Positions 1 to 64,000 of a stretch of 64,000 nucleotides of DNA are shown one piece after another. How positions within the stretch are numbered: the stretch's first letter is position 1; each line of letters opens with the position of its first letter. The stretch spans positions 124,001-188,000 of the IMG/VR virus record IMGVR_UViG_3300005613_000001; one strand, 5' to 3'. The notes under the pieces are model-generated. The model did not search any database. It was not told the DNA's origin and saw only the letters and a program-made list of their open reading frames with translations. Made by a program: the position numbers and the translations under genes.

Positions 1-140
1 CATTACCCTAAACTGCTCGGCCATTGGCATAGTTTCAAAATGAACCGTTTCATACCCATAATGTTCAAACAGCTTCCTTATTTCCACTTCATTTTCAGCC
101 TTACGCCATTGAAGTTCCCTTGAAATGAATATTTTTCTAG
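1..140 (-). pseudogene. C-terminal half of a GT61/DUF563-like glycosyltransferase (runs off window edge, no start)
   Basis: Manual translation TRKIFISRELQWRKAENEVEIRKLFEHYGYETVHFETMPMAEQFRVM resembles the GT61 RKIYISR...N E..GFE...E.L..EQ motif; N-half is at 3220-3858. Confidence 0.7.
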
Positions 141-436
141 TTACGTAAAACAAATCGCTTGAAATCATTTGCTTTACCTAACTTCTGCCACATGGTAAAT
201 AATGAAACAATGCGATCCCAAGGATTTCGTGCAATTGTGAATTTAAAATAGTCCCTGCATTCTATTGGATGTTCAATTTCATATTTAGAAATCCACCAGT
301 GTTTGCCGGGATAAATAATATCACCACGTTCATCCAAATGAAGTTCGGGACGAAGAGCTTTAGCTATGCTGGTCCCGCCAGTTTTAGCCATGTGGATAAA
401 AATAAATTTATGCCGATGACAGATCATTTCAACCAC
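137..436 (-). pseudogene. Sulfotransferase family 2, N-terminal half (truncated)
   Basis: FIFIHMAKTGGTSI (5'-PSB) and FTIARNPWDRIVS (3'-PB) motifs; ends prematurely; matching C-half at 28790-29072. Confidence 0.7.
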
Positions 437-590
437 TCAACCAATGCATCGTAGTCAGCAAAATCCCGCTCTTCTAACCTATCATACGCAGCTAAATATC
501 CCGCCTCTATAAGAGAATCAAATGCAGCCGCTTTGGCTTTGCCTCCTAAAAAGTGAACCGGGACATCCTCACAATACGCTATAGTTACTT

Positions 591-812
591 TCATTTTTCA
601 AACCAATTATTTGTTTCTTCTTTTAACTTATCAGAACCCTTTTTTGCAGCATCTTGGACACCATCTTTCAGGGTGTTAAGTGGCTGTTCCACCTTCTGTC
701 TGACATTATCCACATCACGTTTAACCTTATATGCTTCAAATGCTACCATTGCTACAATAAATAAAATAACGGCTAGTAGAACTACAATGAGTCCCATAAA
801 TAAATTTTTCAT
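591..812 (-). CDS. Small membrane-anchored protein
   Basis: N-terminal hydrophobic helix then charged helical tail; GGAG RBS. Confidence 0.6.
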   Translation of the reverse strand: MKNLFMGLIVVLLAVILFIVAMVAFEAYKVKRDVDNVRQKVEQPLNTLKDGVQDAAKKGSDKLKEETNNWFEK

Positions 813-832
813 GTTAGTCTCCTTACTAACAC

Positions 833-1069
833 TTATATATCGTTATTAAACGTGGGTTTGGGACTTACCACACTCCCTTCTTTCTTGTATCTCTCAATCG
901 CCTCTTTTAATGTAGTACCACAACTACCAACTTGTTCTTCACCATCCTTCCACCAGGCATACTCTTTTAGCCCAGCAAGAAAACCGGCTTCGTAACCAGC
1001 ATCATATGCATTGTGCTCTAAATCACGCAACTCTTGTTCAATTCTAGGATCAATTTCTGGTTCGCTCAT
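833..1069 (-). CDS. Hypothetical phage protein
   Basis: Tightly packed ORF; YDAGYEAGF repeat, LKEYAWWKDG motif. Confidence 0.6.
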   Translation of the reverse strand: MSEPEIDPRIEQELRDLEHNAYDAGYEAGFLAGLKEYAWWKDGEEQVGSCGTTLKEAIERYKKEGSVVSPKPTFNNDI

Positions 1070-1773
1070 TTAATTGCCGCCTTGTAAATGAGTTCTACTA
1101 CGTTCTTCAACACCGGGTAACCCAACATCCAATGGTATTCATGTCTTCTAATTTGAATTGCCGTATGAACACCCTCAGCTATCTGCCCGTCTTGAAATTC
1201 AGGCTTTTCACCAGAGGCTATTAATTGTCCCGCCTTAAAATTTCTACTCTTGTTGCTGAGACACGTTACGGCTAAATCTGCCATGTGGCGATTTATAGAA
1301 GTAATCCCCTTTAATTCTTCCCACGCATCAGCAAAATATACAGCCGCCATATTATCGCCATTGGTGTGTTTTTCAATTGAATAACCAATAGCGTAAACAT
1401 TTTTAAGAACACCAACCCACTCTAACTCATTGTATCCATATGATATGTCCAATTTCTCCTCAGTGGAAATACAAGCGCCTCCTAAAACAGAGATATATTT
1501 AGATCCCCAAATATCCCGAATGGCTTGAGTAGGCAAGTGACCCTTGCTATCCAATCCCTTGGTTGCCGAATGGACCGTTATATCAGGATCAACTTCATCA
1601 AAAAGCTCCAGGGTTTCTCTTAAATATTGCCCTGGAATTGCTACGATAATCTTATCCGCCTCTTTTATTTCAAATGGATCTTCAGGATGATTCCACGTTT
1701 TGATCTTAAACTTGGGGGCAAATTCTTTTTTGAGGCGGGCTCCCCATTTACCTTGACCGAGTATGATAATCAT
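1066..1773 (-). CDS. gpsA: NAD(P)H-dependent glycerol-3-phosphate dehydrogenase-like
   Basis: GQGKWG Rossmann motif, SATKGL, LKNVYAIG, DLAVTCLS..SRNFKAG, AEGVHTA. Confidence 0.85.
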   Translation of the reverse strand: MIIILGQGKWGARLKKEFAPKFKIKTWNHPEDPFEIKEADKIIVAIPGQYLRETLELFDEVDPDITVHSATKGLDSKGHLPTQAIRDIWGSKYISVLGGACISTEEKLDISYGYNELEWVGVLKNVYAIGYSIEKHTNGDNMAAVYFADAWEELKGITSINRHMADLAVTCLSNKSRNFKAGQLIASGEKPEFQDGQIAEGVHTAIQIRRHEYHWMLGYPVLKNVVELIYKAAIK

Positions 1774-1776
1774 ACT

Positions 1777-2292
1777 CTAAGATAGTAATTCCGCGTCATC
1801 AATTGCTTTTATTATACCCCTCATCAGGCTAACGCTTATTGAAGAACCATTGTGCAAGGTAAAAACTTGCCCATCGTATGTCCCCATGTGCGCACCTTCC
1901 TTGGTTACAACCCTCTTTAAATACTCAGGATAAGTTTCATCTAAATCATCAAAACACACTTCCTGTATCAGCGGCTTCTTTCTTCGCCTCTTCCAAGATA
2001 ACTCATATATTTTTGCATCATAACTATCCTGATAATTCAACCAAAAAGTAGCAGGCATGTGAAAAACTTTTGAGAACTTGTGAGCTAACTCCTCCGTAAT
2101 AGGTGCTAGTTCCCATATAATTTCCTCTATCGTCTCAACATCTTCCTCTATTACAACACAAAAAGCTTGCAATTTAGCTTCAAATGACTTTGGAACTTCA
2201 CCCAAAACAGAGTAGTGTTCAATGCACTCCTTGAGCGTAGCACCCGGATGAACCGCGTAATCAGGATCAAATTTTTGAGGCGGGATAGCCAT
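1777..2292 (-). CDS. HigA-like antitoxin HTH domain plus extra C-terminal domain
   Basis: AVHPGATLKE...ITEELAHKFSKVF...FWLNYQDSYD is the HigA/VapI signature. Confidence 0.7.
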   Translation of the reverse strand: MAIPPQKFDPDYAVHPGATLKECIEHYSVLGEVPKSFEAKLQAFCVVIEEDVETIEEIIWELAPITEELAHKFSKVFHMPATFWLNYQDSYDAKIYELSWKRRRKKPLIQEVCFDDLDETYPEYLKRVVTKEGAHMGTYDGQVFTLHNGSSISVSLMRGIIKAIDDAELLS

Positions 2293-2293
2293 T

Positions 2294-3133
2294 TTAGAAC
2301 TCCCAGAAGGGCGACATTTTAGTAGATTGAGGAAGCAAATTCGCCTGTTCGCTTACACAACAAACGTTTTTACATTCTCCGTGGCATTCTCCATCGGCAG
2401 AAGGAGGAGCAGCCACACAATCATCTTCGCAATTATCTGCGGTTAAAACCCAATCATCATCGCTATCATTCCACTTCCATGAAGTGTAACCACAATCTCC
2501 ACATTCTATCTCCCAAGATGATGTATCGCAAGGGATAACTATATGGGCACCAAAATAATGAGGCGTAGTATCACTTGGAGTGGTGTCGCTAGGGGTGGCA
2601 CTTTCTCCATTTGGCCCCTCCCCACACGAATTTCTAACAAGCAGCCAGCCAGCTTGTTGAGTCCCTTGTGCGCCGCCTGGCAACGTTGCATCACCAATAT
2701 AAACCCAAGTCGCCGTACCCCTAGTGCATTTCTTCTCTACACACGGGAAATTCCACTCTGCCCCCGGTATATGGTCAGATGTTAATGAATCTGGGTAGGC
2801 AGGGTAACAACAGTCTTTGTCCGTACAATTATTTTCCAATAATGACCAAAAGTGAATCATCCTATTAGTGCCATTATCGTTCAAAAGCAAACTATAAGAC
2901 TTCCATTTTGCCTGACCGCAATTAATATGGGAAGTCTGCGTTGCGAAGTTTTGATGACAGCTTGAAGCACCATTTCTGATCGCTGTTAAATTAGAGGCGC
3001 GTGAATTGACCGTAGTATTATTGCGATTTAATGCCGACCAAGAAACCTTCCCATCGGGAGTGTTGGGCAATAAGTGAGTATTAGCCAAACCCGGTACGGT
3101 CTGTGTTCCACAATTATTCTGAATAGTCGGCAT
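2294..3133 (-). CDS. Cys-rich hypothetical protein
   Basis: 279-aa ORF, many Cys pairs, TPSDT repeat. Confidence 0.6.
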   Translation of the reverse strand: MPTIQNNCGTQTVPGLANTHLLPNTPDGKVSWSALNRNNTTVNSRASNLTAIRNGASSCHQNFATQTSHINCGQAKWKSYSLLLNDNGTNRMIHFWSLLENNCTDKDCCYPAYPDSLTSDHIPGAEWNFPCVEKKCTRGTATWVYIGDATLPGGAQGTQQAGWLLVRNSCGEGPNGESATPSDTTPSDTTPHYFGAHIVIPCDTSSWEIECGDCGYTSWKWNDSDDDWVLTADNCEDDCVAAPPSADGECHGECKNVCCVSEQANLLPQSTKMSPFWEF

Positions 3134-3219
3134 ACATTATTTAGGAACACACGAACATTTATCCATCCGGTTGTCCACAAAATCAACATAAACGGTATCG
3201 TCGTCTTTGTGATACACAT

Positions 3220-3858
3220 TCATGACATTGGCTCAACATAATCTTTTATGCCAGCAATGTGAAACATAATCTTGCGGACAAAAGGAAGGGCATAGTGGGG
3301 TATGTAAAATGTTCCTTTCTGGGTAACTGCCGAGGGTAATAAGTATTTTTCTAATCTCCAAATCGACGTTCGGGACATAAATTCAAAATCAACATTCGGA
3401 TATAGTTCTTGAATTGCCTTAAGCGCCTCTTGTTGATATGGTCCAGCAGTGTTATAGTGAAGTAGTGTAATCGGCTTCTTGAAACGCCTAAGAAAGACCA
3501 GCCGAGGAATTGCATCACACCAAAAGTGCCCATAATTATTTTGATTAGGACCAAAAAACGAGCTATAAAGACCCGTCTTATCTACTTGATCTTTTGAATA
3601 CTTTATTATCTCATTTAGCGTATGGGATGTTGTATTGCCAATTTTAAATAGAGTTTTTCTAACTCTGAGACGATCACCCAATCCATCTAAGATTATTTTC
3701 CCAGATGCAGCATCAACAACCATTGCCCCTGCAACAAAGAAATATACATCCTTAGCAATCCCATAATGAAAATCATATGCTATTGTAAAGTCAGATTTGT
3801 ACAGTTTATGTATTGAGGTTAAATCCTCTAATTTAACAAAACCCTTTAACTCAAGCAC
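3220..3858 (-). pseudogene. GT61/DUF563-like glycosyltransferase, N-terminal half (truncated)
   Basis: NYGHFWCDAIPRL motif; stops exactly where RKIFISR should follow; C-half at 1-140. Confidence 0.7.
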
Positions 3859-3860
3859 TC

Positions 3861-4256
3861 TTAGCTCCCAAAACCTAAATCGCTAAAATCTAATTTTGTT
3901 CCAGGGCCTCTTTTTTTATCCTTGGGCTTTCGTTGGCGAACTCTTATGTATGCAACGTATTTGCCAGTGGGTCTTTCATATTTGTCTATGATTTCCCGGT
4001 ATTCTACATCTAGATTGAAAAAGGGGCTCTCGTAGCGTATCAACTCTTTGATTTGAGCCAATACTGAATTAATAAAGTGTGATGAGCCCGTAATTCTAAT
4101 TGTATCCTGATTATATGTAGAGCCTTTATGATTGGGGGGAATTGGATGAGGCATCATGGGCTGATCTTTTAAAGACGCCCAGTGCCTTAATATCTCATCG
4201 CGGGCTGCTTTCCAGCCTGCTTTTTGCTCTTCTATTAACCAATCACGAAACTCCAT
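3861..4256 (-). CDS. Hypothetical phage protein (MEFRDWL N-terminus)
   Basis: 131-aa ORF in gene chain. Confidence 0.65.
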   Translation of the reverse strand: MEFRDWLIEEQKAGWKAARDEILRHWASLKDQPMMPHPIPPNHKGSTYNQDTIRITGSSHFINSVLAQIKELIRYESPFFNLDVEYREIIDKYERPTGKYVAYIRVRQRKPKDKKRGPGTKLDFSDLGFGS

Positions 4257-4474
4257 ATTGATATATATGGAGTTTAATTAAAAAGTGCCTATTCCACTAT
4301 CCCCAACTCCCGCACTTCTTCCTTCGTAAATTGAATAGGAGCAATATCACTGCTGATGCCAGATCGGCTTCCAAGCCTCCCAGCATCCTCATCCCTCGCC
4401 ATGATCTCACAGGCTTTTTCCCAAATCCCGCGATCTCGCAATTCCTTAATAGTTAAATTCATTGCTAATTCTCC

Positions 4475-4660
4475 TTACTCAAAAATTGCATAAGCGGCAA
4501 TATCAGCCGCCTCTTTTTTATATTTCCTTACTTTCATCTTAAAATGTTGCTTTTTTCCTTTTGATCCAGCAAGTCTCATTCTTCTTTCATGCTTATCTGC
4601 TAATGCTGATTTCACAGCATACAGGGCTGCTAATCTCTTAGTTTCCGTCCTGCTCAACAT
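4475..4660 (-). CDS. Small basic hypothetical protein
   Basis: ORF track; overlaps upstream gene end. Confidence 0.5.
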   Translation of the reverse strand: MLSRTETKRLAALYAVKSALADKHERRMRLAGSKGKKQHFKMKVRKYKKEAADIAAYAIFE

Positions 4661-5102
4661 AGCTATCCTCCGTATCTATCTTTTCAAAAGCTTCACGAAT
4701 GGACTTAGCCTCTTCCAAGGCACAGAATATGGCCTGTTGCCGGGTTTCAAGCGTAACTGCCCGTTCTTGCCATCTTGTAGCTATTCTGTTTAATTCGCGT
4801 TCCCTTTCCTGGTAAAAGCGTATTTTGCCTTCCATATAGGCCCGCACCTTCAAATGCTCTACTTCAAGTGCCTTTACATCCTTGGCAGCTTGTATTGATC
4901 GCCTGTGTGCCGTTCTAAATTGATTGCTATTGTTATTAATAAACCTTTCGTAATCGTACTTCATCGGCCTCCATACCAAAGTTAAAAATGCAATCACAAG
5001 TCCAGCAAAAATGAAGGGAGAACAAACAAGCCAAACCGTGCGAATCCGCATGGAATACCACTTCATTCCTAGCGTCCTTCCTGTGGGCTGCATCCCACAC
5101 AC
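4638..5102 (-). CDS. Membrane-anchored coiled-coil protein
   Basis: Hydrophobic segment then heptad-rich region. Confidence 0.55.
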   Translation of the reverse strand: MCGMQPTGRTLGMKWYSMRIRTVWLVCSPFIFAGLVIAFLTLVWRPMKYDYERFINNNSNQFRTAHRRSIQAAKDVKALEVEHLKVRAYMEGKIRFYQERERELNRIATRWQERAVTLETRQQAIFCALEEAKSIREAFEKIDTEDSYVEQDGN

Positions 5103-5196
5103 AGGGTTTCGTATTCTTCCACCGAATAGTCACTATCAGGAGTGACTAAGCGACGACTTGCCCTATCATTCACAAACCTACCGCATCTATCGCATC

Positions 5197-5796
5197 TTAA
5201 TTGTGTAAATCCATCGCCACTATCCATTGCTTCTCAGGCTCCTTCTCTAATCGCTCAAATAAATATTGAGGCTGGGTGGCTGCTGCTTCACCATCATAGA
5301 AAAATGAATCAAAACAATAATAGCCCGCCATCAATTTCCCCAAAGAGTACAAATGGTGGCCTATCATTTCAAATTCAAATGAATGAGCATCCCTTGGCAA
5401 AGAATCCAACCGTAATGCATTTAAAAACTGGCCCATCTCCTGTTTGTTTTGCTCAGTTGTTCTCTTCGCCGCCTCTTTTTTATCCTGAATAGGAATCCCC
5501 CAGATATCATCGGGAACTTCTTCTTCTGTTACTTCCTTCCCAATGATCTTATTACGCAAGGTGCAAAAATAATTATCTCTAGATTTAAGAGCCCCTTCTA
5601 CAAATTTCTTAAATGCTTCGGGATCATCTTGGGCACAAAGAACATTTTTACCATTAAGCATTCCTGCCCATCTTCCGCCTTCTTCAAACCAATCCCATAC
5701 ATTTCCCTCACCAAAAGACTCTATTGCCGACGCCGCTTTTGCCGTAGCCTCAACTTCATCTTGAGCAACCACGGCAATTAGATGAACAACATGCAT
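5197..5796 (-). CDS. Hypothetical phage protein
   Basis: 199 aa; WDWFEEGGRW and WIVAMDLHN motifs typical of a phage family. Confidence 0.65.
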   Translation of the reverse strand: MHVVHLIAVVAQDEVEATAKAASAIESFGEGNVWDWFEEGGRWAGMLNGKNVLCAQDDPEAFKKFVEGALKSRDNYFCTLRNKIIGKEVTEEEVPDDIWGIPIQDKKEAAKRTTEQNKQEMGQFLNALRLDSLPRDAHSFEFEMIGHHLYSLGKLMAGYYCFDSFFYDGEAAATQPQYLFERLEKEPEKQWIVAMDLHN

Positions 5797-5955
5797 GGTA
5801 AAGTTCCTTCTAGTTAGTCAGGAAATCCCCTGACAATGTGAATGTTGGCGTACTACCCAGGTGCCCGCCGATACCAACGGGAATTGACTCGTTGGGCAGT
5901 GGTTTGCTAAGGCGAAAACATTCGTGTTCTTTAAACATAATATTTCCCCGTGCAG

Positions 5956-6030
5956 TGACCCCAATCGGATTTGAACCGATGTTGCTGGCGTGAAAGGCCA
6001 GTGTCCTAAGCCTAACTAGACGATGGGGCC
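5956..6030 (-). tRNA. tRNA-Glu(TTC)
   Basis: Cloverleaf; CTGGC-CT TTC AC-GCCAG; T-loop TTCAAAT. Confidence 0.92.
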
Positions 6031-6419
6031 ATATCTGGTGGTTCTTCTACACTTTCTACTATGTATGTTCCTGTGCCGTCTTCATTCCAATCAATAGAAC
6101 CCGCAATCATCTTGCCAGATTGAAACGCAAGATTGGCACTTAACATCCGAGCATCATCATCACTTGTCACTGAAAACTGGTCGCCAACCTTAATATAAAG
6201 AGGCGGGGGACGCTTGCCAAATATGCTAGCAATTGCCGTTGTGGCAGCAAAAACAACAACTACAGTAAGCCACATCAATCCAAATGAAACAACAAGACAA
6301 AGGAAACCTATACCAATGTTTAACGTTTCAACTCCAAGCCAACTCTTCACCAAATAAACTGCTAGCACATGGTATCCTATAGTAATGCCCGCCGCAATTA
6401 AATAAACGAAATAATGCAT
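6012..6419 (-). CDS. Membrane protein (two TM segments); stop codon lies inside tRNA-Glu
   Basis: Hydrophobic N-half. Confidence 0.6.
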   Translation of the reverse strand: MHYFVYLIAAGITIGYHVLAVYLVKSWLGVETLNIGIGFLCLVVSFGLMWLTVVVVFAATTAIASIFGKRPPPLYIKVGDQFSVTSDDDARMLSANLAFQSGKMIAGSIDWNEDGTGTYIVESVEEPPDMAPSSS

Positions 6420-7174
6420 TACTCCGCCTCCGTGAAAACGTGTCGGCAGCCTATCTTGTACAAAAAATCGGCATACATCCTAACATTCCTCCCCCTAGCT
6501 CGCCTCTTCATTTTACGACAAACTTGTTTCAAATTTAACTTTTGCCACTTGCGGAACCCGGATTCGTCAGCCCAAGGAGGCAACCAGTTATACCAACTCT
6601 TAAAATATCGCCACGCTAGAAACATCCCTCTTTGTAAATCATGGTTAAAACCACTCATCCAAAAGTGATCGAATAAGTCCCGACCATCACCTTGATCTCT
6701 ATAATCATCCCATATATGTCGGGCTGTGCATATATGCCATGCATCATGAATGTTCGGAAGAGGAGGACGATACAAAAGACTTCGTGTACTTTTAATAGGC
6801 TCCGTTGCAAAAGCAACATACAAATGTTGATTCCCCACCCTCGCCATTATCACGTAGGGAAATTGAAGATGGTAAGCTTTATCATAATAATAAATCGTTC
6901 GTTTTTGAGGCGGATATTCCCTTATCTCCACAGACATTTTCTTGATTATTGTGCGATAATTTCTAGTTTCCCCTAATGCTCTATCTCTTTCCTTCCGCCT
7001 CTTTTTTTCTGCTTTTTCTCTTTCTTTTCTCGCTATTTCCTTTAAGACTTTTTTTAATTTCTTTCTCACGCCCGCTTTGGGACGCCCAATTTTCTTTGCT
7101 AGAGCTTCAATACCCATAGTCTCATTATGCTCTAGCAATACCGCCACTTCATCTTTTGTCCATCGTTTAGCCAT
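6419..7174 (-). CDS. HTH/coiled-coil + prokaryotic E2 family D-like domain
   Basis: YHLQFPYV...LYVAFATEPIKS...LYRPPLPNIHDAWHIC. Confidence 0.6.
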   Translation of the reverse strand: MAKRWTKDEVAVLLEHNETMGIEALAKKIGRPKAGVRKKLKKVLKEIARKEREKAEKKRRKERDRALGETRNYRTIIKKMSVEIREYPPQKRTIYYYDKAYHLQFPYVIMARVGNQHLYVAFATEPIKSTRSLLYRPPLPNIHDAWHICTARHIWDDYRDQGDGRDLFDHFWMSGFNHDLQRGMFLAWRYFKSWYNWLPPWADESGFRKWQKLNLKQVCRKMKRRARGRNVRMYADFLYKIGCRHVFTEAE

Positions 7175-7722
7175 TATTCATCATCCATAAAATAATGTCG
7201 ATTTCTTGCCCAATATACTTGTCCGCACTTATAATCTAAAAACCTCTTATATGAAACAACATGCTTGTCGTCTTTGAAAAACCATAAACGCCTCTTGCTC
7301 TGCTGTAATTTCAACACTACAGGTCCAATTTTGAGGCGGGACCAGTTTTTATAACCCCCAAAATATTTCCTTGCAAAACGTCGCCCCGCCTCCATATGTT
7401 GATTGAATGCTGTTTGCCAAACCAAATCAAAGGGGTGATTGGCATATTCATGCTGCCCGCCTAAACAGAAATGCCAATCTCCAACATGTACATTGGGAAG
7501 GGCAGGGAAATACAATTCAGTATGAAGGCTTTGAACGGGTTGTGCAGCAAAGGCTATATGTATCCTTTGCTGCTGTGCTAAAGCAAGAATGACATACGGG
7601 AACTGGAGGGTGTATTCTTTATTCCCGATGCGAACTGTGCGACGAGTGGGTTTATATTCCCGCACAGTCAGAGAAGGTTTAGCAAGTAATCTCCGATAAC
7701 TTTGATTAGCTTCTATAATCAT
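7174..7722 (-). CDS. Prokaryotic E2 family D-like protein
   Basis: YTLQFPYV...IHIAFAAQPVQS..TELYFPALPNVHVGDWHFC. Confidence 0.6.
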   Translation of the reverse strand: MIIEANQSYRRLLAKPSLTVREYKPTRRTVRIGNKEYTLQFPYVILALAQQQRIHIAFAAQPVQSLHTELYFPALPNVHVGDWHFCLGGQHEYANHPFDLVWQTAFNQHMEAGRRFARKYFGGYKNWSRLKIGPVVLKLQQSKRRLWFFKDDKHVVSYKRFLDYKCGQVYWARNRHYFMDDE

Positions 7723-8284
7723 CCCTGATTTCCTTTATTATTTGTTCTACATCTATACTAACAGGATGGTGTTCTTCATTCAACCTCGCTTCCCAACGAG
7801 CCTGCTCAAATATCGTATCTAAACTAATATGAAATGACTTAAGAACATCCGTCCAAAATCGTTTTCGCAGTTCAGCCGGGTGCCAAGGACCATCTGCACC
7901 TACATGGACTTTCCGCCTACAATAAGGACAAGGGAAGGTTTTAAATTCTTTAACCTCACCATGTTCGCAATGTGGACATATAGGATCGCTCGCCGCAAAT
8001 CGCTCAGGCACAACAATTAAAAGCTCTTCATAATCATAGCCTAATTTCTTGGCTTGATCCTCTAACGCTTCCCGCTCTTCCCAATTGTCAAACCAATGCT
8101 CCCCAAAATCCTGGTCCCTAGCAAAATAGCGACCAATCCACACTACATCACTCCATTCCGATACCCCAAGCCTCCGAACTATATTCGAAAATTCGGGGCG
8201 AACTACAAATGCATCCAATTCGTCAATGTAATCAAATACCTTAATCATCATCAAGCCCATCCCAAGGCAGTTTGAACTCGCCAT
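7706..8284 (-). CDS. Hypothetical protein with inserted Zn-ribbon (start probably MMIKVF)
   Basis: CPHC...CPYC. Confidence 0.6.
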   Translation of the reverse strand: MASSNCLGMGLMMIKVFDYIDELDAFVVRPEFSNIVRRLGVSEWSDVVWIGRYFARDQDFGEHWFDNWEEREALEDQAKKLGYDYEELLIVVPERFAASDPICPHCEHGEVKEFKTFPCPYCRRKVHVGADGPWHPAELRKRFWTDVLKSFHISLDTIFEQARWEARLNEEHHPVSIDVEQIIKEIRDDYRS

Positions 8285-8510
8285 CTCGCATCATATCCGC
8301 TAATTTTTGAGGCGGCACTTCAAAAGAATCCCCATTGGCCGGGTGAATTGTAAAAGTGTTACGAGTGATTTCAACCGTTCCCGTAGCACCGTCAAAACCA
8401 ATTGGCACTACAACAGAATCGTTATCTAAATCAACGTCTTGACTTCTAAATTCAACCTCCCCAGTATTCTCGTTAAACCAAACTTCAATATCTGAATCAG
8501 GCAAAATCAT
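8241..8510 (-). CDS. Acidic hypothetical protein
   Basis: ORF chain packing. Confidence 0.55.
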   Translation of the reverse strand: MILPDSDIEVWFNENTGEVEFRSQDVDLDNDSVVVPIGFDGATGTVEITRNTFTIHPANGDSFEVPPQKLADMMRDGEFKLPWDGLDDD

Positions 8511-8893
8511 AATTCACCCCACGGGTCTTCTGTTTCTTCCAACTCTTCTCGTATTTCTCTAGTTTGTTGTTCGGTAGATACAATTTTACTCGGTTCGCCA
8601 TTAGCCTCTACTTCATCCTTAACACAAAACACACAGCGAAGTATGGCTCCTACCGGCACACTATCTCTAGTTGAAGGAGACACCCAAACATCTCTTCCAC
8701 AACCACCGCAACGACCAACTGTTGAGCCGGAAACTTGTGTTCCACCCATATCTACAGGCATGCACATAACAGTTAGATTCTCTTCATTGACACTTTTCTC
8801 CATTTCATCATCGGAATAAACTTGAATCGGAACACCCATCGCATCAACGGTGTCGCCCGCCTTAACATCAGGATCAGTAATTTTCTTCTTCAT
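8507..8893 (-). CDS. Hypothetical Zn-binding protein
   Basis: CGGC...CVFC. Confidence 0.6.
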   Translation of the reverse strand: MKKKITDPDVKAGDTVDAMGVPIQVYSDDEMEKSVNEENLTVMCMPVDMGGTQVSGSTVGRCGGCGRDVWVSPSTRDSVPVGAILRCVFCVKDEVEANGEPSKIVSTEQQTREIREELEETEDPWGEL

Positions 8894-8895
8894 CT

Positions 8896-9279
8896 TTACG
8901 GTCCATTTGGTGGTTCAAAAACTAAACCCGTATAAATAAATCCGCCTACAAAACCCAAAGTCCAAATAACGCATCCGACAACCTTAAGAGAACACATAAA
9001 AAAAGGTGATGCTGCTATTAACGATGTTAAAATTGCCCCCAATACCATCGCCATGCACAACACCAAAGAATCCGGTCGCATTGGTGCTACTTTGTTGCTA
9101 ACTGTAAGGATGAAACCTATTATGCAGGCTGTGATAAAATAAACCGCCGACCAAATTGAACAGCCTGCCATGTGGTAAGAACAAATAAAAAAGGGCAAAC
9201 TAGACATGACAGCAGCGGCTAGACCGCCCATACAACTTAAAAGCCATATCCTTGCCGGTGGGCGTGATTCAGTTCTCAC
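8896..9279 (-). CDS. Membrane protein with internal duplication (4 TM)
   Basis: Two repeats ending S.PFF.CS...GC.IW. Confidence 0.6.
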   Translation of the reverse strand: MRTESRPPARIWLLSCMGGLAAAVMSSLPFFICSYHMAGCSIWSAVYFITACIIGFILTVSNKVAPMRPDSLVLCMAMVLGAILTSLIAASPFFMCSLKVVGCVIWTLGFVGGFIYTGLVFEPPNGP

Positions 9280-10202
9280 TTTTTAACTCCTAAATGAATC
9301 TTAATCCAACCATCATCATCAATTTCAACGGCATCAAAAACCTTCTTTACCTTATCAACATCAATCGCCTTAACTATCTCTTCAATCTTCTGAACCGTTT
9401 CCTTGTCAAATAAACGAAATATGTCCAGAAGACCTTGTACTTGGGCTTTCTGCTGCGCTACGAGATGCTTGTCAAGTTCCTCCGGTACAAGTGTTATCAA
9501 TTTTTCCTTAACCGCCTCATATGTCAATCCAACATCTTTTAAAATTATCTGATGATGGGAAGTTGTCTTTTGACCAGTTGTGGCATCCCGTTGCGGCCTT
9601 AAAAGACCTAAAAGAAGATGCTCGGTGCCCACATAGAGTATCCCACTATCATCAGTAGTTGCTTCCTCCATAGCATAATCCATTAGCGTTTTAGCTGCCG
9701 GAGATAACGGAATCTTCCCAATAGGGCTAGCCTCCGAGCCCTTCACCATCAATTTCTCTAATCTGCATTCAATGTCTGCCGGGGATACCTTCATGGATTC
9801 CAAAAGCTTAACAGCAACCCCACCACGCTCTCTTACTATTCCAAAAATAATGTGCTCTAAATCAACTTGCATGTGATTATAACTACGTGCAACTTGATTG
9901 GCTATTGACATCACCTTGCGGGCACGATCAGAAAATCGTTCGTACATACTTGTCTCCCTAAGTTTATTCACACCAGCACCGATTTCTTTTCGGTGCGATG
10001 GCAGTCCATTCGTAACCGGAAGCACTACACTAAAGGCTCTGTTGCAACGGGAATTGCTACCTTCTACTTTCTCCGTAGCCTCTTTTTCTACATCGCCAGT
10101 TCCACACAAAAAAACATTATTCCCTATGTGGGTAACTACGTCACTTCCACACAAAGGGCAGAATTTTATCCGATGCTTCTTATAATGCTTCCTCATCTTC
10201 AT
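9276..10202 (-). CDS. Zn-ribbon + stand-alone ClpC-type N-terminal (Clp repeat) domain, no ATPase
   Basis: MYERFSDRARKVM...EHIIFG...YVGTEHLLLGLL. Confidence 0.8.
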   Translation of the reverse strand: MKMRKHYKKHRIKFCPLCGSDVVTHIGNNVFLCGTGDVEKEATEKVEGSNSRCNRAFSVVLPVTNGLPSHRKEIGAGVNKLRETSMYERFSDRARKVMSIANQVARSYNHMQVDLEHIIFGIVRERGGVAVKLLESMKVSPADIECRLEKLMVKGSEASPIGKIPLSPAAKTLMDYAMEEATTDDSGILYVGTEHLLLGLLRPQRDATTGQKTTSHHQIILKDVGLTYEAVKEKLITLVPEELDKHLVAQQKAQVQGLLDIFRLFDKETVQKIEEIVKAIDVDKVKKVFDAVEIDDDGWIKIHLGVKK

Positions 10203-10292
10203 TCCTATGCGGCCTGGGACTTGCGGGGTTGCTCACCCACCAGTTGCGCGCAGGGGCTTGCTAGCCAACCCCGCTGGCTCCCAGAGTCAAAG

Positions 10293-10363
10293 TGCGCCTG
10301 GGGGGAATCGAACCCCCACATTCAGCTTGGGAAGCTGACACGCTACCACTACATCACAGGCGC
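10293..10363 (-). tRNA. tRNA-Gly(CCC)
   Basis: TCAGC-TT CCC AA-GCTGA. Confidence 0.92.
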
Positions 10364-10382
10364 AAACGGAGACCCCATGACT

Positions 10383-10410
10383 ATTATACCATAGGTTCTC
10401 CGTATGTTAA
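10383..10410 (-). promoter_or_regulatory. Sigma70-type promoter
   Basis: TTAACA-16 nt-TATAAT with extended TG. Confidence 0.6.
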
Positions 10411-10447
10411 CGAAGAAGGATTAGTATTAACCAAATTGTCAAAGACC

Positions 10448-10474
10448 AAAAAAACGGGGGGCATTTAGCCCCCC
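10448..10474 (-). terminator. Intrinsic terminator ending tRNA cluster 1
   Basis: GGGGGGC-TAAAT-GCCCCCC-GTTTTTTT. Confidence 0.8.
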
Positions 10475-10476
10475 AG

Positions 10477-10548
10477 TGGAGATGGTGGGATTCGAACCCA
10501 CGACTTCGACACTGCCAGTGTCGCACGCTCCCGCTGCGTCACATCCCC
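10477..10548 (-). tRNA. tRNA-Ala(GGC)
   Basis: CGACA-CT GGC AG-TGTCG; G3:U70. Confidence 0.92.
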
Positions 10549-10553
10549 ATCAG

Positions 10554-10628
10554 TGGAGGTTACGGGACTCGAACCCGTGAATCCTCTGCCTTGCAAAAGC
10601 AGCGCTCTCCCAACTGAGCTAAACCCCC
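10554..10628 (-). tRNA. tRNA-Ala(TGC)
   Basis: CTGCT-TT TGC AA-GGCAG; G3:U70. Confidence 0.92.
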
Positions 10629-10632
10629 AAAG

Positions 10633-10730
10633 TAGGACTGGAAGGAATCGAACCTTCTCCTAGAGTTAATCTGACTCTACCTTTCGGCCAAGGTTATAAG
10701 CCTTGTGTGCTTCCATTACACCACAGTCCC
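10633..10730 (-). tRNA. tRNA-Ile(TAT) with long two-hairpin variable region
   Basis: CAAGG-CT TAT AA-CCTTG; V region GCCGAAAGGT + AGAGT..ACTCT; 98 nt. Confidence 0.75.
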
Positions 10731-10766
10731 TAATGTTACAACTCCCGCATGCAATTCAGAATGACG

Positions 10767-10838
10767 TAGGCGATGTTGGTTTCGCACCAACGGCCTCTAC
10801 TGTGTGAAAGTAGCGCTCTTCTCCTGAGCTAATCGCCT
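10767..10838 (-). tRNA. tRNA-Val(CAC), T-loop TGCGAAA
   Basis: CTACT-TT CAC AC-AGTAG. Confidence 0.82.
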
Positions 10839-11023
10839 AAAGTATAATTCTCCCAATCGTTTAATTCTCCAACGGTATAATTCTCCCCTATGCTCTTTGC
10901 CCACCAAATTCTACATTCAGTACAAACGTATTTATAAACGTAAATAAGCTCTCTCGTCACTTTATCTGTTACGTGTTTTGTATCTCCGCATTTTGGACAA
11001 AGTGGTAATTCTAAAATACTCAT
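10829..11023 (-). CDS. Small Zn-ribbon protein (likely start MSILELPLC)
   Basis: CPKC...CTEC; the longer ORF-track version reads through a tRNA remnant. Confidence 0.55.
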   Translation of the reverse strand: MSILELPLCPKCGDTKHVTDKVTRELIYVYKYVCTECRIWWAKSIGENYTVGELNDWENYTLGD

Positions 11024-11025
11024 AG

Positions 11026-11091
11026 CTGACCCACTAGGATTCGAACCTAGACTAAAAGAACCAGTCTGCCGCACCATTTGGCTTCGCTCCC
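11026..11091 (-). pseudogene. Chimeric tRNA remnant (non-Gln 5' half fused to a tRNA-Gln 3' half)
   Basis: Perfect T-arm CTAGG-TTCGAAT-CCTAG and D-arm, but acceptor and anticodon strands do not pair. Confidence 0.6.
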
Positions 11092-11096
11092 ATTCT

Positions 11097-11327
11097 TCAC
11101 TCTTCAGAACACCCACACCCTTCCATAAATTCATCCCATTCAAAAGGATGAAATTGTTTATTTAGTGCATTAGCAATTCTATTACACACTCTACTCCACT
11201 GGGAATCTGTCAAATCTTGGAGTGTGATTTCTTTTCTGGCTAATGCCAATTCCTCGGCAAACTCATCCAAATTAATTGGTGTCAGATTTAAGCATTCCGC
11301 TAAATCTTCTAAATACAAATTTTCCAT
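11097..11327 (-). CDS. Acidic hypothetical protein
   Basis: ORF track. Confidence 0.55.
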   Translation of the reverse strand: MENLYLEDLAECLNLTPINLDEFAEELALARKEITLQDLTDSQWSRVCNRIANALNKQFHPFEWDEFMEGCGCSEE

Positions 11328-11454
11328 TTATTTCTTCTTTTCTACCCACTTAACTCCAGGGTCTATTCCCTGCCGTTCCAATTCGCGGGCAATTCTCACA
11401 TCCCTCACTGCCAACTTCTTTTCTTTTTTACATCTAACCAAAAATTTTTCATAG

Positions 11455-11528
11455 TGGGCCGAACAGGAATTGAACCTGTGACTTCTTCCATGTCACGGAA
11501 GCGCTCTAGCCAACTGAGCTACCGGCCC
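11455..11528 (-). tRNA. tRNA-Val(GAC)
   Basis: CTTCC-GT GAC AT-GGAAG. Confidence 0.92.
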
Positions 11529-11562
11529 GTAACGACACGACAAATTTTTTTCGCCTCTTATA

Positions 11563-11689
11563 AATTGCTCGACCAGTGCGCTGTTACACCAAAGGGCTTA
11601 AGAGGACAGGGTTGCCTCTGCACTTCCGTATATCCCATTCTTTAAATGATGGCTACCTCTAAGCCAACATCCTGGTTGTCTATGCAATT
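11563..11689 (-). ncRNA. 23S rRNA H42-H44 (L10/L11-binding, GTPase-associated centre) mimic with 47-nt insertion
   Basis: AGACAACCAGGATGTTGGCTTAGAGGTAGCCATCATTTAAAGAA...GGTGTAACAGCGCACTGGTCGAG vs E. coli AGACAGCCAGGATGTTGGCTTAGAAGCAGCCATCATTTAAAGAAAGCGTAATAGCTCACTGGTCGAG; closed by AATTGC/GCAATT. Confidence 0.8.
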
Positions 11690-11735
11690 CGGGCTACTTA
11701 CCCAATGCGCATGTCTTCCTATTTGCCGTGCCGAG

Positions 11736-11807
11736 TAGGCGATATTGGTTTCGCACCAATGGCCTCCGCTGCGTGAAAGCGGCGCTCTTCTCCTGAGCTA
11801 ATCGCCT
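11736..11807 (-). tRNA. tRNA-Val(CAC), second copy, T-loop TGCGAAA
   Basis: CCGCT-TT CAC GC-AGCGG. Confidence 0.82.
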
Positions 11808-11811
11808 AAAG

Positions 11812-11882
11812 TTGTCCCGCTAGGATTTGAACCTAGACTAATTGATTCAGAGTCAATCGTGCTGCCGTTACACTACGGGACA
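11812..11882 (-). tRNA. tRNA-Gln(CTG)
   Basis: ATTGA-CT CTG AA-TCAAT; U1-A72. Confidence 0.92.
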
Positions 11883-12372
11883 ATTCCGCATGTTTTTCTC
11901 TATGACACCTACAACAAAGCAAGTCACACTTGTCTAATTCTGACCTGGCCCGCTTTAAATTCCAATTTTTAATTGATTTAAAGTTAGGATCTTTTTCTTT
12001 TGAATCTCTATGATGAAATTCTAGTGCGGCAATACATTTACTATAACCACATACCACGCACTTTCCACCTTTATACCCCACCATTTCTTGCTTATTTTTC
12101 CTTGCTCTCTCAATCAATCGTTGATTGGTGCAAGATTTACAACGCGATTGGAATTCTCCTGTATCTGACCGTCTATAGAATTCCGATTCATTCTCTTCAC
12201 CACATGAACACTTTGCAACAAAACGTCTTTTATTATATGGTAAATTATTTGTTGCTAACCCATACTTTCGCAGCCAATACCTTACTTTACATTGAGAAAC
12301 ATTAAAATAATTTGCAATTTCTCTTTGTGACAAACCCTTGTCAATCAGTTGTTTCATTTTTATTTTATCCAT
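11833..12372 (-). CDS. HTH + HNH homing endonuclease
   Basis: CVVCGYSKC..ALEFHH...KCDLLCCRCHREKH; reads 50 nt into tRNA-Gln. Confidence 0.82.
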   Translation of the reverse strand: MDKIKMKQLIDKGLSQREIANYFNVSQCKVRYWLRKYGLATNNLPYNKRRFVAKCSCGEENESEFYRRSDTGEFQSRCKSCTNQRLIERARKNKQEMVGYKGGKCVVCGYSKCIAALEFHHRDSKEKDPNFKSIKNWNLKRARSELDKCDLLCCRCHREKHAELSRSVTAARLTLNQLV

Positions 12373-12421
12373 ATACTAATACAGTACGTAGATAAAATAA
12401 ATTATTTGCCAACTGAGCTAG

Positions 12422-12495
12422 TAGGCAGAGCCGGGCTCGAACCGACGACCTTCTGGATGTAAACCAGACGCTCTTCCAACCTGAGCTATCCGCCT
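12422..12495 (-). tRNA. tRNA-Val(TAC)
   Basis: TCTGG-TT TAC AT-CCAGA. Confidence 0.92.
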
Positions 12496-12501
12496 CTAAA
12501 A

Positions 12502-12792
12502 TTAATCTCCTCTAAAATGTTCTATTCTCCCATCTGGGTATTCCAAAATAATTGTATTATCTTTCATATAGGTAATAGGTTTCCCTACTTTAAACGCCTC
12601 AATTTTTGCTTTTAGTCCAACTTGTTCTAATAGTAATTTAGCTTGTGCTTTCTGTATTCTTGCAAGTTCTTCTTCTAATTCTTGGATTCTTGCCTCATAT
12701 TCCACGCTACATTTCGGGCATTCATCGCAAAAATCAGGCATCATTTTCTTCCATTTTAAGAATTCTTGATTCACCACCTGTTTGACGATCAA
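12502..12792 (-). CDS. Small coiled-coil protein (start uncertain)
   Basis: CxxCxxC then heptads. Confidence 0.5.
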   Translation of the reverse strand: MIVKQVVNQEFLKWKKMMPDFCDECPKCSVEYEARIQELEEELARIQKAQAKLLLEQVGLKAKIEAFKVGKPITYMKDNTIILEYPDGRIEHFRGD

Positions 12793-12941
12793 TTACGACT
12801 ACTTTTACAACATCATGCCGTTGAGCTACGCCTTTAGCTGTTTCCCTTGCTACCTCGGAATCATTGATATAGTCAATGATCGTATCCGGCCCATCCCCAG
12901 GATGAACGGCATCAATTCTAAATCTTTCACCACAATCTCTT

Positions 12942-13130
12942 TTAGGATAAAATGTCATTCTTCTCCCTCATTGGTTCTGCTGAGTACACTTTTTCAGCGA
13001 GTGTAGACACTAGAATTCTAGCGGCATCCAATTTTCCATCAGCCGTGACTTGGGTATGCCTAATCTTTTTGTCTTTTTTAGATTTGTATTTTACTGCAAA
13101 TCTGGTCCAATTTCTTTTCATGGTTGTCAT
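12942..13130 (-). CDS. Small basic hypothetical protein
   Basis: ORF track. Confidence 0.5.
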   Translation of the reverse strand: MTTMKRNWTRFAVKYKSKKDKKIRHTQVTADGKLDAARILVSTLAEKVYSAEPMREKNDILS

Positions 13131-13158
13131 TTTACTAAAACTCTATCTTTAATACAAG

Positions 13159-13229
13159 CACCCCGCCAGGGAGTCGAACCCCATCTTACGGTTCCGAAGA
13201 CCGTCGTGCGTCCATCACACTCGCAGGGC
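13159..13229 (-). tRNA. tRNA-Arg(TCG)
   Basis: ACGGT-CT TCG GA-ACCGT. Confidence 0.88.
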
Positions 13230-13234
13230 AAAAG

Positions 13235-13308
13235 TACACCCGGCAGGACTCGAACCTGCAACCTTCTGATTCGTAGTCAGATGCTCTAATCCATTGAGCT
13301 ACGGGTGC
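13235..13308 (-). tRNA. tRNA-Arg(ACG)
   Basis: TCTGA-CT ACG AA-TCAGA. Confidence 0.93.
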
Positions 13309-13505
13309 ATTAAACCTATAGTTTCTATTCTCCCACTCTCAAAGTCAATTCTTATCATTTGCCGGAAGCCAATTTTACGACCGCAACAAGTGCAATAGAA
13401 TGGAACTTTCCCATTCTTTGCTTTCCCACGATTAAACAATCGCTTACCTCGCCCATGAAGACGATCTTGGTAACCGTTATTGCAGTCGCATTCAAGTATT
13501 TTCAT
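13299..13505 (-). CDS. Small Cys-containing phage protein; stop inside tRNA-Arg
   Basis: CDC...YQDRLHGRGKRLFN...CTCC. Confidence 0.6.
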   Translation of the reverse strand: MKILECDCNNGYQDRLHGRGKRLFNRGKAKNGKVPFYCTCCGRKIGFRQMIRIDFESGRIETIGLMHP

Positions 13506-13678
13506 TTAATTTCTCAATTATAATCCACATGAACCCTACTTTCAACATAGGATTAATGGTTTCATAGAGTTCATGGAGGCATTTTAAACAAAGATTTGCT
13601 TTACAAACTTGTTTGCCTCCCCAGCTACAAAACACGCAGCTTCTTCTTTACATTCATGTGTATCACATTCAATCATAG

Positions 13679-13751
13679 TACCCCCGGTAGGATTCGAACC
13701 TACGTCTGAACAGTTTAGAAAACTGTTGCCTTTCCTCTAGGCTACAGGGGC
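13679..13751 (-). tRNA. tRNA-Arg(TCT)
   Basis: ACAGT-TT TCT AA-ACTGT. Confidence 0.92.
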
Positions 13752-13753
13752 AT

Positions 13754-13839
13754 AAAAAAATCCGCTTCAGGTTTTCCCTGAGCGGATTTGATTATCTTAT
13801 CGGCTCAGGAACTTCCCGAGCCTTCTTAGGACTCGGAAA
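13754..13839 (-). promoter_or_regulatory. Attenuator 1 (alternative hairpins + intrinsic terminator)
   Basis: TTTCCGAG/CTCGGGAA, GGCTCGGG/CCTGAGCC, CCTGAGC/GCTCAGG, ATCCGCTCAGG..CCTGAAGCGGAT-T7. Confidence 0.8.
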
Positions 13840-13926
13840 TTACGTGGCGACCTGCATGGCGCGTACAGCCATCGCTCGCCTTACGGCTGCTATAGCTCTA
13901 CGTTCTTGTGCCTGTATAATAGTCAT
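13840..13926 (-). CDS. Leader peptide 1 MTIIQAQERRAIAAVRRAMAVRAMQVAT
   Basis: GGAG 8 nt upstream of ATG; stop abuts attenuator hairpin 1; below ORF-track cutoff. Confidence 0.75.
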   Translation of the reverse strand: MTIIQAQERRAIAAVRRAMAVRAMQVAT

Positions 13927-14071
13927 CTCATAATCTCCGTGTTATCTATATAGTAGTTAAGTTCTAAAAAAAAGAACCTTGTTTTTGGCCGGGTCAGAGG
14001 TCTTCCTGGTTGAGAGGGGGCGTGACCCGGCTGTTGGTGCATCCGGCTGGGTTGTCACCCCGCCTCTTTAG

Positions 14072-14099
14072 ATCATACCACAGCGACCCGTCATGTCAA
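14072..14099 (-). promoter_or_regulatory. Sigma70-type promoter
   Basis: TTGACA-16 nt-TATGAT, extended TG. Confidence 0.7.
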
Positions 14100-14277
14100 G
14101 TAGACGGCTCCGAATTTGTTTGGTTCGGTACAATTCCTTTTTTTTTCTTTGGGGGGTTTGGACATCCACTTTTTGGGGGGATTTTGTGCCCACTCTCTCG
14201 TTATACAAGGATGCTTTGGCATCTTGCGACAAACATGATTCCAACGAAATTTTGCTCCACAGACAGGGCAACGAACC

Positions 14278-14592
14278 TTATCCAAGGGTTTCCTCCGATT
14301 TCTGTCTTGCTAGCTCTTCGGAAGACCCAATCAACTTGTAAAGCTCTCGGGGCAAAGGGGTTCCTGTCATTTCTACCGAGTAGTGACACAAATCTTTACA
14401 GAGGGTTATCCCATTTTCCTTAACATACCCCCCAAAAGGCATCTCTTCCCTCTCTGTAACGTGGTGAGCATCCATTTTCTCTTCTACGTCTTCCGGGGTA
14501 GCTTGCTCTCCACATAGCTGACAGCGGTATTTGTCTCTTTCGAATACCGATTTTCGGAAGGCGGCTCGGATTTCCTGCTTTTTCTTCTTCAT
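14278..14592 (-). CDS. HNH endonuclease (small)
   Basis: RDKYRCQLCG...DAHH...NGITLC...CH. Confidence 0.8.
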   Translation of the reverse strand: MKKKKQEIRAAFRKSVFERDKYRCQLCGEQATPEDVEEKMDAHHVTEREEMPFGGYVKENGITLCKDLCHYSVEMTGTPLPRELYKLIGSSEELARQKSEETLG

Positions 14593-15251
14593 GACTCCAT
14601 TCTCCTTTTCATCATCATACCATGAAAAGAGCGAGTGGAAAGATCTTCTGAGATTTCCAAGAATGTTTGATAATAGTCAGATTCCTCTATTGCCTTAAGA
14701 GTTCTCGGACTAATTGAACCCTCATTATAATAATATTTAAATCCTTTATTTGAACTTTCTAATACACGCTCTGTCGATAAACACTCAACTTGGAACACAT
14801 CCAAAAGAGTCTGCTTAAGATTAAAAAGGCTAATATAATCAATTTCTTTATAAAACTTAGGTATTTTGTTGCGTGAATACCCCCAAGGGCTATTCAGGTA
14901 TTCATCTAAAGTATTAAAATCTTTGGCAAATGCCTTTTTGTATTTGTCCCCATATTTTTTTAAGAAGAAATATTCAGAGCAAAGCTGATCTTTGGGATTT
15001 CGCAATACACAAAATGAAGACCAACCCTTTCGTTTGTATAGCCTGAAAACATCTTCAGGCCAACCTAATGAATGATTATGAACAAACCCTTCTTCATCCG
15101 ATAATTTGATAAGTTCTTGCTCGGTCCAATCTCTTTGCATCGATTGCCATGAATTATGGTGAGGAATCGGAACGTGGTCATAAACACACTTGCAAATAAA
15201 AGATCCACCTGTTCTGGGTATATGGATAAATATAATTTTAGAGCGATTCAT
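14589..15251 (-). CDS. Sulfotransferase family
   Basis: IFIHIPRTGGS; VLRNPKDQLCSEY. Confidence 0.75.
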   Translation of the reverse strand: MNRSKIIFIHIPRTGGSFICKCVYDHVPIPHHNSWQSMQRDWTEQELIKLSDEEGFVHNHSLGWPEDVFRLYKRKGWSSFCVLRNPKDQLCSEYFFLKKYGDKYKKAFAKDFNTLDEYLNSPWGYSRNKIPKFYKEIDYISLFNLKQTLLDVFQVECLSTERVLESSNKGFKYYYNEGSISPRTLKAIEESDYYQTFLEISEDLSTRSFHGMMMKRRMES

Positions 15252-15266
15252 CTCATTTAATATATA

Positions 15267-16040
15267 GTGAAAATATCATTTTGCACAGTATCCAAAGATC
15301 GTCTGAATTTTCTTCAGCAAACATTGCCTGAGAATATACGGGACAATGAAGATTATGATGTGGAATTTGTAATTTTGAATTACAATTCTTCAGATGGGAT
15401 AGATGATTATATACGGGACTACTGGGGTGCTTTAATAAAAGCAGGAAAGCTATCCTATTTCAAAGAAAGTACCGCCCAACATTTTAAACCCGCTCATTCT
15501 AGAAATCTTTGCATGCGGCTTGCCAGTGGAGACATTATTTGTAATGTAGACGCAGACAACTTTACAGGTAAGATTTGTAAATTTATTAATAAAGCATTTG
15601 AAAAAAACAAAACAATAATTTGTTCACCTTATATTTTCACAAAACAGGCTTTAGACACACATGGCAGAATAGCCATCAAGAAAACAGAATGGCTTAGAAT
15701 AGGAGGATATGATGAATCTCTAATTGGTTGGGGTGGAGAGGATTGGGATTTAATTCGTAGATGTCAGAAGATGGGGTGGAATATCAACTACTTTCCAAAA
15801 GCCAACTTAAATCGCATTCCGCATAATGACAGTGTTAGAGTAGAAAATGTAGATTTTGGATTTGAAGTTTCAGATGCAACACAAGCAAAAAAAATGACAG
15901 CAAGAAAAAATTACGACACTACTACCGAGAAATTAAAAAAAGGGGAACTTATTGCTAATCCTAAAACATGGGGAGTAGGAACAGTAACGAAAAACTTCAA
16001 CGAAATCATCACATTAAAAAACGCTTTGCCTTTTGTTTGA
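15267..16040 (+). CDS. Glycosyltransferase family 2 / galactosyltransferase-like
   Basis: SRNLCMRLASGDIICNVDAD; GGYDESLIGWGGEDWD. Confidence 0.82.
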   Translation: MKISFCTVSKDRLNFLQQTLPENIRDNEDYDVEFVILNYNSSDGIDDYIRDYWGALIKAGKLSYFKESTAQHFKPAHSRNLCMRLASGDIICNVDADNFTGKICKFINKAFEKNKTIICSPYIFTKQALDTHGRIAIKKTEWLRIGGYDESLIGWGGEDWDLIRRCQKMGWNINYFPKANLNRIPHNDSVRVENVDFGFEVSDATQAKKMTARKNYDTTTEKLKKGELIANPKTWGVGTVTKNFNEIITLKNALPFV

Positions 16041-16863
16041 ATCCCAAATAGCTTTCAAACGACCCATGCTGTAATCTATTCGCTTCACAAAAATGGAACC
16101 CCTCCTCTTTGCCGGTTACCTCATAATGAACCTTTTCTATCTGTTTAAATCCATGTGTCCAACATTTATATTTTTTGTCCCAATACACACGATTTACAGC
16201 ATGAACACATTTTCCTTCAGCAAACACCTGGACAATTTTTTCTTTTGGGATAACAATATGAGGGTGTTGCAAAATAGTGTAGGTAACCAACCCCTGTTCA
16301 TCACCGCCTCCATTTAAAACCTTAAAAGCACCTAGCTCTCTCCAATACTTACAAATCTCTTGTTGCATATCATATCCTGGGGGGTATCCCAAAATGCCAG
16401 AATTAAATTTTTCATCTGGGTTAAACAAAAAGAAATATCTACCATGATAAGATGTGTCTTCTTCTAAAACAAGTGTTTTATCGCTTGCTAAAAATTCATC
16501 TATTTCAGAAAATCTTTTCCGAACAATAACATCATTATCTAATATAATCTCATGTGTGTCCATTGCTAATCGAGGCGGACAAATTTTCCAAAATGAACCA
16601 CTTGCCTCTCGCGTCCGGCCAGAAGGGACCATAACTGAATCAAGGGGGAACTCTGACCTTTTTGATAATCTAATTTCAATACCATGAATGGCAGCTATTT
16701 CTTCAATAAACCGAACACAATGAGACTCTGTAGCATTACTGCAAATCAACCACCGGAAATTATCTTTTCCCAAACAATCAATTGCAGAAATAACAGATTC
16801 ACGTAATGCCAGCAAGCCCTGATGAATTGCATTGCCCATTGTCCAGCGAATTAGTGGTCGCAT
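16009..16863 (-). CDS. GT-A-fold glycosyltransferase-like (paralogue of 24029-24742)
   Basis: WKICPPRL...HEIILDND...NSGILG.PP...DEQG. Confidence 0.6.
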   Translation of the reverse strand: MRPLIRWTMGNAIHQGLLALRESVISAIDCLGKDNFRWLICSNATESHCVRFIEEIAAIHGIEIRLSKRSEFPLDSVMVPSGRTREASGSFWKICPPRLAMDTHEIILDNDVIVRKRFSEIDEFLASDKTLVLEEDTSYHGRYFFLFNPDEKFNSGILGYPPGYDMQQEICKYWRELGAFKVLNGGGDEQGLVTYTILQHPHIVIPKEKIVQVFAEGKCVHAVNRVYWDKKYKCWTHGFKQIEKVHYEVTGKEEGFHFCEANRLQHGSFESYLGFKQKAKRFLM

Positions 16864-17915
16864 TATCTGAATAGCTCCGGGGGAGTTTTTTTGATAGCTA
16901 AGTCTATTAACTCTAACTTGTGTGTAAAGGGCGCATGCTTATCTATATCTCGATAATTAGTTTTAGTAATCAAACTGCCCTTGTGAATGTATTGAGTTTT
17001 CTCCGTAATCTCATCAAACCCTTCTAAATTGCCTTGGAAATTATACCCACAACGATGACAAAAATGTTGCATTTGTTCTGCTATTTGCTTTGCTGTTTTT
17101 TCAAAAGGATTAGAATTTCCGACAGCCCACCCATATTTACCCTCATAAAACATCAAATCCATAGCAGCGGCAACATTGCACACATACGCTCGCCCCTTAT
17201 AAATAGCATTCTCACACTGCTGCCACTTGTAACACCTTTTCTTGGCCGCCGACCAACCCTGATTAGCTTGTTGCAAATCACAGGGGGCACATAAAGTTGG
17301 TATGAACATATCACGAACTTGAGAGTTCTTCAAATCAATACGATATGCCACATTCTTTTCATGGGTATGATAAAATCTAAATATTTCCCGGTATTTAGCA
17401 TATCCCGTTTTCGGCAGATTAGGATGATGATATACTTGTCTACTAATATTCTTCTGTGATACTTCTAAATCTACATCTTTTAATTCACGGACAAATGTAC
17501 GTCCGTTTGTATAAATCACAAAAGGAATATCAGGATTAGAATAAAGACAATCTAAAATAGCATCAAATTGAGGATGTAAAGTTGGCTCTCCGCCATATAT
17601 TAAAACTATTTTATTAGAGGCAGGAAAAGATTTATACTTCCAGTTTTTCCTATAATCCTTAAAAACCTCAATTGCTTTATTTAATTCATCTAATGATATA
17701 ACCCAATTTTTTTTCTTATTAAAATATCCACAAAATTGGTCACAACCTCCACATGACAAAGTGCAGAAATTGAGAACGTGAATAGCAAACATTTTATTAT
17801 TCAAATGCACAGTATCGCTATCTCTTTGTGCTTTATGTTTCATCATAATAAGACTTTCGGGGCAATTGATTTTCTGGCCCAAAGCAAATCGGACCACTGC
17901 TGGGGGGTCATCCAA
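16863..17915 (-). CDS. Radical SAM protein (true start probably downstream)
   Basis: CTLSCGGC; GGEPTLHP; TNG. Confidence 0.8.
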   Translation of the reverse strand: MDDPPAVVRFALGQKINCPESLIMMKHKAQRDSDTVHLNNKMFAIHVLNFCTLSCGGCDQFCGYFNKKKNWVISLDELNKAIEVFKDYRKNWKYKSFPASNKIVLIYGGEPTLHPQFDAILDCLYSNPDIPFVIYTNGRTFVRELKDVDLEVSQKNISRQVYHHPNLPKTGYAKYREIFRFYHTHEKNVAYRIDLKNSQVRDMFIPTLCAPCDLQQANQGWSAAKKRCYKWQQCENAIYKGRAYVCNVAAAMDLMFYEGKYGWAVGNSNPFEKTAKQIAEQMQHFCHRCGYNFQGNLEGFDEITEKTQYIHKGSLITKTNYRDIDKHAPFTHKLELIDLAIKKTPPELFR

Positions 17916-18808
17916 TATTTAGCTGTGGGTAAGAGCATTTCTATCTTTCGTTCCAAAAGTGCATTTCTTCGAAAATACTTAGACATAATAGAGGATCGCT
18001 CATGGGCTCCTGATAAAAGTAACATCAAGCAACAACCACTACGTAAATTCTCTAAATCACGATGAGTCATCTCAATTCTTGATAAATCATTATAGATTGT
18101 TGGATCATCATGTACTACCATTTCGATAGCTCTAAAATGCACTAGTTGCTTGCCATACTCATAATTTAAATCCCCCGTCATTGAAATCCAAGGGAACTGT
18201 TTGCAAAAACAAAAAAAACTAAATTCAAAAAGCGTGTCAAAAAATGGCTCAGTATCAATGTACTCTCGCACTGTGATAAGTTGCCTCTTTAGATTTACAG
18301 TATAGTGAGACGAGGCTTCCTTGAATAAACTAAAATTATGAGAACCGAATGTGATGTTTTCATCAAGTGCCTTTTTAATTACCGATTTAGGCACAAATAA
18401 TCCACCCTCCCACATTCGAGGGTACAATTTTTTGCGGTTAGAATTAAATATAGCAAGATATTCAGATTCCATATTCACCATCAGAGCTTGCTTTTTCAAA
18501 CATTTATGAATTTGACTTATAGGCTGTTCAGTAAATAAAATATCTTGCTCCATAAACAAAAACACATCAGTCTCATCGATAATGTCAGCTAATAACTCAT
18601 TGGTGTGATCCCAAAAGAAATAGAATTCATCAGGGTTCTTATTTACATTAATTACCTGAAGATCTTCTTCTGATTCTATTTTAAACTCTGAAAATGTTTG
18701 AACATAAATTTTATAGTCCAGACCTTCCAAAGCCCAGCGTAGATTCGCAAAATGCAAATTCGCCCCCTTATAATGTTGGGCAATCGTGGTGATTACTGAG
18801 ACTTTCAT
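17843..18808 (-). CDS. Putative GT-A-fold protein
   Basis: FLFMEQDILF DxD-like motif; context. Confidence 0.5.
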   Translation of the reverse strand: MKVSVITTIAQHYKGANLHFANLRWALEGLDYKIYVQTFSEFKIESEEDLQVINVNKNPDEFYFFWDHTNELLADIIDETDVFLFMEQDILFTEQPISQIHKCLKKQALMVNMESEYLAIFNSNRKKLYPRMWEGGLFVPKSVIKKALDENITFGSHNFSLFKEASSHYTVNLKRQLITVREYIDTEPFFDTLFEFSFFCFCKQFPWISMTGDLNYEYGKQLVHFRAIEMVVHDDPTIYNDLSRIEMTHRDLENLRSGCCLMLLLSGAHERSSIMSKYFRRNALLERKIEMLLPTAKYWMTPQQWSDLLWARKSIAPKVLL

Positions 18809-19713
18809 AACAATACCGTTTTAATACTTTTGTATATTGATGAATCTTTAATGGCTTGGATAAAATAATCAATAGAAAATTTAGTTTTATCCATTGACCT
18901 GAAATACTCTGCCCCCTCTTGAGCCTTGGTAACTAGAATTTCTGCTTCGTCTAAAGAATTAAAAAACAATGGATATTCCTTTCCCAAATATTCTTCTAGT
19001 GCGGGCATCCTTCTAACCACTAATGGCGTGTTTGTCATAATGCATTCTAAAACAACATTACAGGCGGCCACATCATAGAAATCTAAAAACACAATAGAAC
19101 TTACCAACAAAAAATCATATTCTGCATTTGACAAAGATGAAACAAATTCAACAGAATCACTTGCAGCATATTGAAGCATTTCTTTATAATCAGCCTGATT
19201 CCGAAGGACTTTCACCATTACTTTTTTAAATCTAGGGGGGAGCTTCAAATCAAGAAATGAGTGATATTTTCGCATGTGCTGCCCAATAAATATAACTCTA
19301 TTATCACACTTTTTATATTCTGCAAACTTAGGGCAAGGATGATAGATGGTTTCAACAGGCACTACAGTATGCTTCTGTAAAAAATCCCTGGTGTAATTAC
19401 AAAGCGTAAAAATGCCTTGACATTTAGAAAGAGCGCGATGAAATCGTGGTTGTTTCACTAGCTGTTCTAATGAATAAATTACTTCAGGTCTATATTTATG
19501 TGGATATTCTTTTGGATAAGAAATCACATTATGAATAAAGCCCGTCCAAGGATAGATGATTTCATGTTCCCTAATTAATCCATCTACCCAAGAGTAAAAA
19601 TCTAAGCCATAACCTGTGTGTAGATGTTCTACTATTCCTTTGGAAACATAAATCCATCCATTGCGATGCCCTTTGCATAAATCAGCATGGGGGATGAATT
19701 TTATTTTCTTCAT
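18805..19713 (-). CDS. GT-B glycosyltransferase-like
   Basis: FIGQHMRK...VVLECIMTNTPLVV...EYLG..YPL. Confidence 0.6.
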   Translation of the reverse strand: MKKIKFIPHADLCKGHRNGWIYVSKGIVEHLHTGYGLDFYSWVDGLIREHEIIYPWTGFIHNVISYPKEYPHKYRPEVIYSLEQLVKQPRFHRALSKCQGIFTLCNYTRDFLQKHTVVPVETIYHPCPKFAEYKKCDNRVIFIGQHMRKYHSFLDLKLPPRFKKVMVKVLRNQADYKEMLQYAASDSVEFVSSLSNAEYDFLLVSSIVFLDFYDVAACNVVLECIMTNTPLVVRRMPALEEYLGKEYPLFFNSLDEAEILVTKAQEGAEYFRSMDKTKFSIDYFIQAIKDSSIYKSIKTVLL

Positions 19714-20858
19714 TTCTTTGGGATGTCTTCTTTTTTCTTATAAAAGACATGAGGCTTATAAGGCTGATTCTGGTCATTGCCGATTCGATATTTATAAACA
19801 TCATGATCCGTTGCAAGACGGGATCGCACTCCATGTTGTGGATTTTTCTGGTTCTTCCATTTTTCTTGACTATATTCCACTACTACCTCATCTAAATTAA
19901 CAACATCTAAGTCATCTGAGGGGATATAAGCCTCCGCATTTCTAAGAGGACATGGCAATTGTTCCCGAGGCACATATTCTACAACCTGGGGGCAAATCTC
20001 ACAAAAAGGCACTTCTTCTTGTTCCCAGAAAAAATCGTGTTTTTCTTGATAAGAGGCATCCAGGGACAGAGGCTTATACGCCTCCATATATTTATCATAT
20101 TCAGGACTTACCACTTCAGGATGAGTTTTTTTAAGAGTATAAATATAAGCAATGCTTGGACATTTCCAAATCATATTTTCATATATTTGGTATGACTTGA
20201 TATCACATGCTGTCCAACTCTTCTTTGCATCTCCCTCTGCATGTGGATGGATTATGCCGTCTTCATCAACTTTATGAATGATTTCCCACCCTTCTGCATA
20301 AAGTTCAGCCCAATCAACCTTCACCCCTTTCTTCTGCCATTTCCTTGCCAACTTTAATGGTTCACTATATGCTGCTAAATACTCTTTAGATTGGGAATGA
20401 ATCGTAATTTTCAAAACCACATCATTATCATATAGAACTTTATCTAAATTTGGATGTTTATGCAGTTGAAAGCCAGTACAAGTTAATCGAATATGCGCAT
20501 TCGGCCAATATCTTCGCGTCATCTTAAGCACATCTTTTAGATCACGATGCAAGGTGGGTTCTCCTCCTAAAATATTAATAAATGGAGCAAAGAAAGCATA
20601 CCGAGGTTTCTCTGCCCACTTTTTAAATGCAGGGGTATCTTTCATAGTGTCCACATTCCAATCCCGATCAGGCAAAGGAACTGGCTCTATCCATTTACTC
20701 CAAGAACTGCACCATTCCTCCATTTGTTCCATTGTTAAAAATCTCGTTTGCCTCCAATTATTGTAATGCAGGCATCCCACACATGAAAGATTACAGGCAT
20801 GGGTTACACAAAGTTCCAGGGGCCTACAAACTTGTACTTTAGGATATGAACTTAACAT
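19710..20858 (-). CDS. Radical SAM protein
   Basis: CNLSCVGC; GGEPTLH; C-terminal Cys cluster. Confidence 0.82.
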   Translation of the reverse strand: MLSSYPKVQVCRPLELCVTHACNLSCVGCLHYNNWRQTRFLTMEQMEEWCSSWSKWIEPVPLPDRDWNVDTMKDTPAFKKWAEKPRYAFFAPFINILGGEPTLHRDLKDVLKMTRRYWPNAHIRLTCTGFQLHKHPNLDKVLYDNDVVLKITIHSQSKEYLAAYSEPLKLARKWQKKGVKVDWAELYAEGWEIIHKVDEDGIIHPHAEGDAKKSWTACDIKSYQIYENMIWKCPSIAYIYTLKKTHPEVVSPEYDKYMEAYKPLSLDASYQEKHDFFWEQEEVPFCEICPQVVEYVPREQLPCPLRNAEAYIPSDDLDVVNLDEVVVEYSQEKWKNQKNPQHGVRSRLATDHDVYKYRIGNDQNQPYKPHVFYKKKEDIPKK

Positions 20859-20867
20859 ATTATTTCC

Positions 20868-21698
20868 TCATTGGGGAGAACCCCTTTTAATATAATTGGT
20901 TTTTGCAGGGCACATCCCACATATAAACTCTTCTTCACGTTGGAAAAATTCCACTTTATCTTTAAAAGAACTATCCAAACTTAGTGGCTCCCACTGTAAA
21001 TACGGCAACCACTCATCCCCCATTTTATACTTCGCATATTGCATACTTAAATAAGCTATTTGTGGACATTTCCAAATTTTACCATCCACTATTTGATAAC
21101 ACCGACAAGGACACGCTTCCCAAGAAGACCGAGGGCTTTTATCATCAAAAGGCAGCATATCACTACCTGTGCCCTTATAATTCTTCCGCCAACCCTCCGT
21201 CTGAAGCTCGGCCCACAATACTTCTAGCCCTCTTTTTTGCCATGTTTTAACCGTCTCTAAATTTTTACCTACTTGCCGGAGATATTTTGAATCATCACTA
21301 TGAACTGCTACCTTTAATTTAATGTCATATTCAAATAATACGCACTCCAAATCAAGGTGTTTATGTAAAAAAAATGCATTTGTTGTAAATAAGAAATCTC
21401 CAGGGAAGTACATACGGCACTTTTTAAGAATTTCACACAAATCATTATGCAAAGTGGGTTCCCCACCTAACACACTAAAAAAATCAGGGTTGACAATTTT
21501 ACTCCAAGGACTCAACCATTTATCCACTTGTTGTAGTGAAATAGACCAATTGTGCTTCTGGTCGGAGAAATGCGAACAGCCATCGCAGGCTAAGTTGCAA
21601 TTGTAAATAATGGCAAGCTCAAGTGGGCGAGGCACATCAATCTTAATATTCATCATACTCGTATATATATTAGGATGATTTTTGGAATTGGACTTCAA
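20868..21698 (-). CDS. Radical SAM protein
   Basis: CNLACDGC; GGEPTLH; TTN. Confidence 0.82.
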   Translation of the reverse strand: MKSNSKNHPNIYTSMMNIKIDVPRPLELAIIYNCNLACDGCSHFSDQKHNWSISLQQVDKWLSPWSKIVNPDFFSVLGGEPTLHNDLCEILKKCRMYFPGDFLFTTNAFFLHKHLDLECVLFEYDIKLKVAVHSDDSKYLRQVGKNLETVKTWQKRGLEVLWAELQTEGWRKNYKGTGSDMLPFDDKSPRSSWEACPCRCYQIVDGKIWKCPQIAYLSMQYAKYKMGDEWLPYLQWEPLSLDSSFKDKVEFFQREEEFICGMCPAKTNYIKRGSPQ

Positions 21699-22292
21699 AA
21701 GACCGGACTCACCAGCTTGAGATTCGCACTCAAAAAACTAGGATTCCGCACCCGCCAGTTTCCTAGAGATTTAGAAATGTTTCAATTGCTAATTTCAGGG
21801 AATTATCAAATTCCACTATTTAACCGTTATGATGCCGTCATGGACTTGCCCATTCCCGTTTTCTATCCCCAATTTGATAAAGAATACCCAAATAGCAAAT
21901 TTATTCTAACAATAAGAAAAAGAAATGAATGGTTAGATTCTATCAAAAGAAACTTCCAATGGCAAAATAATCAATTTCCAAACTTTAGAAATCAAAGCAA
22001 ATCATATAAAATAGAATATGCAAATTATGTTGATTTATGCACTTATGGATGTGTTTATTTCAACGAAAAAAGATTTAATTACGTTTATGAAACCCATTTT
22101 AAAAATACCCTAAGATATTTCCGTGACAGGCCAAACGACCTGTTAGTGATGGATGTTTGCGGGGGTGATGGATGGGATATATTATGCCCATTCCTTGACA
22201 AACAAAAACCCAAAGAAGACTTCCCACATGAAAATAAATGGAAAGATAGATTAAAATTAGCAAAAAACGATAAAAGGAAATATCATTTATGA
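21675..22292 (+). CDS. Sulfotransferase family (Sulfotransfer_4-like)
   Basis: IFGIGLQKTGLTSL...SKFILTIR...W..S...DGWDILCPFL. Confidence 0.82.
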   Translation: MIFGIGLQKTGLTSLRFALKKLGFRTRQFPRDLEMFQLLISGNYQIPLFNRYDAVMDLPIPVFYPQFDKEYPNSKFILTIRKRNEWLDSIKRNFQWQNNQFPNFRNQSKSYKIEYANYVDLCTYGCVYFNEKRFNYVYETHFKNTLRYFRDRPNDLLVMDVCGGDGWDILCPFLDKQKPKEDFPHENKWKDRLKLAKNDKRKYHL

Positions 22293-23032
22293 ATCAAAAA
22301 AGTCACAAATGGAAAAGTAAATGGTCTATTAATAAATATCCACCAACACAAACCGACCTTCCACTCTATCATTATGGCACACATAAAGAACCTGATTCGT
22401 CAATGTGGTGCGCCTCTCTATCTGACCCAATTGGCAATAAATTCAAAGAAGGAATGAAATTGTTAGATTATGGGTGTGGCTGTGGAAGATACTTTAATTT
22501 CCTGACCACTAAACTCAAGAACTTCACCTATTATGGACTCGAACCCAAAGGCTCTAAACTCCCCACCATAGAACAATGTCTTAAATACTTCGGAAATGAC
22601 CAACGCGCTGAATTTGGATATATCGGAAGTGACACAGAATGCAAAGCAATAGAAAAGGCTGAAGTAGTAATTGCCGGAAGCGTCTTTACGCACCTACTTT
22701 GGCCTCGCTTTGAAGAAATATCTGATTCCCTACTGCCTATAATAAAAAGAGGCGGAACATTTAGTTTTTCTGTGTACATAGCCCCAAAATATATGATACA
22801 AGAAACAGATTTGCTAGATAAAAGAAAAAACCCTCCAAGAACCGCATATGGTCTAGATTGCTATTTCAGAGTATTTTATACTAATGAGTTAATAAAAAAT
22901 TATGCTCAAACAAGAAATGTAGAAATAAAATTAAAAGAAGCACACCCTAGAGACTCAGAAGGACAACAATATGAACCAACTCACCGCCATGAAATATTCC
23001 TAATGAATAAGGTAGCAAAAATTCATGATTAA
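22289..23032 (+). CDS. Class I SAM-dependent methyltransferase
   Basis: LLDYGCGCGR; SVFTHL. Confidence 0.82.
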   Translation: MNQKSHKWKSKWSINKYPPTQTDLPLYHYGTHKEPDSSMWCASLSDPIGNKFKEGMKLLDYGCGCGRYFNFLTTKLKNFTYYGLEPKGSKLPTIEQCLKYFGNDQRAEFGYIGSDTECKAIEKAEVVIAGSVFTHLLWPRFEEISDSLLPIIKRGGTFSFSVYIAPKYMIQETDLLDKRKNPPRTAYGLDCYFRVFYTNELIKNYAQTRNVEIKLKEAHPRDSEGQQYEPTHRHEIFLMNKVAKIHD

Positions 23033-24032
23033 AGCCATCCATCTCGCTGACTACTTGTATTCATATGGAGGAGGGGAACACCTCTTAAGAGATTTAATCA
23101 ATACATCTAAAGAAATGGAATTTACCTGCATCAACTTAAAGAAATCCAAAACTGGATATAAAATGCCCGTGCCAGTTTTGGATATATCAGAGATTAACCC
23201 CACTACAATTGAAGCCGATGTTATGTTCTTCTGGGGATATGTAGGGAAAAGTCCGCGACTCTTCAAACGTATTCCAATCAAAATAAAAATAGGCGTAAGC
23301 GACTTTCAAACAAACTGGATAACTGCTGGAAATGATTTAGCTACCCACGCTATCGCAATCTCTGAAAGTACAAAAAAGGCTATGAAATTTCCAGGGGAAT
23401 GTAGAGTCATTCACGCAGGGGTAGATTTTTCAAAACACAAAATTATTGTACATCGAAATAAAATTCGTGAAGCATTAGGATTCAACCCTAGCGACTTTTT
23501 AGTAGGGCAATTCTGCCGGATGGAAAAATTTAAAAACTTCGAGGCAACCATAGAATCCATTGCCCCAATGCAAAATAACGTGAAGCTATTAATAATTGGC
23601 ACCGGGCCTAACCTGTGTAATGTGCTAGAATTGTGTGAAAAAAAACTACACGGGCGATATCGATATATAAATTATGTAGACATTCAACAGTTGGGCACAT
23701 ACTTCAACTGTCTTGATGCCTTCTGTCTTCCTTCGCGGGGAGAAGGTTTTGCAAGAGTTCAATGGGAATCAATGTTTTTTGGTATTCCCTTTATAGGAAC
23801 GCCCGTAGGGGCTGTGCCTGATATTATAAAACATAAAATCAATGGCTTTATCGTGAAAGACAATGAAGATATTCGCAATGCTATTACAAGCCTGATGAAT
23901 AAAACTTACTGGGAAACCATTTCAAGCAATGCTAAACTTTGTGCAAACACTAAGGGTCCAATGCAAATTGCCTCCTCTAAAATTGTTCAATTCATTAAGG
24001 AGATACAAAAAAGGAAAACAATTTTATTATGA
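23025..24032 (+). CDS. Glycosyltransferase family 4
   Basis: PSRGEGFARVQWESM..G.P.IGTPVGAVPDII...NGF. Confidence 0.85.
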   Translation: MIKAIHLADYLYSYGGGEHLLRDLINTSKEMEFTCINLKKSKTGYKMPVPVLDISEINPTTIEADVMFFWGYVGKSPRLFKRIPIKIKIGVSDFQTNWITAGNDLATHAIAISESTKKAMKFPGECRVIHAGVDFSKHKIIVHRNKIREALGFNPSDFLVGQFCRMEKFKNFEATIESIAPMQNNVKLLIIGTGPNLCNVLELCEKKLHGRYRYINYVDIQQLGTYFNCLDAFCLPSRGEGFARVQWESMFFGIPFIGTPVGAVPDIIKHKINGFIVKDNEDIRNAITSLMNKTYWETISSNAKLCANTKGPMQIASSKIVQFIKEIQKRKTILL

Positions 24033-24742
24033 AACCTCTAATACGATTTACATTAGGCCCAGTTAAATCATGGGGATTGCGAATTCTAAGAAAAAGCCTA
24101 AACAACTTAAAAGAACTCTATAAAGAGTGTGATTTTATCGTCTGTTATAATCAGATTGACCGTAATAAATTATCATTTCTAGAGGGTGTAGAATTATACG
24201 ACCAGAATGATTTTAAAAAAAGCGACAATAAACCAAAATTAGAAGCGTGGAAATTATACCCACCTAGATTACGACTAAACGCACATGAATTGGTAATAGA
24301 TAACGACCTTTTAATTCAAGGGCGGGTGCCAGAAATTGACAGATTTTTAAAAGAACATAACACATTATTATTACAAGGCACAGGAATAAAGCGATATTAT
24401 GGAAAATATGATCCACTAATCCCAGAAGGATATGTAATCAACAGTGGCATATATGGAATGCCACCCGATTTTGACTTTGCTTCATTAGTTAAACAATTTC
24501 AATTTGGAGAATGGATGCAAGATAGAGAAAACGGACTCTTTGATGACCAAGGTATAATTGCCGCCTCTTTATTAAATAAAGATACAATAATTATACCAAA
24601 AACATCTATCTTTAATTGCCCTAAAATAACAAAAACTACTATTCCTATAGTCAAAGGTTATCATTTTATTGGCGCAAACAGAGGGGAACATTGGGCTTGG
24701 AATGAATATTGTATAAGCGGATTTAGAAAAATCTACTTATAA
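24029..24742 (+). CDS. GT-A-fold glycosyltransferase-like
   Basis: WKLYPPRL...HELVIDND...NSGIYGMPP...DDQG. Confidence 0.6.
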   Translation: MKPLIRFTLGPVKSWGLRILRKSLNNLKELYKECDFIVCYNQIDRNKLSFLEGVELYDQNDFKKSDNKPKLEAWKLYPPRLRLNAHELVIDNDLLIQGRVPEIDRFLKEHNTLLLQGTGIKRYYGKYDPLIPEGYVINSGIYGMPPDFDFASLVKQFQFGEWMQDRENGLFDDQGIIAASLLNKDTIIIPKTSIFNCPKITKTTIPIVKGYHFIGANRGEHWAWNEYCISGFRKIYL

Positions 24743-25642
24743 TTTAAATCTTTCAAGCACTTCTTTAATTTCCCTCAAAGCTTGTGTAGCCGCATCTGGA
24801 TTAACTACACACTTATCCAAACTGCCATAGTGGTGTTCAAGACACTGCAAAAGGAGTGCTTTAATTTTACCCTCGTCTGGACTATGGGGCACCGGACTTG
24901 GCTCTCTGTTGTAAAGTTCTTCTAAGTGTTTCTCTTTAACATTAAACCAATTGCGGATTTCCTCCTCGGGAACTTCGCCACGACGAACGGCTTTCATGTG
25001 TTCTCTAGCACGGCGCAAATCTAAATCACCATCACTTAGAATTTGCTCACATTCATCTAAGAGGCGGACTACGTGATATGCAAATTTAACATCATATCCA
25101 AATTTCTCCCGAAGCTCTTTACGTTTGCCCTCGGGGTTCTTGCTTCTCATTTTATGAAGCTGGCTGTACGCATATCCCTTAAACTTCTGCCAGCACCCTT
25201 TGTGTAAGAACATACGGCGATTTTCTCGCACCATATTACCCACTTGAGTAATGTGCAAAACACATTCTTGTGGAGTAAAGAGCGAATCAACCATATTGGG
25301 GTTGTTTTCCATGCATAATTGGAAAAACTTCACAATATTATAAATTGACAGATCATAATTGCGACCTTTACCAGCAAGATCATCTTCCACCATGATATGA
25401 TGTTGTTGATATTGATGGAATCGCTTTTTTTGCCTCCCAAATTCCATAATCTCCCCTGCTAAGTGAGGGAAAACTACTTCCTTAGGTGGTATTGCAAAAC
25501 CATACACATCCATATCAGACGTATCGCTAGATACACCATAGGCTACCGACCCCATAATTGTTTCATAGTGAACATTCGTAGGGAGAAATGAAGGGGGCGC
25601 AATTAATCCCCGGTCTGTAAGCTTTTGTACTACGCTAGGCAT
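24737..25642 (-). CDS. Pol-beta-superfamily nucleotidyltransferase (RlaP/YcgL-like)
   Basis: GSVAYG...SDMDVYG; NNPN..DSLF; FKGYA..QL; YDVKFAYH..RL. Confidence 0.8.
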   Translation of the reverse strand: MPSVVQKLTDRGLIAPPSFLPTNVHYETIMGSVAYGVSSDTSDMDVYGFAIPPKEVVFPHLAGEIMEFGRQKKRFHQYQQHHIMVEDDLAGKGRNYDLSIYNIVKFFQLCMENNPNMVDSLFTPQECVLHITQVGNMVRENRRMFLHKGCWQKFKGYAYSQLHKMRSKNPEGKRKELREKFGYDVKFAYHVVRLLDECEQILSDGDLDLRRAREHMKAVRRGEVPEEEIRNWFNVKEKHLEELYNREPSPVPHSPDEGKIKALLLQCLEHHYGSLDKCVVNPDAATQALREIKEVLERFKL

Positions 25643-25658
25643 TTTAACTTCCTTTGTT

Positions 25659-26468
25659 CTAATGAATTTTAGACAATCTAAGTTGCCTTTTTATCTCGCC
25701 TGGACAATCTGTTATTATTCCATCTACACCTAAAGAAACAACCTTTTCAAGATCATCCGTTGAATTAACTGTCCACGCATATAATTTCATATCATATTGG
25801 CGAACCTCTTCAACAAGTGATACATTTAACCTCTCTACCTTACAAGAGATACCCAAAGCTCCCACTTCCTTACATTGGCGAATCATAAGGGATCTTTTAA
25901 GAACTTTAATTTCCTTTGGGTCGTCAGTTCTAAAAACAACAGGCTCATCTTCTTCCTCGTAATGATTCAATAGACCCCTCACCCAAATAACATCAATACC
26001 TAATCTCTTTCTTACCTCTCTTACAATGGGCAACTGAAATGACGTAATTATTATTTGATCTTCTGATATCTTTGATCTAGCTATATCTTTCTTTAATTGT
26101 TCTATTATATCATCTTCACATTTTATTTCAATAAATATTCGCCTACCTTTTGGTATCATATCCAAAGTTTCAAGAAGGGTTGGAATTTTCTCCCCAGCCC
26201 ACGAAGGGATTGGCTCTTTCCAAGCTCCTACATCAGCTTTTTTTAATTCATCTAAAGTCTTTTTTGCCACCTTCCACTCCCTGCCACTACCTGTTCTCCA
26301 CAACGTCGCATCATGAATCACAACAAGGTGACCATCCTTACTTTGGCGTATATCTATTTCTAGCGCATCGGCATCTTCATCCCACGCCTTTTTAAACGCT
26401 GCTATGGTGTTTTCAGGAGCTTCCAGAGATGACCCTCGGTGGGCTATGACTTCTATTTCTTCATTCAT
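25659..26468 (-). CDS. Glycerophosphodiester phosphodiesterase
   Basis: IAHRG...PENT..AF...EIDIRQSKDG.LVVIHD...WTVN...GVDGIITD. Confidence 0.9.
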   Translation of the reverse strand: MNEEIEVIAHRGSSLEAPENTIAAFKKAWDEDADALEIDIRQSKDGHLVVIHDATLWRTGSGREWKVAKKTLDELKKADVGAWKEPIPSWAGEKIPTLLETLDMIPKGRRIFIEIKCEDDIIEQLKKDIARSKISEDQIIITSFQLPIVREVRKRLGIDVIWVRGLLNHYEEEDEPVVFRTDDPKEIKVLKRSLMIRQCKEVGALGISCKVERLNVSLVEEVRQYDMKLYAWTVNSTDDLEKVVSLGVDGIITDCPGEIKRQLRLSKIH

Positions 26469-26558
26469 CTAATAATATATTAGTTTCTACAAGAGGGTTT
26501 TAAATAGGGTAATAAGAATATATACCATATAAGGAACATAAGCTTTCAGGAGGAAATT

Positions 26559-26843
26559 ATGAAATCTTCAGCTTCATTACTTTGGCTAATTGGTGGCCTT
26601 TTTGTTGCTTTCTTATTTATAAACACCATTGGCGGCTGTAGGGCTTATATGTCACCTTGGCGTTTTTTCCAGCCAAGAGTTCAAGTGCATCACACAACAC
26701 CATCAGTAGGTGTTCATTTCAGCCCCAGCCACAGATCATGGTGGAATCCATTCCGCCATTCAGATCATAGAAGGCATGATTATTACAATCGCGGGCATGG
26801 TCATAATCGTCATGGTCACGGCCATCACGGACATCGGAGGTAA
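26559..26843 (+). CDS. Secreted/lipoprotein-like His-rich protein
   Basis: Signal-like helix, GGC, His/Gly tail. Confidence 0.6.
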   Translation: MKSSASLLWLIGGLFVAFLFINTIGGCRAYMSPWRFFQPRVQVHHTTPSVGVHFSPSHRSWWNPFRHSDHRRHDYYNRGHGHNRHGHGHHGHRR

Positions 26844-26844
26844 T

Positions 26845-27513
26845 ATGAAAATAGCAGCTTCATTTGTTTGGTTAGTGCTGGGTCTGGTTGGAGCCTTTAT
26901 ACTCGTTGGTTGGCTAGGTTGTGGCAGAGCCCTTAATTCTTGGAGGGCTCCCGATCCACAACCAATAATCCACCCGCCAGTTCGGACTCAACCAATTCAT
27001 CAGCCGCCCCCTGTTTATCGTAATACAAATCCATTCAATCGATTTGATAGGAACGATCATCCATATCATGATCGGCGTTATGATGAATATATGAGGCGAA
27101 AGCATGGTGATAATTGGTATCGAGAAAATCACCGATACGATCCAGATTATAAATATTACTATGACTATAGAAATGCGGATAGGCACAAACCAAAACCAGA
27201 TTTAAAAAAACCAGAACGGCCAGAACCGAATTTTAAAAAGCCGGAAGCCCGTCCTGAGCCACGACCTGAACCCCGTCCAGAACTGAAGCCAGATAAATCA
27301 AAACCAGATTTTGATAAAGGTCGCGGGCATGGACACGATAATGATAGGCACGATCACGATAAACATAGACATCGCCAAGATGAGCCGCTTTCAGACGGCC
27401 CAAAGCCTCCCTCGGGGGCGGGCGATGCCACACAGGGGTTTGACCCATCCAACCCCCACGGACCTAGCAACCACCGATATCCTTGGCAACCAAGGGTGGG
27501 ATTGCAGAGATAA
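26845..27513 (+). CDS. Secreted/lipoprotein-like protein with Pro/Glu and His repeats (start MKIAASF)
   Basis: GGAGG RBS; paralogous N-terminus to 26559; PEPR repeats. Confidence 0.6.
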   Translation: MKIAASFVWLVLGLVGAFILVGWLGCGRALNSWRAPDPQPIIHPPVRTQPIHQPPPVYRNTNPFNRFDRNDHPYHDRRYDEYMRRKHGDNWYRENHRYDPDYKYYYDYRNADRHKPKPDLKKPERPEPNFKKPEARPEPRPEPRPELKPDKSKPDFDKGRGHGHDNDRHDHDKHRHRQDEPLSDGPKPPSGAGDATQGFDPSNPHGPSNHRYPWQPRVGLQR

Positions 27514-27546
27514 AAGAACCCTGCCCATAGGCAGGGTTCTTTTATG
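27511..27546. terminator. Bidirectional intrinsic terminator
   Basis: TAAAAGAACCCTGCCC-ATA-GGGCAGGGTTCTTTTA between convergent genes. Confidence 0.85.
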
Positions 27547-27568
27547 ACCTATTTCGCGGCATATAGGT

Positions 27569-27778
27569 TCACGGCAATTCATCCCATCGCTTGAATGCCG
27601 CCTCTAATTTTCTATCAATTGGCCGCTTGCCAAAAGCGATAAGAGAGCGAATTTCATCAAATCGCACCACTTCAAAGCACTCAGAGCAATGAAGATGATC
27701 TGATTCCGCCTCAAATTTTTTGTTTTTACAACTTGGGCATTCAAGATTCATCGTTCTCGTATTCCTCTTGTAAAGCAT
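27569..27778 (-). CDS. Small Zn-ribbon protein (start probably MNLEC)
   Basis: CPSC...CSEC. Confidence 0.55.
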   Translation of the reverse strand: MLYKRNTRTMNLECPSCKNKKFEAESDHLHCSECFEVVRFDEIRSLIAFGKRPIDRKLEAAFKRWDELP

Positions 27779-27896
27779 CCATTACGATGCAGGCGGCGAT
27801 TCCCGAAGCAAAAGAACCATCTTCATGACGGATTTCAAAGGGAGACTCACACTCTACAACCCAACCATAATGTTCCAAAATAATTTCTTCTCGCAT
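27741..27896 (-). CDS. Small hypothetical protein MREEIILEHYGWVVECESPFEIRHEDGSFASG (51 aa)
   Basis: Manual translation; fills gap after cysC. Confidence 0.55.
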   Translation of the reverse strand: MREEIILEHYGWVVECESPFEIRHEDGSFASGIAACIVMDALQEEYENDES

Positions 27897-27899
27897 AGT

Positions 27900-28385
27900 T
27901 TAGCTCCACAGCTTAGCTCTAGCTACATTCAATATTATTTCAACACATTCGTCAATAGTATTCTGGTCCGTTTCAACCACAATATCGGGATTCACCGGGG
28001 GGTCAAAGGGAGCATCATATCCCGTAAATCCCTTAATTTCCCCAGCTTTAGCCTTTGCGTACATACCCTTTACATCTCTCTCAGAGCAAACTTCCACGGG
28101 GCACTTCACATAGACCATGATATCAACGTCTAGCTTCTTCCTGACTTCTTCCGATGGTGACACGAAAGAGCAAAAAACGTTAGTGTATTTGCCGAGCATT
28201 TTGGCAAGATAACCCACTCTCAAAAGATGCCTCTCTCGCTCTTCGGGTGAGAAACCAATCCCTTTAGAAAAATCACTATTTCGTAAAACATCACCGTCTA
28301 AAAGCTCACCGCCCATACGTTTTACTAATATTTCTGCTAAAGTAGTTTTTCCACTACAAGGAAGTCCAGTTAGCCAAATTATCAT
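27900..28385 (-). CDS. cysC: Adenylylsulfate (APS) kinase
   Basis: IWLTGLPCSGKTT; LDGD..R; CSERDVKGMY.KA.AGEIKGFTG.DAPF. Confidence 0.93.
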   Translation of the reverse strand: MIIWLTGLPCSGKTTLAEILVKRMGGELLDGDVLRNSDFSKGIGFSPEERERHLLRVGYLAKMLGKYTNVFCSFVSPSEEVRKKLDVDIMVYVKCPVEVCSERDVKGMYAKAKAGEIKGFTGYDAPFDPPVNPDIVVETDQNTIDECVEIILNVARAKLWS

Positions 28386-28394
28386 ATCTCTCCT

Positions 28395-28640
28395 TTATAC
28401 TGGGAATTGAATCCCATCACCCATTTCAATAGGAATAATACCATCATGCATTAAAGGCATCTGAGCCTGCATTGTAATAACAAGCATCTTACCAGAATTC
28501 TGCTCTATTCTATCTAAAAAATAGCCTTCATCTGCTCGTTGATTCAACACCTGACTTAAATCACTCGCCTCAGTTATTATATCTACCTTATAAACATTAT
28601 CTTTTTCTTCGCTCATTGCTATCTCCTTCCCCAATATCAT
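28395..28640 (-). CDS. Hypothetical protein
   Basis: ORF chain. Confidence 0.5.
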   Translation of the reverse strand: MILGKEIAMSEEKDNVYKVDIITEASDLSQVLNQRADEGYFLDRIEQNSGKMLVITMQAQMPLMHDGIIPIEMGDGIQFPV

Positions 28641-28812
28641 AGCTAGAATCTTTTAAAAAATCAAGTGGGTAGATAGGAGATGCCCCTGGCGGCAGTTCTT
28701 GAATATCAAAGATTTTATTTGCTATATCGGTATGATTAATTGGAAATCTACACCCGCCCAAACACCATGCCCACGCCATAGCTTCTTCTTCACTCATCTT
28801 TTCCGAACTCAT
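28597..28812 (-). CDS. Hypothetical protein
   Basis: ORF chain. Confidence 0.45.
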   Translation of the reverse strand: MSSEKMSEEEAMAWAWCLGGCRFPINHTDIANKIFDIQELPPGASPIYPLDFLKDSSYDIGEGDSNERRKR

Positions 28813-29072
28813 ATCCCAAAACCTCTATTTCTTTGTGGCAATCTTCCGCCACCCTATCCCTCGTTTCCTCATCATAAAACGTTGAATAATGGGGGCGGTC
28901 AATTTTATTTAACACAGGAAGGGCCAAACGGGGAACCTCAATTCTATCACAAATCTCATCAAAACTAGCCTGTAAGTTTTCAAAGCGGCCTATGAAATCA
29001 ACCGCTATATTGCCTCCTTTATCAATCACCCGATCAAACCAGGAAGGTAGCGGACCCCCACAGGAAGCTTCA
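28790..29072 (-). pseudogene. Sulfotransferase family 2, C-terminal half (no N-terminus)
   Basis: VDFIGRFENL...N...HYSTFYD.ET...V...EIE..GYEF; open frame back to 29074. Confidence 0.7.
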
Positions 29073-29191
29073 TTTTACGACAAAATTGTTGTAAAATGAG
29101 CGTAGGACTGTTATAGGCATGTACTTTTACTTCTACTGATCTTAAGGCTGATGTGTTCATTTTCTTCTCTTTTTCTTTCAATCTAATTAGC

Positions 29192-29512
29192 TTACTTTCC
29201 ACCAATTTTTAGCAGAATAAATCCAATTCCTACAAAAAAAGTCCCCACCCATTGATATGTCGTAAATTTAGCAGCCGAACCCATAATCAACAGTGTCCCA
29301 TAGAAGGTAAAATAAATAATCAGATCATAAAGCAGACCATCAAATATTAGATTCTTTGAATACCGAGCTATAATCGGCCACAACCCCAAGAAATTACACC
29401 CATAGAGGATAATTACCCATTTCCACTCATCGCTCTCATTTGCGTATTTTGATATTACACCAACAAAGATGTACAAAAATATCGCAGTAATAACCCAAAA
29501 TGCGTAAAACAT
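29192..29512 (-). CDS. Small multi-TM membrane protein
   Basis: Four hydrophobic segments. Confidence 0.6.
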   Translation of the reverse strand: MFYAFWVITAIFLYIFVGVISKYANESDEWKWVIILYGCNFLGLWPIIARYSKNLIFDGLLYDLIIYFTFYGTLLIMGSAAKFTTYQWVGTFFVGIGFILLKIGGK

Positions 29513-29603
29513 ACCCTAATAGAGTTTGCAATAACGCAAAAGAAATGCTATAATGATATCACTGGACCCAGAACATTGCCTTGCCCTTATGTTTTGGGTT
29601 TCC

Positions 29604-30344
29604 TCACTTGTCGTGAGGAATTACTGGCCCGTGCCCCTTTCCCCCAATGGGGGAAAGGGGCTTTTTTAATTTAGGCAATTCGGACAAATGAGAGAATGCT
29701 ACAGTAACAATCTTCTTGCCAATCCACGGGTAATGTTCTCGTAAATTTGCTCTCGATGGGGCTCGGGCAACAAAAGTACGCCTATTTCTCTTGCGATGTA
29801 AATGCCAAGCATGAATTGAAGAAGCAGGATTTTGCAAGTTGTAACCAAACTTCTCTGCAAGGTCCGCTATTACGTGGTCACAAAAGTCTATACCTAAACT
29901 AACATTCTTGGCAAACACCTTTATAGGTGTATCAAAAATCCAAGCATCCCCGGCTCCAACCTTTCTCTTGTGAAAATCGGGGTGCTGTGACGGGCTACAT
30001 TCCGTGCGAGTAAGATGTATGAATACCCCTTTTAAATCGTACCTATTTAATGCCCTGAGTGACTTATCAAAGTAAATATCACCATTTGCTATAATTGCTC
30101 TCCCAGTTTCATTATTCGCTAATTCAAACATTTCGCCATAATTAGGACGCATCTTACAAGATACAACCTCTACTTGTGGTAGTAAGTCTTTAAATTCAAC
30201 TGCAATGTCTTCCGTTTCCAAAAATAAAAAAACCTTCTTGATAAAAGGATTATCTATATTTCTTCTAAGACATTCAACATATTCCCTGGTCCTATCACAA
30301 GGCTTTGCTTTAAAAGTGGTTAATAAATTGTATTTATATCTCAT
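29604..30344 (-). CDS. GT-A-like hypothetical protein
   Basis: IIANGDIYFD, DAWIF, CD motifs; glyco-island context. Confidence 0.55.
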   Translation of the reverse strand: MRYKYNLLTTFKAKPCDRTREYVECLRRNIDNPFIKKVFLFLETEDIAVEFKDLLPQVEVVSCKMRPNYGEMFELANNETGRAIIANGDIYFDKSLRALNRYDLKGVFIHLTRTECSPSQHPDFHKRKVGAGDAWIFDTPIKVFAKNVSLGIDFCDHVIADLAEKFGYNLQNPASSIHAWHLHRKRNRRTFVARAPSRANLREHYPWIGKKIVTVAFSHLSELPKLKKPLSPIGGKGHGPVIPHDK

Positions 30345-30374
30345 TTTTCCGCCCTCAGTATTTATATTAGTATA

Positions 30375-31031
30375 ATGGCTTATTTACTATCATTCCCCCG
30401 GTGTGGCAATACTTGGGTGACAAAAATGCTTTTTAATTACTGTTGTGAAGTCTATAATCACGACAAAATTGATATACAAATGGGGAAAGGGCAAAGAAAA
30501 AGAAGAAAGAAAGGGGCACTCAACTATTTAGCAGTTGGAGATTTCTCATGGTGTGAATTCTACTCACATTGCATGACCTTCCATTGCCCCGAAGAAAGAA
30601 AAATACCAATACAAAAACATCATGATCTTGGCATATTCGATAAAAGGTTGAGAATTCTAAATTATGACCCAAATGATAAATATGTCATATTAATTAGAAA
30701 CCCTATTCACTCCATAATTTCTTGGTATGAACTATACACAAAAAAAGACCCCTGGGAACCATTCGCCAGGAGTCGGGCAAAGTTTTGGAATAATTTTACA
30801 AAAAAATGGGTTCTACCCAAATATGAAAATGCTCTATATTTACACTACGAAACCCTAGTCAAAAACACAAATCCTCAATTAAAAAAAATTATCAATTTTG
30901 TGGGTTTGCCATTAAAAACTAAATACCTCCAATTCTCGCCCCATGATCATATTAGAACCCTAGATGGCTCATATGATACAAGAGAAATAGAAGATATAAC
31001 AAAAAAACTCTATTCTAAAGTTGCTCCTTGA
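30375..31031 (+). CDS. Sulfotransferase domain protein
   Basis: LLSFPRCGNTW; LIRNP..SIISWY; LHYETL. Confidence 0.8.
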   Translation: MAYLLSFPRCGNTWVTKMLFNYCCEVYNHDKIDIQMGKGQRKRRKKGALNYLAVGDFSWCEFYSHCMTFHCPEERKIPIQKHHDLGIFDKRLRILNYDPNDKYVILIRNPIHSIISWYELYTKKDPWEPFARSRAKFWNNFTKKWVLPKYENALYLHYETLVKNTNPQLKKIINFVGLPLKTKYLQFSPHDHIRTLDGSYDTREIEDITKKLYSKVAP

Positions 31032-31296
31032 AATCTAAATCAGACTTCTTTTCAGAATGAGTCTTCTCTTTAAACCACTTTCTTGGATTACCACAAGCCG
31101 CACAAGAGCACTGTGCCAAGTGGTCGCCCAAATGCTCCGCTAATTCGGGACGCATCCAATGAAAAACTCTACGCGCCTGCATCTTCTTACGACGCTTGTG
31201 CTTACGACGCTCTGCTCTCTTAGACATGATCGATTCTCCTTGTTGGGGGTCGGCCCCTCTTGTTGGGAATGATCGATCATTTTCGTGATAGTTCAT
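31015..31296 (-). CDS. Small basic protein (start probably MSKRAE)
   Basis: CSCAACGNPRK motif. Confidence 0.55.
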   Translation of the reverse strand: MNYHENDRSFPTRGADPQQGESIMSKRAERRKHKRRKKMQARRVFHWMRPELAEHLGDHLAQCSCAACGNPRKWFKEKTHSEKKSDLDFKEQL

Positions 31297-31325
31297 TTCT
31301 ATATCTACCTTTACTACATAAAATT

Positions 31326-32054
31326 ATGAAACGTGCCATCTTCGTACACGCACTGCATAAAAGTGCAACAATGTTCTTGTATAAGTTTTTTAAACACTAC
31401 GCTAAACAAGCTAGAATTAAATATTATTCGCCTAATAATGAAAAAGTCAACAAATTAGATGACCTAAATGAAAATGAAACCAACTTTTGCTGCTGCCCTG
31501 TTAGACAATTTGCCAAACACTATCAAGGTCATACATATAAAGAAATTACTAAGTTAGTCCTAAATTATAATTCTCCTGAAACCTATAGAATATATCATAT
31601 CAGAGATCCTAGAGATCTGCTTGTGTCACAATACTTCAGCGTGGCTTATATTCATGCACTGCACGAAAAACTTACAGTAGAACAGCGAGAAAAATATCAA
31701 AAAATGACCGTAGATGACTTCTGTATGAAATGGGCGGACCAGACGCTTGAAAGATATGAAAGTATTTTTACTGTGACCGCTAAACGTAAATTAATTGTAA
31801 AATACGAACAAATGGTATTGGACTACCCTAAATGGCTCTCTAAAATCGCCTCTTTTTTATCAATTCCTCCAGAAATAAAACGTGATCTTAGAAGAAAATT
31901 TAAAAGAGAATTTATACCGCCCATTAAAGAACGAATGAAACACAAACGTAAAATGATCCCCGGTGACTATAAAGAAAAATTAAAACCCTCTACCATAAAA
32001 CAACTTGACTCTAAGTTCAGTCAAATTTTAGAGGCGTTCTATCCAAATACTTGA
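31326..32054 (+). CDS. Sulfotransferase domain protein (start MKRAIF)
   Basis: HKSATMF; RDPRDLLVSQYFS; KYEQM; RK..PGDYKE.L. Confidence 0.8.
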   Translation: MKRAIFVHALHKSATMFLYKFFKHYAKQARIKYYSPNNEKVNKLDDLNENETNFCCCPVRQFAKHYQGHTYKEITKLVLNYNSPETYRIYHIRDPRDLLVSQYFSVAYIHALHEKLTVEQREKYQKMTVDDFCMKWADQTLERYESIFTVTAKRKLIVKYEQMVLDYPKWLSKIASFLSIPPEIKRDLRRKFKREFIPPIKERMKHKRKMIPGDYKEKLKPSTIKQLDSKFSQILEAFYPNT

Positions 32055-32141
32055 GGCGAGAACCCATCTTCCTGGCCGCCTCTGTCACCGCCAAGTGGGT
32101 GCGATTAAAAGCCGCACCACAGAGCGGTCGCTACCATCTAG

Positions 32142-32215
32142 TCGGGGTGAAAGGATTTGAACCTTCGACCTTCTGCTCCCGAAGCAGACGCGCTCCCAGG
32201 CTGCGCTACACCCCG
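32142..32215 (-). tRNA. tRNA-Pro(CGG)
   Basis: TCTGC-TT CGG GA-GCAGA. Confidence 0.92.
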
Positions 32216-32688
32216 TAATGTATTTCTCCGTGGCAGTTTTTACAAATTAATATGCATTTATCTAACTCTTTTTTAACTCTTTCAAAAGACCATCGCCGCA
32301 TCTTTCTCCAATTTGGGTCTTTTTTATCTGGGTCTTTATGGTGGAAGTCAAGAGAACCCAAACAATTATTGTACCCACACTTTTCGCATCTGCCACCTTT
32401 GTATTCAACGAACTTCTTTTTATTCTTCCTAAACCTTTCTAATTGATACCGCTTTCGACATTTTTTACACTCAGAATACCTACCAGGATGAAACATTTCT
32501 TTTTTCGTTTCTCCACACTTACAATTATGTTTTCTCCCAGTGGCTAAATTATGTTTCCCGAGCCAATATCTAACTGAAGTTTGTGATTTGTTCGTAATCT
32601 TAGCTATTTGACGTGTCGAATAGCCTTGTTCGGTAAGTTCTATTAATTGTTGCTTGTCCATACTATTATATAGTACGGACAAGCTCAT
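32206..32688 (-). CDS. HTH + HNH homing endonuclease
   Basis: CEKCGYNNC..SLDFHH...KCILICKNCHGEIH; stop inside tRNA-Pro. Confidence 0.82.
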   Translation of the reverse strand: MSLSVLYNSMDKQQLIELTEQGYSTRQIAKITNKSQTSVRYWLGKHNLATGRKHNCKCGETKKEMFHPGRYSECKKCRKRYQLERFRKNKKKFVEYKGGRCEKCGYNNCLGSLDFHHKDPDKKDPNWRKMRRWSFERVKKELDKCILICKNCHGEIHYGV

Positions 32689-32761
32689 TTTGGATAAATA
32701 AAATCAACCAATTTGAACTAAGATCGCCACCCGCTCCCACAGGAGCAGGTGGCGATTTGGA

Positions 32762-33079
32762 TTATCCTAGCAATTCCTTTGCCTTAGACAGAATCGTTCC
32801 GTTAATTCTAATGTCATGGACATCATCCTTCTCCCTTAACAACTCTTCCACGGTAATGATGGAACACCCAGTTTCCCAGGAATCCATCGGCCCGTAGCAG
32901 GAGCAATGACCTAAATCCTTTACCCAGACTCTTCCATCCTTCCCTAGAGCAACAGCCTGTCCAGATCCGTCATAGCACCCAATCTCGTAGTCGTGAATTA
33001 ACCACTCAAAATCAGCATCCGATACTTCATTTAAGTCCCAATCACACAACTCATCACCTAACTGATAAATCTTCATCAT
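32762..33079 (-). CDS. Hypothetical phage protein
   Basis: LGHCSCYGP motif. Confidence 0.6.
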   Translation of the reverse strand: MMKIYQLGDELCDWDLNEVSDADFEWLIHDYEIGCYDGSGQAVALGKDGRVWVKDLGHCSCYGPMDSWETGCSIITVEELLREKDDVHDIRINGTILSKAKELLG

Positions 33080-33283
33080 AGTACCTCCAATTAAAGGGTT
33101 GAAACATCTGAGTTTCTAACGGCCCATCAATTGAGGCTACAAATTAGATTTATCTTCCTCCATCCCAATCCGAATGCAAATCGGGAAAATCACTCATTGT
33201 TACTCCTGTGCCTTCATCTACATCTTTATCAGAAAAAGCATAGGAAAATAATTTGCACAAATCTTTCAACCATCTAAACATAG

Positions 33284-33357
33284 AGCTACCAGTGGGATTC
33301 GAACCCACGGCCTCTTGTTTACGAAACAAGCGCTCTGGCCGACTGAGCTATGGTAGC
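33284..33357 (-). tRNA. tRNA-Thr(CGT)
   Basis: CTTGT-TT CGT AA-ACAAG. Confidence 0.92.
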
Positions 33358-33456
33358 AATCTATTCTACACGACATTCATCTAATCGCCCTAAATCTCTT
33401 AGTCGAACCTGCCAAATCCAAGAATTAATTTTAACGTCTTTTATTTCTTGGATTTA

Positions 33457-33531
33457 CGAGAGCGACGGGACTTGAACCCGCAATCCCCAGCGTGACAGGC
33501 TGGTGCGTTAAACCAATTACGCTACGCCCCC
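33457..33531 (-). tRNA. tRNA-Asp(GTC)
   Basis: CCAGC-CT GTC AC-GCTGG. Confidence 0.92.
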
Positions 33532-34029
33532 TTTAACATATAATTTAGGGAAAGGCACATCAGGAATCGGCAGAGAGAAAAAATCGCACAGCTTATCCCA
33601 ACCATCGCCCTCAATTATATTCATTCTCAATAGCGGCTTATCTTGAAAAAAATCAGCCACCGCTGGGTAATGACTATTATATATTCTTACCCATTTCTTA
33701 AAATCAACCTTTAACCAATTCCCCTTATAGTTTTTTTTGTTTCTGTTTCGTTTTACATGACCCTCTCTGCTTCTAAGCCAACTTCGCAACTCACGCTCTG
33801 TTAAAATAAATTTAGCACCAGGAAACTTCCTGTGTAGCTCTCTAAAGTGGAAAGGAAGGTTGCCATCAAGATACGCATTAACCCTCTTTGTTCCAAAATC
33901 TAAATTTTCTAATAAAGCATTGTTTTTATGTTCATCATGTTGTGGTGTCCACCCCAATATTCTAAGTGCCGCACTCAAAGAATGCGTACCTGTTTTATTC
34001 AAGCCTATACAAAATACAAGAGGTTTCAT
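33517..34029 (-). CDS. Sulfotransferase family (Sulfotransfer_4-like)
   Basis: FCIGLNKTGTHSL...AKFILT.R...W..S...DGWDKLCDFF. Confidence 0.82.
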   Translation of the reverse strand: MKPLVFCIGLNKTGTHSLSAALRILGWTPQHDEHKNNALLENLDFGTKRVNAYLDGNLPFHFRELHRKFPGAKFILTERELRSWLRSREGHVKRNRNKKNYKGNWLKVDFKKWVRIYNSHYPAVADFFQDKPLLRMNIIEGDGWDKLCDFFSLPIPDVPFPKLYVKGGVA

Positions 34030-34034
34030 CTAAG

Positions 34035-34105
34035 AAGCCCCGCCTGGAATCGAACCAGATTCTTGAGGACCAAAACCTCATGTGATACCAATATACTACA
34101 GGGCC
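34035..34105 (-). tRNA. tRNA-Gln(TTG)
   Basis: TGAGG-TT TTG GT-CCTCA. Confidence 0.82.
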
Positions 34106-34109
34106 AAAG

Positions 34110-34178
34110 TGGAGGTAAAGGGAGTTGAACCCTTCGTCCGTCTGTGCGAGAGACAGCGCCTACCCGTAGAGTACCCCC
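34110..34178 (-). tRNA. Compact tRNA-Ala(CGC): tiny D-loop, 6-bp anticodon stem, 69 nt
   Basis: GGGGGTA/TACCTCC with G3:U70; CTGTCT-CT CGC AC-AGACGG. Confidence 0.7.
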
Positions 34179-34185
34179 TACTTAG

Positions 34186-34259
34186 AGCTACCGGAGGGAT
34201 TTGAACCCTCGGCCTCTTCATTACCAATGAAGCGCTCTGGCCTACTGAGCTACGGTAGC
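34186..34259 (-). tRNA. tRNA-Thr(GGT)
   Basis: CTTCA-TT GGT AA-TGAAG. Confidence 0.92.
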
Positions 34260-34265
34260 TTCTCT

Positions 34266-34871
34266 TTATCTTCTCCCAGATGTTAATTGTTCCATAAAGG
34301 TTTTAAATGGGGCTCTGTAAAACGTAGGAGCCTTATTCATTATTTCATATAACTTCTCTAAAGTCAATTCAGACCACTTGTTAGCAGTCATTCTTTGACC
34401 ATAATCAGAAAAGCCTCTGAATTCACTCTGCCAAAACTTCGTGACCATTGCATCTAAATCTAATTTAGGTTGCCAGTAGCAATGATCCCAGTCCAAACAG
34501 CACGGTCCAAATATCTTTTGGTCAAAATGAGCCGGGAAAGGCATACGACTAAGCGTTGCTTCCATAAGCTCTTCCTTGCTCAATTCCGACAAATCCTCAA
34601 AAGCATATCCGCCATATAAATATCCTCCCTCTCTATACGGCTGGAATGCAAACACCAAATGAGGAAATTGAACATATATGTGCTTCTTCTGGTTATAAAC
34701 AGTTCTCCTTTTCGGTGGATACAATCTTACTTCATGACCATCCTGCACCAGCAAAATCTTGTACTCAGGATCGCTTTTTGCGAAATCACTCTTCTTTACG
34801 GCCTTCTTTCGTGGTTTTCGTGTTCGTGGAGTTCGCTTCTTTGCACTTTTAACAGCTTCGCTCATTTCCAA
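34266..34871 (-). CDS. Divergent prokaryotic E2 family D-like protein
   Basis: PPKRRTV...VQFPHLVFAF...YLY.GYAF...MPFP....CC. Confidence 0.45.
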   Translation of the reverse strand: MEMSEAVKSAKKRTPRTRKPRKKAVKKSDFAKSDPEYKILLVQDGHEVRLYPPKRRTVYNQKKHIYVQFPHLVFAFQPYREGGYLYGGYAFEDLSELSKEELMEATLSRMPFPAHFDQKIFGPCCLDWDHCYWQPKLDLDAMVTKFWQSEFRGFSDYGQRMTANKWSELTLEKLYEIMNKAPTFYRAPFKTFMEQLTSGRR

Positions 34872-34908
34872 AACTCCTTTTCAATTCAATACACTCAGGC
34901 TATACCAA

Positions 34909-34993
34909 ATACAACGTCAGGATTCGAACCTGAACTTCTGGCTCCAATTCGCTTATGCTTTAGCCAGCGTGCTACCATTACACTACAATCGTA
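34909..34993 (-). ncRNA. tRNA-Gln-like RNA with ~13-nt insertion in anticodon loop
   Basis: Gln-type D-arm GTGT/GCAC, CTGGC/GCCAG stem, 20-nt loop ending TTGGA, intact T-arm. Confidence 0.6.
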
Positions 34994-35182
34994 CCGCTTT
35001 CAGAACGCTACTGAAATCTAACTACTCAAACTAACTACTAACTATGGACTATTGAGTATTGACCTGTCCAGGCCCTTCCCCTGGCTCACGGTTTTTATAG
35101 CCTAAGCGAATGTTATCAATACCTTTCATCCATAGGGTTCATTAACTCTTTCATCAAATTATTTCACGAACCTACTCACAAG

Positions 35183-35270
35183 CTCTGCGGGCTGGACTCG
35201 AACCAGCGATGGGGCTTTCGCCACTCCTGATTAACAGTCAGGCTCCTGCTACCAACTCGGATACCGCAGA
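35183..35270 (-). tRNA. tRNA-Asn(GTT) with long variable arm
   Basis: CCTGA-CT GTT AA-TCAGG; V-arm GGC-GAAA-GCC; 88 nt. Confidence 0.8.
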
Positions 35271-35275
35271 TTAAG

Positions 35276-35349
35276 CGACGGTGACGGGAATCGAACCCGC
35301 GCCCTCTTCCGTGACAGGGAAGCGCTCTTACTCTCTGAGCTACACCGCC
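35276..35349 (-). tRNA. tRNA-Asp(GTC)
   Basis: CTTCC-CT GTC AC-GGAAG. Confidence 0.92.
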
Positions 35350-35354
35350 TCAAT

Positions 35355-35729
35355 TTATTTTACACTTCTTCCTTTTACCTTCCCAGTTTTTGGTTTCTTG
35401 GCATCTTCAACCATTTTCTTAAAAGCATCTACTTCCTTTGTTGCCTCTTCGATTGTAACCTCATGACCGTAATTGCTTCCAAAATCACAAGATTCACAAC
35501 CACTGTTGGCGTAATCATCTACATCAATCTTATCTGTGCCAAACAACTCAGATAATGCCTTCAACTTCCCAAAACTCAAACGTGGGGCTTCATACATGGC
35601 ACCCCATTTAATTACAAGAGTACCATCAGTCCGCACCGAATACTCAAGATATGGCTTTGACCACTCTCTATCATCAGCAAGGATTTCCTCAATCCTGTGG
35701 CCGATCCATCTTGTCTTTTCTTTTTTCAA
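35355..35729 (-). CDS. Hypothetical phage protein
   Basis: SGCESCDFG motif. Confidence 0.6.
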   Translation of the reverse strand: MKKEKTRWIGHRIEEILADDREWSKPYLEYSVRTDGTLVIKWGAMYEAPRLSFGKLKALSELFGTDKIDVDDYANSGCESCDFGSNYGHEVTIEEATKEVDAFKKMVEDAKKPKTGKVKGRSVK

Positions 35730-36414
35730 TTTTTTCTTCTAACTTTCTTGCGTGTTCTGCTTTTTGTTCTTCTAATTGTTGTGCTGCGGCCTCTCTATCC
35801 GCTTTAGCTTCATCAAAATCCTTGAACAAAAGATTTCCTATTTGGAATCTGTCAATCGTCTCCAATCTGCCTTTCTCATCCTTATAGCACAACTCTTGTT
35901 CCGTTTCATGCACTACCTCAACATAGGAACCTTCTTCTGCCTGTCTGCCACCCCACAATAGGAACAACTTCTTACCCACGAAAGAATCATTCTCATCTAA
36001 TTCCGTTTCTATCCCACGACGTTCAAAGAATTGTGGCATATCTTTTGTAGATAAAGCCGTTTTTCGTTCATAATGCACTTGCTCTATCTTTGTTAATTTA
36101 CCATCAACGAAAGTCGCCTCAAAAGTTACAGACTCAGCATCTTCACCATCATAAGTGTATTCTCCTACTGGACCGCATGCAGATATTGTGCTTCCATAAA
36201 ATTCCACTACACCTGTGAAATTATCATAATTATCTGCTATGTTTGAAAACGGCCACTTGGTATCATCTCTCGCTTCTTCATCAAGCGTACCGTCCGCTGT
36301 TATGATTATAGTTGCTAAGGTGCAACCAAAATCCTTAGTTTGATATTCACCTACTAACTCCACCGGCTCGCCAGGAAGAGGATAGTCGCATCTTAAATAA
36401 TCAAACATTCCCAT
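35689..36414 (-). CDS. Hypothetical phage protein
   Basis: MGMFDYLRCDYPLP...YQTKD...FVDGKL phage-type N-terminus. Confidence 0.65.
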   Translation of the reverse strand: MGMFDYLRCDYPLPGEPVELVGEYQTKDFGCTLATIIITADGTLDEEARDDTKWPFSNIADNYDNFTGVVEFYGSTISACGPVGEYTYDGEDAESVTFEATFVDGKLTKIEQVHYERKTALSTKDMPQFFERRGIETELDENDSFVGKKLFLLWGGRQAEEGSYVEVVHETEQELCYKDEKGRLETIDRFQIGNLLFKDFDEAKADREAAAQQLEEQKAEHARKLEEKIEKRKDKMDRPQD

Positions 36415-36673
36415 CTAGTTGCTCCATTTTTCTCGTAATAATTGAGTAATCTTTATCATCCTTCGCCTTTTTGACAGATACATGAACATTGCCTACTAAA
36501 AATTCAACAGGTTCAACCTCATTAACTTTGACTCGACCTAAAGCTAATTCATCAGTTCCTTCAGCTATTTCCTTTCTTAATTTTCTACTCTCTATAGAAA
36601 GTGATGCAACTTCCTCACCAATCTGTATGAACCGCTTAACCTTCTCAATGAATTCAGCCTTGTCCATCTTCAT
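36401..36673 (-). CDS. Hypothetical protein
   Basis: ORF chain. Confidence 0.55.
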   Translation of the reverse strand: MKMDKAEFIEKVKRFIQIGEEVASLSIESRKLRKEIAEGTDELALGRVKVNEVEPVEFLVGNVHVSVKKAKDDKDYSIITRKMEQLDGNV

Positions 36674-36683
36674 TTCCTTTCAG

Positions 36684-36755
36684 AGCTACCGGAGGGATTT
36701 GAACCCACAACATTCACATTACAAATGTGACGCTCTGCCATTGAGCTACGGTAGC
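36684..36755 (-). tRNA. tRNA-Thr(TGT)
   Basis: TCACA-TT TGT AA-TGTGA; one T-stem mismatch. Confidence 0.88.
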
Positions 36756-36876
36756 AATTGCGGTTAATCTTTTGGCTTAGATCGTGCTGCCATCACTGGT
36801 TGTCAAAAGCCGCAACCTATCAGAATGATAGTTTTGACAACCACCAAAAAACCGCCGCAATTGGCATTTTATCAAG

Positions 36877-36952
36877 CTGCGAGGGTAGGAATCGAACCTA
36901 CGAACCCCTGGTTCAAAGCCAGGTATTTCTTACCAACAGAAACTACCTCGCA
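36877..36952 (-). tRNA. tRNA-Gln(TTG)
   Basis: CCTGG-CT TTG AA-CCAGG; U1-A72. Confidence 0.88.
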
Positions 36953-36966
36953 AAATTTAATTTTAG

Positions 36967-37041
36967 AGGCTGGTCTGGGATTTGAACCCAGGACAATCTG
37001 ATTAACAGTCAGACGCTCTAACCGGACTGAGCTAACCAGCC
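36967..37041 (-). tRNA. tRNA-Asn(GTT)
   Basis: TCTGA-CT GTT AA-TCAGA. Confidence 0.9.
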
Positions 37042-37796
37042 ACCATAAATTCTTTTCTCACTTTTTCTGGAGGTTTTCTCCAATCCAACTTTATTTTTCC
37101 CGCTCTCAACTTACTTTGGTGACCAAAATTCACACTATAGTTGTCATCATGCAAACACCACATGGTACTTCTAAATGGAATTCTTGCAGGGTTAAAAAGT
37201 TTATGAACCTGATGCCTTCCCAACCAACTTACGGCCCACTCAAAATCATTCATATTACTTTTAACATAAGAAGCCTTAACGGCAACTGTGCTTCCACAAT
37301 GAAGGTTTAAATCATCGTTCGGAACCATCTTTCCCGTTTGCGTGTTTAAAATATATCCTCTATTTGAAATTACAACTCTTTTTTGTCGTTTCATCAAATC
37401 TCCTACAAGGCGATTTGATATTAAATCATCTGCATCCATCATGAAAAAATACTTTGGGTCCATCTCCAATGCAGCTTCTACTGTTAATAACCTCTTTTTA
37501 GCCTTATCTACATTATGTTCTCTGGTTATTGCCTGCCAGTGAGACAAGCTTGTTTCTTCCAATGGTGCGATATAGGGTTGAGGATGCGAAATTGGATCTG
37601 TGCCCATTTCCAAAATCGTCACCTTTTCATGGTCTATATCATCGTCCAAAGGCAACTTCTTGTTTGCACCAACAAAAATATGAAACCTATCATCCCTGCT
37701 GTTGCAAACACTTCTAATTGTATTGTTTAATAATCTCCAAATTTCTGCGTAGTTGCAGTTCTCAGGGTGTTTTACTGGAATTACAAAAGCTATCAT
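37032..37796 (-). CDS. GT-A-fold glycosyltransferase-like
   Basis: FVIPVKHP...DKAKKR...MMDADDLIS. Confidence 0.7.
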   Translation of the reverse strand: MIAFVIPVKHPENCNYAEIWRLLNNTIRSVCNSRDDRFHIFVGANKKLPLDDDIDHEKVTILEMGTDPISHPQPYIAPLEETSLSHWQAITREHNVDKAKKRLLTVEAALEMDPKYFFMMDADDLISNRLVGDLMKRQKRVVISNRGYILNTQTGKMVPNDDLNLHCGSTVAVKASYVKSNMNDFEWAVSWLGRHQVHKLFNPARIPFRSTMWCLHDDNYSVNFGHQSKLRAGKIKLDWRKPPEKVRKEFMVAG

Positions 37797-37818
37797 TTTT
37801 CTTTCTGGTTAAAGTAAG

Positions 37819-37900
37819 TAGGGCCGGTGGGTAACGCTCCCACATTGCGGTTTCCCGCCCTGATTAAGAGTCAGGTGCATTGCTTGTCTGCCACGACCCC
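37819..37900 (-). tRNA. tRNA-Lys(CTT) with long V-arm and aberrant T-loop AGCGTTA
   Basis: CCTGA-CT CTT AA-TCAGG; V-arm GCGG-GAAA-CCGC. Confidence 0.7.
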
Positions 37901-37905
37901 AAATT

Positions 37906-38478
37906 TTATTCTCCTGCTTGTTCTAAAATCTTCTTTGCCTTTTCAATTTCCTTAGCCTTCTTCTTTTCCGCTCGCTTCTTAGCCGCTTCGGCCCTCTTTG
38001 CCTTTTCCCTCTTCAATCTTGCCACTTCAGCATCATAAACCTTCTTCTGCTTTGCCGTAAACAACTTCTTAAGGGAAGGCTTCGTCATAGCCTGTACAAT
38101 TTGTACATTTTCATCGGCTAATGCTCGTATCGTATTCTCCCGCATTCTGGTTACATCAACCTCACTTGGAGAACCCCAACTATTTCGTCTCCTGTCTATG
38201 TAATAAAACTTCTTCCCCGCCACCAGCTTTTCTTCACGATCTTGGATAGCCTTCTTATCCACCCAGCCAAGTGAAGCAAGCAAATTCAAAACAAACTCAT
38301 TCTTTTCCTCAATCGCCTTCCTAATTAAAGCAGCCACTTCGCCTTGAGTTTCATAGTTCCCTATCAAATCAACTAAACTAACTTCTTGCACGGTGACTTC
38401 AGGATCATAGGAACCATAATCATCAGCACCCTCACAATAATGTTCTTCCGTACTAACCAAAATTAACTTACGTGACAT
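37906..38478 (-). CDS. Hypothetical protein with Lys/Ala-rich helical tail
   Basis: ORF chain. Confidence 0.6.
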   Translation of the reverse strand: MSRKLILVSTEEHYCEGADDYGSYDPEVTVQEVSLVDLIGNYETQGEVAALIRKAIEEKNEFVLNLLASLGWVDKKAIQDREEKLVAGKKFYYIDRRRNSWGSPSEVDVTRMRENTIRALADENVQIVQAMTKPSLKKLFTAKQKKVYDAEVARLKREKAKRAEAAKKRAEKKKAKEIEKAKKILEQAGE

Positions 38479-38962
38479 TTCTGTTCCTCAAACATTCATA
38501 TAGTGATTGTTCTTCACTATCAGTAGGGGTCACCAGAGCTTTATCCTCTATAATCAAAACTTTTGCATGTATCTTTCTATGGCAATTAGAACAAACACAA
38601 ATGCATTTCTTGATTTCTTCAATTAGTTTTTCAATACTCTTCTTAGCTACCCACGCCGATATGTTATCATTTTTATCATTTACATGGTGGAAATCAAGAC
38701 AACAGGGTTCCGTTTCTCCACAAAAACAACACCCTTCCCTCTTTTTTATTTCCTCAACTACTAATCTTATTTTTTGTTTCTTAATCCTGTTGTATTCTGT
38801 ACTTTTGTGCAAAACCACATCGCGGTTGGTTTTGTAATATTCCTTGGCATTTTGGATAGCACAAATCTTACAGTATGAGTGTAATCCATCCTTCTTGCCA
38901 GGACTTTTATGAAACTCCTCAATGCTTTTTTCTTTGTTACATCTTTTACATCGCTTAACCAT
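38468..38962 (-). CDS. HNH homing endonuclease with N-terminal Zn finger
   Basis: CKRCNKEK..EF...YCKIC; CCFCGE..PCCLDFHH...KCICVCSNCHRKIH. Confidence 0.82.
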   Translation of the reverse strand: MVKRCKRCNKEKSIEEFHKSPGKKDGLHSYCKICAIQNAKEYYKTNRDVVLHKSTEYNRIKKQKIRLVVEEIKKREGCCFCGETEPCCLDFHHVNDKNDNISAWVAKKSIEKLIEEIKKCICVCSNCHRKIHAKVLIIEDKALVTPTDSEEQSLYECLRNRNVT

Positions 38963-39026
38963 AATAACCTCCTAAGTTATTATAGTTAAGCTAGATTAAA
39001 ATTCCCTCTATTTTTTTAAACCAAAG

Positions 39027-39100
39027 TGAGCCCAGCGAGACTCGAACTCGCAGTCTACGGATTAAAAGTCCGTTGCATTAGCCTATTATGCTATGGGCTC
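39027..39100 (-). tRNA. tRNA-Lys(TTT)
   Basis: ACGGA-CT TTT AA-TCCGT. Confidence 0.92.
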
Positions 39101-39106
39101 AATCAG

Positions 39107-39187
39107 TAGGGCCGGTGAGATTCGAACTCACATTGTCCTTTCGGACCCAGATTAAAAGTCTGGAGCATCCCTATCTGCCACGACCCC
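39107..39187 (-). tRNA. tRNA-Lys(TTT) with long V-arm
   Basis: CCAGA-CT TTT AA-TCTGG; V-arm GTCC-GAAA-GGAC. Confidence 0.8.
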
Positions 39188-39256
39188 TTCAATATTGGGG
39201 TCTGCGTTTCAATCTGTAAGGGTCACGAATCATTTTTAATTCTCCTGTTATTAAAG

Positions 39257-39331
39257 TCGGGGTGAAAGGATTTGAACCTTCGGCCCCTGGTCCCCCAGAC
39301 CAGTGCTCTATCCAGGCTGAGCTACACCCCG
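39257..39331 (-). tRNA. tRNA-Pro(GGG)
   Basis: CTGGT-CT GGG GG-ACCAG. Confidence 0.92.
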
Positions 39332-39334
39332 TAG

Positions 39335-39403
39335 TAGAGCGTGCTGCCATTACACTACCGCCGCCTTCCGGCACCGGACGGGAATCGAACCCGCACTTCT
39401 CCA
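39335..39403 (-). ncRNA. Circularly permuted tRNA-like module B (T-arm, loop-closed acceptor, D-arm)
   Basis: TGGAG AAGT GCGGG-TTCGATT-CCCGT CCGGTGCC-GGAA-GGCGGCGG TA GTGT-AATGGCA-GCAC G CTCTA. Confidence 0.75.
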
Positions 39404-39458
39404 TTGGACTACTGGAAATAAATTTCCAGGCGAGAATTGAACCCGCACTTACTTCCAA
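39404..39458 (-). ncRNA. Permuted tRNA-like module C (D-arm missing)
   Basis: TTGGA..AAGT GCGGG-TTCAATT-CTCGC CTGGAAA-TTTA-TTTCCAG TAG TCCAA. Confidence 0.55.
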
Positions 39459-39459
39459 G

Positions 39460-39544
39460 AGACGATGGTGGGATTCGAACCCACGCGGAGCTAATGCTCG
39501 ACAGTTTTGCAGACTGTTGCCTTCAACCACTCGGCCACATCGTC
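39460..39544 (-). tRNA. tRNA-Cys(GCA) with long V-arm
   Basis: ACAGT-CT GCA AA-ACTGT; V-arm GAGC-ATTA-GCTC; U73. Confidence 0.82.
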
Positions 39545-39548
39545 ATAC

Positions 39549-39619
39549 AGAGAGCGTGCTACCCTTAACACCACCCCCGCCTTACGGCGGTGACGGGATT
39601 CGAACCCGTACTTCTCTCT
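39549..39619 (-). ncRNA. Circularly permuted tRNA-like module A
   Basis: AGAGAG AAGT ACGGG-TTCGAAT-CCCGT CACCGCC-GTAA-GGCGGGGG TG GTGT..GCAC G CTCTCT. Confidence 0.75.
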
Positions 39620-39633
39620 TTCTCACTTTTAAG

Positions 39634-39707
39634 TCGGAATGCCTGGAATCGAACCAGAACCTCTTGCTTATCAGGCAAACGTGCAGAAACCACTACACCA
39701 CATTCCG
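39634..39707 (-). tRNA. tRNA-Ile(GAT)
   Basis: TTTGC-CT GAT AA-GCAAG. Confidence 0.85.
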
Positions 39708-40277
39708 ATGTTCCTTTCGGTGACAATTCGTACAAAGAACTTCACACTTGTCTATTTCCTCTTTCAAATAATCCAAAGAATGACCTGATGCTAAAAGGTA
39801 CGCAATTGTAAACCTTTTGTCTTCAAGATGATGAAATTCTAAACATCTAGAGTCGTCTTCACTACAAGCTTTACATTTGGACAATTTGATAAAATCAATA
39901 AACCATCTTCTTTTTTTAATTCTCCTTTCTCCAAAATTTCTCCAATTTGATCCATCTTCTATAATTAAAGGCTCATGTCTCTTTCGGTGACAATTACCAC
40001 AAATAACTTCACACTTGCTTATCTCTATTTGAAGTTTTTCTATTGTGGTAGCATTCCGTATAAGCTGACTAACTGTGTTCGATTTTCCATTTACATGATG
40101 AAAGTCCAAACAAATCTTATCATCTATTCCACACTCACAACACCTTGTCTTAAGAGAATAAACATACTCATTGTTTCTTCGCCTCCGACTTTTTATTCCT
40201 TCTCTGTATTTGTCTTTGTTTTTTAAATAGTGTTTCTTTTGAGCCTCTTTTTGTCTTTGTTTGTCTTTATAGGGCAT
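39693..40277 (-). CDS. Homing endonuclease with two tandem HNH domains
   Basis: Two copies of C..C.....CL.FHH...KCEV.C.NCHRK.H. Confidence 0.82.
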   Translation of the reverse strand: MPYKDKQRQKEAQKKHYLKNKDKYREGIKSRRRRNNEYVYSLKTRCCECGIDDKICLDFHHVNGKSNTVSQLIRNATTIEKLQIEISKCEVICGNCHRKRHEPLIIEDGSNWRNFGERRIKKRRWFIDFIKLSKCKACSEDDSRCLEFHHLEDKRFTIAYLLASGHSLDYLKEEIDKCEVLCTNCHRKEHRNVV

Positions 40278-40334
40278 ATTGAACCTCCTCTATTATATAG
40301 AGTAAGGTTCAATACATTTTACCACCCTTTTTAG

Positions 40335-40410
40335 GGTGGCAGAGCGGAATCGAACCGCCGCCAACCTCGTTCACAGCGAGGCTCAGGAAACCAACACCTG
40401 ATCCTGCCAC
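40335..40410 (-). tRNA. tRNA-His(GTG)
   Basis: CCTCG-CT GTG AA-CGAGG; C73; G-1 apparently not encoded. Confidence 0.82.
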
Positions 40411-40412
40411 AG

Positions 40413-40487
40413 TGGGAATACTTGGATTCGAACCAAGGGCCTCATCCTTATCAGGGATGCGCTCTAAACCGACTGAGCTATATTCCC
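40413..40487 (-). tRNA. tRNA-Ile(GAT)
   Basis: CATCC-CT GAT AA-GGATG. Confidence 0.92.
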
Positions 40488-40509
40488 AGTTTTAATTCCT
40501 CCTTTTAAG

Positions 40510-40586
40510 TCGGGGCGAAAAGATTCGAACTTTCGGCCTCCTGGTCCCAAACCAGGCGCTCTTAAACCAGGCTGAGCTACGCCCCG
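40510..40586 (-). tRNA. tRNA-Pro(TGG)
   Basis: CCTGG-TT TGG GA-CCAGG. Confidence 0.92.
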
Positions 40587-40598
40587 GTGGAGCCACCA

Positions 40599-41054
40599 TC
40601 AGGCAGCATGCTTTTCCCTCAGGTGGCATAATTGTTTTTTATATTTTTCGCTGTGTTCTCTAACAGCCTCTTTTCCTTTTTTAGTTAAATGCCAATATCG
40701 GTATCCTCTATTTCTAGGGCCAAACTCGCCCCCTTCTTTTTCATACAGCCAACCGAACTCCATCATCAATTTAAATTTAGTTTCAGGAACTTTTATTCCA
40801 CTTGCCGTATAGGCGGTTGCATTTCTCCTTCCATCGGGTCGTTCTACAATGCAACCCCAGTACAATTCTCGTTCCGCAACCGTCGCCTCTTTTTCTTTTG
40901 CTAGGTGGCCCCAATTTTGTTTGAAGCCCCAACTCATTTTATAACGAGGCGGCAATTTCTTTCGTACAACAACAGGCGTTAAGGCTTCCAAAACATCCCA
41001 CAGAGTAGGAATATGTTTATGTTTTTTGCCACACCGTTTTTGTACTCTTTTCAA
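40599..41054 (-). CDS. Basic hypothetical protein
   Basis: 151-aa ORF. Confidence 0.55.
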   Translation of the reverse strand: MKRVQKRCGKKHKHIPTLWDVLEALTPVVVRKKLPPRYKMSWGFKQNWGHLAKEKEATVAERELYWGCIVERPDGRRNATAYTASGIKVPETKFKLMMEFGWLYEKEGGEFGPRNRGYRYWHLTKKGKEAVREHSEKYKKQLCHLREKHAA

Positions 41055-41200
41055 GGTTCGGTCTCCTTTTCTTCTTTTATAAAAACTTTACCACACCACT
41101 TACATCTGAATTCGTTACAATCACATTCACAAAAAACGAATTCATTATCCCCACATGAGGGGCAAATCGGTTCTTCTTTTTTCATTTCATCCTTTCTGAG

Positions 41201-41272
41201 AGCGGCTAGTCGGAATTGAACCGAACTCTTCCAGCTTGGCAAGCTAGCGTGCAACCATTACACCTTAGCCGC
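41201..41272 (-). tRNA. tRNA-Gly(GCC)
   Basis: CTAGC-TT GCC AA-GCTGG; U73. Confidence 0.88.
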
Positions 41273-41278
41273 TTAAAG

Positions 41279-41348
41279 CAGGTGCGGAGTGATTCGAACA
41301 CTCTCTTCTGGTTTTGGAGACCAGAGCTACTCCCAGGCAGTCGCACCT
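41279..41348 (-). tRNA. Compact tRNA-Trp(CCA): short D-arm, 6-bp anticodon stem, 3-nt V-loop
   Basis: TCTGGT-CT CCA AA-ACCAGA; 70 nt. Confidence 0.75.
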
Positions 41349-41538
41349 ATTTCTGTCTCATTTTTTCATACCAAATTTCTTTTTCAATTGCTTCTGTTGG
41401 CATTACCATTCCACATCGAGAACATTTAAAAGGGGCAAACTTAACCCCTGCATATACTTACAAAGTTTGCAATAATGCCCACCTGTAAATCTCCAAATCG
41501 GCTGTTCTCTTTCTTTTTTTTTCCATACCAACTCATAG

Positions 41539-41611
41539 TGACCCGGAAGGGAATCGAACCCTCGTATCCCTGGCTGAGAACCAGGGTGCCTAACCAACAC
41601 AGCACCGGGCC
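41539..41611 (-). tRNA. tRNA-Glu(CTC)
   Basis: CCTGG-TT CTC AG-CCAGG. Confidence 0.82.
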
Positions 41612-41693
41612 GCGCTCTACGGATTGAAGCAAGGCAGTTGCGTCCAACTCGCACTCTCTTATTTATAGGGAGCTTAGACCCCCATCCGTAAAG

Positions 41694-41764
41694 AGCGGGT
41701 GAAGGGTGTCGAACCCTCGTCAACAGGTTGGAAACCTGTGGCTCTACCGTTGAGCTACACCCGC
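41694..41764 (-). tRNA. tRNA-Gly(TCC)
   Basis: ACAGG-TT TCC AA-CCTGT. Confidence 0.9.
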
Positions 41765-42177
41765 CAATGTTTTTTGGCATGGCAATTTGCACACAAAGGA
41801 GTACATTTTTCAATCTCTTTCAATACTCTTTGTTTGCATCCTGACATTACCAAGCGTGATACAGTCTCCTCTTTATCATCCTCATTATGGTGAAATTGGA
41901 TGCATGCAGGATGGTTTTCTCCGCATTCTGCACATTTAAATCTAACTTTATAATCCTTCCACCAACCCCTAAAACTCTTCCTCCAAACTGCTGCTTTGCC
42001 AATGTACTTTTTCTTATTCGCTAAGTAGTGCTGCCGACGATATGCTCTTTGGCAATCAATACATTGACTCTGCAACCCATCTGAAGCTCGTTTTCTACTC
42101 TTGAAACAACTACGTGGGAGATTTTTTTTACACCCACAACATTTTTTAGTATCCATACCAATATATAGTGTTTCCAA
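41755..42177 (-). CDS. HNH homing endonuclease with N-terminal Zn finger
   Basis: CCGCKK...QCIDC; CAECGENHPACIQFHH...KCTPLCANCHAKKH. Confidence 0.82.
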   Translation of the reverse strand: METLYIGMDTKKCCGCKKNLPRSCFKSRKRASDGLQSQCIDCQRAYRRQHYLANKKKYIGKAAVWRKSFRGWWKDYKVRFKCAECGENHPACIQFHHNEDDKEETVSRLVMSGCKQRVLKEIEKCTPLCANCHAKKHWRV

Positions 42178-42213
42178 CCGGATTTTTGTTTGGAAACCTC
42201 ATAAATTTCCAAG

Positions 42214-42302
42214 TGACGCTGACGGGAATCGAACCCGTGTGGTTATAATAACCTTCAGGTTGAAAGCCTGAATACCCTTTAGCCAACAGAGTGCCCAGCG
42301 CC
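42214..42302 (-). tRNA. tRNA-Glu(TTC) with long V-arm
   Basis: TTCAGG-CT TTC AA-CCTGAA; V-arm GGTTA-TTA-TAACC; 89 nt. Confidence 0.75.
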
Positions 42303-42305
42303 TCA

Positions 42306-42725
42306 TTAATATAATTTTAAATCTCCTGTTACTTTGTCAATTTTCTCTGCATCATCTGGTCCGATTGCGATACAAGTTGGTGTTGGAACTCCATCAAATT
42401 CGGTTTTCCCACTATCAACGATCAATTCACAAACGAGCCCTTCATCTTCTGCTTTCTGTTTAACTTCCATCAATTCTTCTTCGCTATTCACTCTAACGGT
42501 GACTTTAGCGAAGCTATTTTTTATCCATTCAATTTCTTGTTCGCTTAGATGTAGAACATCCAGAAGTTTTACTGTTCCTGCCCAGGGCAGAGGATGTTTT
42601 TGATCTAATTCTTTTCTAATTCTGTTTGATAAAAAGGCCATTGAGGCATGAGACCCTTGGGCAATTTCTTTACCCCGCCTCATTTTTAAATCTTTACGAA
42701 TTACAATGACCTGTTTTACTGGCAT
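42306..42725 (-). CDS. pth2: Peptidyl-tRNA hydrolase, Pth2 family
   Basis: KQVIVIRKDLKM.RGK..AQ.SHA; DSGKTEF...T.T..AIGP...IDKVTG.LKL. Confidence 0.93.
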   Translation of the reverse strand: MPVKQVIVIRKDLKMRRGKEIAQGSHASMAFLSNRIRKELDQKHPLPWAGTVKLLDVLHLSEQEIEWIKNSFAKVTVRVNSEEELMEVKQKAEDEGLVCELIVDSGKTEFDGVPTPTCIAIGPDDAEKIDKVTGDLKLY

Positions 42726-42922
42726 TTGTATTGTTTTTTTCTATGTCTTTTCCATGTGAAGTGGTGATCGTCGCTTCTTAGCAAATCTTCCCAAGCACAG
42801 GGAAGGCTTGCTTGACTTCTTTTGGCACGAATTTTCACTTCGTAGCCATCTACTGTAATTTGCGATCTTTTACCATTCACCCTTCGTTCTTGCGTAGTAC
42901 GAGGATTTCTTAACCATCCCAT
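42716..42922 (-). CDS. Small basic phage protein
   Basis: RNPRTTQERR...RAKR....LP.AWED...WKRHRKKQY. Confidence 0.65.
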   Translation of the reverse strand: MGWLRNPRTTQERRVNGKRSQITVDGYEVKIRAKRSQASLPCAWEDLLRSDDHHFTWKRHRKKQYKCQ

Positions 42923-42996
42923 TTTGATTCTCCATAAGTTTGAGTTACTTATGAAAAATCATCCTTTTCAAAAATCCAAAACATGTTTTCTCCAAT

Positions 42997-43074
42997 AAAA
43001 AAACCCGCTTCCTGAGCGGGTTTATGTTCCGGCTCAGGCTTGGACCTGAACCGATCTATTTTGTTCGGTTCAGA
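42997..43074 (-). promoter_or_regulatory. Attenuator 2 (alternative hairpins + intrinsic terminator)
   Basis: CTGAACCGA/TCGGTTCAG, TCGGTTCAGG/CCTGAGCCGG, CCTGAGC/GCTCAGG, AAACCCGCT-CAGGA-AGCGGGTTTTTT. Confidence 0.8.
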
Positions 43075-43203
43075 TCAGGGCGCTGGGGCATTATCTTCAT
43101 GTCCTGTACGCCCATTTGTTTCGCCTTGTTTTGGCGTAATGGTAGCGCACGGGCACGTAATGCCTTGCCAACAAACCTGATTTTTTTGAACCGATACTAA
43201 CAT
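43075..43203 (-). CDS. Leader peptide 2 MLVSVQKNQVCWQGITCPCATITPKQGETNGRTGHEDNAPAP
   Basis: GGAG RBS; stop abuts attenuator; below ORF-track cutoff. Confidence 0.75.
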   Translation of the reverse strand: MLVSVQKNQVCWQGITCPCATITPKQGETNGRTGHEDNAPAP

Positions 43204-43222
43204 GATTTTCTCCGTTACTTAT

Positions 43223-43251
43223 ATAGTAACAACTCTTCATTTTTTTGTCAA
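43223..43251 (-). promoter_or_regulatory. Sigma70-type promoter driving leader 2
   Basis: TTGACA-17 nt-TACTAT. Confidence 0.75.
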
Positions 43252-43265
43252 GTTAAATCAAAAAG

Positions 43266-43350
43266 CGCTGGGGCTTGGAATCGAACCAAGCGTTTTTACC
43301 GGCTGCCCATTATAGACATGAGGTAGTGTTCTACCATTGAACTACCCAAC
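43266..43350 (-). ncRNA. tRNA-like RNA with enlarged (21-nt) anticodon-loop region
   Basis: D-arm GTTC-AATGGTA-GAAC, T-arm CTTGG-TTCGATT-CCAAG, no assignable anticodon. Confidence 0.55.
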
Positions 43351-43352
43351 AG

Positions 43353-43424
43353 TGGTCGGAGCGGGAATTGAACCACGCATCTCCCTCTTTAATGGAGGGC
43401 GTTCTAGCGTTGAACTATCCAACC
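43353..43424 (-). tRNA. Aberrant tRNA with TTA (ochre) anticodon, probably non-decoding
   Basis: CCCTC-CA TTA AA-GAGGG; A33, no D-loop GG, bulged T-stem. Confidence 0.45.
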
Positions 43425-43651
43425 ATAACCCTGTCGGGGTCGCAGGGCTTAAAACCCATTTTGACGATCCAACAGGGAACAAATAGTGAGAGTAAGAGGT
43501 TTAGTTCCTTTACTGGCGTTCAGGAATCTAACCTGCCAGGCCCTACTCTCCAATTTGGACTACACACAACGCAACTTTTGGTCACAAAGTACCGGGTCGC
43601 TTTGCGTCCCAGATCTTTGCTTAGGGGTCGCTTTGCGTCCCCCGACCAAAG

Positions 43652-43722
43652 TGGCAAGAGTAGGTATCGCGCCTACCTAAGCCGAACTTATGAGGCTCGG
43701 CGGGTCACTTGACCATCTTGCT
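43652..43722 (-). tRNA. Compact tRNA-like gene with CAT anticodon
   Basis: 4-nt D-loop, 7-bp anticodon stem GCCGAGC/GTTCGGC, T-loop CGCGATA, 1:72 mismatch. Confidence 0.55.
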
Positions 43723-43905
43723 ATATTGTGCAGACCCGCTACTAGCTCTCGCTAGCCTACCCTAAAGGCCGAACTGCACACAGGTTGCCAACCTATCCCT
43801 GATGTTGGCTTTAATGTCGTCAGGGCGACAATTCTCTACGGTACAATTCCTTTTTTTTGTGTCGGCTGCTACACGCTGTTTTTTTGTTTTTGACAGCAGG
43901 GCAAG

Positions 43906-43979
43906 TGGCGGGAACAGGATTCGAACCTGCGACCTCAAGGTTATGAGCCTTGCGAGCTACCGGGCTGCTCCATCCCGCG
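43906..43979 (-). tRNA. tRNA-fMet-like (CAT)
   Basis: CGCGGG start, C1 mismatch, CAAGG-CT CAT AA-CCTTG (only two of three anticodon-stem G-C pairs). Confidence 0.85.
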
Positions 43980-44020
43980 TCATTGGATACTTATATAGTA
44001 GTTTGTCTCTCACTTTTCTC

Positions 44021-44048
44021 ATTATAACATGGAAATTTGTAATGTCAA
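44021..44048 (-). promoter_or_regulatory. Sigma70-type promoter
   Basis: TTGACA-16 nt-TATAAT, extended TG. Confidence 0.75.
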
Positions 44049-44304
44049 GCAACCTTGAAATTTTCGTCCAGACTCGCTCGGGGATTCCAGGTGGTCCGAA
44101 ATTGCCCCTCCTCTGGGGGATCTAATGCATTCCCAAATAAAATGTTGCCTGTCATTACCACAAATTGCCAAAATTCTTCTTGGGTGGTGTCGTCGGGCAA
44201 TTGTGCCCTAATCCGCCTCAACTCCCTCTTTTGGGGGTCGGGATGAAGTGGAACTGTTACTTCCATTGACACCACTCCGACTGAGAGGTTCACGTACAAT
44301 TCCA

Positions 44305-44389
44305 AAATGCGCACTGTAATGCGCTTTCAATAGAATTCTACGCCATAGAACCACAGAATTACACCAAATGCGCATTACAGTGCGCATTT
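44305..44389. repeat. Perfect 20-bp inverted repeat with 45-nt spacer
   Basis: AAATGCGCACTGTAATGCGC ... GCGCATTACAGTGCGCATTT. Confidence 0.85.
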
Positions 44390-44675
44390 AAAAACAACCG
44401 CCCTGGATGGGTTGGGTCTCGTCGTTTAGTAATACCCACCCAGGGCGGTCCAGAGCCAAATTAAGCCGCTGCCCGTCTTCGGGATGGGCGAAGCGGCAAT
44501 CCAAGAACTCTACGCCGTTCCCGTTCTGCTCGGGCATTAACATGCTCTCGGGCATATTGACGGGCAGGAACGGTTTGACCATCTCGCCAATCGGAAATCC
44601 GAATTCCGTTACGACAAAGATAACTGGCGATGCATGCACGCTCTTTATCTGTAACACGCTCAATCGGTTTTCCAA
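44388..44675 (-). CDS. Hypothetical protein
   Basis: ORF track; overlaps the 44461-44796 frame, boundaries uncertain. Confidence 0.4.
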   Translation of the reverse strand: MENRLSVLQIKSVHASPVIFVVTEFGFPIGEMVKPFLPVNMPESMLMPEQNGNGVEFLDCRFAHPEDGQRLNLALDRPGWVLLNDETQPIQGGCF

Positions 44676-44796
44676 ACACCAATGAAGCGATAAACTTGTG
44701 TGAAAAGCCGCCGAACTTGGCGAGGTTTTCTGCCTTCCACTTTTTAATGTCGTCTAATCGCTTCACTCTACGCCGTCTACGCGGTCGTCTAGCCAT
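44461..44796 (-). CDS. Arg-rich hypothetical protein
   Basis: ORF track; coupled to upstream ORF. Confidence 0.45.
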   Translation of the reverse strand: MARRPRRRRRVKRLDDIKKWKAENLAKFGGFSHKFIASLVFGKPIERVTDKERACIASYLCRNGIRISDWRDGQTVPARQYAREHVNARAERERRRVLGLPLRPSRRRAAA

Positions 44797-44963
44797 GTTC
44801 CTTCTCTTTGGTTAGAGGGCTAAGGCACTTAACAACTTTGTATCCGTGCCCATTTTGGAAACTCTTCTTTTTTTGTGCCCAGTGTGTAGCACAAAACACT
44901 AATGTCTTTTTCGTGTTTTGCACCACAACACTAGCCAAGTCTCCACATTTCATACACCGCATT

Positions 44964-45470
44964 TTAAAGCAATGCGGCAATAACCGCAGTGAGTCTCTGA
45001 TTCTGCCGTCGCAGTTCTTCCAATTCCCATTCCATGCGGGTCATTGGTACTGCTTCTTGAGGAATATCCTCTTGAGTTTGACGTTTGCGGTATTTCCTCT
45101 TCTTTTGAGCCACAACAGCAGTAGCTCCCGAAAACTTACGACGGATATCGTAAAACTGGGAGCCTGTAATAGTAATTCCCTTCTTAGCCAATGTGGCCTT
45201 AGCTTTCTCAAATGAAATATCCGGGTTCTTTTGAAGAAGCGTCCGAATCCAATCGGCTTTATTCTTCGTCTTCTTGCCAGTTGTCTTCTTGGCAGTCGTC
45301 TTCTTCGTCTTAGTGTTGTTCATCCGTCCCTTGGTGTCATAGAAAGACTGGGAAGTTGCCTTCACTCCCATTTTCTTAGCTTCAGCGATTGCCTCTTTAG
45401 CCGAAATCGTCGGCGTCTTGGCAAGGATCACACGAAACGCTTCAGCCGCACTCTTGAACTTCGTAGCCAT
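44964..45470 (-). CDS. Lys-rich putative DNA-binding early protein with duplicated domain
   Basis: Two repeats of IR..L.K.P.IS...A...K.G...T.SQFYD; follows promoter at 45517. Confidence 0.7.
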   Translation of the reverse strand: MATKFKSAAEAFRVILAKTPTISAKEAIAEAKKMGVKATSQSFYDTKGRMNNTKTKKTTAKKTTGKKTKNKADWIRTLLQKNPDISFEKAKATLAKKGITITGSQFYDIRRKFSGATAVVAQKKRKYRKRQTQEDIPQEAVPMTRMEWELEELRRQNQRLTAVIAALL

Positions 45471-45516
45471 GTGTCAACTCCTAAATAAGTTGTTCGGGGG
45501 GTACGCTCCTATCCCC

Positions 45517-45544
45517 ATCATACCATAGGAAAAGGGAATGTAAA
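45517..45544 (-). promoter_or_regulatory. Sigma70-type promoter
   Basis: TTTACA-16 nt-TATGAT, extended TG. Confidence 0.65.
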
Positions 45545-45565
45545 CCACGTAACTCTCTTAAGGGT

Positions 45566-46639
45566 ATGAGGTTCATTCCATATCTGGGCAACAAACGCAA
45601 GCTCATAGACCCCATCCTAAAGGCGATAGGACAGCAGGGCAAGGTCTTGGACCTGTTCTCGGGGAGTGGGGTTGTCAGCTATCATCTGCGAAAGCGAGGG
45701 GCTGTCGTCCATGCCAATGATACCGCCTCTTATTCTTATCATATTAATAAGACATACTTGGGAAGAATTGACCGCTCCGAACAGTTTTCCCAATATATAA
45801 ACTGGCTTAATAAATTTAGTGAAAATCCCAGAGAAAGATACTTTTCTAGATATTACAGTGAGAATCCAGACGCTTCAAAGGAAAGAATATACTACACAGC
45901 GAGAAATGGAGCATTCATAGATTTCATTCTTCAACAAGTGTGGGCCAGAACTTGGATTCAAAAAATATTTGAACATTCCAACACCTGGGAATCTCCTGTT
46001 TTGTGTGATTTACTTTACCAAATGTGTACTCACGCAAACACTTCTGGCGTATTCAAATCTTGGCATAAGAAATTTGCAGGAGAGAAACGATTTGAGGGGG
46101 TTCACAAGAGAGTGCATAAATCCAATCTTAAGCGTATTACGACACCTATTAAACTTGAAGTGCCTACGATACCGGAAGGTCCAGAAGGTCAAGCATTCCA
46201 ATACGATGCAATAGAATTCTTTGATCGGGTGGATGATGAATACGACGCAATTTATATTGACCCGCCGTACAATACCCACCAGTATTCTGCTAATTATCAC
46301 CTATTAGAACAAGCCTGCCGCCCCTTTGAAAGAAGATATATACCAACTGACGATCAGGTGAGTGGGATTCAACCGGACTTATACAAATCCCCATATTGCA
46401 GCAAAAAGAAGTTCCACAAGACTTTTGTTGCTCTTTTTGATAAAATTAAAGACCGAACCAATCGCCTCGTAGTCTCCTACAACTCAAAAGGCTTTCTGGG
46501 CCAACAGGAGATTAAAAATCTATTAGGGGAAAGGTTTAATGAGGTTTCAGTCCAAGAGATAGATTACTTTAATTATAGAGGCGGCAGGGCGGCTAAGGAG
46601 CCTGTTAAGGAGCTATTGTTCATTGCGGAGAATTCATGA
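45566..46639 (+). CDS. DNA adenine methyltransferase (D12/FokI-like class)
   Basis: PYLGNKRKL; DLFSGSGVVS; YIDPPYN.HQYSANYHLLE. Confidence 0.88.
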   Translation: MRFIPYLGNKRKLIDPILKAIGQQGKVLDLFSGSGVVSYHLRKRGAVVHANDTASYSYHINKTYLGRIDRSEQFSQYINWLNKFSENPRERYFSRYYSENPDASKERIYYTARNGAFIDFILQQVWARTWIQKIFEHSNTWESPVLCDLLYQMCTHANTSGVFKSWHKKFAGEKRFEGVHKRVHKSNLKRITTPIKLEVPTIPEGPEGQAFQYDAIEFFDRVDDEYDAIYIDPPYNTHQYSANYHLLEQACRPFERRYIPTDDQVSGIQPDLYKSPYCSKKKFHKTFVALFDKIKDRTNRLVVSYNSKGFLGQQEIKNLLGERFNEVSVQEIDYFNYRGGRAAKEPVKELLFIAENS

Positions 46640-47382
46640 ACGTTGTTTGCTTTTTTGAAAATATAATTCATTCACGCATAGGCAAAGACGCAGACAAACT
46701 AATCAGTTTGTGGGAAGAATCGTGGAGTCGGTGGGGGTGGAACCCTATTGTGGCGGGAATAAAACACGCAAAACAGCATCCGATGTATGATGCCTTTAAC
46801 GATACATCTTCTCCACTCTACACTTATTCAACTAACAACCCTAAACACTTGAGGCTTTGTTACTTGAGATGGCTAGCGTATCATTCTTTTGGATGCACCT
46901 GGGCAGATTTGGATGTAATGAACTATGGTGTTACACCGGCTATGATGCCAAAGCTCTCAGATTTGCCAATATATTTTTCTAAGTCTGGTTGTTGCGGTCA
47001 TTCCAATAAAAAGGGGTACTCCAAGATTATAAAAAATCTTTCTAGATTTTTAGATGAAAAAACAACGCAAAACTTTATAATCGATAACGAACAACACACC
47101 AACGACATGAGGTTATCAGCTAGAACACGCGAAGATTTTTACCCGCCCCAGTATATTAATAATCCAGACAATAAATTGAGTTGTACTGATTTCTACAAAG
47201 ACAATGGGGATTATTTATTGGTGCATTACCACGGGCGATTATATCACATTAATTTAGTAATTCAAGAGCATCCAGAGTACACAAACCGCCTCAAATTTAT
47301 TCAAAGGGTCATAAAAGGCTTAGGCAAGAAGCCAAGCAGGGCAAGAATAATACAGGCTATTCGTCCTGTTGCAACTCTTTAA
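46636..47382 (+). CDS. Hypothetical GT-A-like protein
   Basis: CY.RWLAY...DLDVMNY. Confidence 0.55.
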   Translation: MNVVCFFENIIHSRIGKDADKLISLWEESWSRWGWNPIVAGIKHAKQHPMYDAFNDTSSPLYTYSTNNPKHLRLCYLRWLAYHSFGCTWADLDVMNYGVTPAMMPKLSDLPIYFSKSGCCGHSNKKGYSKIIKNLSRFLDEKTTQNFIIDNEQHTNDMRLSARTREDFYPPQYINNPDNKLSCTDFYKDNGDYLLVHYHGRLYHINLVIQEHPEYTNRLKFIQRVIKGLGKKPSRARIIQAIRPVATL

Positions 47383-47549
47383 TCATAAAGAACAACTCTT
47401 CATCAGATTCAGGCATATCCCAACCTTTTTTTTCCATTTCCTCCCGAATTATGGCAAATGCCCGTTGCCGACTCTCAACTACCTCCGATTCGGTCATTTC
47501 AATTCCCATGTCATGCAAATATCGCATTGCACGACGATTATGCTCAACA

Positions 47550-47762
47550 CTAAATGGCTTCATCATCAAACCAATTCCATTCAAATCGTTCATCGGTAAG
47601 GTTCTTGCCATCATCGGCGTATGAATAACACGCCATCGCTCCATAATCTCCACAGTAGCTTCGTGCTTCCTCATCATCTTCACAGACAACTAGCACACTA
47701 GCTTCATCTGTACTCATCCCATCACACGCTCTGCTATCGTAGAGAATGTATTTTCTTTTCAT
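47550..47762 (-). CDS. Small acidic protein
   Basis: ORF chain. Confidence 0.55.
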   Translation of the reverse strand: MKRKYILYDSRACDGMSTDEASVLVVCEDDEEARSYCGDYGAMACYSYADDGKNLTDERFEWNWFDDEAI

Positions 47763-48051
47763 ACCAGATTTCGGTCCCTATTGGTACATCCAATTTGGCA
47801 ATTCCTTTAAGGATCACAGCAAAACGATGTTCCTTTGGTGGTGGCGTTTGGAATTGCGGTGAAATTAATGCTGTTGCTTCAATGTCATGATCGCCTGGAC
47901 GCTTGAGAATAACCACAATCTCAGAGGGTAGTTCAAAATCAATCAGCGGACCAGGAGTAACAATCAATCCTCGTCCCTGTATATCGAACACATCATCAAC
48001 GGTCATAAGCCTATACATTATTTGCACACTTAGGACACAAAGGGGCAGCAT
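47734..48051 (-). CDS. Small beta-barrel protein (start probably MYRLMTV)
   Basis: VDDVFDIQGRGLIVTPG resembles the EF-Tu domain II start; weak. Confidence 0.55.
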   Translation of the reverse strand: MLPLCVLSVQIMYRLMTVDDVFDIQGRGLIVTPGPLIDFELPSEIVVILKRPGDHDIEATALISPQFQTPPPKEHRFAVILKGIAKLDVPIGTEIWYEKKIHSLR

Positions 48052-48182
48052 AGGGGCTAGGACCAGAAGGTGTAGCTTGTGCTATGGGAAACATAACTTC
48101 ACATTCTATGCATTTTATATTATCTCCCTCGCACATTTTCTCCAATTTGGCTTCACCCATTTCGTGAAAATCAGGAAGATGT

Positions 48183-48401
48183 TCATTCATAGTAATGCCA
48201 AACTTCGTGGTTAACGGGACTAATATGCTGTGCGTATGCTGTTATATTAATCACTTCTACAGATGAAGCAAACTCAGCAATAGCATCATAATAAGCCCCC
48301 CAATCAATATCAGCGCCAGCACCAGGAATGAATTTTCCAAATCCCTTAGCTTTTTTTAAATAATTATGGGGGCGAAACACTTTCACACCAACTTGTCTCA
48401 T
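48183..48401 (-). CDS. Hypothetical protein
   Basis: ORF chain. Confidence 0.55.
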   Translation of the reverse strand: MRQVGVKVFRPHNYLKKAKGFGKFIPGAGADIDWGAYYDAIAEFASSVEVINITAYAQHISPVNHEVWHYYE

Positions 48402-48646
48402 TATATTTCCTCACATCCTTGAATTTCCAAGAAGGGTTCATGCCCTTCACCATCAAACTCTTCCACAATATCATCTAACATCATGCTGAATTTTGCTTTT
48501 GCTAGTATTTCAGCATCGGGACCATCTCTTGCTTTGAAATCATCGCTAAAGATAATAGGCTCTCCTTTTTCCCTGCTACCTAAACCTTGACCATTGCATT
48601 CCTCGCAACTACACTTAAACTCGGCATGGACTCTGAATGTCTTCAT
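48401..48646 (-). CDS. Hypothetical protein
   Basis: CSCEECNG.G. Confidence 0.55.
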   Translation of the reverse strand: MKTFRVHAEFKCSCEECNGQGLGSREKGEPIIFSDDFKARDGPDAEILAKAKFSMMLDDIVEEFDGEGHEPFLEIQGCEEI

Positions 48647-48678
48647 GGGGAAGTCCGATGGCCTTTCTATGGAGGATA

Positions 48679-48909
48679 CTACACAAAATCCGATGCATCA
48701 AACTCAGACATTCTTCGGATCATTACCGCAAGTTCATCATTAGGCCACCAACTTGGAAGATCACTCCAATAGCCAGTTGTTGGCTTAAATTCACCACCAA
48801 ATTGCAAGTGGGCTTGCTGTAGCAATATTGTGGCAGCAGCAAGAGTATAAGGCCCAAACACTTTTGGACCACCATCATACGGCTTTGTGACGATTACGTA
48901 ATCCATCAT
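48679..48909 (-). CDS. Hypothetical protein
   Basis: ORF chain. Confidence 0.5.
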   Translation of the reverse strand: MMDYVIVTKPYDGGPKVFGPYTLAAATILLQQAHLQFGGEFKPTTGYWSDLPSWWPNDELAVMIRRMSEFDASDFV

Positions 48910-49112
48910 TCATCCTTCTTGTAGATTGCATCAAATACTTCCTTGCGATGCACAGGAACCTCCTTCGGGGCTTCAACGCCCAATCTCACTTTGTCTCCGC
49001 GTACCTCTACAACTGTAATCACAACAGGGTTGTCTTTGTCGCCAATGATGATACTCTCATTTTTCTTGCGACTTAAAACAATCATGATGAAACTCCTAAA
49101 AGGTAAACGCAT
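48906..49112 (-). CDS. csrA: Carbon storage regulator (start probably MIVLSRK)
   Basis: VLSRKKNESIIIG...ITVVEVRGDKVRLGVEAPKEVPVHRKEV. Confidence 0.93.
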   Translation of the reverse strand: MRLPFRSFIMIVLSRKKNESIIIGDKDNPVVITVVEVRGDKVRLGVEAPKEVPVHRKEVFDAIYKKDE

Positions 49113-49171
49113 ATAAGCCCCAATCCTTCCGAATGGAAGGATTGGGGCAACGAAAGAAACGAAAGGTTGGC

Positions 49172-49498
49172 TTAGCCCTTTTGACCAGCAACCTTCACAA
49201 ACTCCAGAGTATCATGCTCTTGGAGAATGTAGTTGCCATCAACCAACTCGCCATTCACGCGAGCTTGGGCGTCTTCAGGGATATTGAGAACGTGCTTCAA
49301 TTCTCCCCGAACGGTCACTACATCGTGACCGGAAATACTTAAGGTTTGTGCTTCAGCCCCATAAAGGACTTCTACGTTACCGAGCGCCTTATCGATCTTT
49401 TCCTTTGAAGCGGAAACATCGGGCGCGTTCCCTGCCCCACCGCTTGGCTTTTGCTGAGCAGCTTGCTTGGGCTTTTCCTTTTGAACTTGCTTCGCCAT
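49172..49498 (-). CDS. Ubiquitin-like (beta-grasp) protein
   Basis: ARVNG..VD..YIL...DTLEFVK.AG.KG C-terminal Gly; low-complexity N-terminus; E1/JAB context. Confidence 0.78.
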   Translation of the reverse strand: MAKQVQKEKPKQAAQQKPSGGAGNAPDVSASKEKIDKALGNVEVLYGAEAQTLSISGHDVVTVRGELKHVLNIPEDAQARVNGELVDGNYILQEHDTLEFVKVAGQKG

Positions 49499-49530
49499 TT
49501 AAACTCTCCTTGTGATAGAAACAACCAACC

Positions 49531-50217
49531 TTACGATCTTTTACGAGTGTTAGACTTATTAGCTAGAACATCAAGATACGCCTCATCGTACTCTATCTCA
49601 CCTTCAAGGTACGCATAAAACGCATTCAACATTCCGGCTGCAATGTAGTTGTTGGCGATCAAAAGCTGTGGTTCACTCACAACTTCAACGTCACAACCAC
49701 CCTCACGCTCTTCAATGTCTGCCGGACTTTCATCTTCGGGCTCTTCAATTTCAGGATGATATTCATTTGCAATTGGAAGGGTTAGGTTTTCCCCATCTTT
49801 GCGAATATGAACCTGAACGTTTCCGTCAATGTAGTCGTTTCCACCCGAAATCACAACCACATTATCCAACTCTTCACAATGGTCGGATACCAACTTGCGA
49901 GTGGCATGATTATCCACACACGAAAAGATAAGATCACCTTCCCTCAAAAGCATGATGATGTTATCTTGGTCGATATAAGTGGGGTGCGACCGGAAGAAAA
50001 TAGAGGGGAATTCTTTCTCCAACACCTTCGCGGTTACTTCCGCTTTATTCCCCAATTCATCGAAGGCTTGTCGGTCACGATTCTTTTCTTCGTAAGTATC
50101 TCCATCAATAAGAGAAATTTCCGTGTCCTGTAACTCAGGATGGTAATTCAAAAACCTACAAAGCGTATCAAGTAAGCGACCGGCAATCCCGCCGCAACCA
50201 ATCACCCGTATTTTCAT
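49531..50217 (-). CDS. ThiF/E1-family adenylyltransferase
   Basis: VIGCGGI; IDGD..EEKN..RQ; SCVDNHATR; catalytic-type Cys before PQL..AN. Confidence 0.9.
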   Translation of the reverse strand: MKIRVIGCGGIAGRLLDTLCRFLNYHPELQDTEISLIDGDTYEEKNRDRQAFDELGNKAEVTAKVLEKEFPSIFFRSHPTYIDQDNIIMLLREGDLIFSCVDNHATRKLVSDHCEELDNVVVISGGNDYIDGNVQVHIRKDGENLTLPIANEYHPEIEEPEDESPADIEEREGGCDVEVVSEPQLLIANNYIAAGMLNAFYAYLEGEIEYDEAYLDVLANKSNTRKRS

Positions 50218-51563
50218 GCTTTACTCCCTTCATCATTAGGCTCCGAATCCGGCAATGCATCTTTCTGCGAAGCAAGACCATATCCATCCACCTTAATATT
50301 TTCTTCGGTGTCTTCTTCGCCTTCTTCGCCTTCCCAAACATCATCACCCATTTGGGCATTTCGTTCTTGCTCTTCGGCAGCTTCAAGTTCGGACTCTTTT
50401 ACCCAAACACCACCGGCTGTTTGCATATAAGTTTCGCCACCCGTATCTTCATCATCGTCTTCAATATCCTGATGAAGTACCGTGCCGCCACTACGACTGC
50501 CTTGACCAAAGCCAAAACCTCCATAGTTTTGCCAAACTTTTTTTGAGACTTTGGGCAACCAATGAGCATCCATGTGGGCTTCCATTTCGGCCTTCATGGT
50601 CTGCAATTGTTCGGCTGTAAAGTCAAAGTCGTAGTAGTTTTGGTAACCACTGGAAATGTAGTAGCTCTTCTTGGCTTTAGCATCACCAATGCGAACCATA
50701 TTCAACGCAACATTTTCACAATCTACCTCTTCCCGGTAGTCATTCAACACCAAAGAAGATGCAACCGAAAAATGTTCGTCAGTAACGTGGCCCAAGGTTA
50801 AATGCACACCATCAAAACTGGCTTCATCACCTGTATCTGTGCCAGAGTGGAACGCATTAAAACTGGGGTGGGAGTGAATAGTGCCGACATTCATAAAACC
50901 GGCATTAGCCAATTCAAGCATAGCTTGATCCGGCTGTCCCCACTGGTTTTGTTCAGCCGCCGTCAAATTGGCGGGAGCATTAAGTTTGCCACTAGGACTC
51001 TTAACATAGAATCTGCGGTCGTATGAAATAGAACCGCCACTCACTTCCTGCTTTGGACAATGCAAAGCATATTGCTTCGTTTCGGGATTAAAGGCAATGA
51101 TAACAACACCTTCTGCCTTGTGTGCCCGATAAACTTTGCGGAAGAACAGCAATGCCCGATAAATGATTTCACCTGGCAACTTGGGCAGCATCATGTTGAT
51201 ATACGGTTCAACAGCATAAAGCCCTTGATAGTTGCCTTCATCATCATCTTCGAACTTTTCACCAGTAAGAGGATCGATGAGAGTCAAATCTTCTTCATTC
51301 TCATCATCATCCTTCTTCCAGTAGCTATAAGTAGGTTTTGTTTCGGTTTTTGAACCCTTTAGATAGACAGGCCCATCCGGTGTGTCAATACAATATCCCA
51401 CTTTCACCATACCGGGAACGTCTTTCACTGGCATGGCAATTAGACCCTCAAACAGCCCAACGTCCTTGCGGACAAAGGCACCATTCGCAGCGATCACGAA
51501 ATATGTCCCCCGTTCGGGGAATTCCACACCATCTTTAGCTACTATAACCGGATAGATTCCCAT
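50214..51563 (-). CDS. JAB/MPN metalloprotease (deconjugase) with long acidic extensions
   Basis: E...VGTIHSHPSFNAFHSGTDTGDE. Confidence 0.88.
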   Translation of the reverse strand: MGIYPVIVAKDGVEFPERGTYFVIAANGAFVRKDVGLFEGLIAMPVKDVPGMVKVGYCIDTPDGPVYLKGSKTETKPTYSYWKKDDDENEEDLTLIDPLTGEKFEDDDEGNYQGLYAVEPYINMMLPKLPGEIIYRALLFFRKVYRAHKAEGVVIIAFNPETKQYALHCPKQEVSGGSISYDRRFYVKSPSGKLNAPANLTAAEQNQWGQPDQAMLELANAGFMNVGTIHSHPSFNAFHSGTDTGDEASFDGVHLTLGHVTDEHFSVASSLVLNDYREEVDCENVALNMVRIGDAKAKKSYYISSGYQNYYDFDFTAEQLQTMKAEMEAHMDAHWLPKVSKKVWQNYGGFGFGQGSRSGGTVLHQDIEDDDEDTGGETYMQTAGGVWVKESELEAAEEQERNAQMGDDVWEGEEGEEDTEENIKVDGYGLASQKDALPDSEPNDEGSKA

Positions 51564-51602
51564 ACCATTTTCCTTCTGTTAGTGTTGTTGCTGTCTATCC
51601 TA

Positions 51603-51630
51603 ATCTTACCATGAATTCCAAGAGTGGAAA
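51603..51630 (-). promoter_or_regulatory. Possible promoter upstream of JAB-E1-Ubl
   Basis: TTTCCA-16 nt-TAAGAT with extended TG, same geometry as other promoters. Confidence 0.45.
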
Positions 51631-51648
51631 AAATTTAGGCGGGATTTC

Positions 51649-52869
51649 TCAATAATCGTAGTATTTCTTCTTCAAGACATAGCGGAAGGCGTCATACCCG
51701 TACAGGTCAGCCCCGTACAATTCCTTTTTTTCTTCATTGGGGGGCGGGTCTTGCGCACAGCTAGCTAAAAGCTTCTCATATTCCAGCCGTTTGGCCTCAG
51801 CGGCGCGGGTGGCTTTTTCGTATCTTTTCTGTTCTACTTCTGCGGCTTCCCGAGCCGATTTTAAAAGATCTTTCTCGCTGTCAAGGGCTTGATCGTATCT
51901 CTGTTGCATAACCGCCCGAACATCATCGTGCATTTGTGGGATGATAGCCCGAAGCACATCCAGAACATGCCCCTCAATTATAGCTTTTTCGTTTATTCGC
52001 GTGCTCTCTAGACCGTCGAAACACTGCATTACCTGACTTTGAATCTTATCAGAATAAAAGGCAACCGCCTGTTGGGTTAAAAAGTCTCTTTCCCCAACAT
52101 TTAAGTCAACATAATCCCTCAAGGCCCGTTCTGTGTTATGCCAAATATCTCCCAAAACAAACAAAGAATTCTTTGCTGTCTTTCTTTCCCATTTCTTTAG
52201 AGTCAATCCTTTTGGCGTATACTTTTGAAAGGCATAAACTGCATCAGTATTAAACGGTCTCGCCCAGAATTCTGCAATTGTTTTATTCACCACTTCACAA
52301 AGACTATCACCAGTCGGAGGAAAACCTGCCCCCATACAAACATGCATGGTTCCTGAATCCATGATGTTAGGCAAATTGGCGAAGTACAAATCGTCATTAA
52401 GCGATTGTAGTGGCTTAGTTCTATACGCTACTTGAAGGAGGACTACTTCATTGTGATAAGTGACAGTAAAAATAAAAACAACATAAGGAAAAGACAACCT
52501 GTATGCCGTCTTACTACTATCAATACAATTTTCCTCTACAAACCTCTCAGAAAAACTAACTGTGCGAACCTGAGGCTTCTGCTCTACTATAAGCGTATAC
52601 TTCCCCTTATGATTTTCACAGAAAAACTTAGTGCCATCGGGAACAATAAAATTGTTTGTTTTTTGCTCAACCCACCTGGCAATATTTAATTCTATAGTTT
52701 TAGCCACATGCTCGCTAAGCTCGCCAATTGCACCCAAAGTATCATTGGCTGCCTGTATAGCTGTTTTTTGTGATATTTGAGAGACTGTGGACTGAACGAT
52801 AGAAGGCACTAATTCTTTAACTAGCGCCTTCACCCGAGAGTCAGACAAATATTTATGTGGTCTTACCAT
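51649..52869 (-). CDS. Prokaryotic E2 family D-like protein with helical flanks
   Basis: YRLSFPYVVF...LQVAYRTKPL.S...LY..NLPNI.....HVC.G...FW...FN.D. Confidence 0.7.
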   Translation of the reverse strand: MVRPHKYLSDSRVKALVKELVPSIVQSTVSQISQKTAIQAANDTLGAIGELSEHVAKTIELNIARWVEQKTNNFIVPDGTKFFCENHKGKYTLIVEQKPQVRTVSFSERFVEENCIDSSKTAYRLSFPYVVFIFTVTYHNEVVLLQVAYRTKPLQSLNDDLYFANLPNIMDSGTMHVCMGAGFPPTGDSLCEVVNKTIAEFWARPFNTDAVYAFQKYTPKGLTLKKWERKTAKNSLFVLGDIWHNTERALRDYVDLNVGERDFLTQQAVAFYSDKIQSQVMQCFDGLESTRINEKAIIEGHVLDVLRAIIPQMHDDVRAVMQQRYDQALDSEKDLLKSAREAAEVEQKRYEKATRAAEAKRLEYEKLLASCAQDPPPNEEKKELYGADLYGYDAFRYVLKKKYYDY

Positions 52870-53954
52870 ACATCATTCTCGCTATAGCTGTTGCTGTACA
52901 GCAGTTCTTTCTGCTTCGACTTCTTCTTTTTCTTATCACCGCCTCTAGTTTTTTCTGCTTCTCTTAAAATTCCACAACAAGCCTCATAAAGCTTGTCATA
53001 AAGGCGATTCCTGAAACAGCTAACGGCATTACGGTCAGCAGCAGAAGCCGCCTCTTGATTAGAAAGATCACCAATCAATCTTCTCAATGCATTTGAAGCT
53101 TCTGTGACAGCCGAATCAACAATTGGACCCACTCTCATTTTTAAATCTTGAGAAGTGTCGTATGCCATTGCCATAACATCGTGGAGCGTTGATCTGTGTT
53201 GCCAGTTTTTATTCACAATAAAAAGAGGGTCTTTTTCACTCTCAGAGGCCCAAGCGGCAAGATTTCTCAATCTTTCATCCGACCTAGCTTCAGCATAAAA
53301 ATTGTCATGAATATCATTATTAAAAGTAGAACCCCAAAATCCCTCAATAATTGAATTTCCAATGGTAGAAAGTGACCAATCTTCTTGGGGAATTCGGTCA
53401 AGGGGTGCATAAACGGCATCTCGCCCAACACAGCAAACAAAATTGGCATCAATATTGGGAAGATTCGGTCTATAAAGTGAACTAGCAAGTGTTTTCAGTG
53501 GAATCCTACCGTAAGCCACTTGAAGACTGCGAGGATAGATTCGCCCCTGTTCCCTTTTAAGCCACATTAGAAACACAACATATGGAAAAGCAAGCCGATA
53601 GTACCCATTGCCTAATTCGCATTCAAATTTAACTGTTCTAACAACAGGCTTTTGCTCTACGACAAGCAATTTCATATCCCCGATAGTTTTAAGGAGACGG
53701 GTGCCTTCGGGGACCACTTCAAGAACATTGTTTGTTTCTTCCCAATCATTACAAAACCGCAGAAGCCCATCACTCAACCTACCCTTGAAACCATTAACAA
53801 TACTTTCCGCAATATTTGAGACTTCTACATGCACCCTTTGGGAAAGGCTAGACATCGAAACTTTAAGAGCTTCGGCAATAACATCTTTCATCTGCCGTGA
53901 CGTTAGTAGATCTGTAACTTTGCGATCAACTAGGCTGTAATCTGCATCCCGCAT
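52863..53954 (-). CDS. Prokaryotic E2 family D-like protein, tandem paralogue
   Basis: YRLAFPYVVF...LQVAY...PL..L...LY.PNLPNI....VCC.G...FW.S.FN.D. Confidence 0.7.
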   Translation of the reverse strand: MRDADYSLVDRKVTDLLTSRQMKDVIAEALKVSMSSLSQRVHVEVSNIAESIVNGFKGRLSDGLLRFCNDWEETNNVLEVVPEGTRLLKTIGDMKLLVVEQKPVVRTVKFECELGNGYYRLAFPYVVFLMWLKREQGRIYPRSLQVAYGRIPLKTLASSLYRPNLPNIDANFVCCVGRDAVYAPLDRIPQEDWSLSTIGNSIIEGFWGSTFNNDIHDNFYAEARSDERLRNLAAWASESEKDPLFIVNKNWQHRSTLHDVMAMAYDTSQDLKMRVGPIVDSAVTEASNALRRLIGDLSNQEAASAADRNAVSCFRNRLYDKLYEACCGILREAEKTRGGDKKKKKSKQKELLYSNSYSENDVW

Positions 53955-54498
53955 GTCTCTTCCTTGCCTTTGATTTTAATTTAGCAATCGCTCTCGTAAT
54001 CCTTTGATTCACCCGGCCTCTTGTCACTCCATGTCTTTCCCCGACCATCTTCATACTCAATCGTTCCAAATAATACTCCAACAGCATTTGACGATCTAAT
54101 TGTTCATAAGATTTTTCTAATTCAACTCCCAATATCCAACTCAACGCTTCATTATCTTCAAAGAGGCGAGCAGTATCCTCATCTAGTATTTCAATTTCAT
54201 CACCACGAACTTCAGGAAACCTACCCCTTTCACGAAGTCCTTGCCACACTGCATTTCTTATACAAGCCGTAGCATAAGTAGAAAATTGGGTGCCTTTGCT
54301 GTGCTTGAAAGTATCGAGAGCTTGAGTTAGCCCCAAAAGGGCATCAGAATATTCTTCAGAATCTTTAACAGAACCTTTGACCTTACAATATTTTAAAACA
54401 TAGTCAAAGGCTAACCCAAGGTGGTCTTCTATATTGAGCACATCTTCTTTAATGCACTCAACCTTGGGGACTTCCAACAACTCAGAAGGAGGAGTCAA
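53926..54498 (-). CDS. RNA polymerase sigma factor (sigma70 family, regions 2 and 4)
   Basis: ALLGL.QA.DTF...KGTQFSTYA..CIRN; SM..VG...GVTRGRV.Q...RA..KL. Confidence 0.85.
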   Translation of the reverse strand: MTPPSELLEVPKVECIKEDVLNIEDHLGLAFDYVLKYCKVKGSVKDSEEYSDALLGLTQALDTFKHSKGTQFSTYATACIRNAVWQGLRERGRFPEVRGDEIEILDEDTARLFEDNEALSWILGVELEKSYEQLDRQMLLEYYLERLSMKMVGERHGVTRGRVNQRITRAIAKLKSKARKRHAGCRLQPS

Positions 54499-54583
54499 TT
54501 TAGTTTCTCAACGCTGGGTGCCTTAGTGTTGTAAAGGCACAAAATAAACGCAAAACATGGTCAAAAAACGATTTTTGATATTC

Positions 54584-54835
54584 TTATCTCTCGCGGTAGG
54601 TTATCCGTCCCTTAGAGAGATCATACGGAGAAAGCTCCACAGTCACCTTATCTCCTGGCGTGATACGGATATAATTCTTCCTCATCTTGCCGCATAATGT
54701 TGCCAGTACGGTGATGTTTTTCTCGCTTTCTTCTACCTGAAGTTCAACACGAAATGTGGTATTAGGCAACGCCTCAGTAACCACTCCATGTGCTTCAATT
54801 CCCTTTTCTTTTGCCATTTTCCCCCTTTTTCCCAT
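54584..54835 (-). CDS. infA: Translation initiation factor IF-1 (start probably MAKEKG)
   Basis: G.V.EALPNT.FRVEL...[30 protein letters not shown]. Confidence 0.95.
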
Positions 54836-55622
54836 GATGATCTACAGCTTGCCCACTTTGACCATCCATAAATCCTTTGAGTTCTTCAAAAGACCACGGA
54901 GTATAACCGTAACCTAATCGGGCTCTATAATCAATACCAATATCTACCATTTTTGCATTCGGCAAATGTTCCTCTCGCCAATGTTCAAAATTGCCGTGAG
55001 AATGACCATAGCAATGCCAAACGCCTCGGTGAGATTTATCCCACACTGCATGTGCTGTGTGAGTTATCAGTATTTTCTGCCCTTCCCATCTTATCGTCAC
55101 CGTATCGTGGAAAGACCGAATCAACAGTTCTAGGAAGCGGCGGTCTGTAGTCTCTTTTTCATGCCTTTGCCACTGCTCCAAAGCAGACTCTTGAGAAACC
55201 TCCCCACCCAAAACCTTTTCCAATAAATCTTTATGGAAACGATCAGGACGCATTAAATGCCGCATATCCTTATCGTGGTTACCCCAAACAATATGGATAT
55301 TGCGGCAAACAATCCTATCCAATAGATGCTTTAAACGCCAAACCGATCCAAAGATAATGTCGCCAGCGATCCAAAGATCGTCATTCTCTCCTACAACAGC
55401 ATTTGTATTATCAATAATGCTGCTATTCATCCGATCCACAGTCTCACGACTGTATCGGAGTGATCTTACTGCATCATACTCTACTTCTCCCTGCTGATAC
55501 AATTGTTCCATTTGCAGGAAATTTTGCCGCTCACCTTCATTCATAAACTCTAAACGGCGGCAATAAGTCAAAATCCTCGCATGATCAAGGTGCCAATCTG
55601 CGGTAAAAAACGGTCTTCCCAT
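54795..55622 (-). CDS. Calcineurin-like metallophosphoesterase
   Basis: ADWH, GD, GNHD, TH, GHSH. Confidence 0.85.
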
Positions 55623-55701
55623 CTTCCCTAACTCTCTTTCTCACAATACTTTCCATCAAATTAACCTTCATTGAACCCTCTGGTACAATTCCCTTTTTCT
55701 C

Positions 55702-55729
55702 ATTATATCATGGAAATGTTTGAAGTAAA
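55702..55729 (-). promoter_or_regulatory. Sigma70-type promoter
   Basis: TTTACT-16 nt-TATAAT, extended TG. Confidence 0.6.
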
Positions 55730-55766
55730 TGGGTTCGCCCCCCACTATTGGGGGGCGAACCCTATG

Positions 55767-56873
55767 TTAAACGGCCCAATGGGGGTTATCCAGTGTCCAT
55801 TTCACCACCTGATTAATGCTGTCCTCAAAGGTGATCGGCATTTTCCAGCCGAGCCCCTTCATCTTCGCATCATCAAGAGCGTAACGGCGATCATAACCCT
55901 TACGAGCCGATTCAGAGGGAACTAATTTATATTTAAGTTCTTTACCCATAAATTTTGCAATCATTTGGGCCAACTCAAGGTTATCCAATTCAACGTCACC
56001 ACAAACATTATATCTGTCTGGACGTTCGGCACCATCCTTATACATTGCCGGAGAGAACTGGGAAAGAAAAACAAAGGCATCGGCATGGTTCTTAGCGTGT
56101 AGATAATACCTAGCCCCAATAGAAGTTGTGCCATCATCATTCAAATCTGCATATACCGGCATTTCTTGATCTAATGCCACTTTCTGAATGATCTTCGGCA
56201 AAAACTTCTCAGGGTCTTGCCATTCACCAAAATTATTCATTGTGTTTGTAATCACTACTGGCACATCATAAGTTCGCCAATAAGCAATCGCCATCGCCTC
56301 CTGCGCCGCCTTGCTGGCTGCATATGGATTTGAAGGCATAATTACATCCCATTCATGGTGCGCCTGATCTGGCTTGGCTTCTCCATACACTTCATCCGTT
56401 GAAACTTGGAAAAATATCTTGGGTTTAATCTTACGAGCGAATTCCAGCATGTTGATGGACAACTCATAATTATTCCTCAAACAATGAACAGGATCGGTCG
56501 TAGACCTCTCTACAGCACTATCACTCGCCATGTTGATAATATAATCAATTGGCTTTTCCACAACCTGCCCATTTTCAAACCTTCGCTCTAAAATCTGGTT
56601 TTCTAGCTGCTGATCTATAGGAGCGATTAAATCGTGATAGTAATTTTTGAGGCGGGTGTTCATCTGGTTCAATGCATCAATATGTTTCCGCCCCTTTAAT
56701 TTATAACATTTTCGTTTGTAGTTCTCTAAAGCATCATTCAAACGAGTGTATGTGCCTTTGTGGCGAAACGAATCAAGACCAATGATTTCCCAATCAGTAT
56801 TGAATAGAAAGTAGTCTACACAATGGGAACCTATAAACCCCGCATGTCCGGTAAGAAGAACTCGCTTAGGCAT
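55767..56873 (-). CDS. rfbB: dTDP-glucose 4,6-dehydratase-like NAD-dependent epimerase (start MPKRVLL)
   Basis: TGHAGFIG; AS.S.V.RS; VSTDEVYG; PSNPYAASKA; EKFLP; RK.YD.RYALD. Confidence 0.82.
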   Translation of the reverse strand: MPKRVLLTGHAGFIGSHCVDYFLFNTDWEIIGLDSFRHKGTYTRLNDALENYKRKCYKLKGRKHIDALNQMNTRLKNYYHDLIAPIDQQLENQILERRFENGQVVEKPIDYIINMASDSAVERSTTDPVHCLRNNYELSINMLEFARKIKPKIFFQVSTDEVYGEAKPDQAHHEWDVIMPSNPYAASKAAQEAMAIAYWRTYDVPVVITNTMNNFGEWQDPEKFLPKIIQKVALDQEMPVYADLNDDGTTSIGARYYLHAKNHADAFVFLSQFSPAMYKDGAERPDRYNVCGDVELDNLELAQMIAKFMGKELKYKLVPSESARKGYDRRYALDDAKMKGLGWKMPITFEDSINQVVKWTLDNPHWAV

Positions 56874-56875
56874 TT

Positions 56876-57400
56876 TTATCTCCAATGGAAGTGATAGTTG
56901 TATCTTGAATATGGTTGATAATACGGACGATGATAATACGGACGATATTGATATGGCAACGTGTAGGGATAAAACCATGCATGTTGTTTTGTGACTCTTT
57001 GATTAGACATTTCCCTTTGTTTTAATATTTGCTGTATTCGCATGTCTTGTGCCTTGCGAAAAGATTCATGAGCCATTTGAGCTTGAGCAACCTTCACCTT
57101 ATAAACATCAAGAAACATCCTCGCCTCGGTATTGCTCATACCTTCAAATTCTGCCTTCTTTTCCTGATAGTCCGCCTCAGTAAAATCTTTTCTAACGCGG
57201 AATTCATAGGCCAACCGAGATAAGTACCAATTTTTCTCCGTTTGAAGGGTAGCATCAAGAGCGGTGTCCGCCACCTCCTCCGTTTCCTCCTCCATTGGCA
57301 TTTCTATAACAACAGGCGGGGGAGGATCAACCCAATCCATTGTAAACCCCATATGAAGATCACCCACAATAAACGCTGATAATATAAATAGACTATTCAT
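56876..57400 (-). CDS. Secreted-like protein with Tyr/Pro-rich tail
   Basis: Hydrophobic N-terminus. Confidence 0.55.
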   Translation of the reverse strand: MNSLFILSAFIVGDLHMGFTMDWVDPPPPVVIEMPMEEETEEVADTALDATLQTEKNWYLSRLAYEFRVRKDFTEADYQEKKAEFEGMSNTEARMFLDVYKVKVAQAQMAHESFRKAQDMRIQQILKQREMSNQRVTKQHAWFYPYTLPYQYRPYYHRPYYQPYSRYNYHFHWR

Positions 57401-57403
57401 TTT

Positions 57404-58024
57404 CTAACCCCATAATGTTCCTAAATTAACATAGTTAAAAGGAGATTTCTCTTGCTCTGGTAGCACCAATGCAATTTTGATATCGTCCTCTTTTTTGCCT
57501 CTAAACGTACCGACCCAACCCCTTTCACGATCTCCAACAAACTTATTAAAACCAAGCAAAAATCGCATAACAGCCATCTTGGTTTCTCTTACATACCACA
57601 CAGATTGCAGGGATTCATCATAATTTGTGGAATCCACATAATTCATTCCTGCTCGGAGGAGGACCGTCAACAAAGAACGCCTTATCTTACAGCCTCTCCA
57701 AAACTCGGACGGTTCAATCCATAAAATATCTTCTCTATTTGTTGGATTGAATTTTGAATAATCCCAAGGCTGCGTCAGGCTTTCAAAGTTCAAAACCTGT
57801 TCTGTTTTATGAATGAACTCTGCGACGGTTTGGCTATTACCCTTATGATTGAAATAAAACCCGCCTACTGTCTCATCTATCTGTTTCTCAAAAGTATCTC
57901 TACACTTCTCCCAGTGTTCGCCCCCCTCCAAATAATAACACCCAGGATGAGGAGCAAAACTCGGGGACTTGTGCTTTCTAATTGGACCAAATAACGTTTT
58001 TTTCATGTTAGTTTTATAATCCAA
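57404..58024 (-). CDS. Hypothetical protein
   Basis: 206-aa ORF. Confidence 0.6.
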   Translation of the reverse strand: MDYKTNMKKTLFGPIRKHKSPSFAPHPGCYYLEGGEHWEKCRDTFEKQIDETVGGFYFNHKGNSQTVAEFIHKTEQVLNFESLTQPWDYSKFNPTNREDILWIEPSEFWRGCKIRRSLLTVLLRAGMNYVDSTNYDESLQSVWYVRETKMAVMRFLLGFNKFVGDRERGWVGTFRGKKEDDIKIALVLPEQEKSPFNYVNLGTLWG

Positions 58025-58563
58025 TCACAGTAATTGTTTAAAACATCATTACGCCAAATTAAAATGTCAGAGTGTTGATCCCACAAACAATCAGACAGCC
58101 TACTAATAATCTTGTTTCTTTCTCGCTTCGGAGTTTGGCGATCAACGCTTTTAAAAAGTTCATGTGTTAATTCGCCCTTTTGAGCAAACCAACCATCTAA
58201 ACTGTAAAGAACCATCTCCCACGTTTTATCCGATAATTCATTTTTGGACACCATCTTAGGCTTCCCTATTTCCTTTGCCCAACTCAACAAAAAATCTTCA
58301 TACTCATCGTAGCAAAGCGATTCCGATGCTAAAAAATTAAAAAAACGGTTTCCACTTCTATAGCTGTGCTTGTAACCATTATGATAAAGAGAAAAACAAG
58401 CAATAACATACTCTTGAGGATTGTTCCTTACATTGACTCTTTTGATGGTAACAAAAAACCATTTATGCGAATCGTGATTTTCAAGAATCAAATATCCGAG
58501 GCGGGGACAACCAACCAGAGGTTGCCTACAAAATCTTCGCGCATATTCCTCATGTAAGAACAT
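58003..58563 (-). CDS. Hypothetical protein
   Basis: 186-aa ORF. Confidence 0.55.
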   Translation of the reverse strand: MFLHEEYARRFCRQPLVGCPRLGYLILENHDSHKWFFVTIKRVNVRNNPQEYVIACFSLYHNGYKHSYRSGNRFFNFLASESLCYDEYEDFLLSWAKEIGKPKMVSKNELSDKTWEMVLYSLDGWFAQKGELTHELFKSVDRQTPKRERNKIISRLSDCLWDQHSDILIWRNDVLNNYCDWIIKLT

Positions 58564-58568
58564 TTAAT

Positions 58569-59759
58569 TTAATCTAAATTAGGCAGGTAGGAGTTTCGCA
58601 CTTTGACTTTTTCAGGCGGTTCTTCATTATCGTAAGTCGGCCAACTCTTAGAAATTGGAAGCTCATCATCTTCTACATCATCCCAACTTCCCTTAACCGG
58701 CGAAGTGTCTTCTACTTCATTAACCCTCTCAACCAAGTCAGTCAGAGAGCTAAAACCGCCCTCTGTTGCGGGTTCAGACTCAGGCTCGGGGGTGGGTTCC
58801 GGCTCGGGTTCCGGGGTCGGCTCGGGTGTGGGCTCGGGTTCCACTTCCACTTTGGGAGCAGTCGTAGGATTGGTGAAGATATCAGAAGTTTTCCCTTCTT
58901 CCATTCCTCCTTCTTCCGGCAATTCAGAAACCTGACCTTCCTCTAAATCAGAAACCTGACCTTCTTCTAAATCAGGAATGGGAATAAGTTTCTGCTCTGC
59001 CGTTCTTTCAACCAAATCTTCTTTCGGAAGGTCAGAAGTGCCACCCTCATCCCTAATGCGATATGAAATCAATCTATCTTTATCTCTCTCTGTAAAGGCT
59101 CTTCCCCCCGAATAATCTAAAGTTATCCATTTTACGCTCCCATCATCCCTAACCCACTCATAAGCTAGAGGAATACGACCATTGATGATAGGAATAAAAA
59201 CTTTCCTTCCCGAACTAAGCTCTACGGCAACCTTAAATTGTTCTTTAATTTCACCAGTGTTTACCAACTTCAAAGTGGGGTAGGCTTCATGATCTTCAGT
59301 TGATTTAAATTTAATAACCTTACCAACATAATTGCTATTATACAAAATAGCATCTTGATAATCACACACAACAGTATTTCCAACAATTATAACAGTAGGA
59401 ATGAAACCATTAATGACAGGAACACGATACTGTTTTCCGTTTGATAATTCCACTTTCACTTGAAACTGTGTTTTAATACGACCTATATTTCTAAACTCTA
59501 CCCTTAGAGGCTTTTTTGCTTTATAGGTAGATAAATTAGTTGAGCAACTACTCTCGCAACGACTCCAATTTGTTCTTGTCCAAAACATTCGCCAGCCGCC
59601 GCTAGAATAATTAGACCCGAAGGCTCTTTGTGCATTGCTAATCGTGTAATCGGCTTCACACTGCCCTATGAAAAACACCAACGAACATACTGCTAGTACA
59701 AAACTTCGTATAAACATTTCTTTCATCCCTTGCTTGCAATTAATTTTCAAAACTTTCAA
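58569..59759 (-). CDS. Secreted-like protein with duplicated beta domain and PE repeats
   Basis: Signal-like helix; two QF.V.VELS.G...P.ING.IP repeats; EPEPT tract. Confidence 0.65.
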   Translation of the reverse strand: MKVLKINCKQGMKEMFIRSFVLAVCSLVFFIGQCEADYTISNAQRAFGSNYSSGGWRMFWTRTNWSRCESSCSTNLSTYKAKKPLRVEFRNIGRIKTQFQVKVELSNGKQYRVPVINGFIPTVIIVGNTVVCDYQDAILYNSNYVGKVIKFKSTEDHEAYPTLKLVNTGEIKEQFKVAVELSSGRKVFIPIINGRIPLAYEWVRDDGSVKWITLDYSGGRAFTERDKDRLISYRIRDEGGTSDLPKEDLVERTAEQKLIPIPDLEEGQVSDLEEGQVSELPEEGGMEEGKTSDIFTNPTTAPKVEVEPEPTPEPTPEPEPEPTPEPESEPATEGGFSSLTDLVERVNEVEDTSPVKGSWDDVEDDELPISKSWPTYDNEEPPEKVKVRNSYLPNLD

Positions 59760-60045
59760 CTAAAAACATGTCGTCCGCATGGACCCATCTATGCTCACTC
59801 TCACTCCAAGTAACAGGGTATGCCTCGGGAAAAGAATCCAAAATATCAAACAAATGCCCATCATTTTTTGCATGATCTACTGATCTTTGAAAAATCAATG
59901 GATGGATATTGGGATACCTCTCCCTAATCGCACACACTGTCTTATCTGTTACCATTGTTTTATTATAGTTTATCGCCTGAGAAACTTCGGCCCTTAGAGC
60001 GCAATCTCCACCACCTAAAGATAGCCAAAAAGACAACGCCACCAA
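59740..60045 (-). CDS. Hypothetical phage protein (start probably MVTDK)
   Basis: HPLIFQRS......LFDIL...P...P..W. Confidence 0.55.
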   Translation of the reverse strand: MVALSFWLSLGGGDCALRAEVSQAINYNKTMVTDKTVCAIRERYPNIHPLIFQRSVDHAKNDGHLFDILDSFPEAYPVTWSESEHRWVHADDMFLVESFEN

Positions 60046-60247
60046 TAATGCCCATAAAAACGCCAGATGACGAAAAAGCCATACCCCGCCCCAATAAATA
60101 ATTTACTAGACCACCGATATAACTTCCAGCAATACCAATGCCAATAGTAGGCAAAAAACCTACTGGATCATCACCAGGATGGAGACATTTAGAAATAATC
60201 CCAACAACCAAACCGTATATTACCCAAATAAAAATGCCAATCATCAA
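59963..60247 (-). CDS. GlsB/YeaQ/YmgE-family membrane protein
   Basis: W...GL.VG.I...L.PG.D..G...TI..GIAGS..GG. Confidence 0.8.
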   Translation of the reverse strand: MMIGIFIWVIYGLVVGIISKCLHPGDDPVGFLPTIGIGIAGSYIGGLVNYLLGRGMAFSSSGVFMGIIGGVVFLAIFRWWRLRSKGRSFSGDKL

Positions 60248-60954
60248 ATCCTCCTGTTTTCTGTAATGAATTTACAAAGGGTTAAAAAATAATTTTGATC
60301 CAAATTCCACTTCATAACATTAACATCCTTGTGTACCCATTGAATATTTCCCTCTACATATCCTTTAGAAGAATCAATTCTATCTAAAGATGCTATAAAT
60401 CCCTGTTCTACTTTATCCGGCATTGGTATATCAATCCCTGACAAGGCACACTTCTCATTTTGCAACTGATAAACTTTCCAAGCATAATTAATAGATATAC
60501 TAAACTCCAATGATCCACTTTTTCTTCTTAATGCATTCGCTTTTAATCTTTTCCAATATGTTCCACTTAACTTACCACACCCCTTCCAAGAACAGCTTCT
60601 CTCCCCCGTCATTGCACAACTACCACACATTTGCGACTTACCATTCAATAAATGCGATTCTCTAATTTTTTGTTTATTGCCACACTCGCATTTACAAAGC
60701 CACAATACCCTACCTTGTTCTGCCTCTTGTGGCTCAATCACACTCCACTTTCCAAACCTTTTACCTTGTATATCCTTAAACTTCTTTATCCTCTTAGTAT
60801 ACTTTCTACTAATACCTAGTTTTTTTAAATGCCTTTGAAGAGTGGTTTTTGCTACTCCATTTTTATCAGCCGATTTAACAATTGATAAACCACATTCATA
60901 ATCTTTTATTGCTTGTTTAATACTCATATTCATATATACCCACGAACAATCCAT
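60244..60954 (-). CDS. Putative homing endonuclease (HTH + Zn + HNH-like)
   Basis: G.RFG.W.VI...WLCKCECG; SLDRIDSSKGY..GNIQWV...VN.MK. Confidence 0.8.
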   Translation of the reverse strand: MDCSWVYMNMSIKQAIKDYECGLSIVKSADKNGVAKTTLQRHLKKLGISRKYTKRIKKFKDIQGKRFGKWSVIEPQEAEQGRVLWLCKCECGNKQKIRESHLLNGKSQMCGSCAMTGERSCSWKGCGKLSGTYWKRLKANALRRKSGSLEFSISINYAWKVYQLQNEKCALSGIDIPMPDKVEQGFIASLDRIDSSKGYVEGNIQWVHKDVNVMKWNLDQNYFLTLCKFITENRRI

Positions 60955-60975
60955 TTTACCTCACAATAATCCAAT

Positions 60976-61869
60976 TTATTTTGGTTTTATGTCTAAATAA
61001 GAGTCTGGGGTTTTAGAATTTAAAATATCAGCATTCAAATCTTTCATATAACGAAGATAACTCGCATCAAATTGCGAATACCCATTAAATCCAATTCGTC
61101 GCAATACTCCATCTGGATCGCTGCTAGATTTCATAAACTCATGCAACACATCCTGCCCAAATTCTTTTCTTATCAACAAACACAACGCTAAGCTTTGTGT
61201 ATCAAATAATTCCTTTTCTTCTTTACTTAGCTTCATATAGCCATCCTCATCCATAGCAAACATAGCTTTACTGAAAAACAACTCTTTATGTTCTCGCAGC
61301 ATAGCCAATTGGGTGCGTATTAATGGAACGGTGTTATTGAGTCTTGATACACCTCGATAAACCCAAGTTCTTAATCTCAATCCATGTTTCTGGTCAAACT
61401 CACTTAAACATGGTGTCGTAAGACATTCAGGAACTACCTCTGATGGTGAGTCATCTAAAAGCAGCCAAACAGCCGACATTGTTATTTTATTAGACTCCTT
61501 TCTCACTTCTGCCCTTGAATCCTCTATTCTAAATAACTTTTTCATTAAGGTTTTTGTTGGAACGCAAATCACCCGACATTCCGAAGAAAAATCAACATTT
61601 GGGAATCCCCACCTTTTCATAACCCAGGTCTTAATTTTCTCAATGTTCCGAGCCATAAAAAGACCTTGATCTTCTTCCAACGCCAAAACTGTGAAATTCT
61701 CCGTTGTCCAACGATGCCATTCCAGATCCTTAATTTCAGGATCATCGAAACCCCAATCTTCCATTTTCTCCGTGCCATGATAAACCACGGGTTCTGGAAA
61801 TGCCTCCTGCGCCTGCGTGGCGGTTACCATAACCACCATAAGAATTAAAGCGCTCGCTACCTTAAACAT
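60976..61869 (-). CDS. Secreted-like hypothetical protein
   Basis: Signal peptide-like N-terminus. Confidence 0.6.
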   Translation of the reverse strand: MFKVASALILMVVMVTATQAQEAFPEPVVYHGTEKMEDWGFDDPEIKDLEWHRWTTENFTVLALEEDQGLFMARNIEKIKTWVMKRWGFPNVDFSSECRVICVPTKTLMKKLFRIEDSRAEVRKESNKITMSAVWLLLDDSPSEVVPECLTTPCLSEFDQKHGLRLRTWVYRGVSRLNNTVPLIRTQLAMLREHKELFFSKAMFAMDEDGYMKLSKEEKELFDTQSLALCLLIRKEFGQDVLHEFMKSSSDPDGVLRRIGFNGYSQFDASYLRYMKDLNADILNSKTPDSYLDIKPK

Positions 61870-62828
61870 TTTCTCTCTCCCATTGTACAGGTTTCTAATA
61901 GTTTCTTAGCTGAAATTTGAATCTTTCGATTGGTGGCATGTAAGGCTAGTCTTTTTAAAAACCAAACCTTAGCATTATATAGAGTTCTGCTTAGTATATA
62001 AAAATTACTCGAATTTGACAAGCCTAAAATATTTAATGTAGTTTCAACATCAACACACTTTAAGTTTCTAGGCATCGTTAATGTTTCATAATTATCAACA
62101 AAAGATACAAAAAGTTGCACCCAATTTTTAATACACTCTCCATCTAAAGTGCCTTCAGGAAATCTGAATTCTATTGTACTTCGATCAAAAGTCTTACGCC
62201 GACGACTGCGGGCGTAATTCACTAAGTTTAACGCTACCTGTTTTTGATTATTTTCATGAATTGATATGTCAGTAGGGCAGATGATTTTCCAAAACTCTAA
62301 TGGATCATACCGCCTCAATAAACTTAACTTCTTCATCTTAGAACCAACGAGCGGACTGCAATAACTTGTGATTCTCCGATCAGGGGCGATACATTGCATC
62401 ATTACATTTTCAATTTTAAACCAATTGGCTAAAAGGACACCAATCTGTTCCGGTTCAAAATCTCCCACACCCACATGAACGTGCAAGCCACAGTTATCGT
62501 TGATCGTCAATCCACGCCGCCTCAAATGATTTGCAATTTTCCCAATGTGCTGCAAATCTTGGTAGCCGGAGGCTTTGTATGATGCGACTTCCCATCCATG
62601 ATCAAAATACTTTCCAAGGGGACCACAGGTGGCATCATATTTAACATGCCAAAAATCGTTATTTAAAGATTGTGCCCAACCATTGCCGCTGCTGGGTACA
62701 CGAACTGATTTAAAAGAAACCTCTTTTATAAAAGAGGCGATGTCCTTGCGGGGGACTTCGGGGCCAACTTCTAGTTCCACCCCAAAACTACGGTTGCTAG
62801 AAAACCGCTTATACTGAATAGCATGCAT
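61857..62828 (-). CDS. Putative amidoligase (COOH-NH2 ligase)
   Basis: FGVELE; W.VK.D.T; E.AS; CGLHVHVG; TIEFR..EGT. Confidence 0.82.
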   Translation of the reverse strand: MHAIQYKRFSSNRSFGVELEVGPEVPRKDIASFIKEVSFKSVRVPSSGNGWAQSLNNDFWHVKYDATCGPLGKYFDHGWEVASYKASGYQDLQHIGKIANHLRRRGLTINDNCGLHVHVGVGDFEPEQIGVLLANWFKIENVMMQCIAPDRRITSYCSPLVGSKMKKLSLLRRYDPLEFWKIICPTDISIHENNQKQVALNLVNYARSRRRKTFDRSTIEFRFPEGTLDGECIKNWVQLFVSFVDNYETLTMPRNLKCVDVETTLNILGLSNSSNFYILSRTLYNAKVWFLKRLALHATNRKIQISAKKLLETCTMGERKCLR

Positions 62829-62877
62829 TTTAAGGCTCCCTCCTCAAAAATAACTAATATACGGAAAAAAATCAAGA

Positions 62878-63096
62878 TTAAGTTTCTTGAACAAATTCCG
62901 TGTTTCCCACATCCACCAGACCATCATCTGGTCCAAACCTTCGTCCCTTCGGGGGTTCCGGTGGGGGCATTGATGTAAGAATGCTGTATAGGTCTCCTAT
63001 GCCCTCAGTATTCCTAACAACAAGCGCTCCAATCATAATGATTGAAAGCAAATTTAAAACACACAATATCAAAATAATTACAATTAAAGTTATCAT
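62878..63096 (-). CDS. Small membrane protein
   Basis: N-terminal TM helix. Confidence 0.55.
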   Translation of the reverse strand: MITLIVIILILCVLNLLSIIMIGALVVRNTEGIGDLYSILTSMPPPEPPKGRRFGPDDGLVDVGNTEFVQET

Positions 63097-63111
63097 AAAA
63101 TTAAAATAGTA

Positions 63112-63993
63112 TCAAGTAAGTAAAACATCCTTGGGTATAATTTGGCTAATATCCAACCTCGGCGTGGCAGACCCAACACCCTGCTGGGAAATTTCTATCT
63201 TTAAATACGGATCAAGTAGCCACTCAGGAGATTTAAATAAACCGATATTATCGAAACACACATTAAGTTGTCCATTAATATTTGAGGCGGTGGTTGTCTC
63301 TATAATTGCATGAGTTTCAGTATTCAACATAAAACTGAAGACCAAATTCAATCCTGGGGGGCATACCTCTTCTGGAATAAATGCCATCAAAATCCTTGTG
63401 TCGAAATCCTCACCTGTTGTAATATTTTTCCTCTTGATGTATACACTGAACTTCCACACTTCAACGCCTAATTCCGTAGTGCCACTTCGCCTCACTTCTC
63501 CGACATCTACACCACCAACATCAGTTACACAGGCCCATTCAATCAAAATGGTCCAAGTTTCGGTGGAATTCCCATCCTCTCCCACTCCGCTATAATGTTG
63601 ATTAACTTGCCATGACTCATTCCCAGCGTTGTAAATTAAATTCATCACACTAGAAATTTGAAGTCCATTTCTTGTTAAAAATTGCGATAGTTTATTTGTA
63701 TCCTCTAAGTTGTGCCTTGCTTGAACAACCACAGGAACCAATTCGCATTCACAAGCTTCCCGAACTACTGCTGTTGATTCCTCTAGATCTTCACCATCAT
63801 CATCTTGGAACACAGCCTGCAAATCGCTATATTGAGTATAAAATGCCACATTGCTTACAAACTCACCAAGATATACAGTGGCATCCGATTCCCCTTCTGC
63901 ATCAATTTCTATATCAATAATTTCATCTTGAGTGTAACCACTAGAAGAAAATTCGCCCGGTGATGAAATTTCAATATCGCCAAATTCATCCAT
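63112..63993 (-). CDS. Acidic hypothetical protein
   Basis: 293-aa ORF. Confidence 0.55.
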   Translation of the reverse strand: MDEFGDIEISSPGEFSSSGYTQDEIIDIEIDAEGESDATVYLGEFVSNVAFYTQYSDLQAVFQDDDGEDLEESTAVVREACECELVPVVVQARHNLEDTNKLSQFLTRNGLQISSVMNLIYNAGNESWQVNQHYSGVGEDGNSTETWTILIEWACVTDVGGVDVGEVRRSGTTELGVEVWKFSVYIKRKNITTGEDFDTRILMAFIPEEVCPPGLNLVFSFMLNTETHAIIETTTASNINGQLNVCFDNIGLFKSPEWLLDPYLKIEISQQGVGSATPRLDISQIIPKDVLLT

Positions 63994-64000
63994 TCCAAAA

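What the first reader, a model, noticed from the sequence alone, without database searches (positions are those of the whole stretch)
49172..53954. Complete phage-borne ubiquitin-like conjugation cassette (E2, E2, JAB, E1, Ubl)
Seen: contiguous genes for two E2-family-D-like proteins, a JAB protease with intact HSH..S..D, a ThiF/E1 with Cys, and a beta-grasp Ubl ending AGQKG, followed by csrA. Known: PRTRC-type cassettes and bacterial Bil/Bub systems conjugate Ubls to proteins, and Bil is anti-phage. Inference: the phage runs its own protein tagging, either of host proteins or its own virion proteins, or uses the JAB to strip host defence conjugates.
Basis: partly seen in the sequence, partly recalled or inferred. 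Interest (0 to 1): 0.72.

Follow-up and report, generated by a model that had tools for sequence, protein, structure and literature searches.

The report
Huge-phage ubiquitin-like protein tagging cassette
A 527-kb phage carries a complete, conserved gene set (two E2-like enzymes, a JAB protease, an E1 activator and a small ubiquitin-like protein) that most likely attaches that protein to other proteins; this is a distant, untested phage version of the bacterial PRTRC cassette.

Summary
Five co-directional minus-strand genes encode two paralogous E2-like proteins, a JAB/JAMM protease, a minimal ThiF-type E1 and a beta-grasp Ubl that ends in Gly108. A sigma factor gene lies upstream and csrA downstream.

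The E2 call does not rest on the window proteins, which have no Pfam hit. It rests on:
- homologues that hit Prok-E2_D and PRTRC_B;
- a pLDDT-94 core model whose best structural matches are UBC/E2 folds and "PRTRC system protein B";
- an invariant LPN-x7-9-Cys motif.

The catalytic residues of the JAB, the loop Cys175 of the E1 and the G-x-K-G end of the Ubl are invariant in about 30 viral homologues. The order E2(-E2)-JAB-E1-Ubl recurs in about 31 IMG/VR contigs. A complex prediction places the Ubl tail in the E1 adenylation pocket (0.69 against a best control of 0.00).

It is not a PRTRC member by NCBIfam cut-offs, and it lacks ParB and PRTRC C and E. I read it as a new phage variant of the uncharacterised 6d/PRTRC kind.

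One addition: the genome holds about 12 E2-like paralogues but only one E1 of this type, one Ubl and one JAB.

Targets and biological role remain unknown.

The parts
52863..53954 (-). E2A: a UBC/E2-like protein of 363 aa. Layout: N-terminal long helix (residues 6-69), E2 core (about 74-266), C-terminal helical hairpin ending in Trp. LPN is at 165-167 and the candidate catalytic Cys at 175.
   Evidence: ORF. Paralogue of E2B, E 8e-25. The family has 1339 cluster representatives. E100, P103, P124, N167, C175, W207 and W235 are invariant in 44 sequences. 17/44 homologues hit PF14460 and 5/44 hit TIGR03737. The core model has pLDDT 94. The best structural matches are UBC folds at Z 5.5-4, and 'PRTRC system protein B' at E 3.7e-9.
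51649..52869 (-). E2B: a second UBC/E2-like paralogue of 406 aa. LPN is at 166-168 and the Cys at 178. It has a long coiled-coil-like C-terminal region and overlaps the end of E2A by 7 nt.
   Evidence: the Cys aligns with C175 of E2A; 189 bits to the E2-core profile.
50214..51563 (-). JAB/JAMM metalloprotease of 449 aa. Layout: N-terminal domain of about 140 aa, JAMM core (E151, H230, H232, S240, D243), acidic low-complexity C-terminal tail.
   Evidence: PF14464 at 24.8 bits against a cut-off of 25. TIGR03735 PRTRC_A at 26.3 bits against a cut-off of 101.8. The motif residues are invariant in 31 viral homologues. There are 82 metagenomic homologues, one of which JGI names PRTRC protein A.
49531..50217 (-). 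E1: a minimal ThiF-type adenylation enzyme of 228 aa. Features: GxGGxxG at 7-13, D38/D40, R49/Q50/K58, D102-N103, R107, and the invariant Cys175 between the adenylation core and the conserved PQL motif. It has no rhodanese domain and no CxxC zinc motif. Its start overlaps the JAB stop by 4 nt.
   Evidence: PF00899 at 60 bits. TIGR03736 PRTRC_ThiF at 54.4 bits against a cut-off of 144.75. Invariant columns. The predicted Ubl-tail contacts fall on these motifs.
49172..49498 (-). Ubl of 108 aa. A basic, Gln-rich, probably disordered tail (1-40) is followed by a beta-grasp domain (about 41-108) ending ...VKVAGQKG, then the stop codon.
   Evidence: Weak ThiS and TGS hits. In 28 homologues, TGS hits 21, ThiS hits 10 and Rho_N hits 13. 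G105, K107 and G108 are invariant, and most homologues end exactly at the Gly. Docking to E1 scored ipSAE 0.69 against a best control of 0.00.
53926..54498 (-). Sigma-70/ECF-type sigma factor of 190 aa, directly upstream. Its end overlaps the E2A start by 29 nt. This is context and possibly the same operon.
   Evidence: PF04542 and PF04545; TIGR02937 at 66.9 bits. A sigma factor gene also directly precedes the E2 gene in L003 and L010, and lies about 500 bp upstream in L007.
48906..49112 (-). CsrA-like RNA-binding regulator, directly downstream. The true start is probably the internal Met at residue 10. This is context.
   Evidence: PF02599 E 1.3e-22; NF002469 at 75.4 bits. The same position is occupied in the closest relative, L003.
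55702..55762 (-). A strong terminator-like hairpin (14 pairs) followed at once by the best promoter-like site in the region. This is a possible start of a transcription unit running metallophosphoesterase, IF-1, sigma, E2A, E2B, JAB, E1, Ubl, CsrA.
   Evidence: consensus scan only; promoter-like sites are not enriched over shuffles. Gene spacing.
6419..7722 (-). Two adjacent short E2-like paralogues: 6419-7174 (251 aa) and 7174-7722 (182 aa). Both keep the FPY, LPN and Cys motifs.
   Evidence: E2-core profile at 58 and 45 bits. Motif alignment. The ORF 6419-7174 passes the PF14460 cut-off (31.3 bits).
34266..34871 (-). A weak, short E2-like paralogue of 201 aa. The Cys is kept but LPN is lost.
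   Evidence: E2-core profile at 17.3 bits, E 3.4e-4. Alignment. No Pfam hit.

Best explanation
The cassette is a self-contained, phage-encoded ubiquitin-like protein conjugation cascade. It is a divergent relative of the bacterial 6d/PRTRC type.

Proposed mechanism:
1. The Ubl is made with its reactive Gly108 already at the C-terminus.
2. The minimal ThiF-type E1 binds the Ubl tail in its ATP pocket, adenylates Gly108 and takes the Ubl as a thioester on Cys175.
3. The Ubl passes to the Cys of E2A (C175) and/or E2B (C178). These are UBC-fold proteins flanked by long helices that probably serve for pairing or for holding targets.
4. The E2s transfer the Ubl to amino groups of target proteins without a separate E3.
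5. The JAMM protease reverses the tag. In relatives whose Ubl carries extra residues after the Gly, it also matures the precursor.

What is shown here: gene content, motifs, fold, conserved gene order and the predicted E1-Ubl docking.
What is inferred: the thioester relay, isopeptide formation, the role of the JAB and any target.

The cassette sits next to a sigma factor, IF-1 and CsrA here, and next to an RNA polymerase beta' gene in other phages. That makes gene-expression machinery a reasonable but untested place to look for targets.
For: - Complete set of intact genes with tight or overlapping junctions.
- E1: above the ThiF Pfam cut-off. The nucleotide-binding and Mg2+ motifs and Cys175 are invariant in 28-32 viral homologues.
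- Ubl: beta-grasp family hits across homologues. The invariant G-x-K-G end lies exactly at the stop codon in most. A few homologues carry one extra Cys or a 6-17 aa tail, which implies protease maturation.
- E1-Ubl docking: ipSAE 0.69 against a best control of 0.00. That mark was reached by 58 of 80 solved complexes and 2 of 110 mismatched pairs. Ubl residues 101-108 touch E1 G7, G9-12, 100-104, R107 and 125-129.
- E2: homologues hit Prok-E2_D and PRTRC_B. The core model has pLDDT 94. The top ~30 of 48,161 chains are UBC/E2/UEV folds, including bacterial Cap2, CdnG-E2 and BubB. AFDB matches are 'PRTRC system protein B' (E 3.7e-9, TM 0.67) and 'UBC core domain' (E 6.5e-6). The N167-to-C175 spacing of 8 equals that of the HPN-to-Cys motif of classical E2s (my own knowledge), and both residues are invariant in 44 sequences.
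- JAB: the full E...HxHx7Sx2D motif is invariant.
- The order E2(-E2)-JAB-E1-Ubl is conserved in about 31 viral contigs, down to about 41% E1 identity. A Bacillus plasmid has E2-JAB-ThiF in the same order.
Against: - No biochemical evidence exists for this family or for PRTRC/6d.
- E2A and E2B have no direct Pfam or NCBIfam hit.
- Matches to solved structures are modest: Z of 5.5 or less, and Foldseek PDB E of 0.09 or worse.
- The complex prediction listed no confident Ubl-E2 contact.
- ThiF + beta-grasp + JAMM trios also occur in sulfur-carrier pathways.
- No E3 and no target are identifiable.
- Short E2-like paralogues occur in another 533-kb virus record that has no ThiF-type E1 at all. This fold therefore does not always work with such an E1.
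Confidence: 0.65

Rival explanations
1. Sulfur-carrier pathway. The E1 adenylates the Ubl, which becomes a C-terminal thiocarboxylate that donates sulfur to a small molecule or to tRNA. The JAMM protease only trims the carrier, as with QbsD/QbsE or Mec+/CysO. The Cys-containing E2-like proteins would act as persulfide or sulfur relays rather than as conjugating enzymes.
For: - The ThiF + ThiS-like beta-grasp + JAMM trio matches known sulfur-carrier sets (my own knowledge).
- Several homologues end ...KKG-C, i.e. the Gly plus one Cys. This recalls carriers that need JAMM trimming.
- A radical SAM gene lies two to three genes upstream of the cassette in the main phage group.
- The window carries 41 tRNA genes.
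Against: - There is no rhodanese domain and no sulfurtransferase or PP-loop partner next to the cassette.
- The Ubl ends in a single Gly after Lys, not Gly-Gly.
- One or two UBC-fold proteins with an invariant Cys are strictly linked to the trio in about 31 contigs.
- The radical SAM gene is absent from this window's cassette and from its closer relatives.
Confidence: 0.12
2. Counter-defence by interference. The useful activity is the JAB removing host defence conjugates (Bil Ubl on tail proteins, CBASS cGAS conjugates), and/or the E2-like proteins and Ubl acting as decoys that soak up host E1/E2 enzymes. Under this reading the phage does not build its own functional tags.
For: - Characterised bacterial Ubl systems (type II CBASS, Bil) are anti-phage (PMC10557695, PMC11601596).
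- The genome has about 12 E2-like paralogues.
- A second 533-kb virus has five such paralogues but no E1 or Ubl. That fits proteins acting on host machinery.
Against: - A decoy role does not explain why the E1 catalytic motifs, the E1 Cys, the E2 Cys and the exact C-terminal Gly of the Ubl are all invariant and strictly syntenic.
- The JAB is most similar to the cognate PRTRC_A type, not to Cap3 or BilC.
- PADLOC gives only weak E1-E2 hits of 21 bits or less.
Confidence: 0.12
3. Partition or maintenance module, as is often assumed for PRTRC on plasmids, ICEs and prophages. The cassette would help a replicon to segregate or persist rather than modify proteins during lytic growth.
For: PRTRC is named for its ParB link and has been annotated as a 'partitioning cassette' in a Burkholderia prophage (PMC13366799). 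The weak best family hits here are to the PRTRC_A and PRTRC_ThiF models.
Against: - No ParB gene is near the cassette. The only ParB-like match is generic (38.9 bits against a cut-off of 278.6) and lies about 95 kb away.
- PRTRC_C and PRTRC_E are absent.
- The partition idea itself has no experimental basis.
Confidence: 0.04

Closest known systems
PRTRC (ParB-related, ThiF-related cassette; NCBIfam TIGR03734-03742), which corresponds to operon type 6d of Iyer, Burroughs and Aravind 2006 (PMC1779556)
   Same: - Separate genes for an E2-like protein lacking the classical His (LPN instead of HPN), a JAB with an extra N-terminal domain, a short ThiF-type E1 without rhodanese, and a small beta-grasp Ubl with a conserved terminal Gly.
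- The best, though weak, family hits are PRTRC_A and PRTRC_ThiF.
- Homologues hit PRTRC_B, and the E2 core matches the AFDB cluster 'PRTRC system protein B'.
- E2-JAB-ThiF occur in the same order on a Bacillus plasmid.
- Both are experimentally uncharacterised.
   Different: - All scores are far below the NCBIfam cut-offs.
- There is no PRTRC_C, PRTRC_E or dedicated ParB, and no separate alpha-helical protein.
- The conserved His downstream of the Cys described for 6d E2s is not present. The invariant residues are W207 and W235 instead.
- The E2 is duplicated and carries long helical extensions, or is about 860 aa in other phages.
- The cassette sits in lytic-type huge phages next to transcription and translation genes.
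Bil (BilABCD, operon type 6C) and Bub (type 6E) bacterial ubiquitination-like antiphage systems
   Same: Ubl + E1 + E2 + peptidase encoded together. Conjugation proceeds without a dedicated E3 (PMC10557695, PMC11601596). BubB and Cap2 appear among the structural matches of the E2 core.
   Different: - The Bil E1 has tandem inactive and active adenylation domains, and its E2 is the CEHH type.
- Bub uses Tyr/Ser oxyester chemistry, lacks the catalytic cysteines and has the DUF6527 protease (PMC11601596).
- Here the E1 is a single 228-aa domain with a conserved Cys and the E2s keep a Cys.
- Those systems are host defences. This one is carried by the phage.
Type II CBASS Cap2/Cap3
   Same: ThiF-type adenylation domain, UBC-like E2 and JAB protease. 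There are weak PADLOC E1-E2 hits to the E1 (21 bits or less).
   Different: Cap2 is an E2-E1 fusion that conjugates the CD-NTase itself and has no free Ubl. Here the genes are separate, a dedicated Ubl is present and there is no cyclase.
ThiF/ThiS, MoeB/MoaD and CysO/Mec+ sulfur-carrier pairs
   Same: The E1 fold and motifs, the beta-grasp partner, and the predicted insertion of the tail into the ATP pocket. Some of these systems include a JAMM protease.
   Different: The phage cassette has no rhodanese or sulfurtransferase partner. Its Ubl ends in a single terminal Gly preceded by Lys. UBC-fold proteins with a conserved Cys always accompany the trio.

Membership tests
PRTRC system (NCBIfam) | ThiF protein scores above the TIGR03736 cut-off (144.75 bits) | tested here: not met
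   54.4 bits, E 1.1e-14. It is the best NCBIfam hit but is far below the cut-off.
PRTRC system (NCBIfam) | JAB protein scores above the TIGR03735 PRTRC_A cut-off (101.8 bits) | tested here: not met
   26.3 bits, covering only the C-terminal JAMM motif region.
PRTRC system (NCBIfam) | E2-like protein matches TIGR03737 PRTRC_B | tested here: not met
   E2A and E2B have no hit at E<=1. Only 5 of 44 homologues hit weakly, best E 1.6e-6. Structural similarity to 'PRTRC system protein B' is significant (E 3.7e-9, TM 0.67), so this is kinship without membership.
PRTRC system (NCBIfam) | Ubl matches TIGR03738 PRTRC_C | tested here: not met
   No hit for the Ubl and none anywhere in the genome at E<=0.1.
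PRTRC system (NCBIfam) | Linked ParB-related protein (TIGR03734) and PRTRC_E | tested here: not met
   The only ParB-like match is generic: 38.9 bits against a cut-off of 278.6, about 95 kb from the cassette. PRTRC_E has no match. PRTRC_D and PRTRC_F were not tested.
Operon type 6d (Iyer et al. 2006, PMC1779556) | Small standalone beta-grasp protein with a highly conserved C-terminal Gly | tested here: met
   G108 is invariant in 28-29 homologues, and most end exactly there. Beta-grasp families TGS and ThiS are hit.
Operon type 6d (Iyer et al. 2006, PMC1779556) | E2-like protein lacks the classical His but has an absolutely conserved His downstream of the Cys | tested here: not met
   The first half is met (LPN, not HPN). 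No invariant His follows the Cys; the invariant downstream residues are W207 and W235.
Operon type 6d (Iyer et al. 2006, PMC1779556) | JAB with an N-terminal alpha+beta domain carrying a conserved Arg and Trp, plus a separate alpha-helical protein | tested here: inconclusive
   An N-terminal domain of about 140 aa with conserved P16, G28, K33 and G36 exists, but no conserved Arg or Trp was seen there. No separate helical gene lies in the cassette. The helical extensions of E2A and E2B might replace it.
UBC/E2 superfamily | UBC fold: beta-meander followed by the active-site loop and C-terminal helices | tested here: met
   The core model has pLDDT 94. The top ~30 VIA matches are all E2/UEV folds, at Z 5.5-4 with 119-130 aligned residues. 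E2s top the Foldseek PDB list, but not significantly. AFDB gives 'UBC core domain' at E 6.5e-6. The meander has six strands rather than four.
UBC/E2 superfamily | Catalytic Cys about 8 residues after the (H)PN motif, forming a thioester with the Ubl | tested here: inconclusive
   The motif is present and invariant: N167 and C175 in E2A, N168 and C178 in E2B. The spatial equivalence of the Cys was not checked residue by residue, and thioester formation cannot be tested here.
JAMM/MPN+ metalloproteases | E...HxHx7Sx2D metal-binding and catalytic motif | tested here: met
   E151, H230, H232, S240 and D243 are invariant in 31 sequences. PF14464 scores 24.8 bits, just under its cut-off of 25.
ThiF/MoeB/E1 adenylation enzymes | Pfam PF00899 above the cut-off, with a Gly-rich ATP loop and the Asp of the DN motif | tested here: met
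   60.1 bits against a cut-off of 28.1. G7/G9/G10, D38, D40, R49, K58, D102, N103 and R107 are invariant.
Bil / Bub / type II CBASS | Bil: tandem-domain E1 and CEHH E2. Bub: Cys-less E1/E2 and DUF6527. CBASS: E2-E1 fusion with a CD-NTase. | tested here: not met
   The E1 is a single domain of 228 aa with a conserved Cys, and the E2s keep a Cys. There is no fusion. PADLOC gives only weak E1-E2 hits to the E1 and none to the other proteins.

The most novel reading that the evidence does not exclude
The phage runs a eukaryote-style branched tagging network. One Ubl, one E1 and one JAB would serve a panel of about a dozen E2-like paralogues, often encoded in adjacent pairs. Each would direct the tag to a different host or phage target, with the gene-expression machinery as a prime candidate. 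The cassette's linkage to a sigma factor, IF-1, CsrA and RNA polymerase genes is the basis for that suggestion. The E2 would then be the specificity element. This fits a report that a prophage PRTRC protein B is a target of a diversity-generating retroelement (10.64898/2026.10.01.756045).
Probability: 0.2. Interest if true: 0.85.

Novelty: new variant of a known kind. Interest (0 to 1): 0.66.

Why it matters
Every bacterial ubiquitin-like conjugation system studied so far (type II CBASS, Bil, Bub) is a host weapon against phages. This is a complete and strongly conserved set on the phage side. It is common in uncultivated huge phages, yet I found no counterpart in 50,697 deposited phage genomes.

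If it conjugates proteins, it would show that phages also use protein tagging to take over or protect themselves from the cell. It would also give the first handle on the function of the long-known but untested 6d/PRTRC type.

The proteins are small and separable, and their catalytic residues are predictable. The Ubl ends in Lys-Gly, so trypsin should leave a one-Gly remnant on modified lysines. That makes target discovery by proteomics practical.

Tried and rejected
- Whole-protein E2A model against PDB. Foldseek gave nothing significant, and the VIA wide search was dominated by the long helices. Modelling the core alone solved this.
- Profile of the E2 core and of the Ubl against PDB sequences: no E2 or ubiquitin hit.
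- Phmmer of E2A and of the JAB against PDB sequences: only chance or weak Rpn11 matches.
- Single-protein scan of viral contigs with E2B found nothing. A broad 44-sequence alignment had no usable pattern. An 8-sequence alignment worked.
The spread of this clade in cellular genomes was therefore not measured.
- BLAST of the region and tblastn of E1 and E2A against deposited phages: no match.
- PHROGs and PADLOC gave nothing useful for E2, JAB or Ubl.
- No sequencing run was listed for the cassette, so expression could not be examined.
- An Atlas search of the ~580-aa C-terminal extension of the large E2 fusion proteins gave no credible lead.
- A self-comparison of alignment A4 was uninformative.
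- Considered and rejected: membership in Bil, Bub or CBASS (the architecture differs), and PRTRC membership in the strict sense (cut-offs and accessory genes are not met).

Full report
**Setting**

The window is bases 124,001-188,000 of a 527,112-bp IMG/VR virus record that CheckV rates as complete. The record has a large-terminase match at about 438 kb. It has no multisubunit RNA polymerase beta' gene. The window alone carries 41 tRNA genes. This is a huge phage. Nearly all genes in the window lie on the minus strand.

**Check of the observation**

The five reported genes are uninterrupted minus-strand ORFs at the stated coordinates:

| Gene | Coordinates | Length |
|---|---|---|
| E2A | 52863-53954 | 363 aa |
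| E2B | 51649-52869 | 406 aa |
| JAB | 50214-51563 | 449 aa |
| E1 | 49531-50217 | 228 aa |
| Ubl | 49172-49498 | 108 aa |

A sigma-70/ECF-type sigma factor gene (53926-54498) lies directly upstream. A csrA gene (48906-49112) lies directly downstream.

The junctions are tight: sigma/E2A overlap by 29 nt, E2A/E2B by 7 nt and JAB/E1 by 4 nt, and the other gaps are 32-85 nt. Most genes have an AGGA/GGAG-like ribosome-binding site.

A strong hairpin followed by the best promoter-like site in the region lies at 55762-55702. It sits upstream of a metallophosphoesterase gene and an IF-1 gene. The cassette may therefore be part of one longer transcription unit. This rests on a consensus scan only.

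**The E1**

- It scores 60 bits on PF00899, above the cut-off of 28. Its best NCBIfam hit is PRTRC_ThiF, at 54 bits against a cut-off of 145.
- In 28 viral homologues the Gly-rich loop (G7, G9, G10), D38, D40, R49, Q50, K58, D102, N103, R107 and Cys175 are invariant.
- It is a bare adenylation domain, with no rhodanese domain and no CxxC pairs.

**The JAB**

- PF14464 scores 24.8 bits, just under its cut-off of 25. PRTRC_A scores 26 bits against a cut-off of 102.
- The full JAMM signature is present and invariant in 31 homologues: E151, H230, H232, S240 and D243.
- It also has an N-terminal domain of about 140 aa and an acidic tail.
- Its 82 database relatives are all metagenomic and often lie on contigs of 220-670 kb. 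JGI calls one of them PRTRC protein A.

**The Ubl**

- Its own hits to ThiS and TGS are only weak. Across 28 homologues the beta-grasp families recur: TGS in 21 and ThiS in 10.
- The C-terminus L-E-F-x-K-x-(A/S)-G-x-K-G is strongly conserved, with G105, K107 and G108 invariant.
- Most homologues stop exactly after the Gly. Nine carry one extra Cys, and two carry tails of 6 and 17 residues. That pattern is expected of a modifier whose terminal Gly is the reactive end and whose precursors are trimmed by a protease.
- In the main phage group the Ubl carries an N-terminal Rho_N/SAP-like helix-extended-helix domain (13 of 28, best E 3.4e-15). Here that domain is replaced by a basic, Gln-rich tail.
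- A complex prediction was run with E1, the E2A core and Ubl residues 38-108. It scored ipSAE 0.69 against a best control of 0.00. That mark was reached by 58 of 80 solved complexes and 2 of 110 mismatched pairs, and these counts hold only roughly because my own alignments were used.
- The interface joins Ubl residues 101-108 to E1 residues 7, 9-12, 100-104, 107 and 125-129, which form the adenylation pocket. This resembles the solved MoeB-MoaD type of complex. It therefore shows likeness rather than proof of binding.

**The two E2-like proteins**

These were the least secure part of the finding.

- They have no Pfam, NCBIfam, PHROG or PADLOC hit of their own.
- They are paralogues: 28% identity over 245 residues, E 8e-25.
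- A profile of the two finds 1339 cluster representatives at E<=0.001 among 1.84 billion proteins.
- Of 44 sampled homologues, 17 hit PF14460 Prok-E2_D (best E 9.8e-10) and 5 hit TIGR03737 PRTRC_B.
- Seven positions are invariant. They include N167 and C175 within a conserved N-L-P-N-x7-C-x-G stretch. In E2B the corresponding residues are N168 and C178.
- The order beta-sheet, (H/L)PN, about 8 residues, Cys, helices is that of classical E2 enzymes. That comparison rests on my own knowledge of the UBC family.
- The full-length model (pLDDT 84.5) shows the core flanked by a long N-terminal helix and a C-terminal helical hairpin. Those helices swamped the fold searches.
- A model of the core alone reached pLDDT 94.
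- Against 48,161 PDB representatives, its top ~30 matches are all E2, UEV or related UBC folds. Z is 5.5-4.0 with 119-130 aligned residues, and bacterial Cap2, CdnG-E2 and BubB appear further down. The Z values are modest, but no other fold competes.
- Foldseek against PDB also ranks E2s first, without significance.
- Against AlphaFold DB clusters the core matches 'PRTRC system protein B' (E 3.7e-9, TM 0.67) and a 'UBC core domain-containing protein' (E 6.5e-6).
- In BFVD it matches four uncharacterised proteins of uncultured phages.

I conclude that both proteins are UBC-fold, Cys-bearing relatives of the Prok-E2_D/PRTRC_B family.

**Conservation of the cassette**

- A pattern scan of IMG/VR found 34 loci. 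In about 31 of them the order E2(-E2)-JAB-E1-Ubl is kept.
- The closest relative, L003 (61% E1 identity), repeats the whole string sigma-E2A-E2B-JAB-E1-Ubl-CsrA.
- A sigma factor gene also directly precedes the E2 gene in L010, and lies about 500 bp upstream in L007.
- In the largest group of contigs there is a single E2 gene of about 860 aa whose extension has no recognisable domain.
- In that group the neighbours are SbcCD, a radical SAM enzyme and a WYL_2 protein upstream, and an RNA polymerase beta' gene downstream.
- Deposited phage genomes gave no match to E1 or E2A.
- Plasmids hold ThiF genes at 27-34% identity. A Bacillus toyonensis plasmid has E2-JAB-ThiF in the same order. This agrees with the Bacillus entries of operon type 6d in Iyer et al. 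2006 (PMC1779556).

**Comparison with known systems**

Iyer et al. (PMC1779556) described type 6d as having five parts:
- a Ubl with a conserved terminal Gly;
- a JAB with an extra N-terminal domain;
- an E1;
- an E2-like protein without the classical His;
- an alpha-helical protein.

As I recall, NCBIfam's PRTRC models cover the same system.

The phage cassette shares the four core parts and their best family hits, but it fails every NCBIfam cut-off. It lacks PRTRC_C and PRTRC_E, and it has no dedicated ParB. It also lacks the conserved His after the E2 Cys. It is therefore a relative of the type, not a member.

The characterised systems differ in architecture:
- Type II CBASS uses an E2-E1 fusion and has no free Ubl.
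- Bil has a tandem-domain E1 and a CEHH-type E2.
- Bub uses oxyester chemistry, lacks the cysteines and has DUF6527 (PMC10557695, PMC11601596).

My searches of the held library found no experimental study of 6d/PRTRC and no description of this huge-phage clade. Canonical PRTRC genes have been annotated in prophages. In one case PRTRC protein B was a target of a diversity-generating retroelement (10.64898/2026.10.01.756045). In another the cassette was called a partitioning module (PMC13366799).

**Mechanism**

The best-supported reading is a Cys-based relay from Ubl to E1 to E2, ending in isopeptide tags on target proteins, with the JAB as the reversing and maturing protease.

- Shown here: complete and conserved parts, motifs, folds, gene order and the predicted E1-Ubl docking.
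- Inferred: the chemistry, the absence of an E3 and all biology.

The main rival is a sulfur-carrier role. It is compatible with the ThiF/beta-grasp/JAMM trio, with the Gly-Cys ends of some homologues and with the radical SAM neighbour in one clade. It leaves the strictly linked UBC-fold proteins unexplained.

**An addition to the finding**

The E2-core profile matches 12 ORFs in this genome. These are E2A, E2B and ten shorter paralogues of 129-341 aa. Three of the ten lie in the window, at 6419-7174, 7174-7722 and 34266-34871. Two pairs are adjacent.

All twelve keep the aligned Cys and the FPY and FW..F motifs, and about half keep LPN. One passes the Prok-E2_D cut-off directly. In contrast there is one E1 of this type, one Ubl and one JAB.

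This could mean many E2s serve one modifier. However, a second 533-kb virus record has five short paralogues and no ThiF-type E1 or Ubl at all. The short proteins may therefore act in another way. This remains unexplained.

**Verdict**

It is a new phage variant of a known but untested kind.

Noticed in passing
window 6419-7174, 7174-7722 and 34266-34871; genome G000:C1 34334-34951, 345863-346597, 309520-310545, 73564-73953, 73950-74567, 6019-6660 and 325608-326222: There are ten further short E2-like (Prok-E2_D-type) paralogues besides E2A and E2B. All keep the aligned Cys, and two pairs are adjacent. Another 533-kb virus record (the one holding L036) has five such genes but no ThiF-type E1 or Ubl.
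   Followed up: partly
window 5955-43979, minus strand: The window has 41 tRNA genes. They include suppressor-like tRNA(CUA) at 43265-43350 and tRNA(UUA) at 43352-43425, and one call with a four-base anticodon at 34908-34994. This may hint at stop-codon reassignment or read-through. The cassette genes themselves read normally in code 11.
   Followed up: no
window 54584-54835 (IF-1), 53926-54498 (sigma factor), 48906-49112 (CsrA), 54795-55622 (metallophosphoesterase): The cassette is embedded in a run of gene-expression regulators: a phage IF-1 (PF01176, E 2.3e-23), an ECF-type sigma factor and CsrA. A sigma factor gene directly precedes the E2 gene in L003 and L010 as well, and lies about 500 bp upstream in L007.
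   Followed up: partly
L008-L035, e.g. L011:12638-13105: In the main phage group the Ubl has an N-terminal Rho_N/SAP-like helix-extended-helix domain (13 of 28, best E 3.4e-15). That would give the tag a nucleic-acid-binding module. Two homologues have two such repeats.
   Followed up: partly
L011, L019, L020, L021, L025, L030 and L031 (Ubl ends ...KKGC); L004 and L005 (tails of 6 and 17 aa after the Gly): Some Ubl homologues carry residues after the conserved terminal Gly. This implies maturation by a protease, presumably the linked JAB.
   Followed up: partly
G000:C1:218302-219171 (locus L001), outside the window: A second, more canonical ThiF-family gene (289 aa, 152 bits to PF00899) lies two genes from a cREC_REC (cyclic-phosphate processing receiver) domain protein, with a 270-aa ORF of unknown family between them. 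No Ubl, JAB or E2 was detected beside it.
   Followed up: partly
window 45566-46639 (+) and 55767-56978 (-): There is a D12-class N6-adenine DNA methyltransferase (PF02086, E 1.2e-21) on the opposite strand, and an NAD-dependent sugar epimerase/dehydratase (PF01370, E 1.8e-39) upstream of the proposed operon.
   Followed up: no
L008-L035, flanks of the cassette: In the main phage group the cassette lies between SbcD/SbcC, a radical SAM enzyme and a WYL_2 protein on the upstream side, and a phage RNA polymerase beta' gene on the downstream side.
   Followed up: partly
A3 alignment, C-termini of the E2A-type proteins (P0001, P0004-P0008): E2A-type proteins end in a conserved ...(P)P-x-x-E-x-W, with Trp as the last residue. 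E2B-type proteins do not. The meaning is unknown.
   Followed up: no
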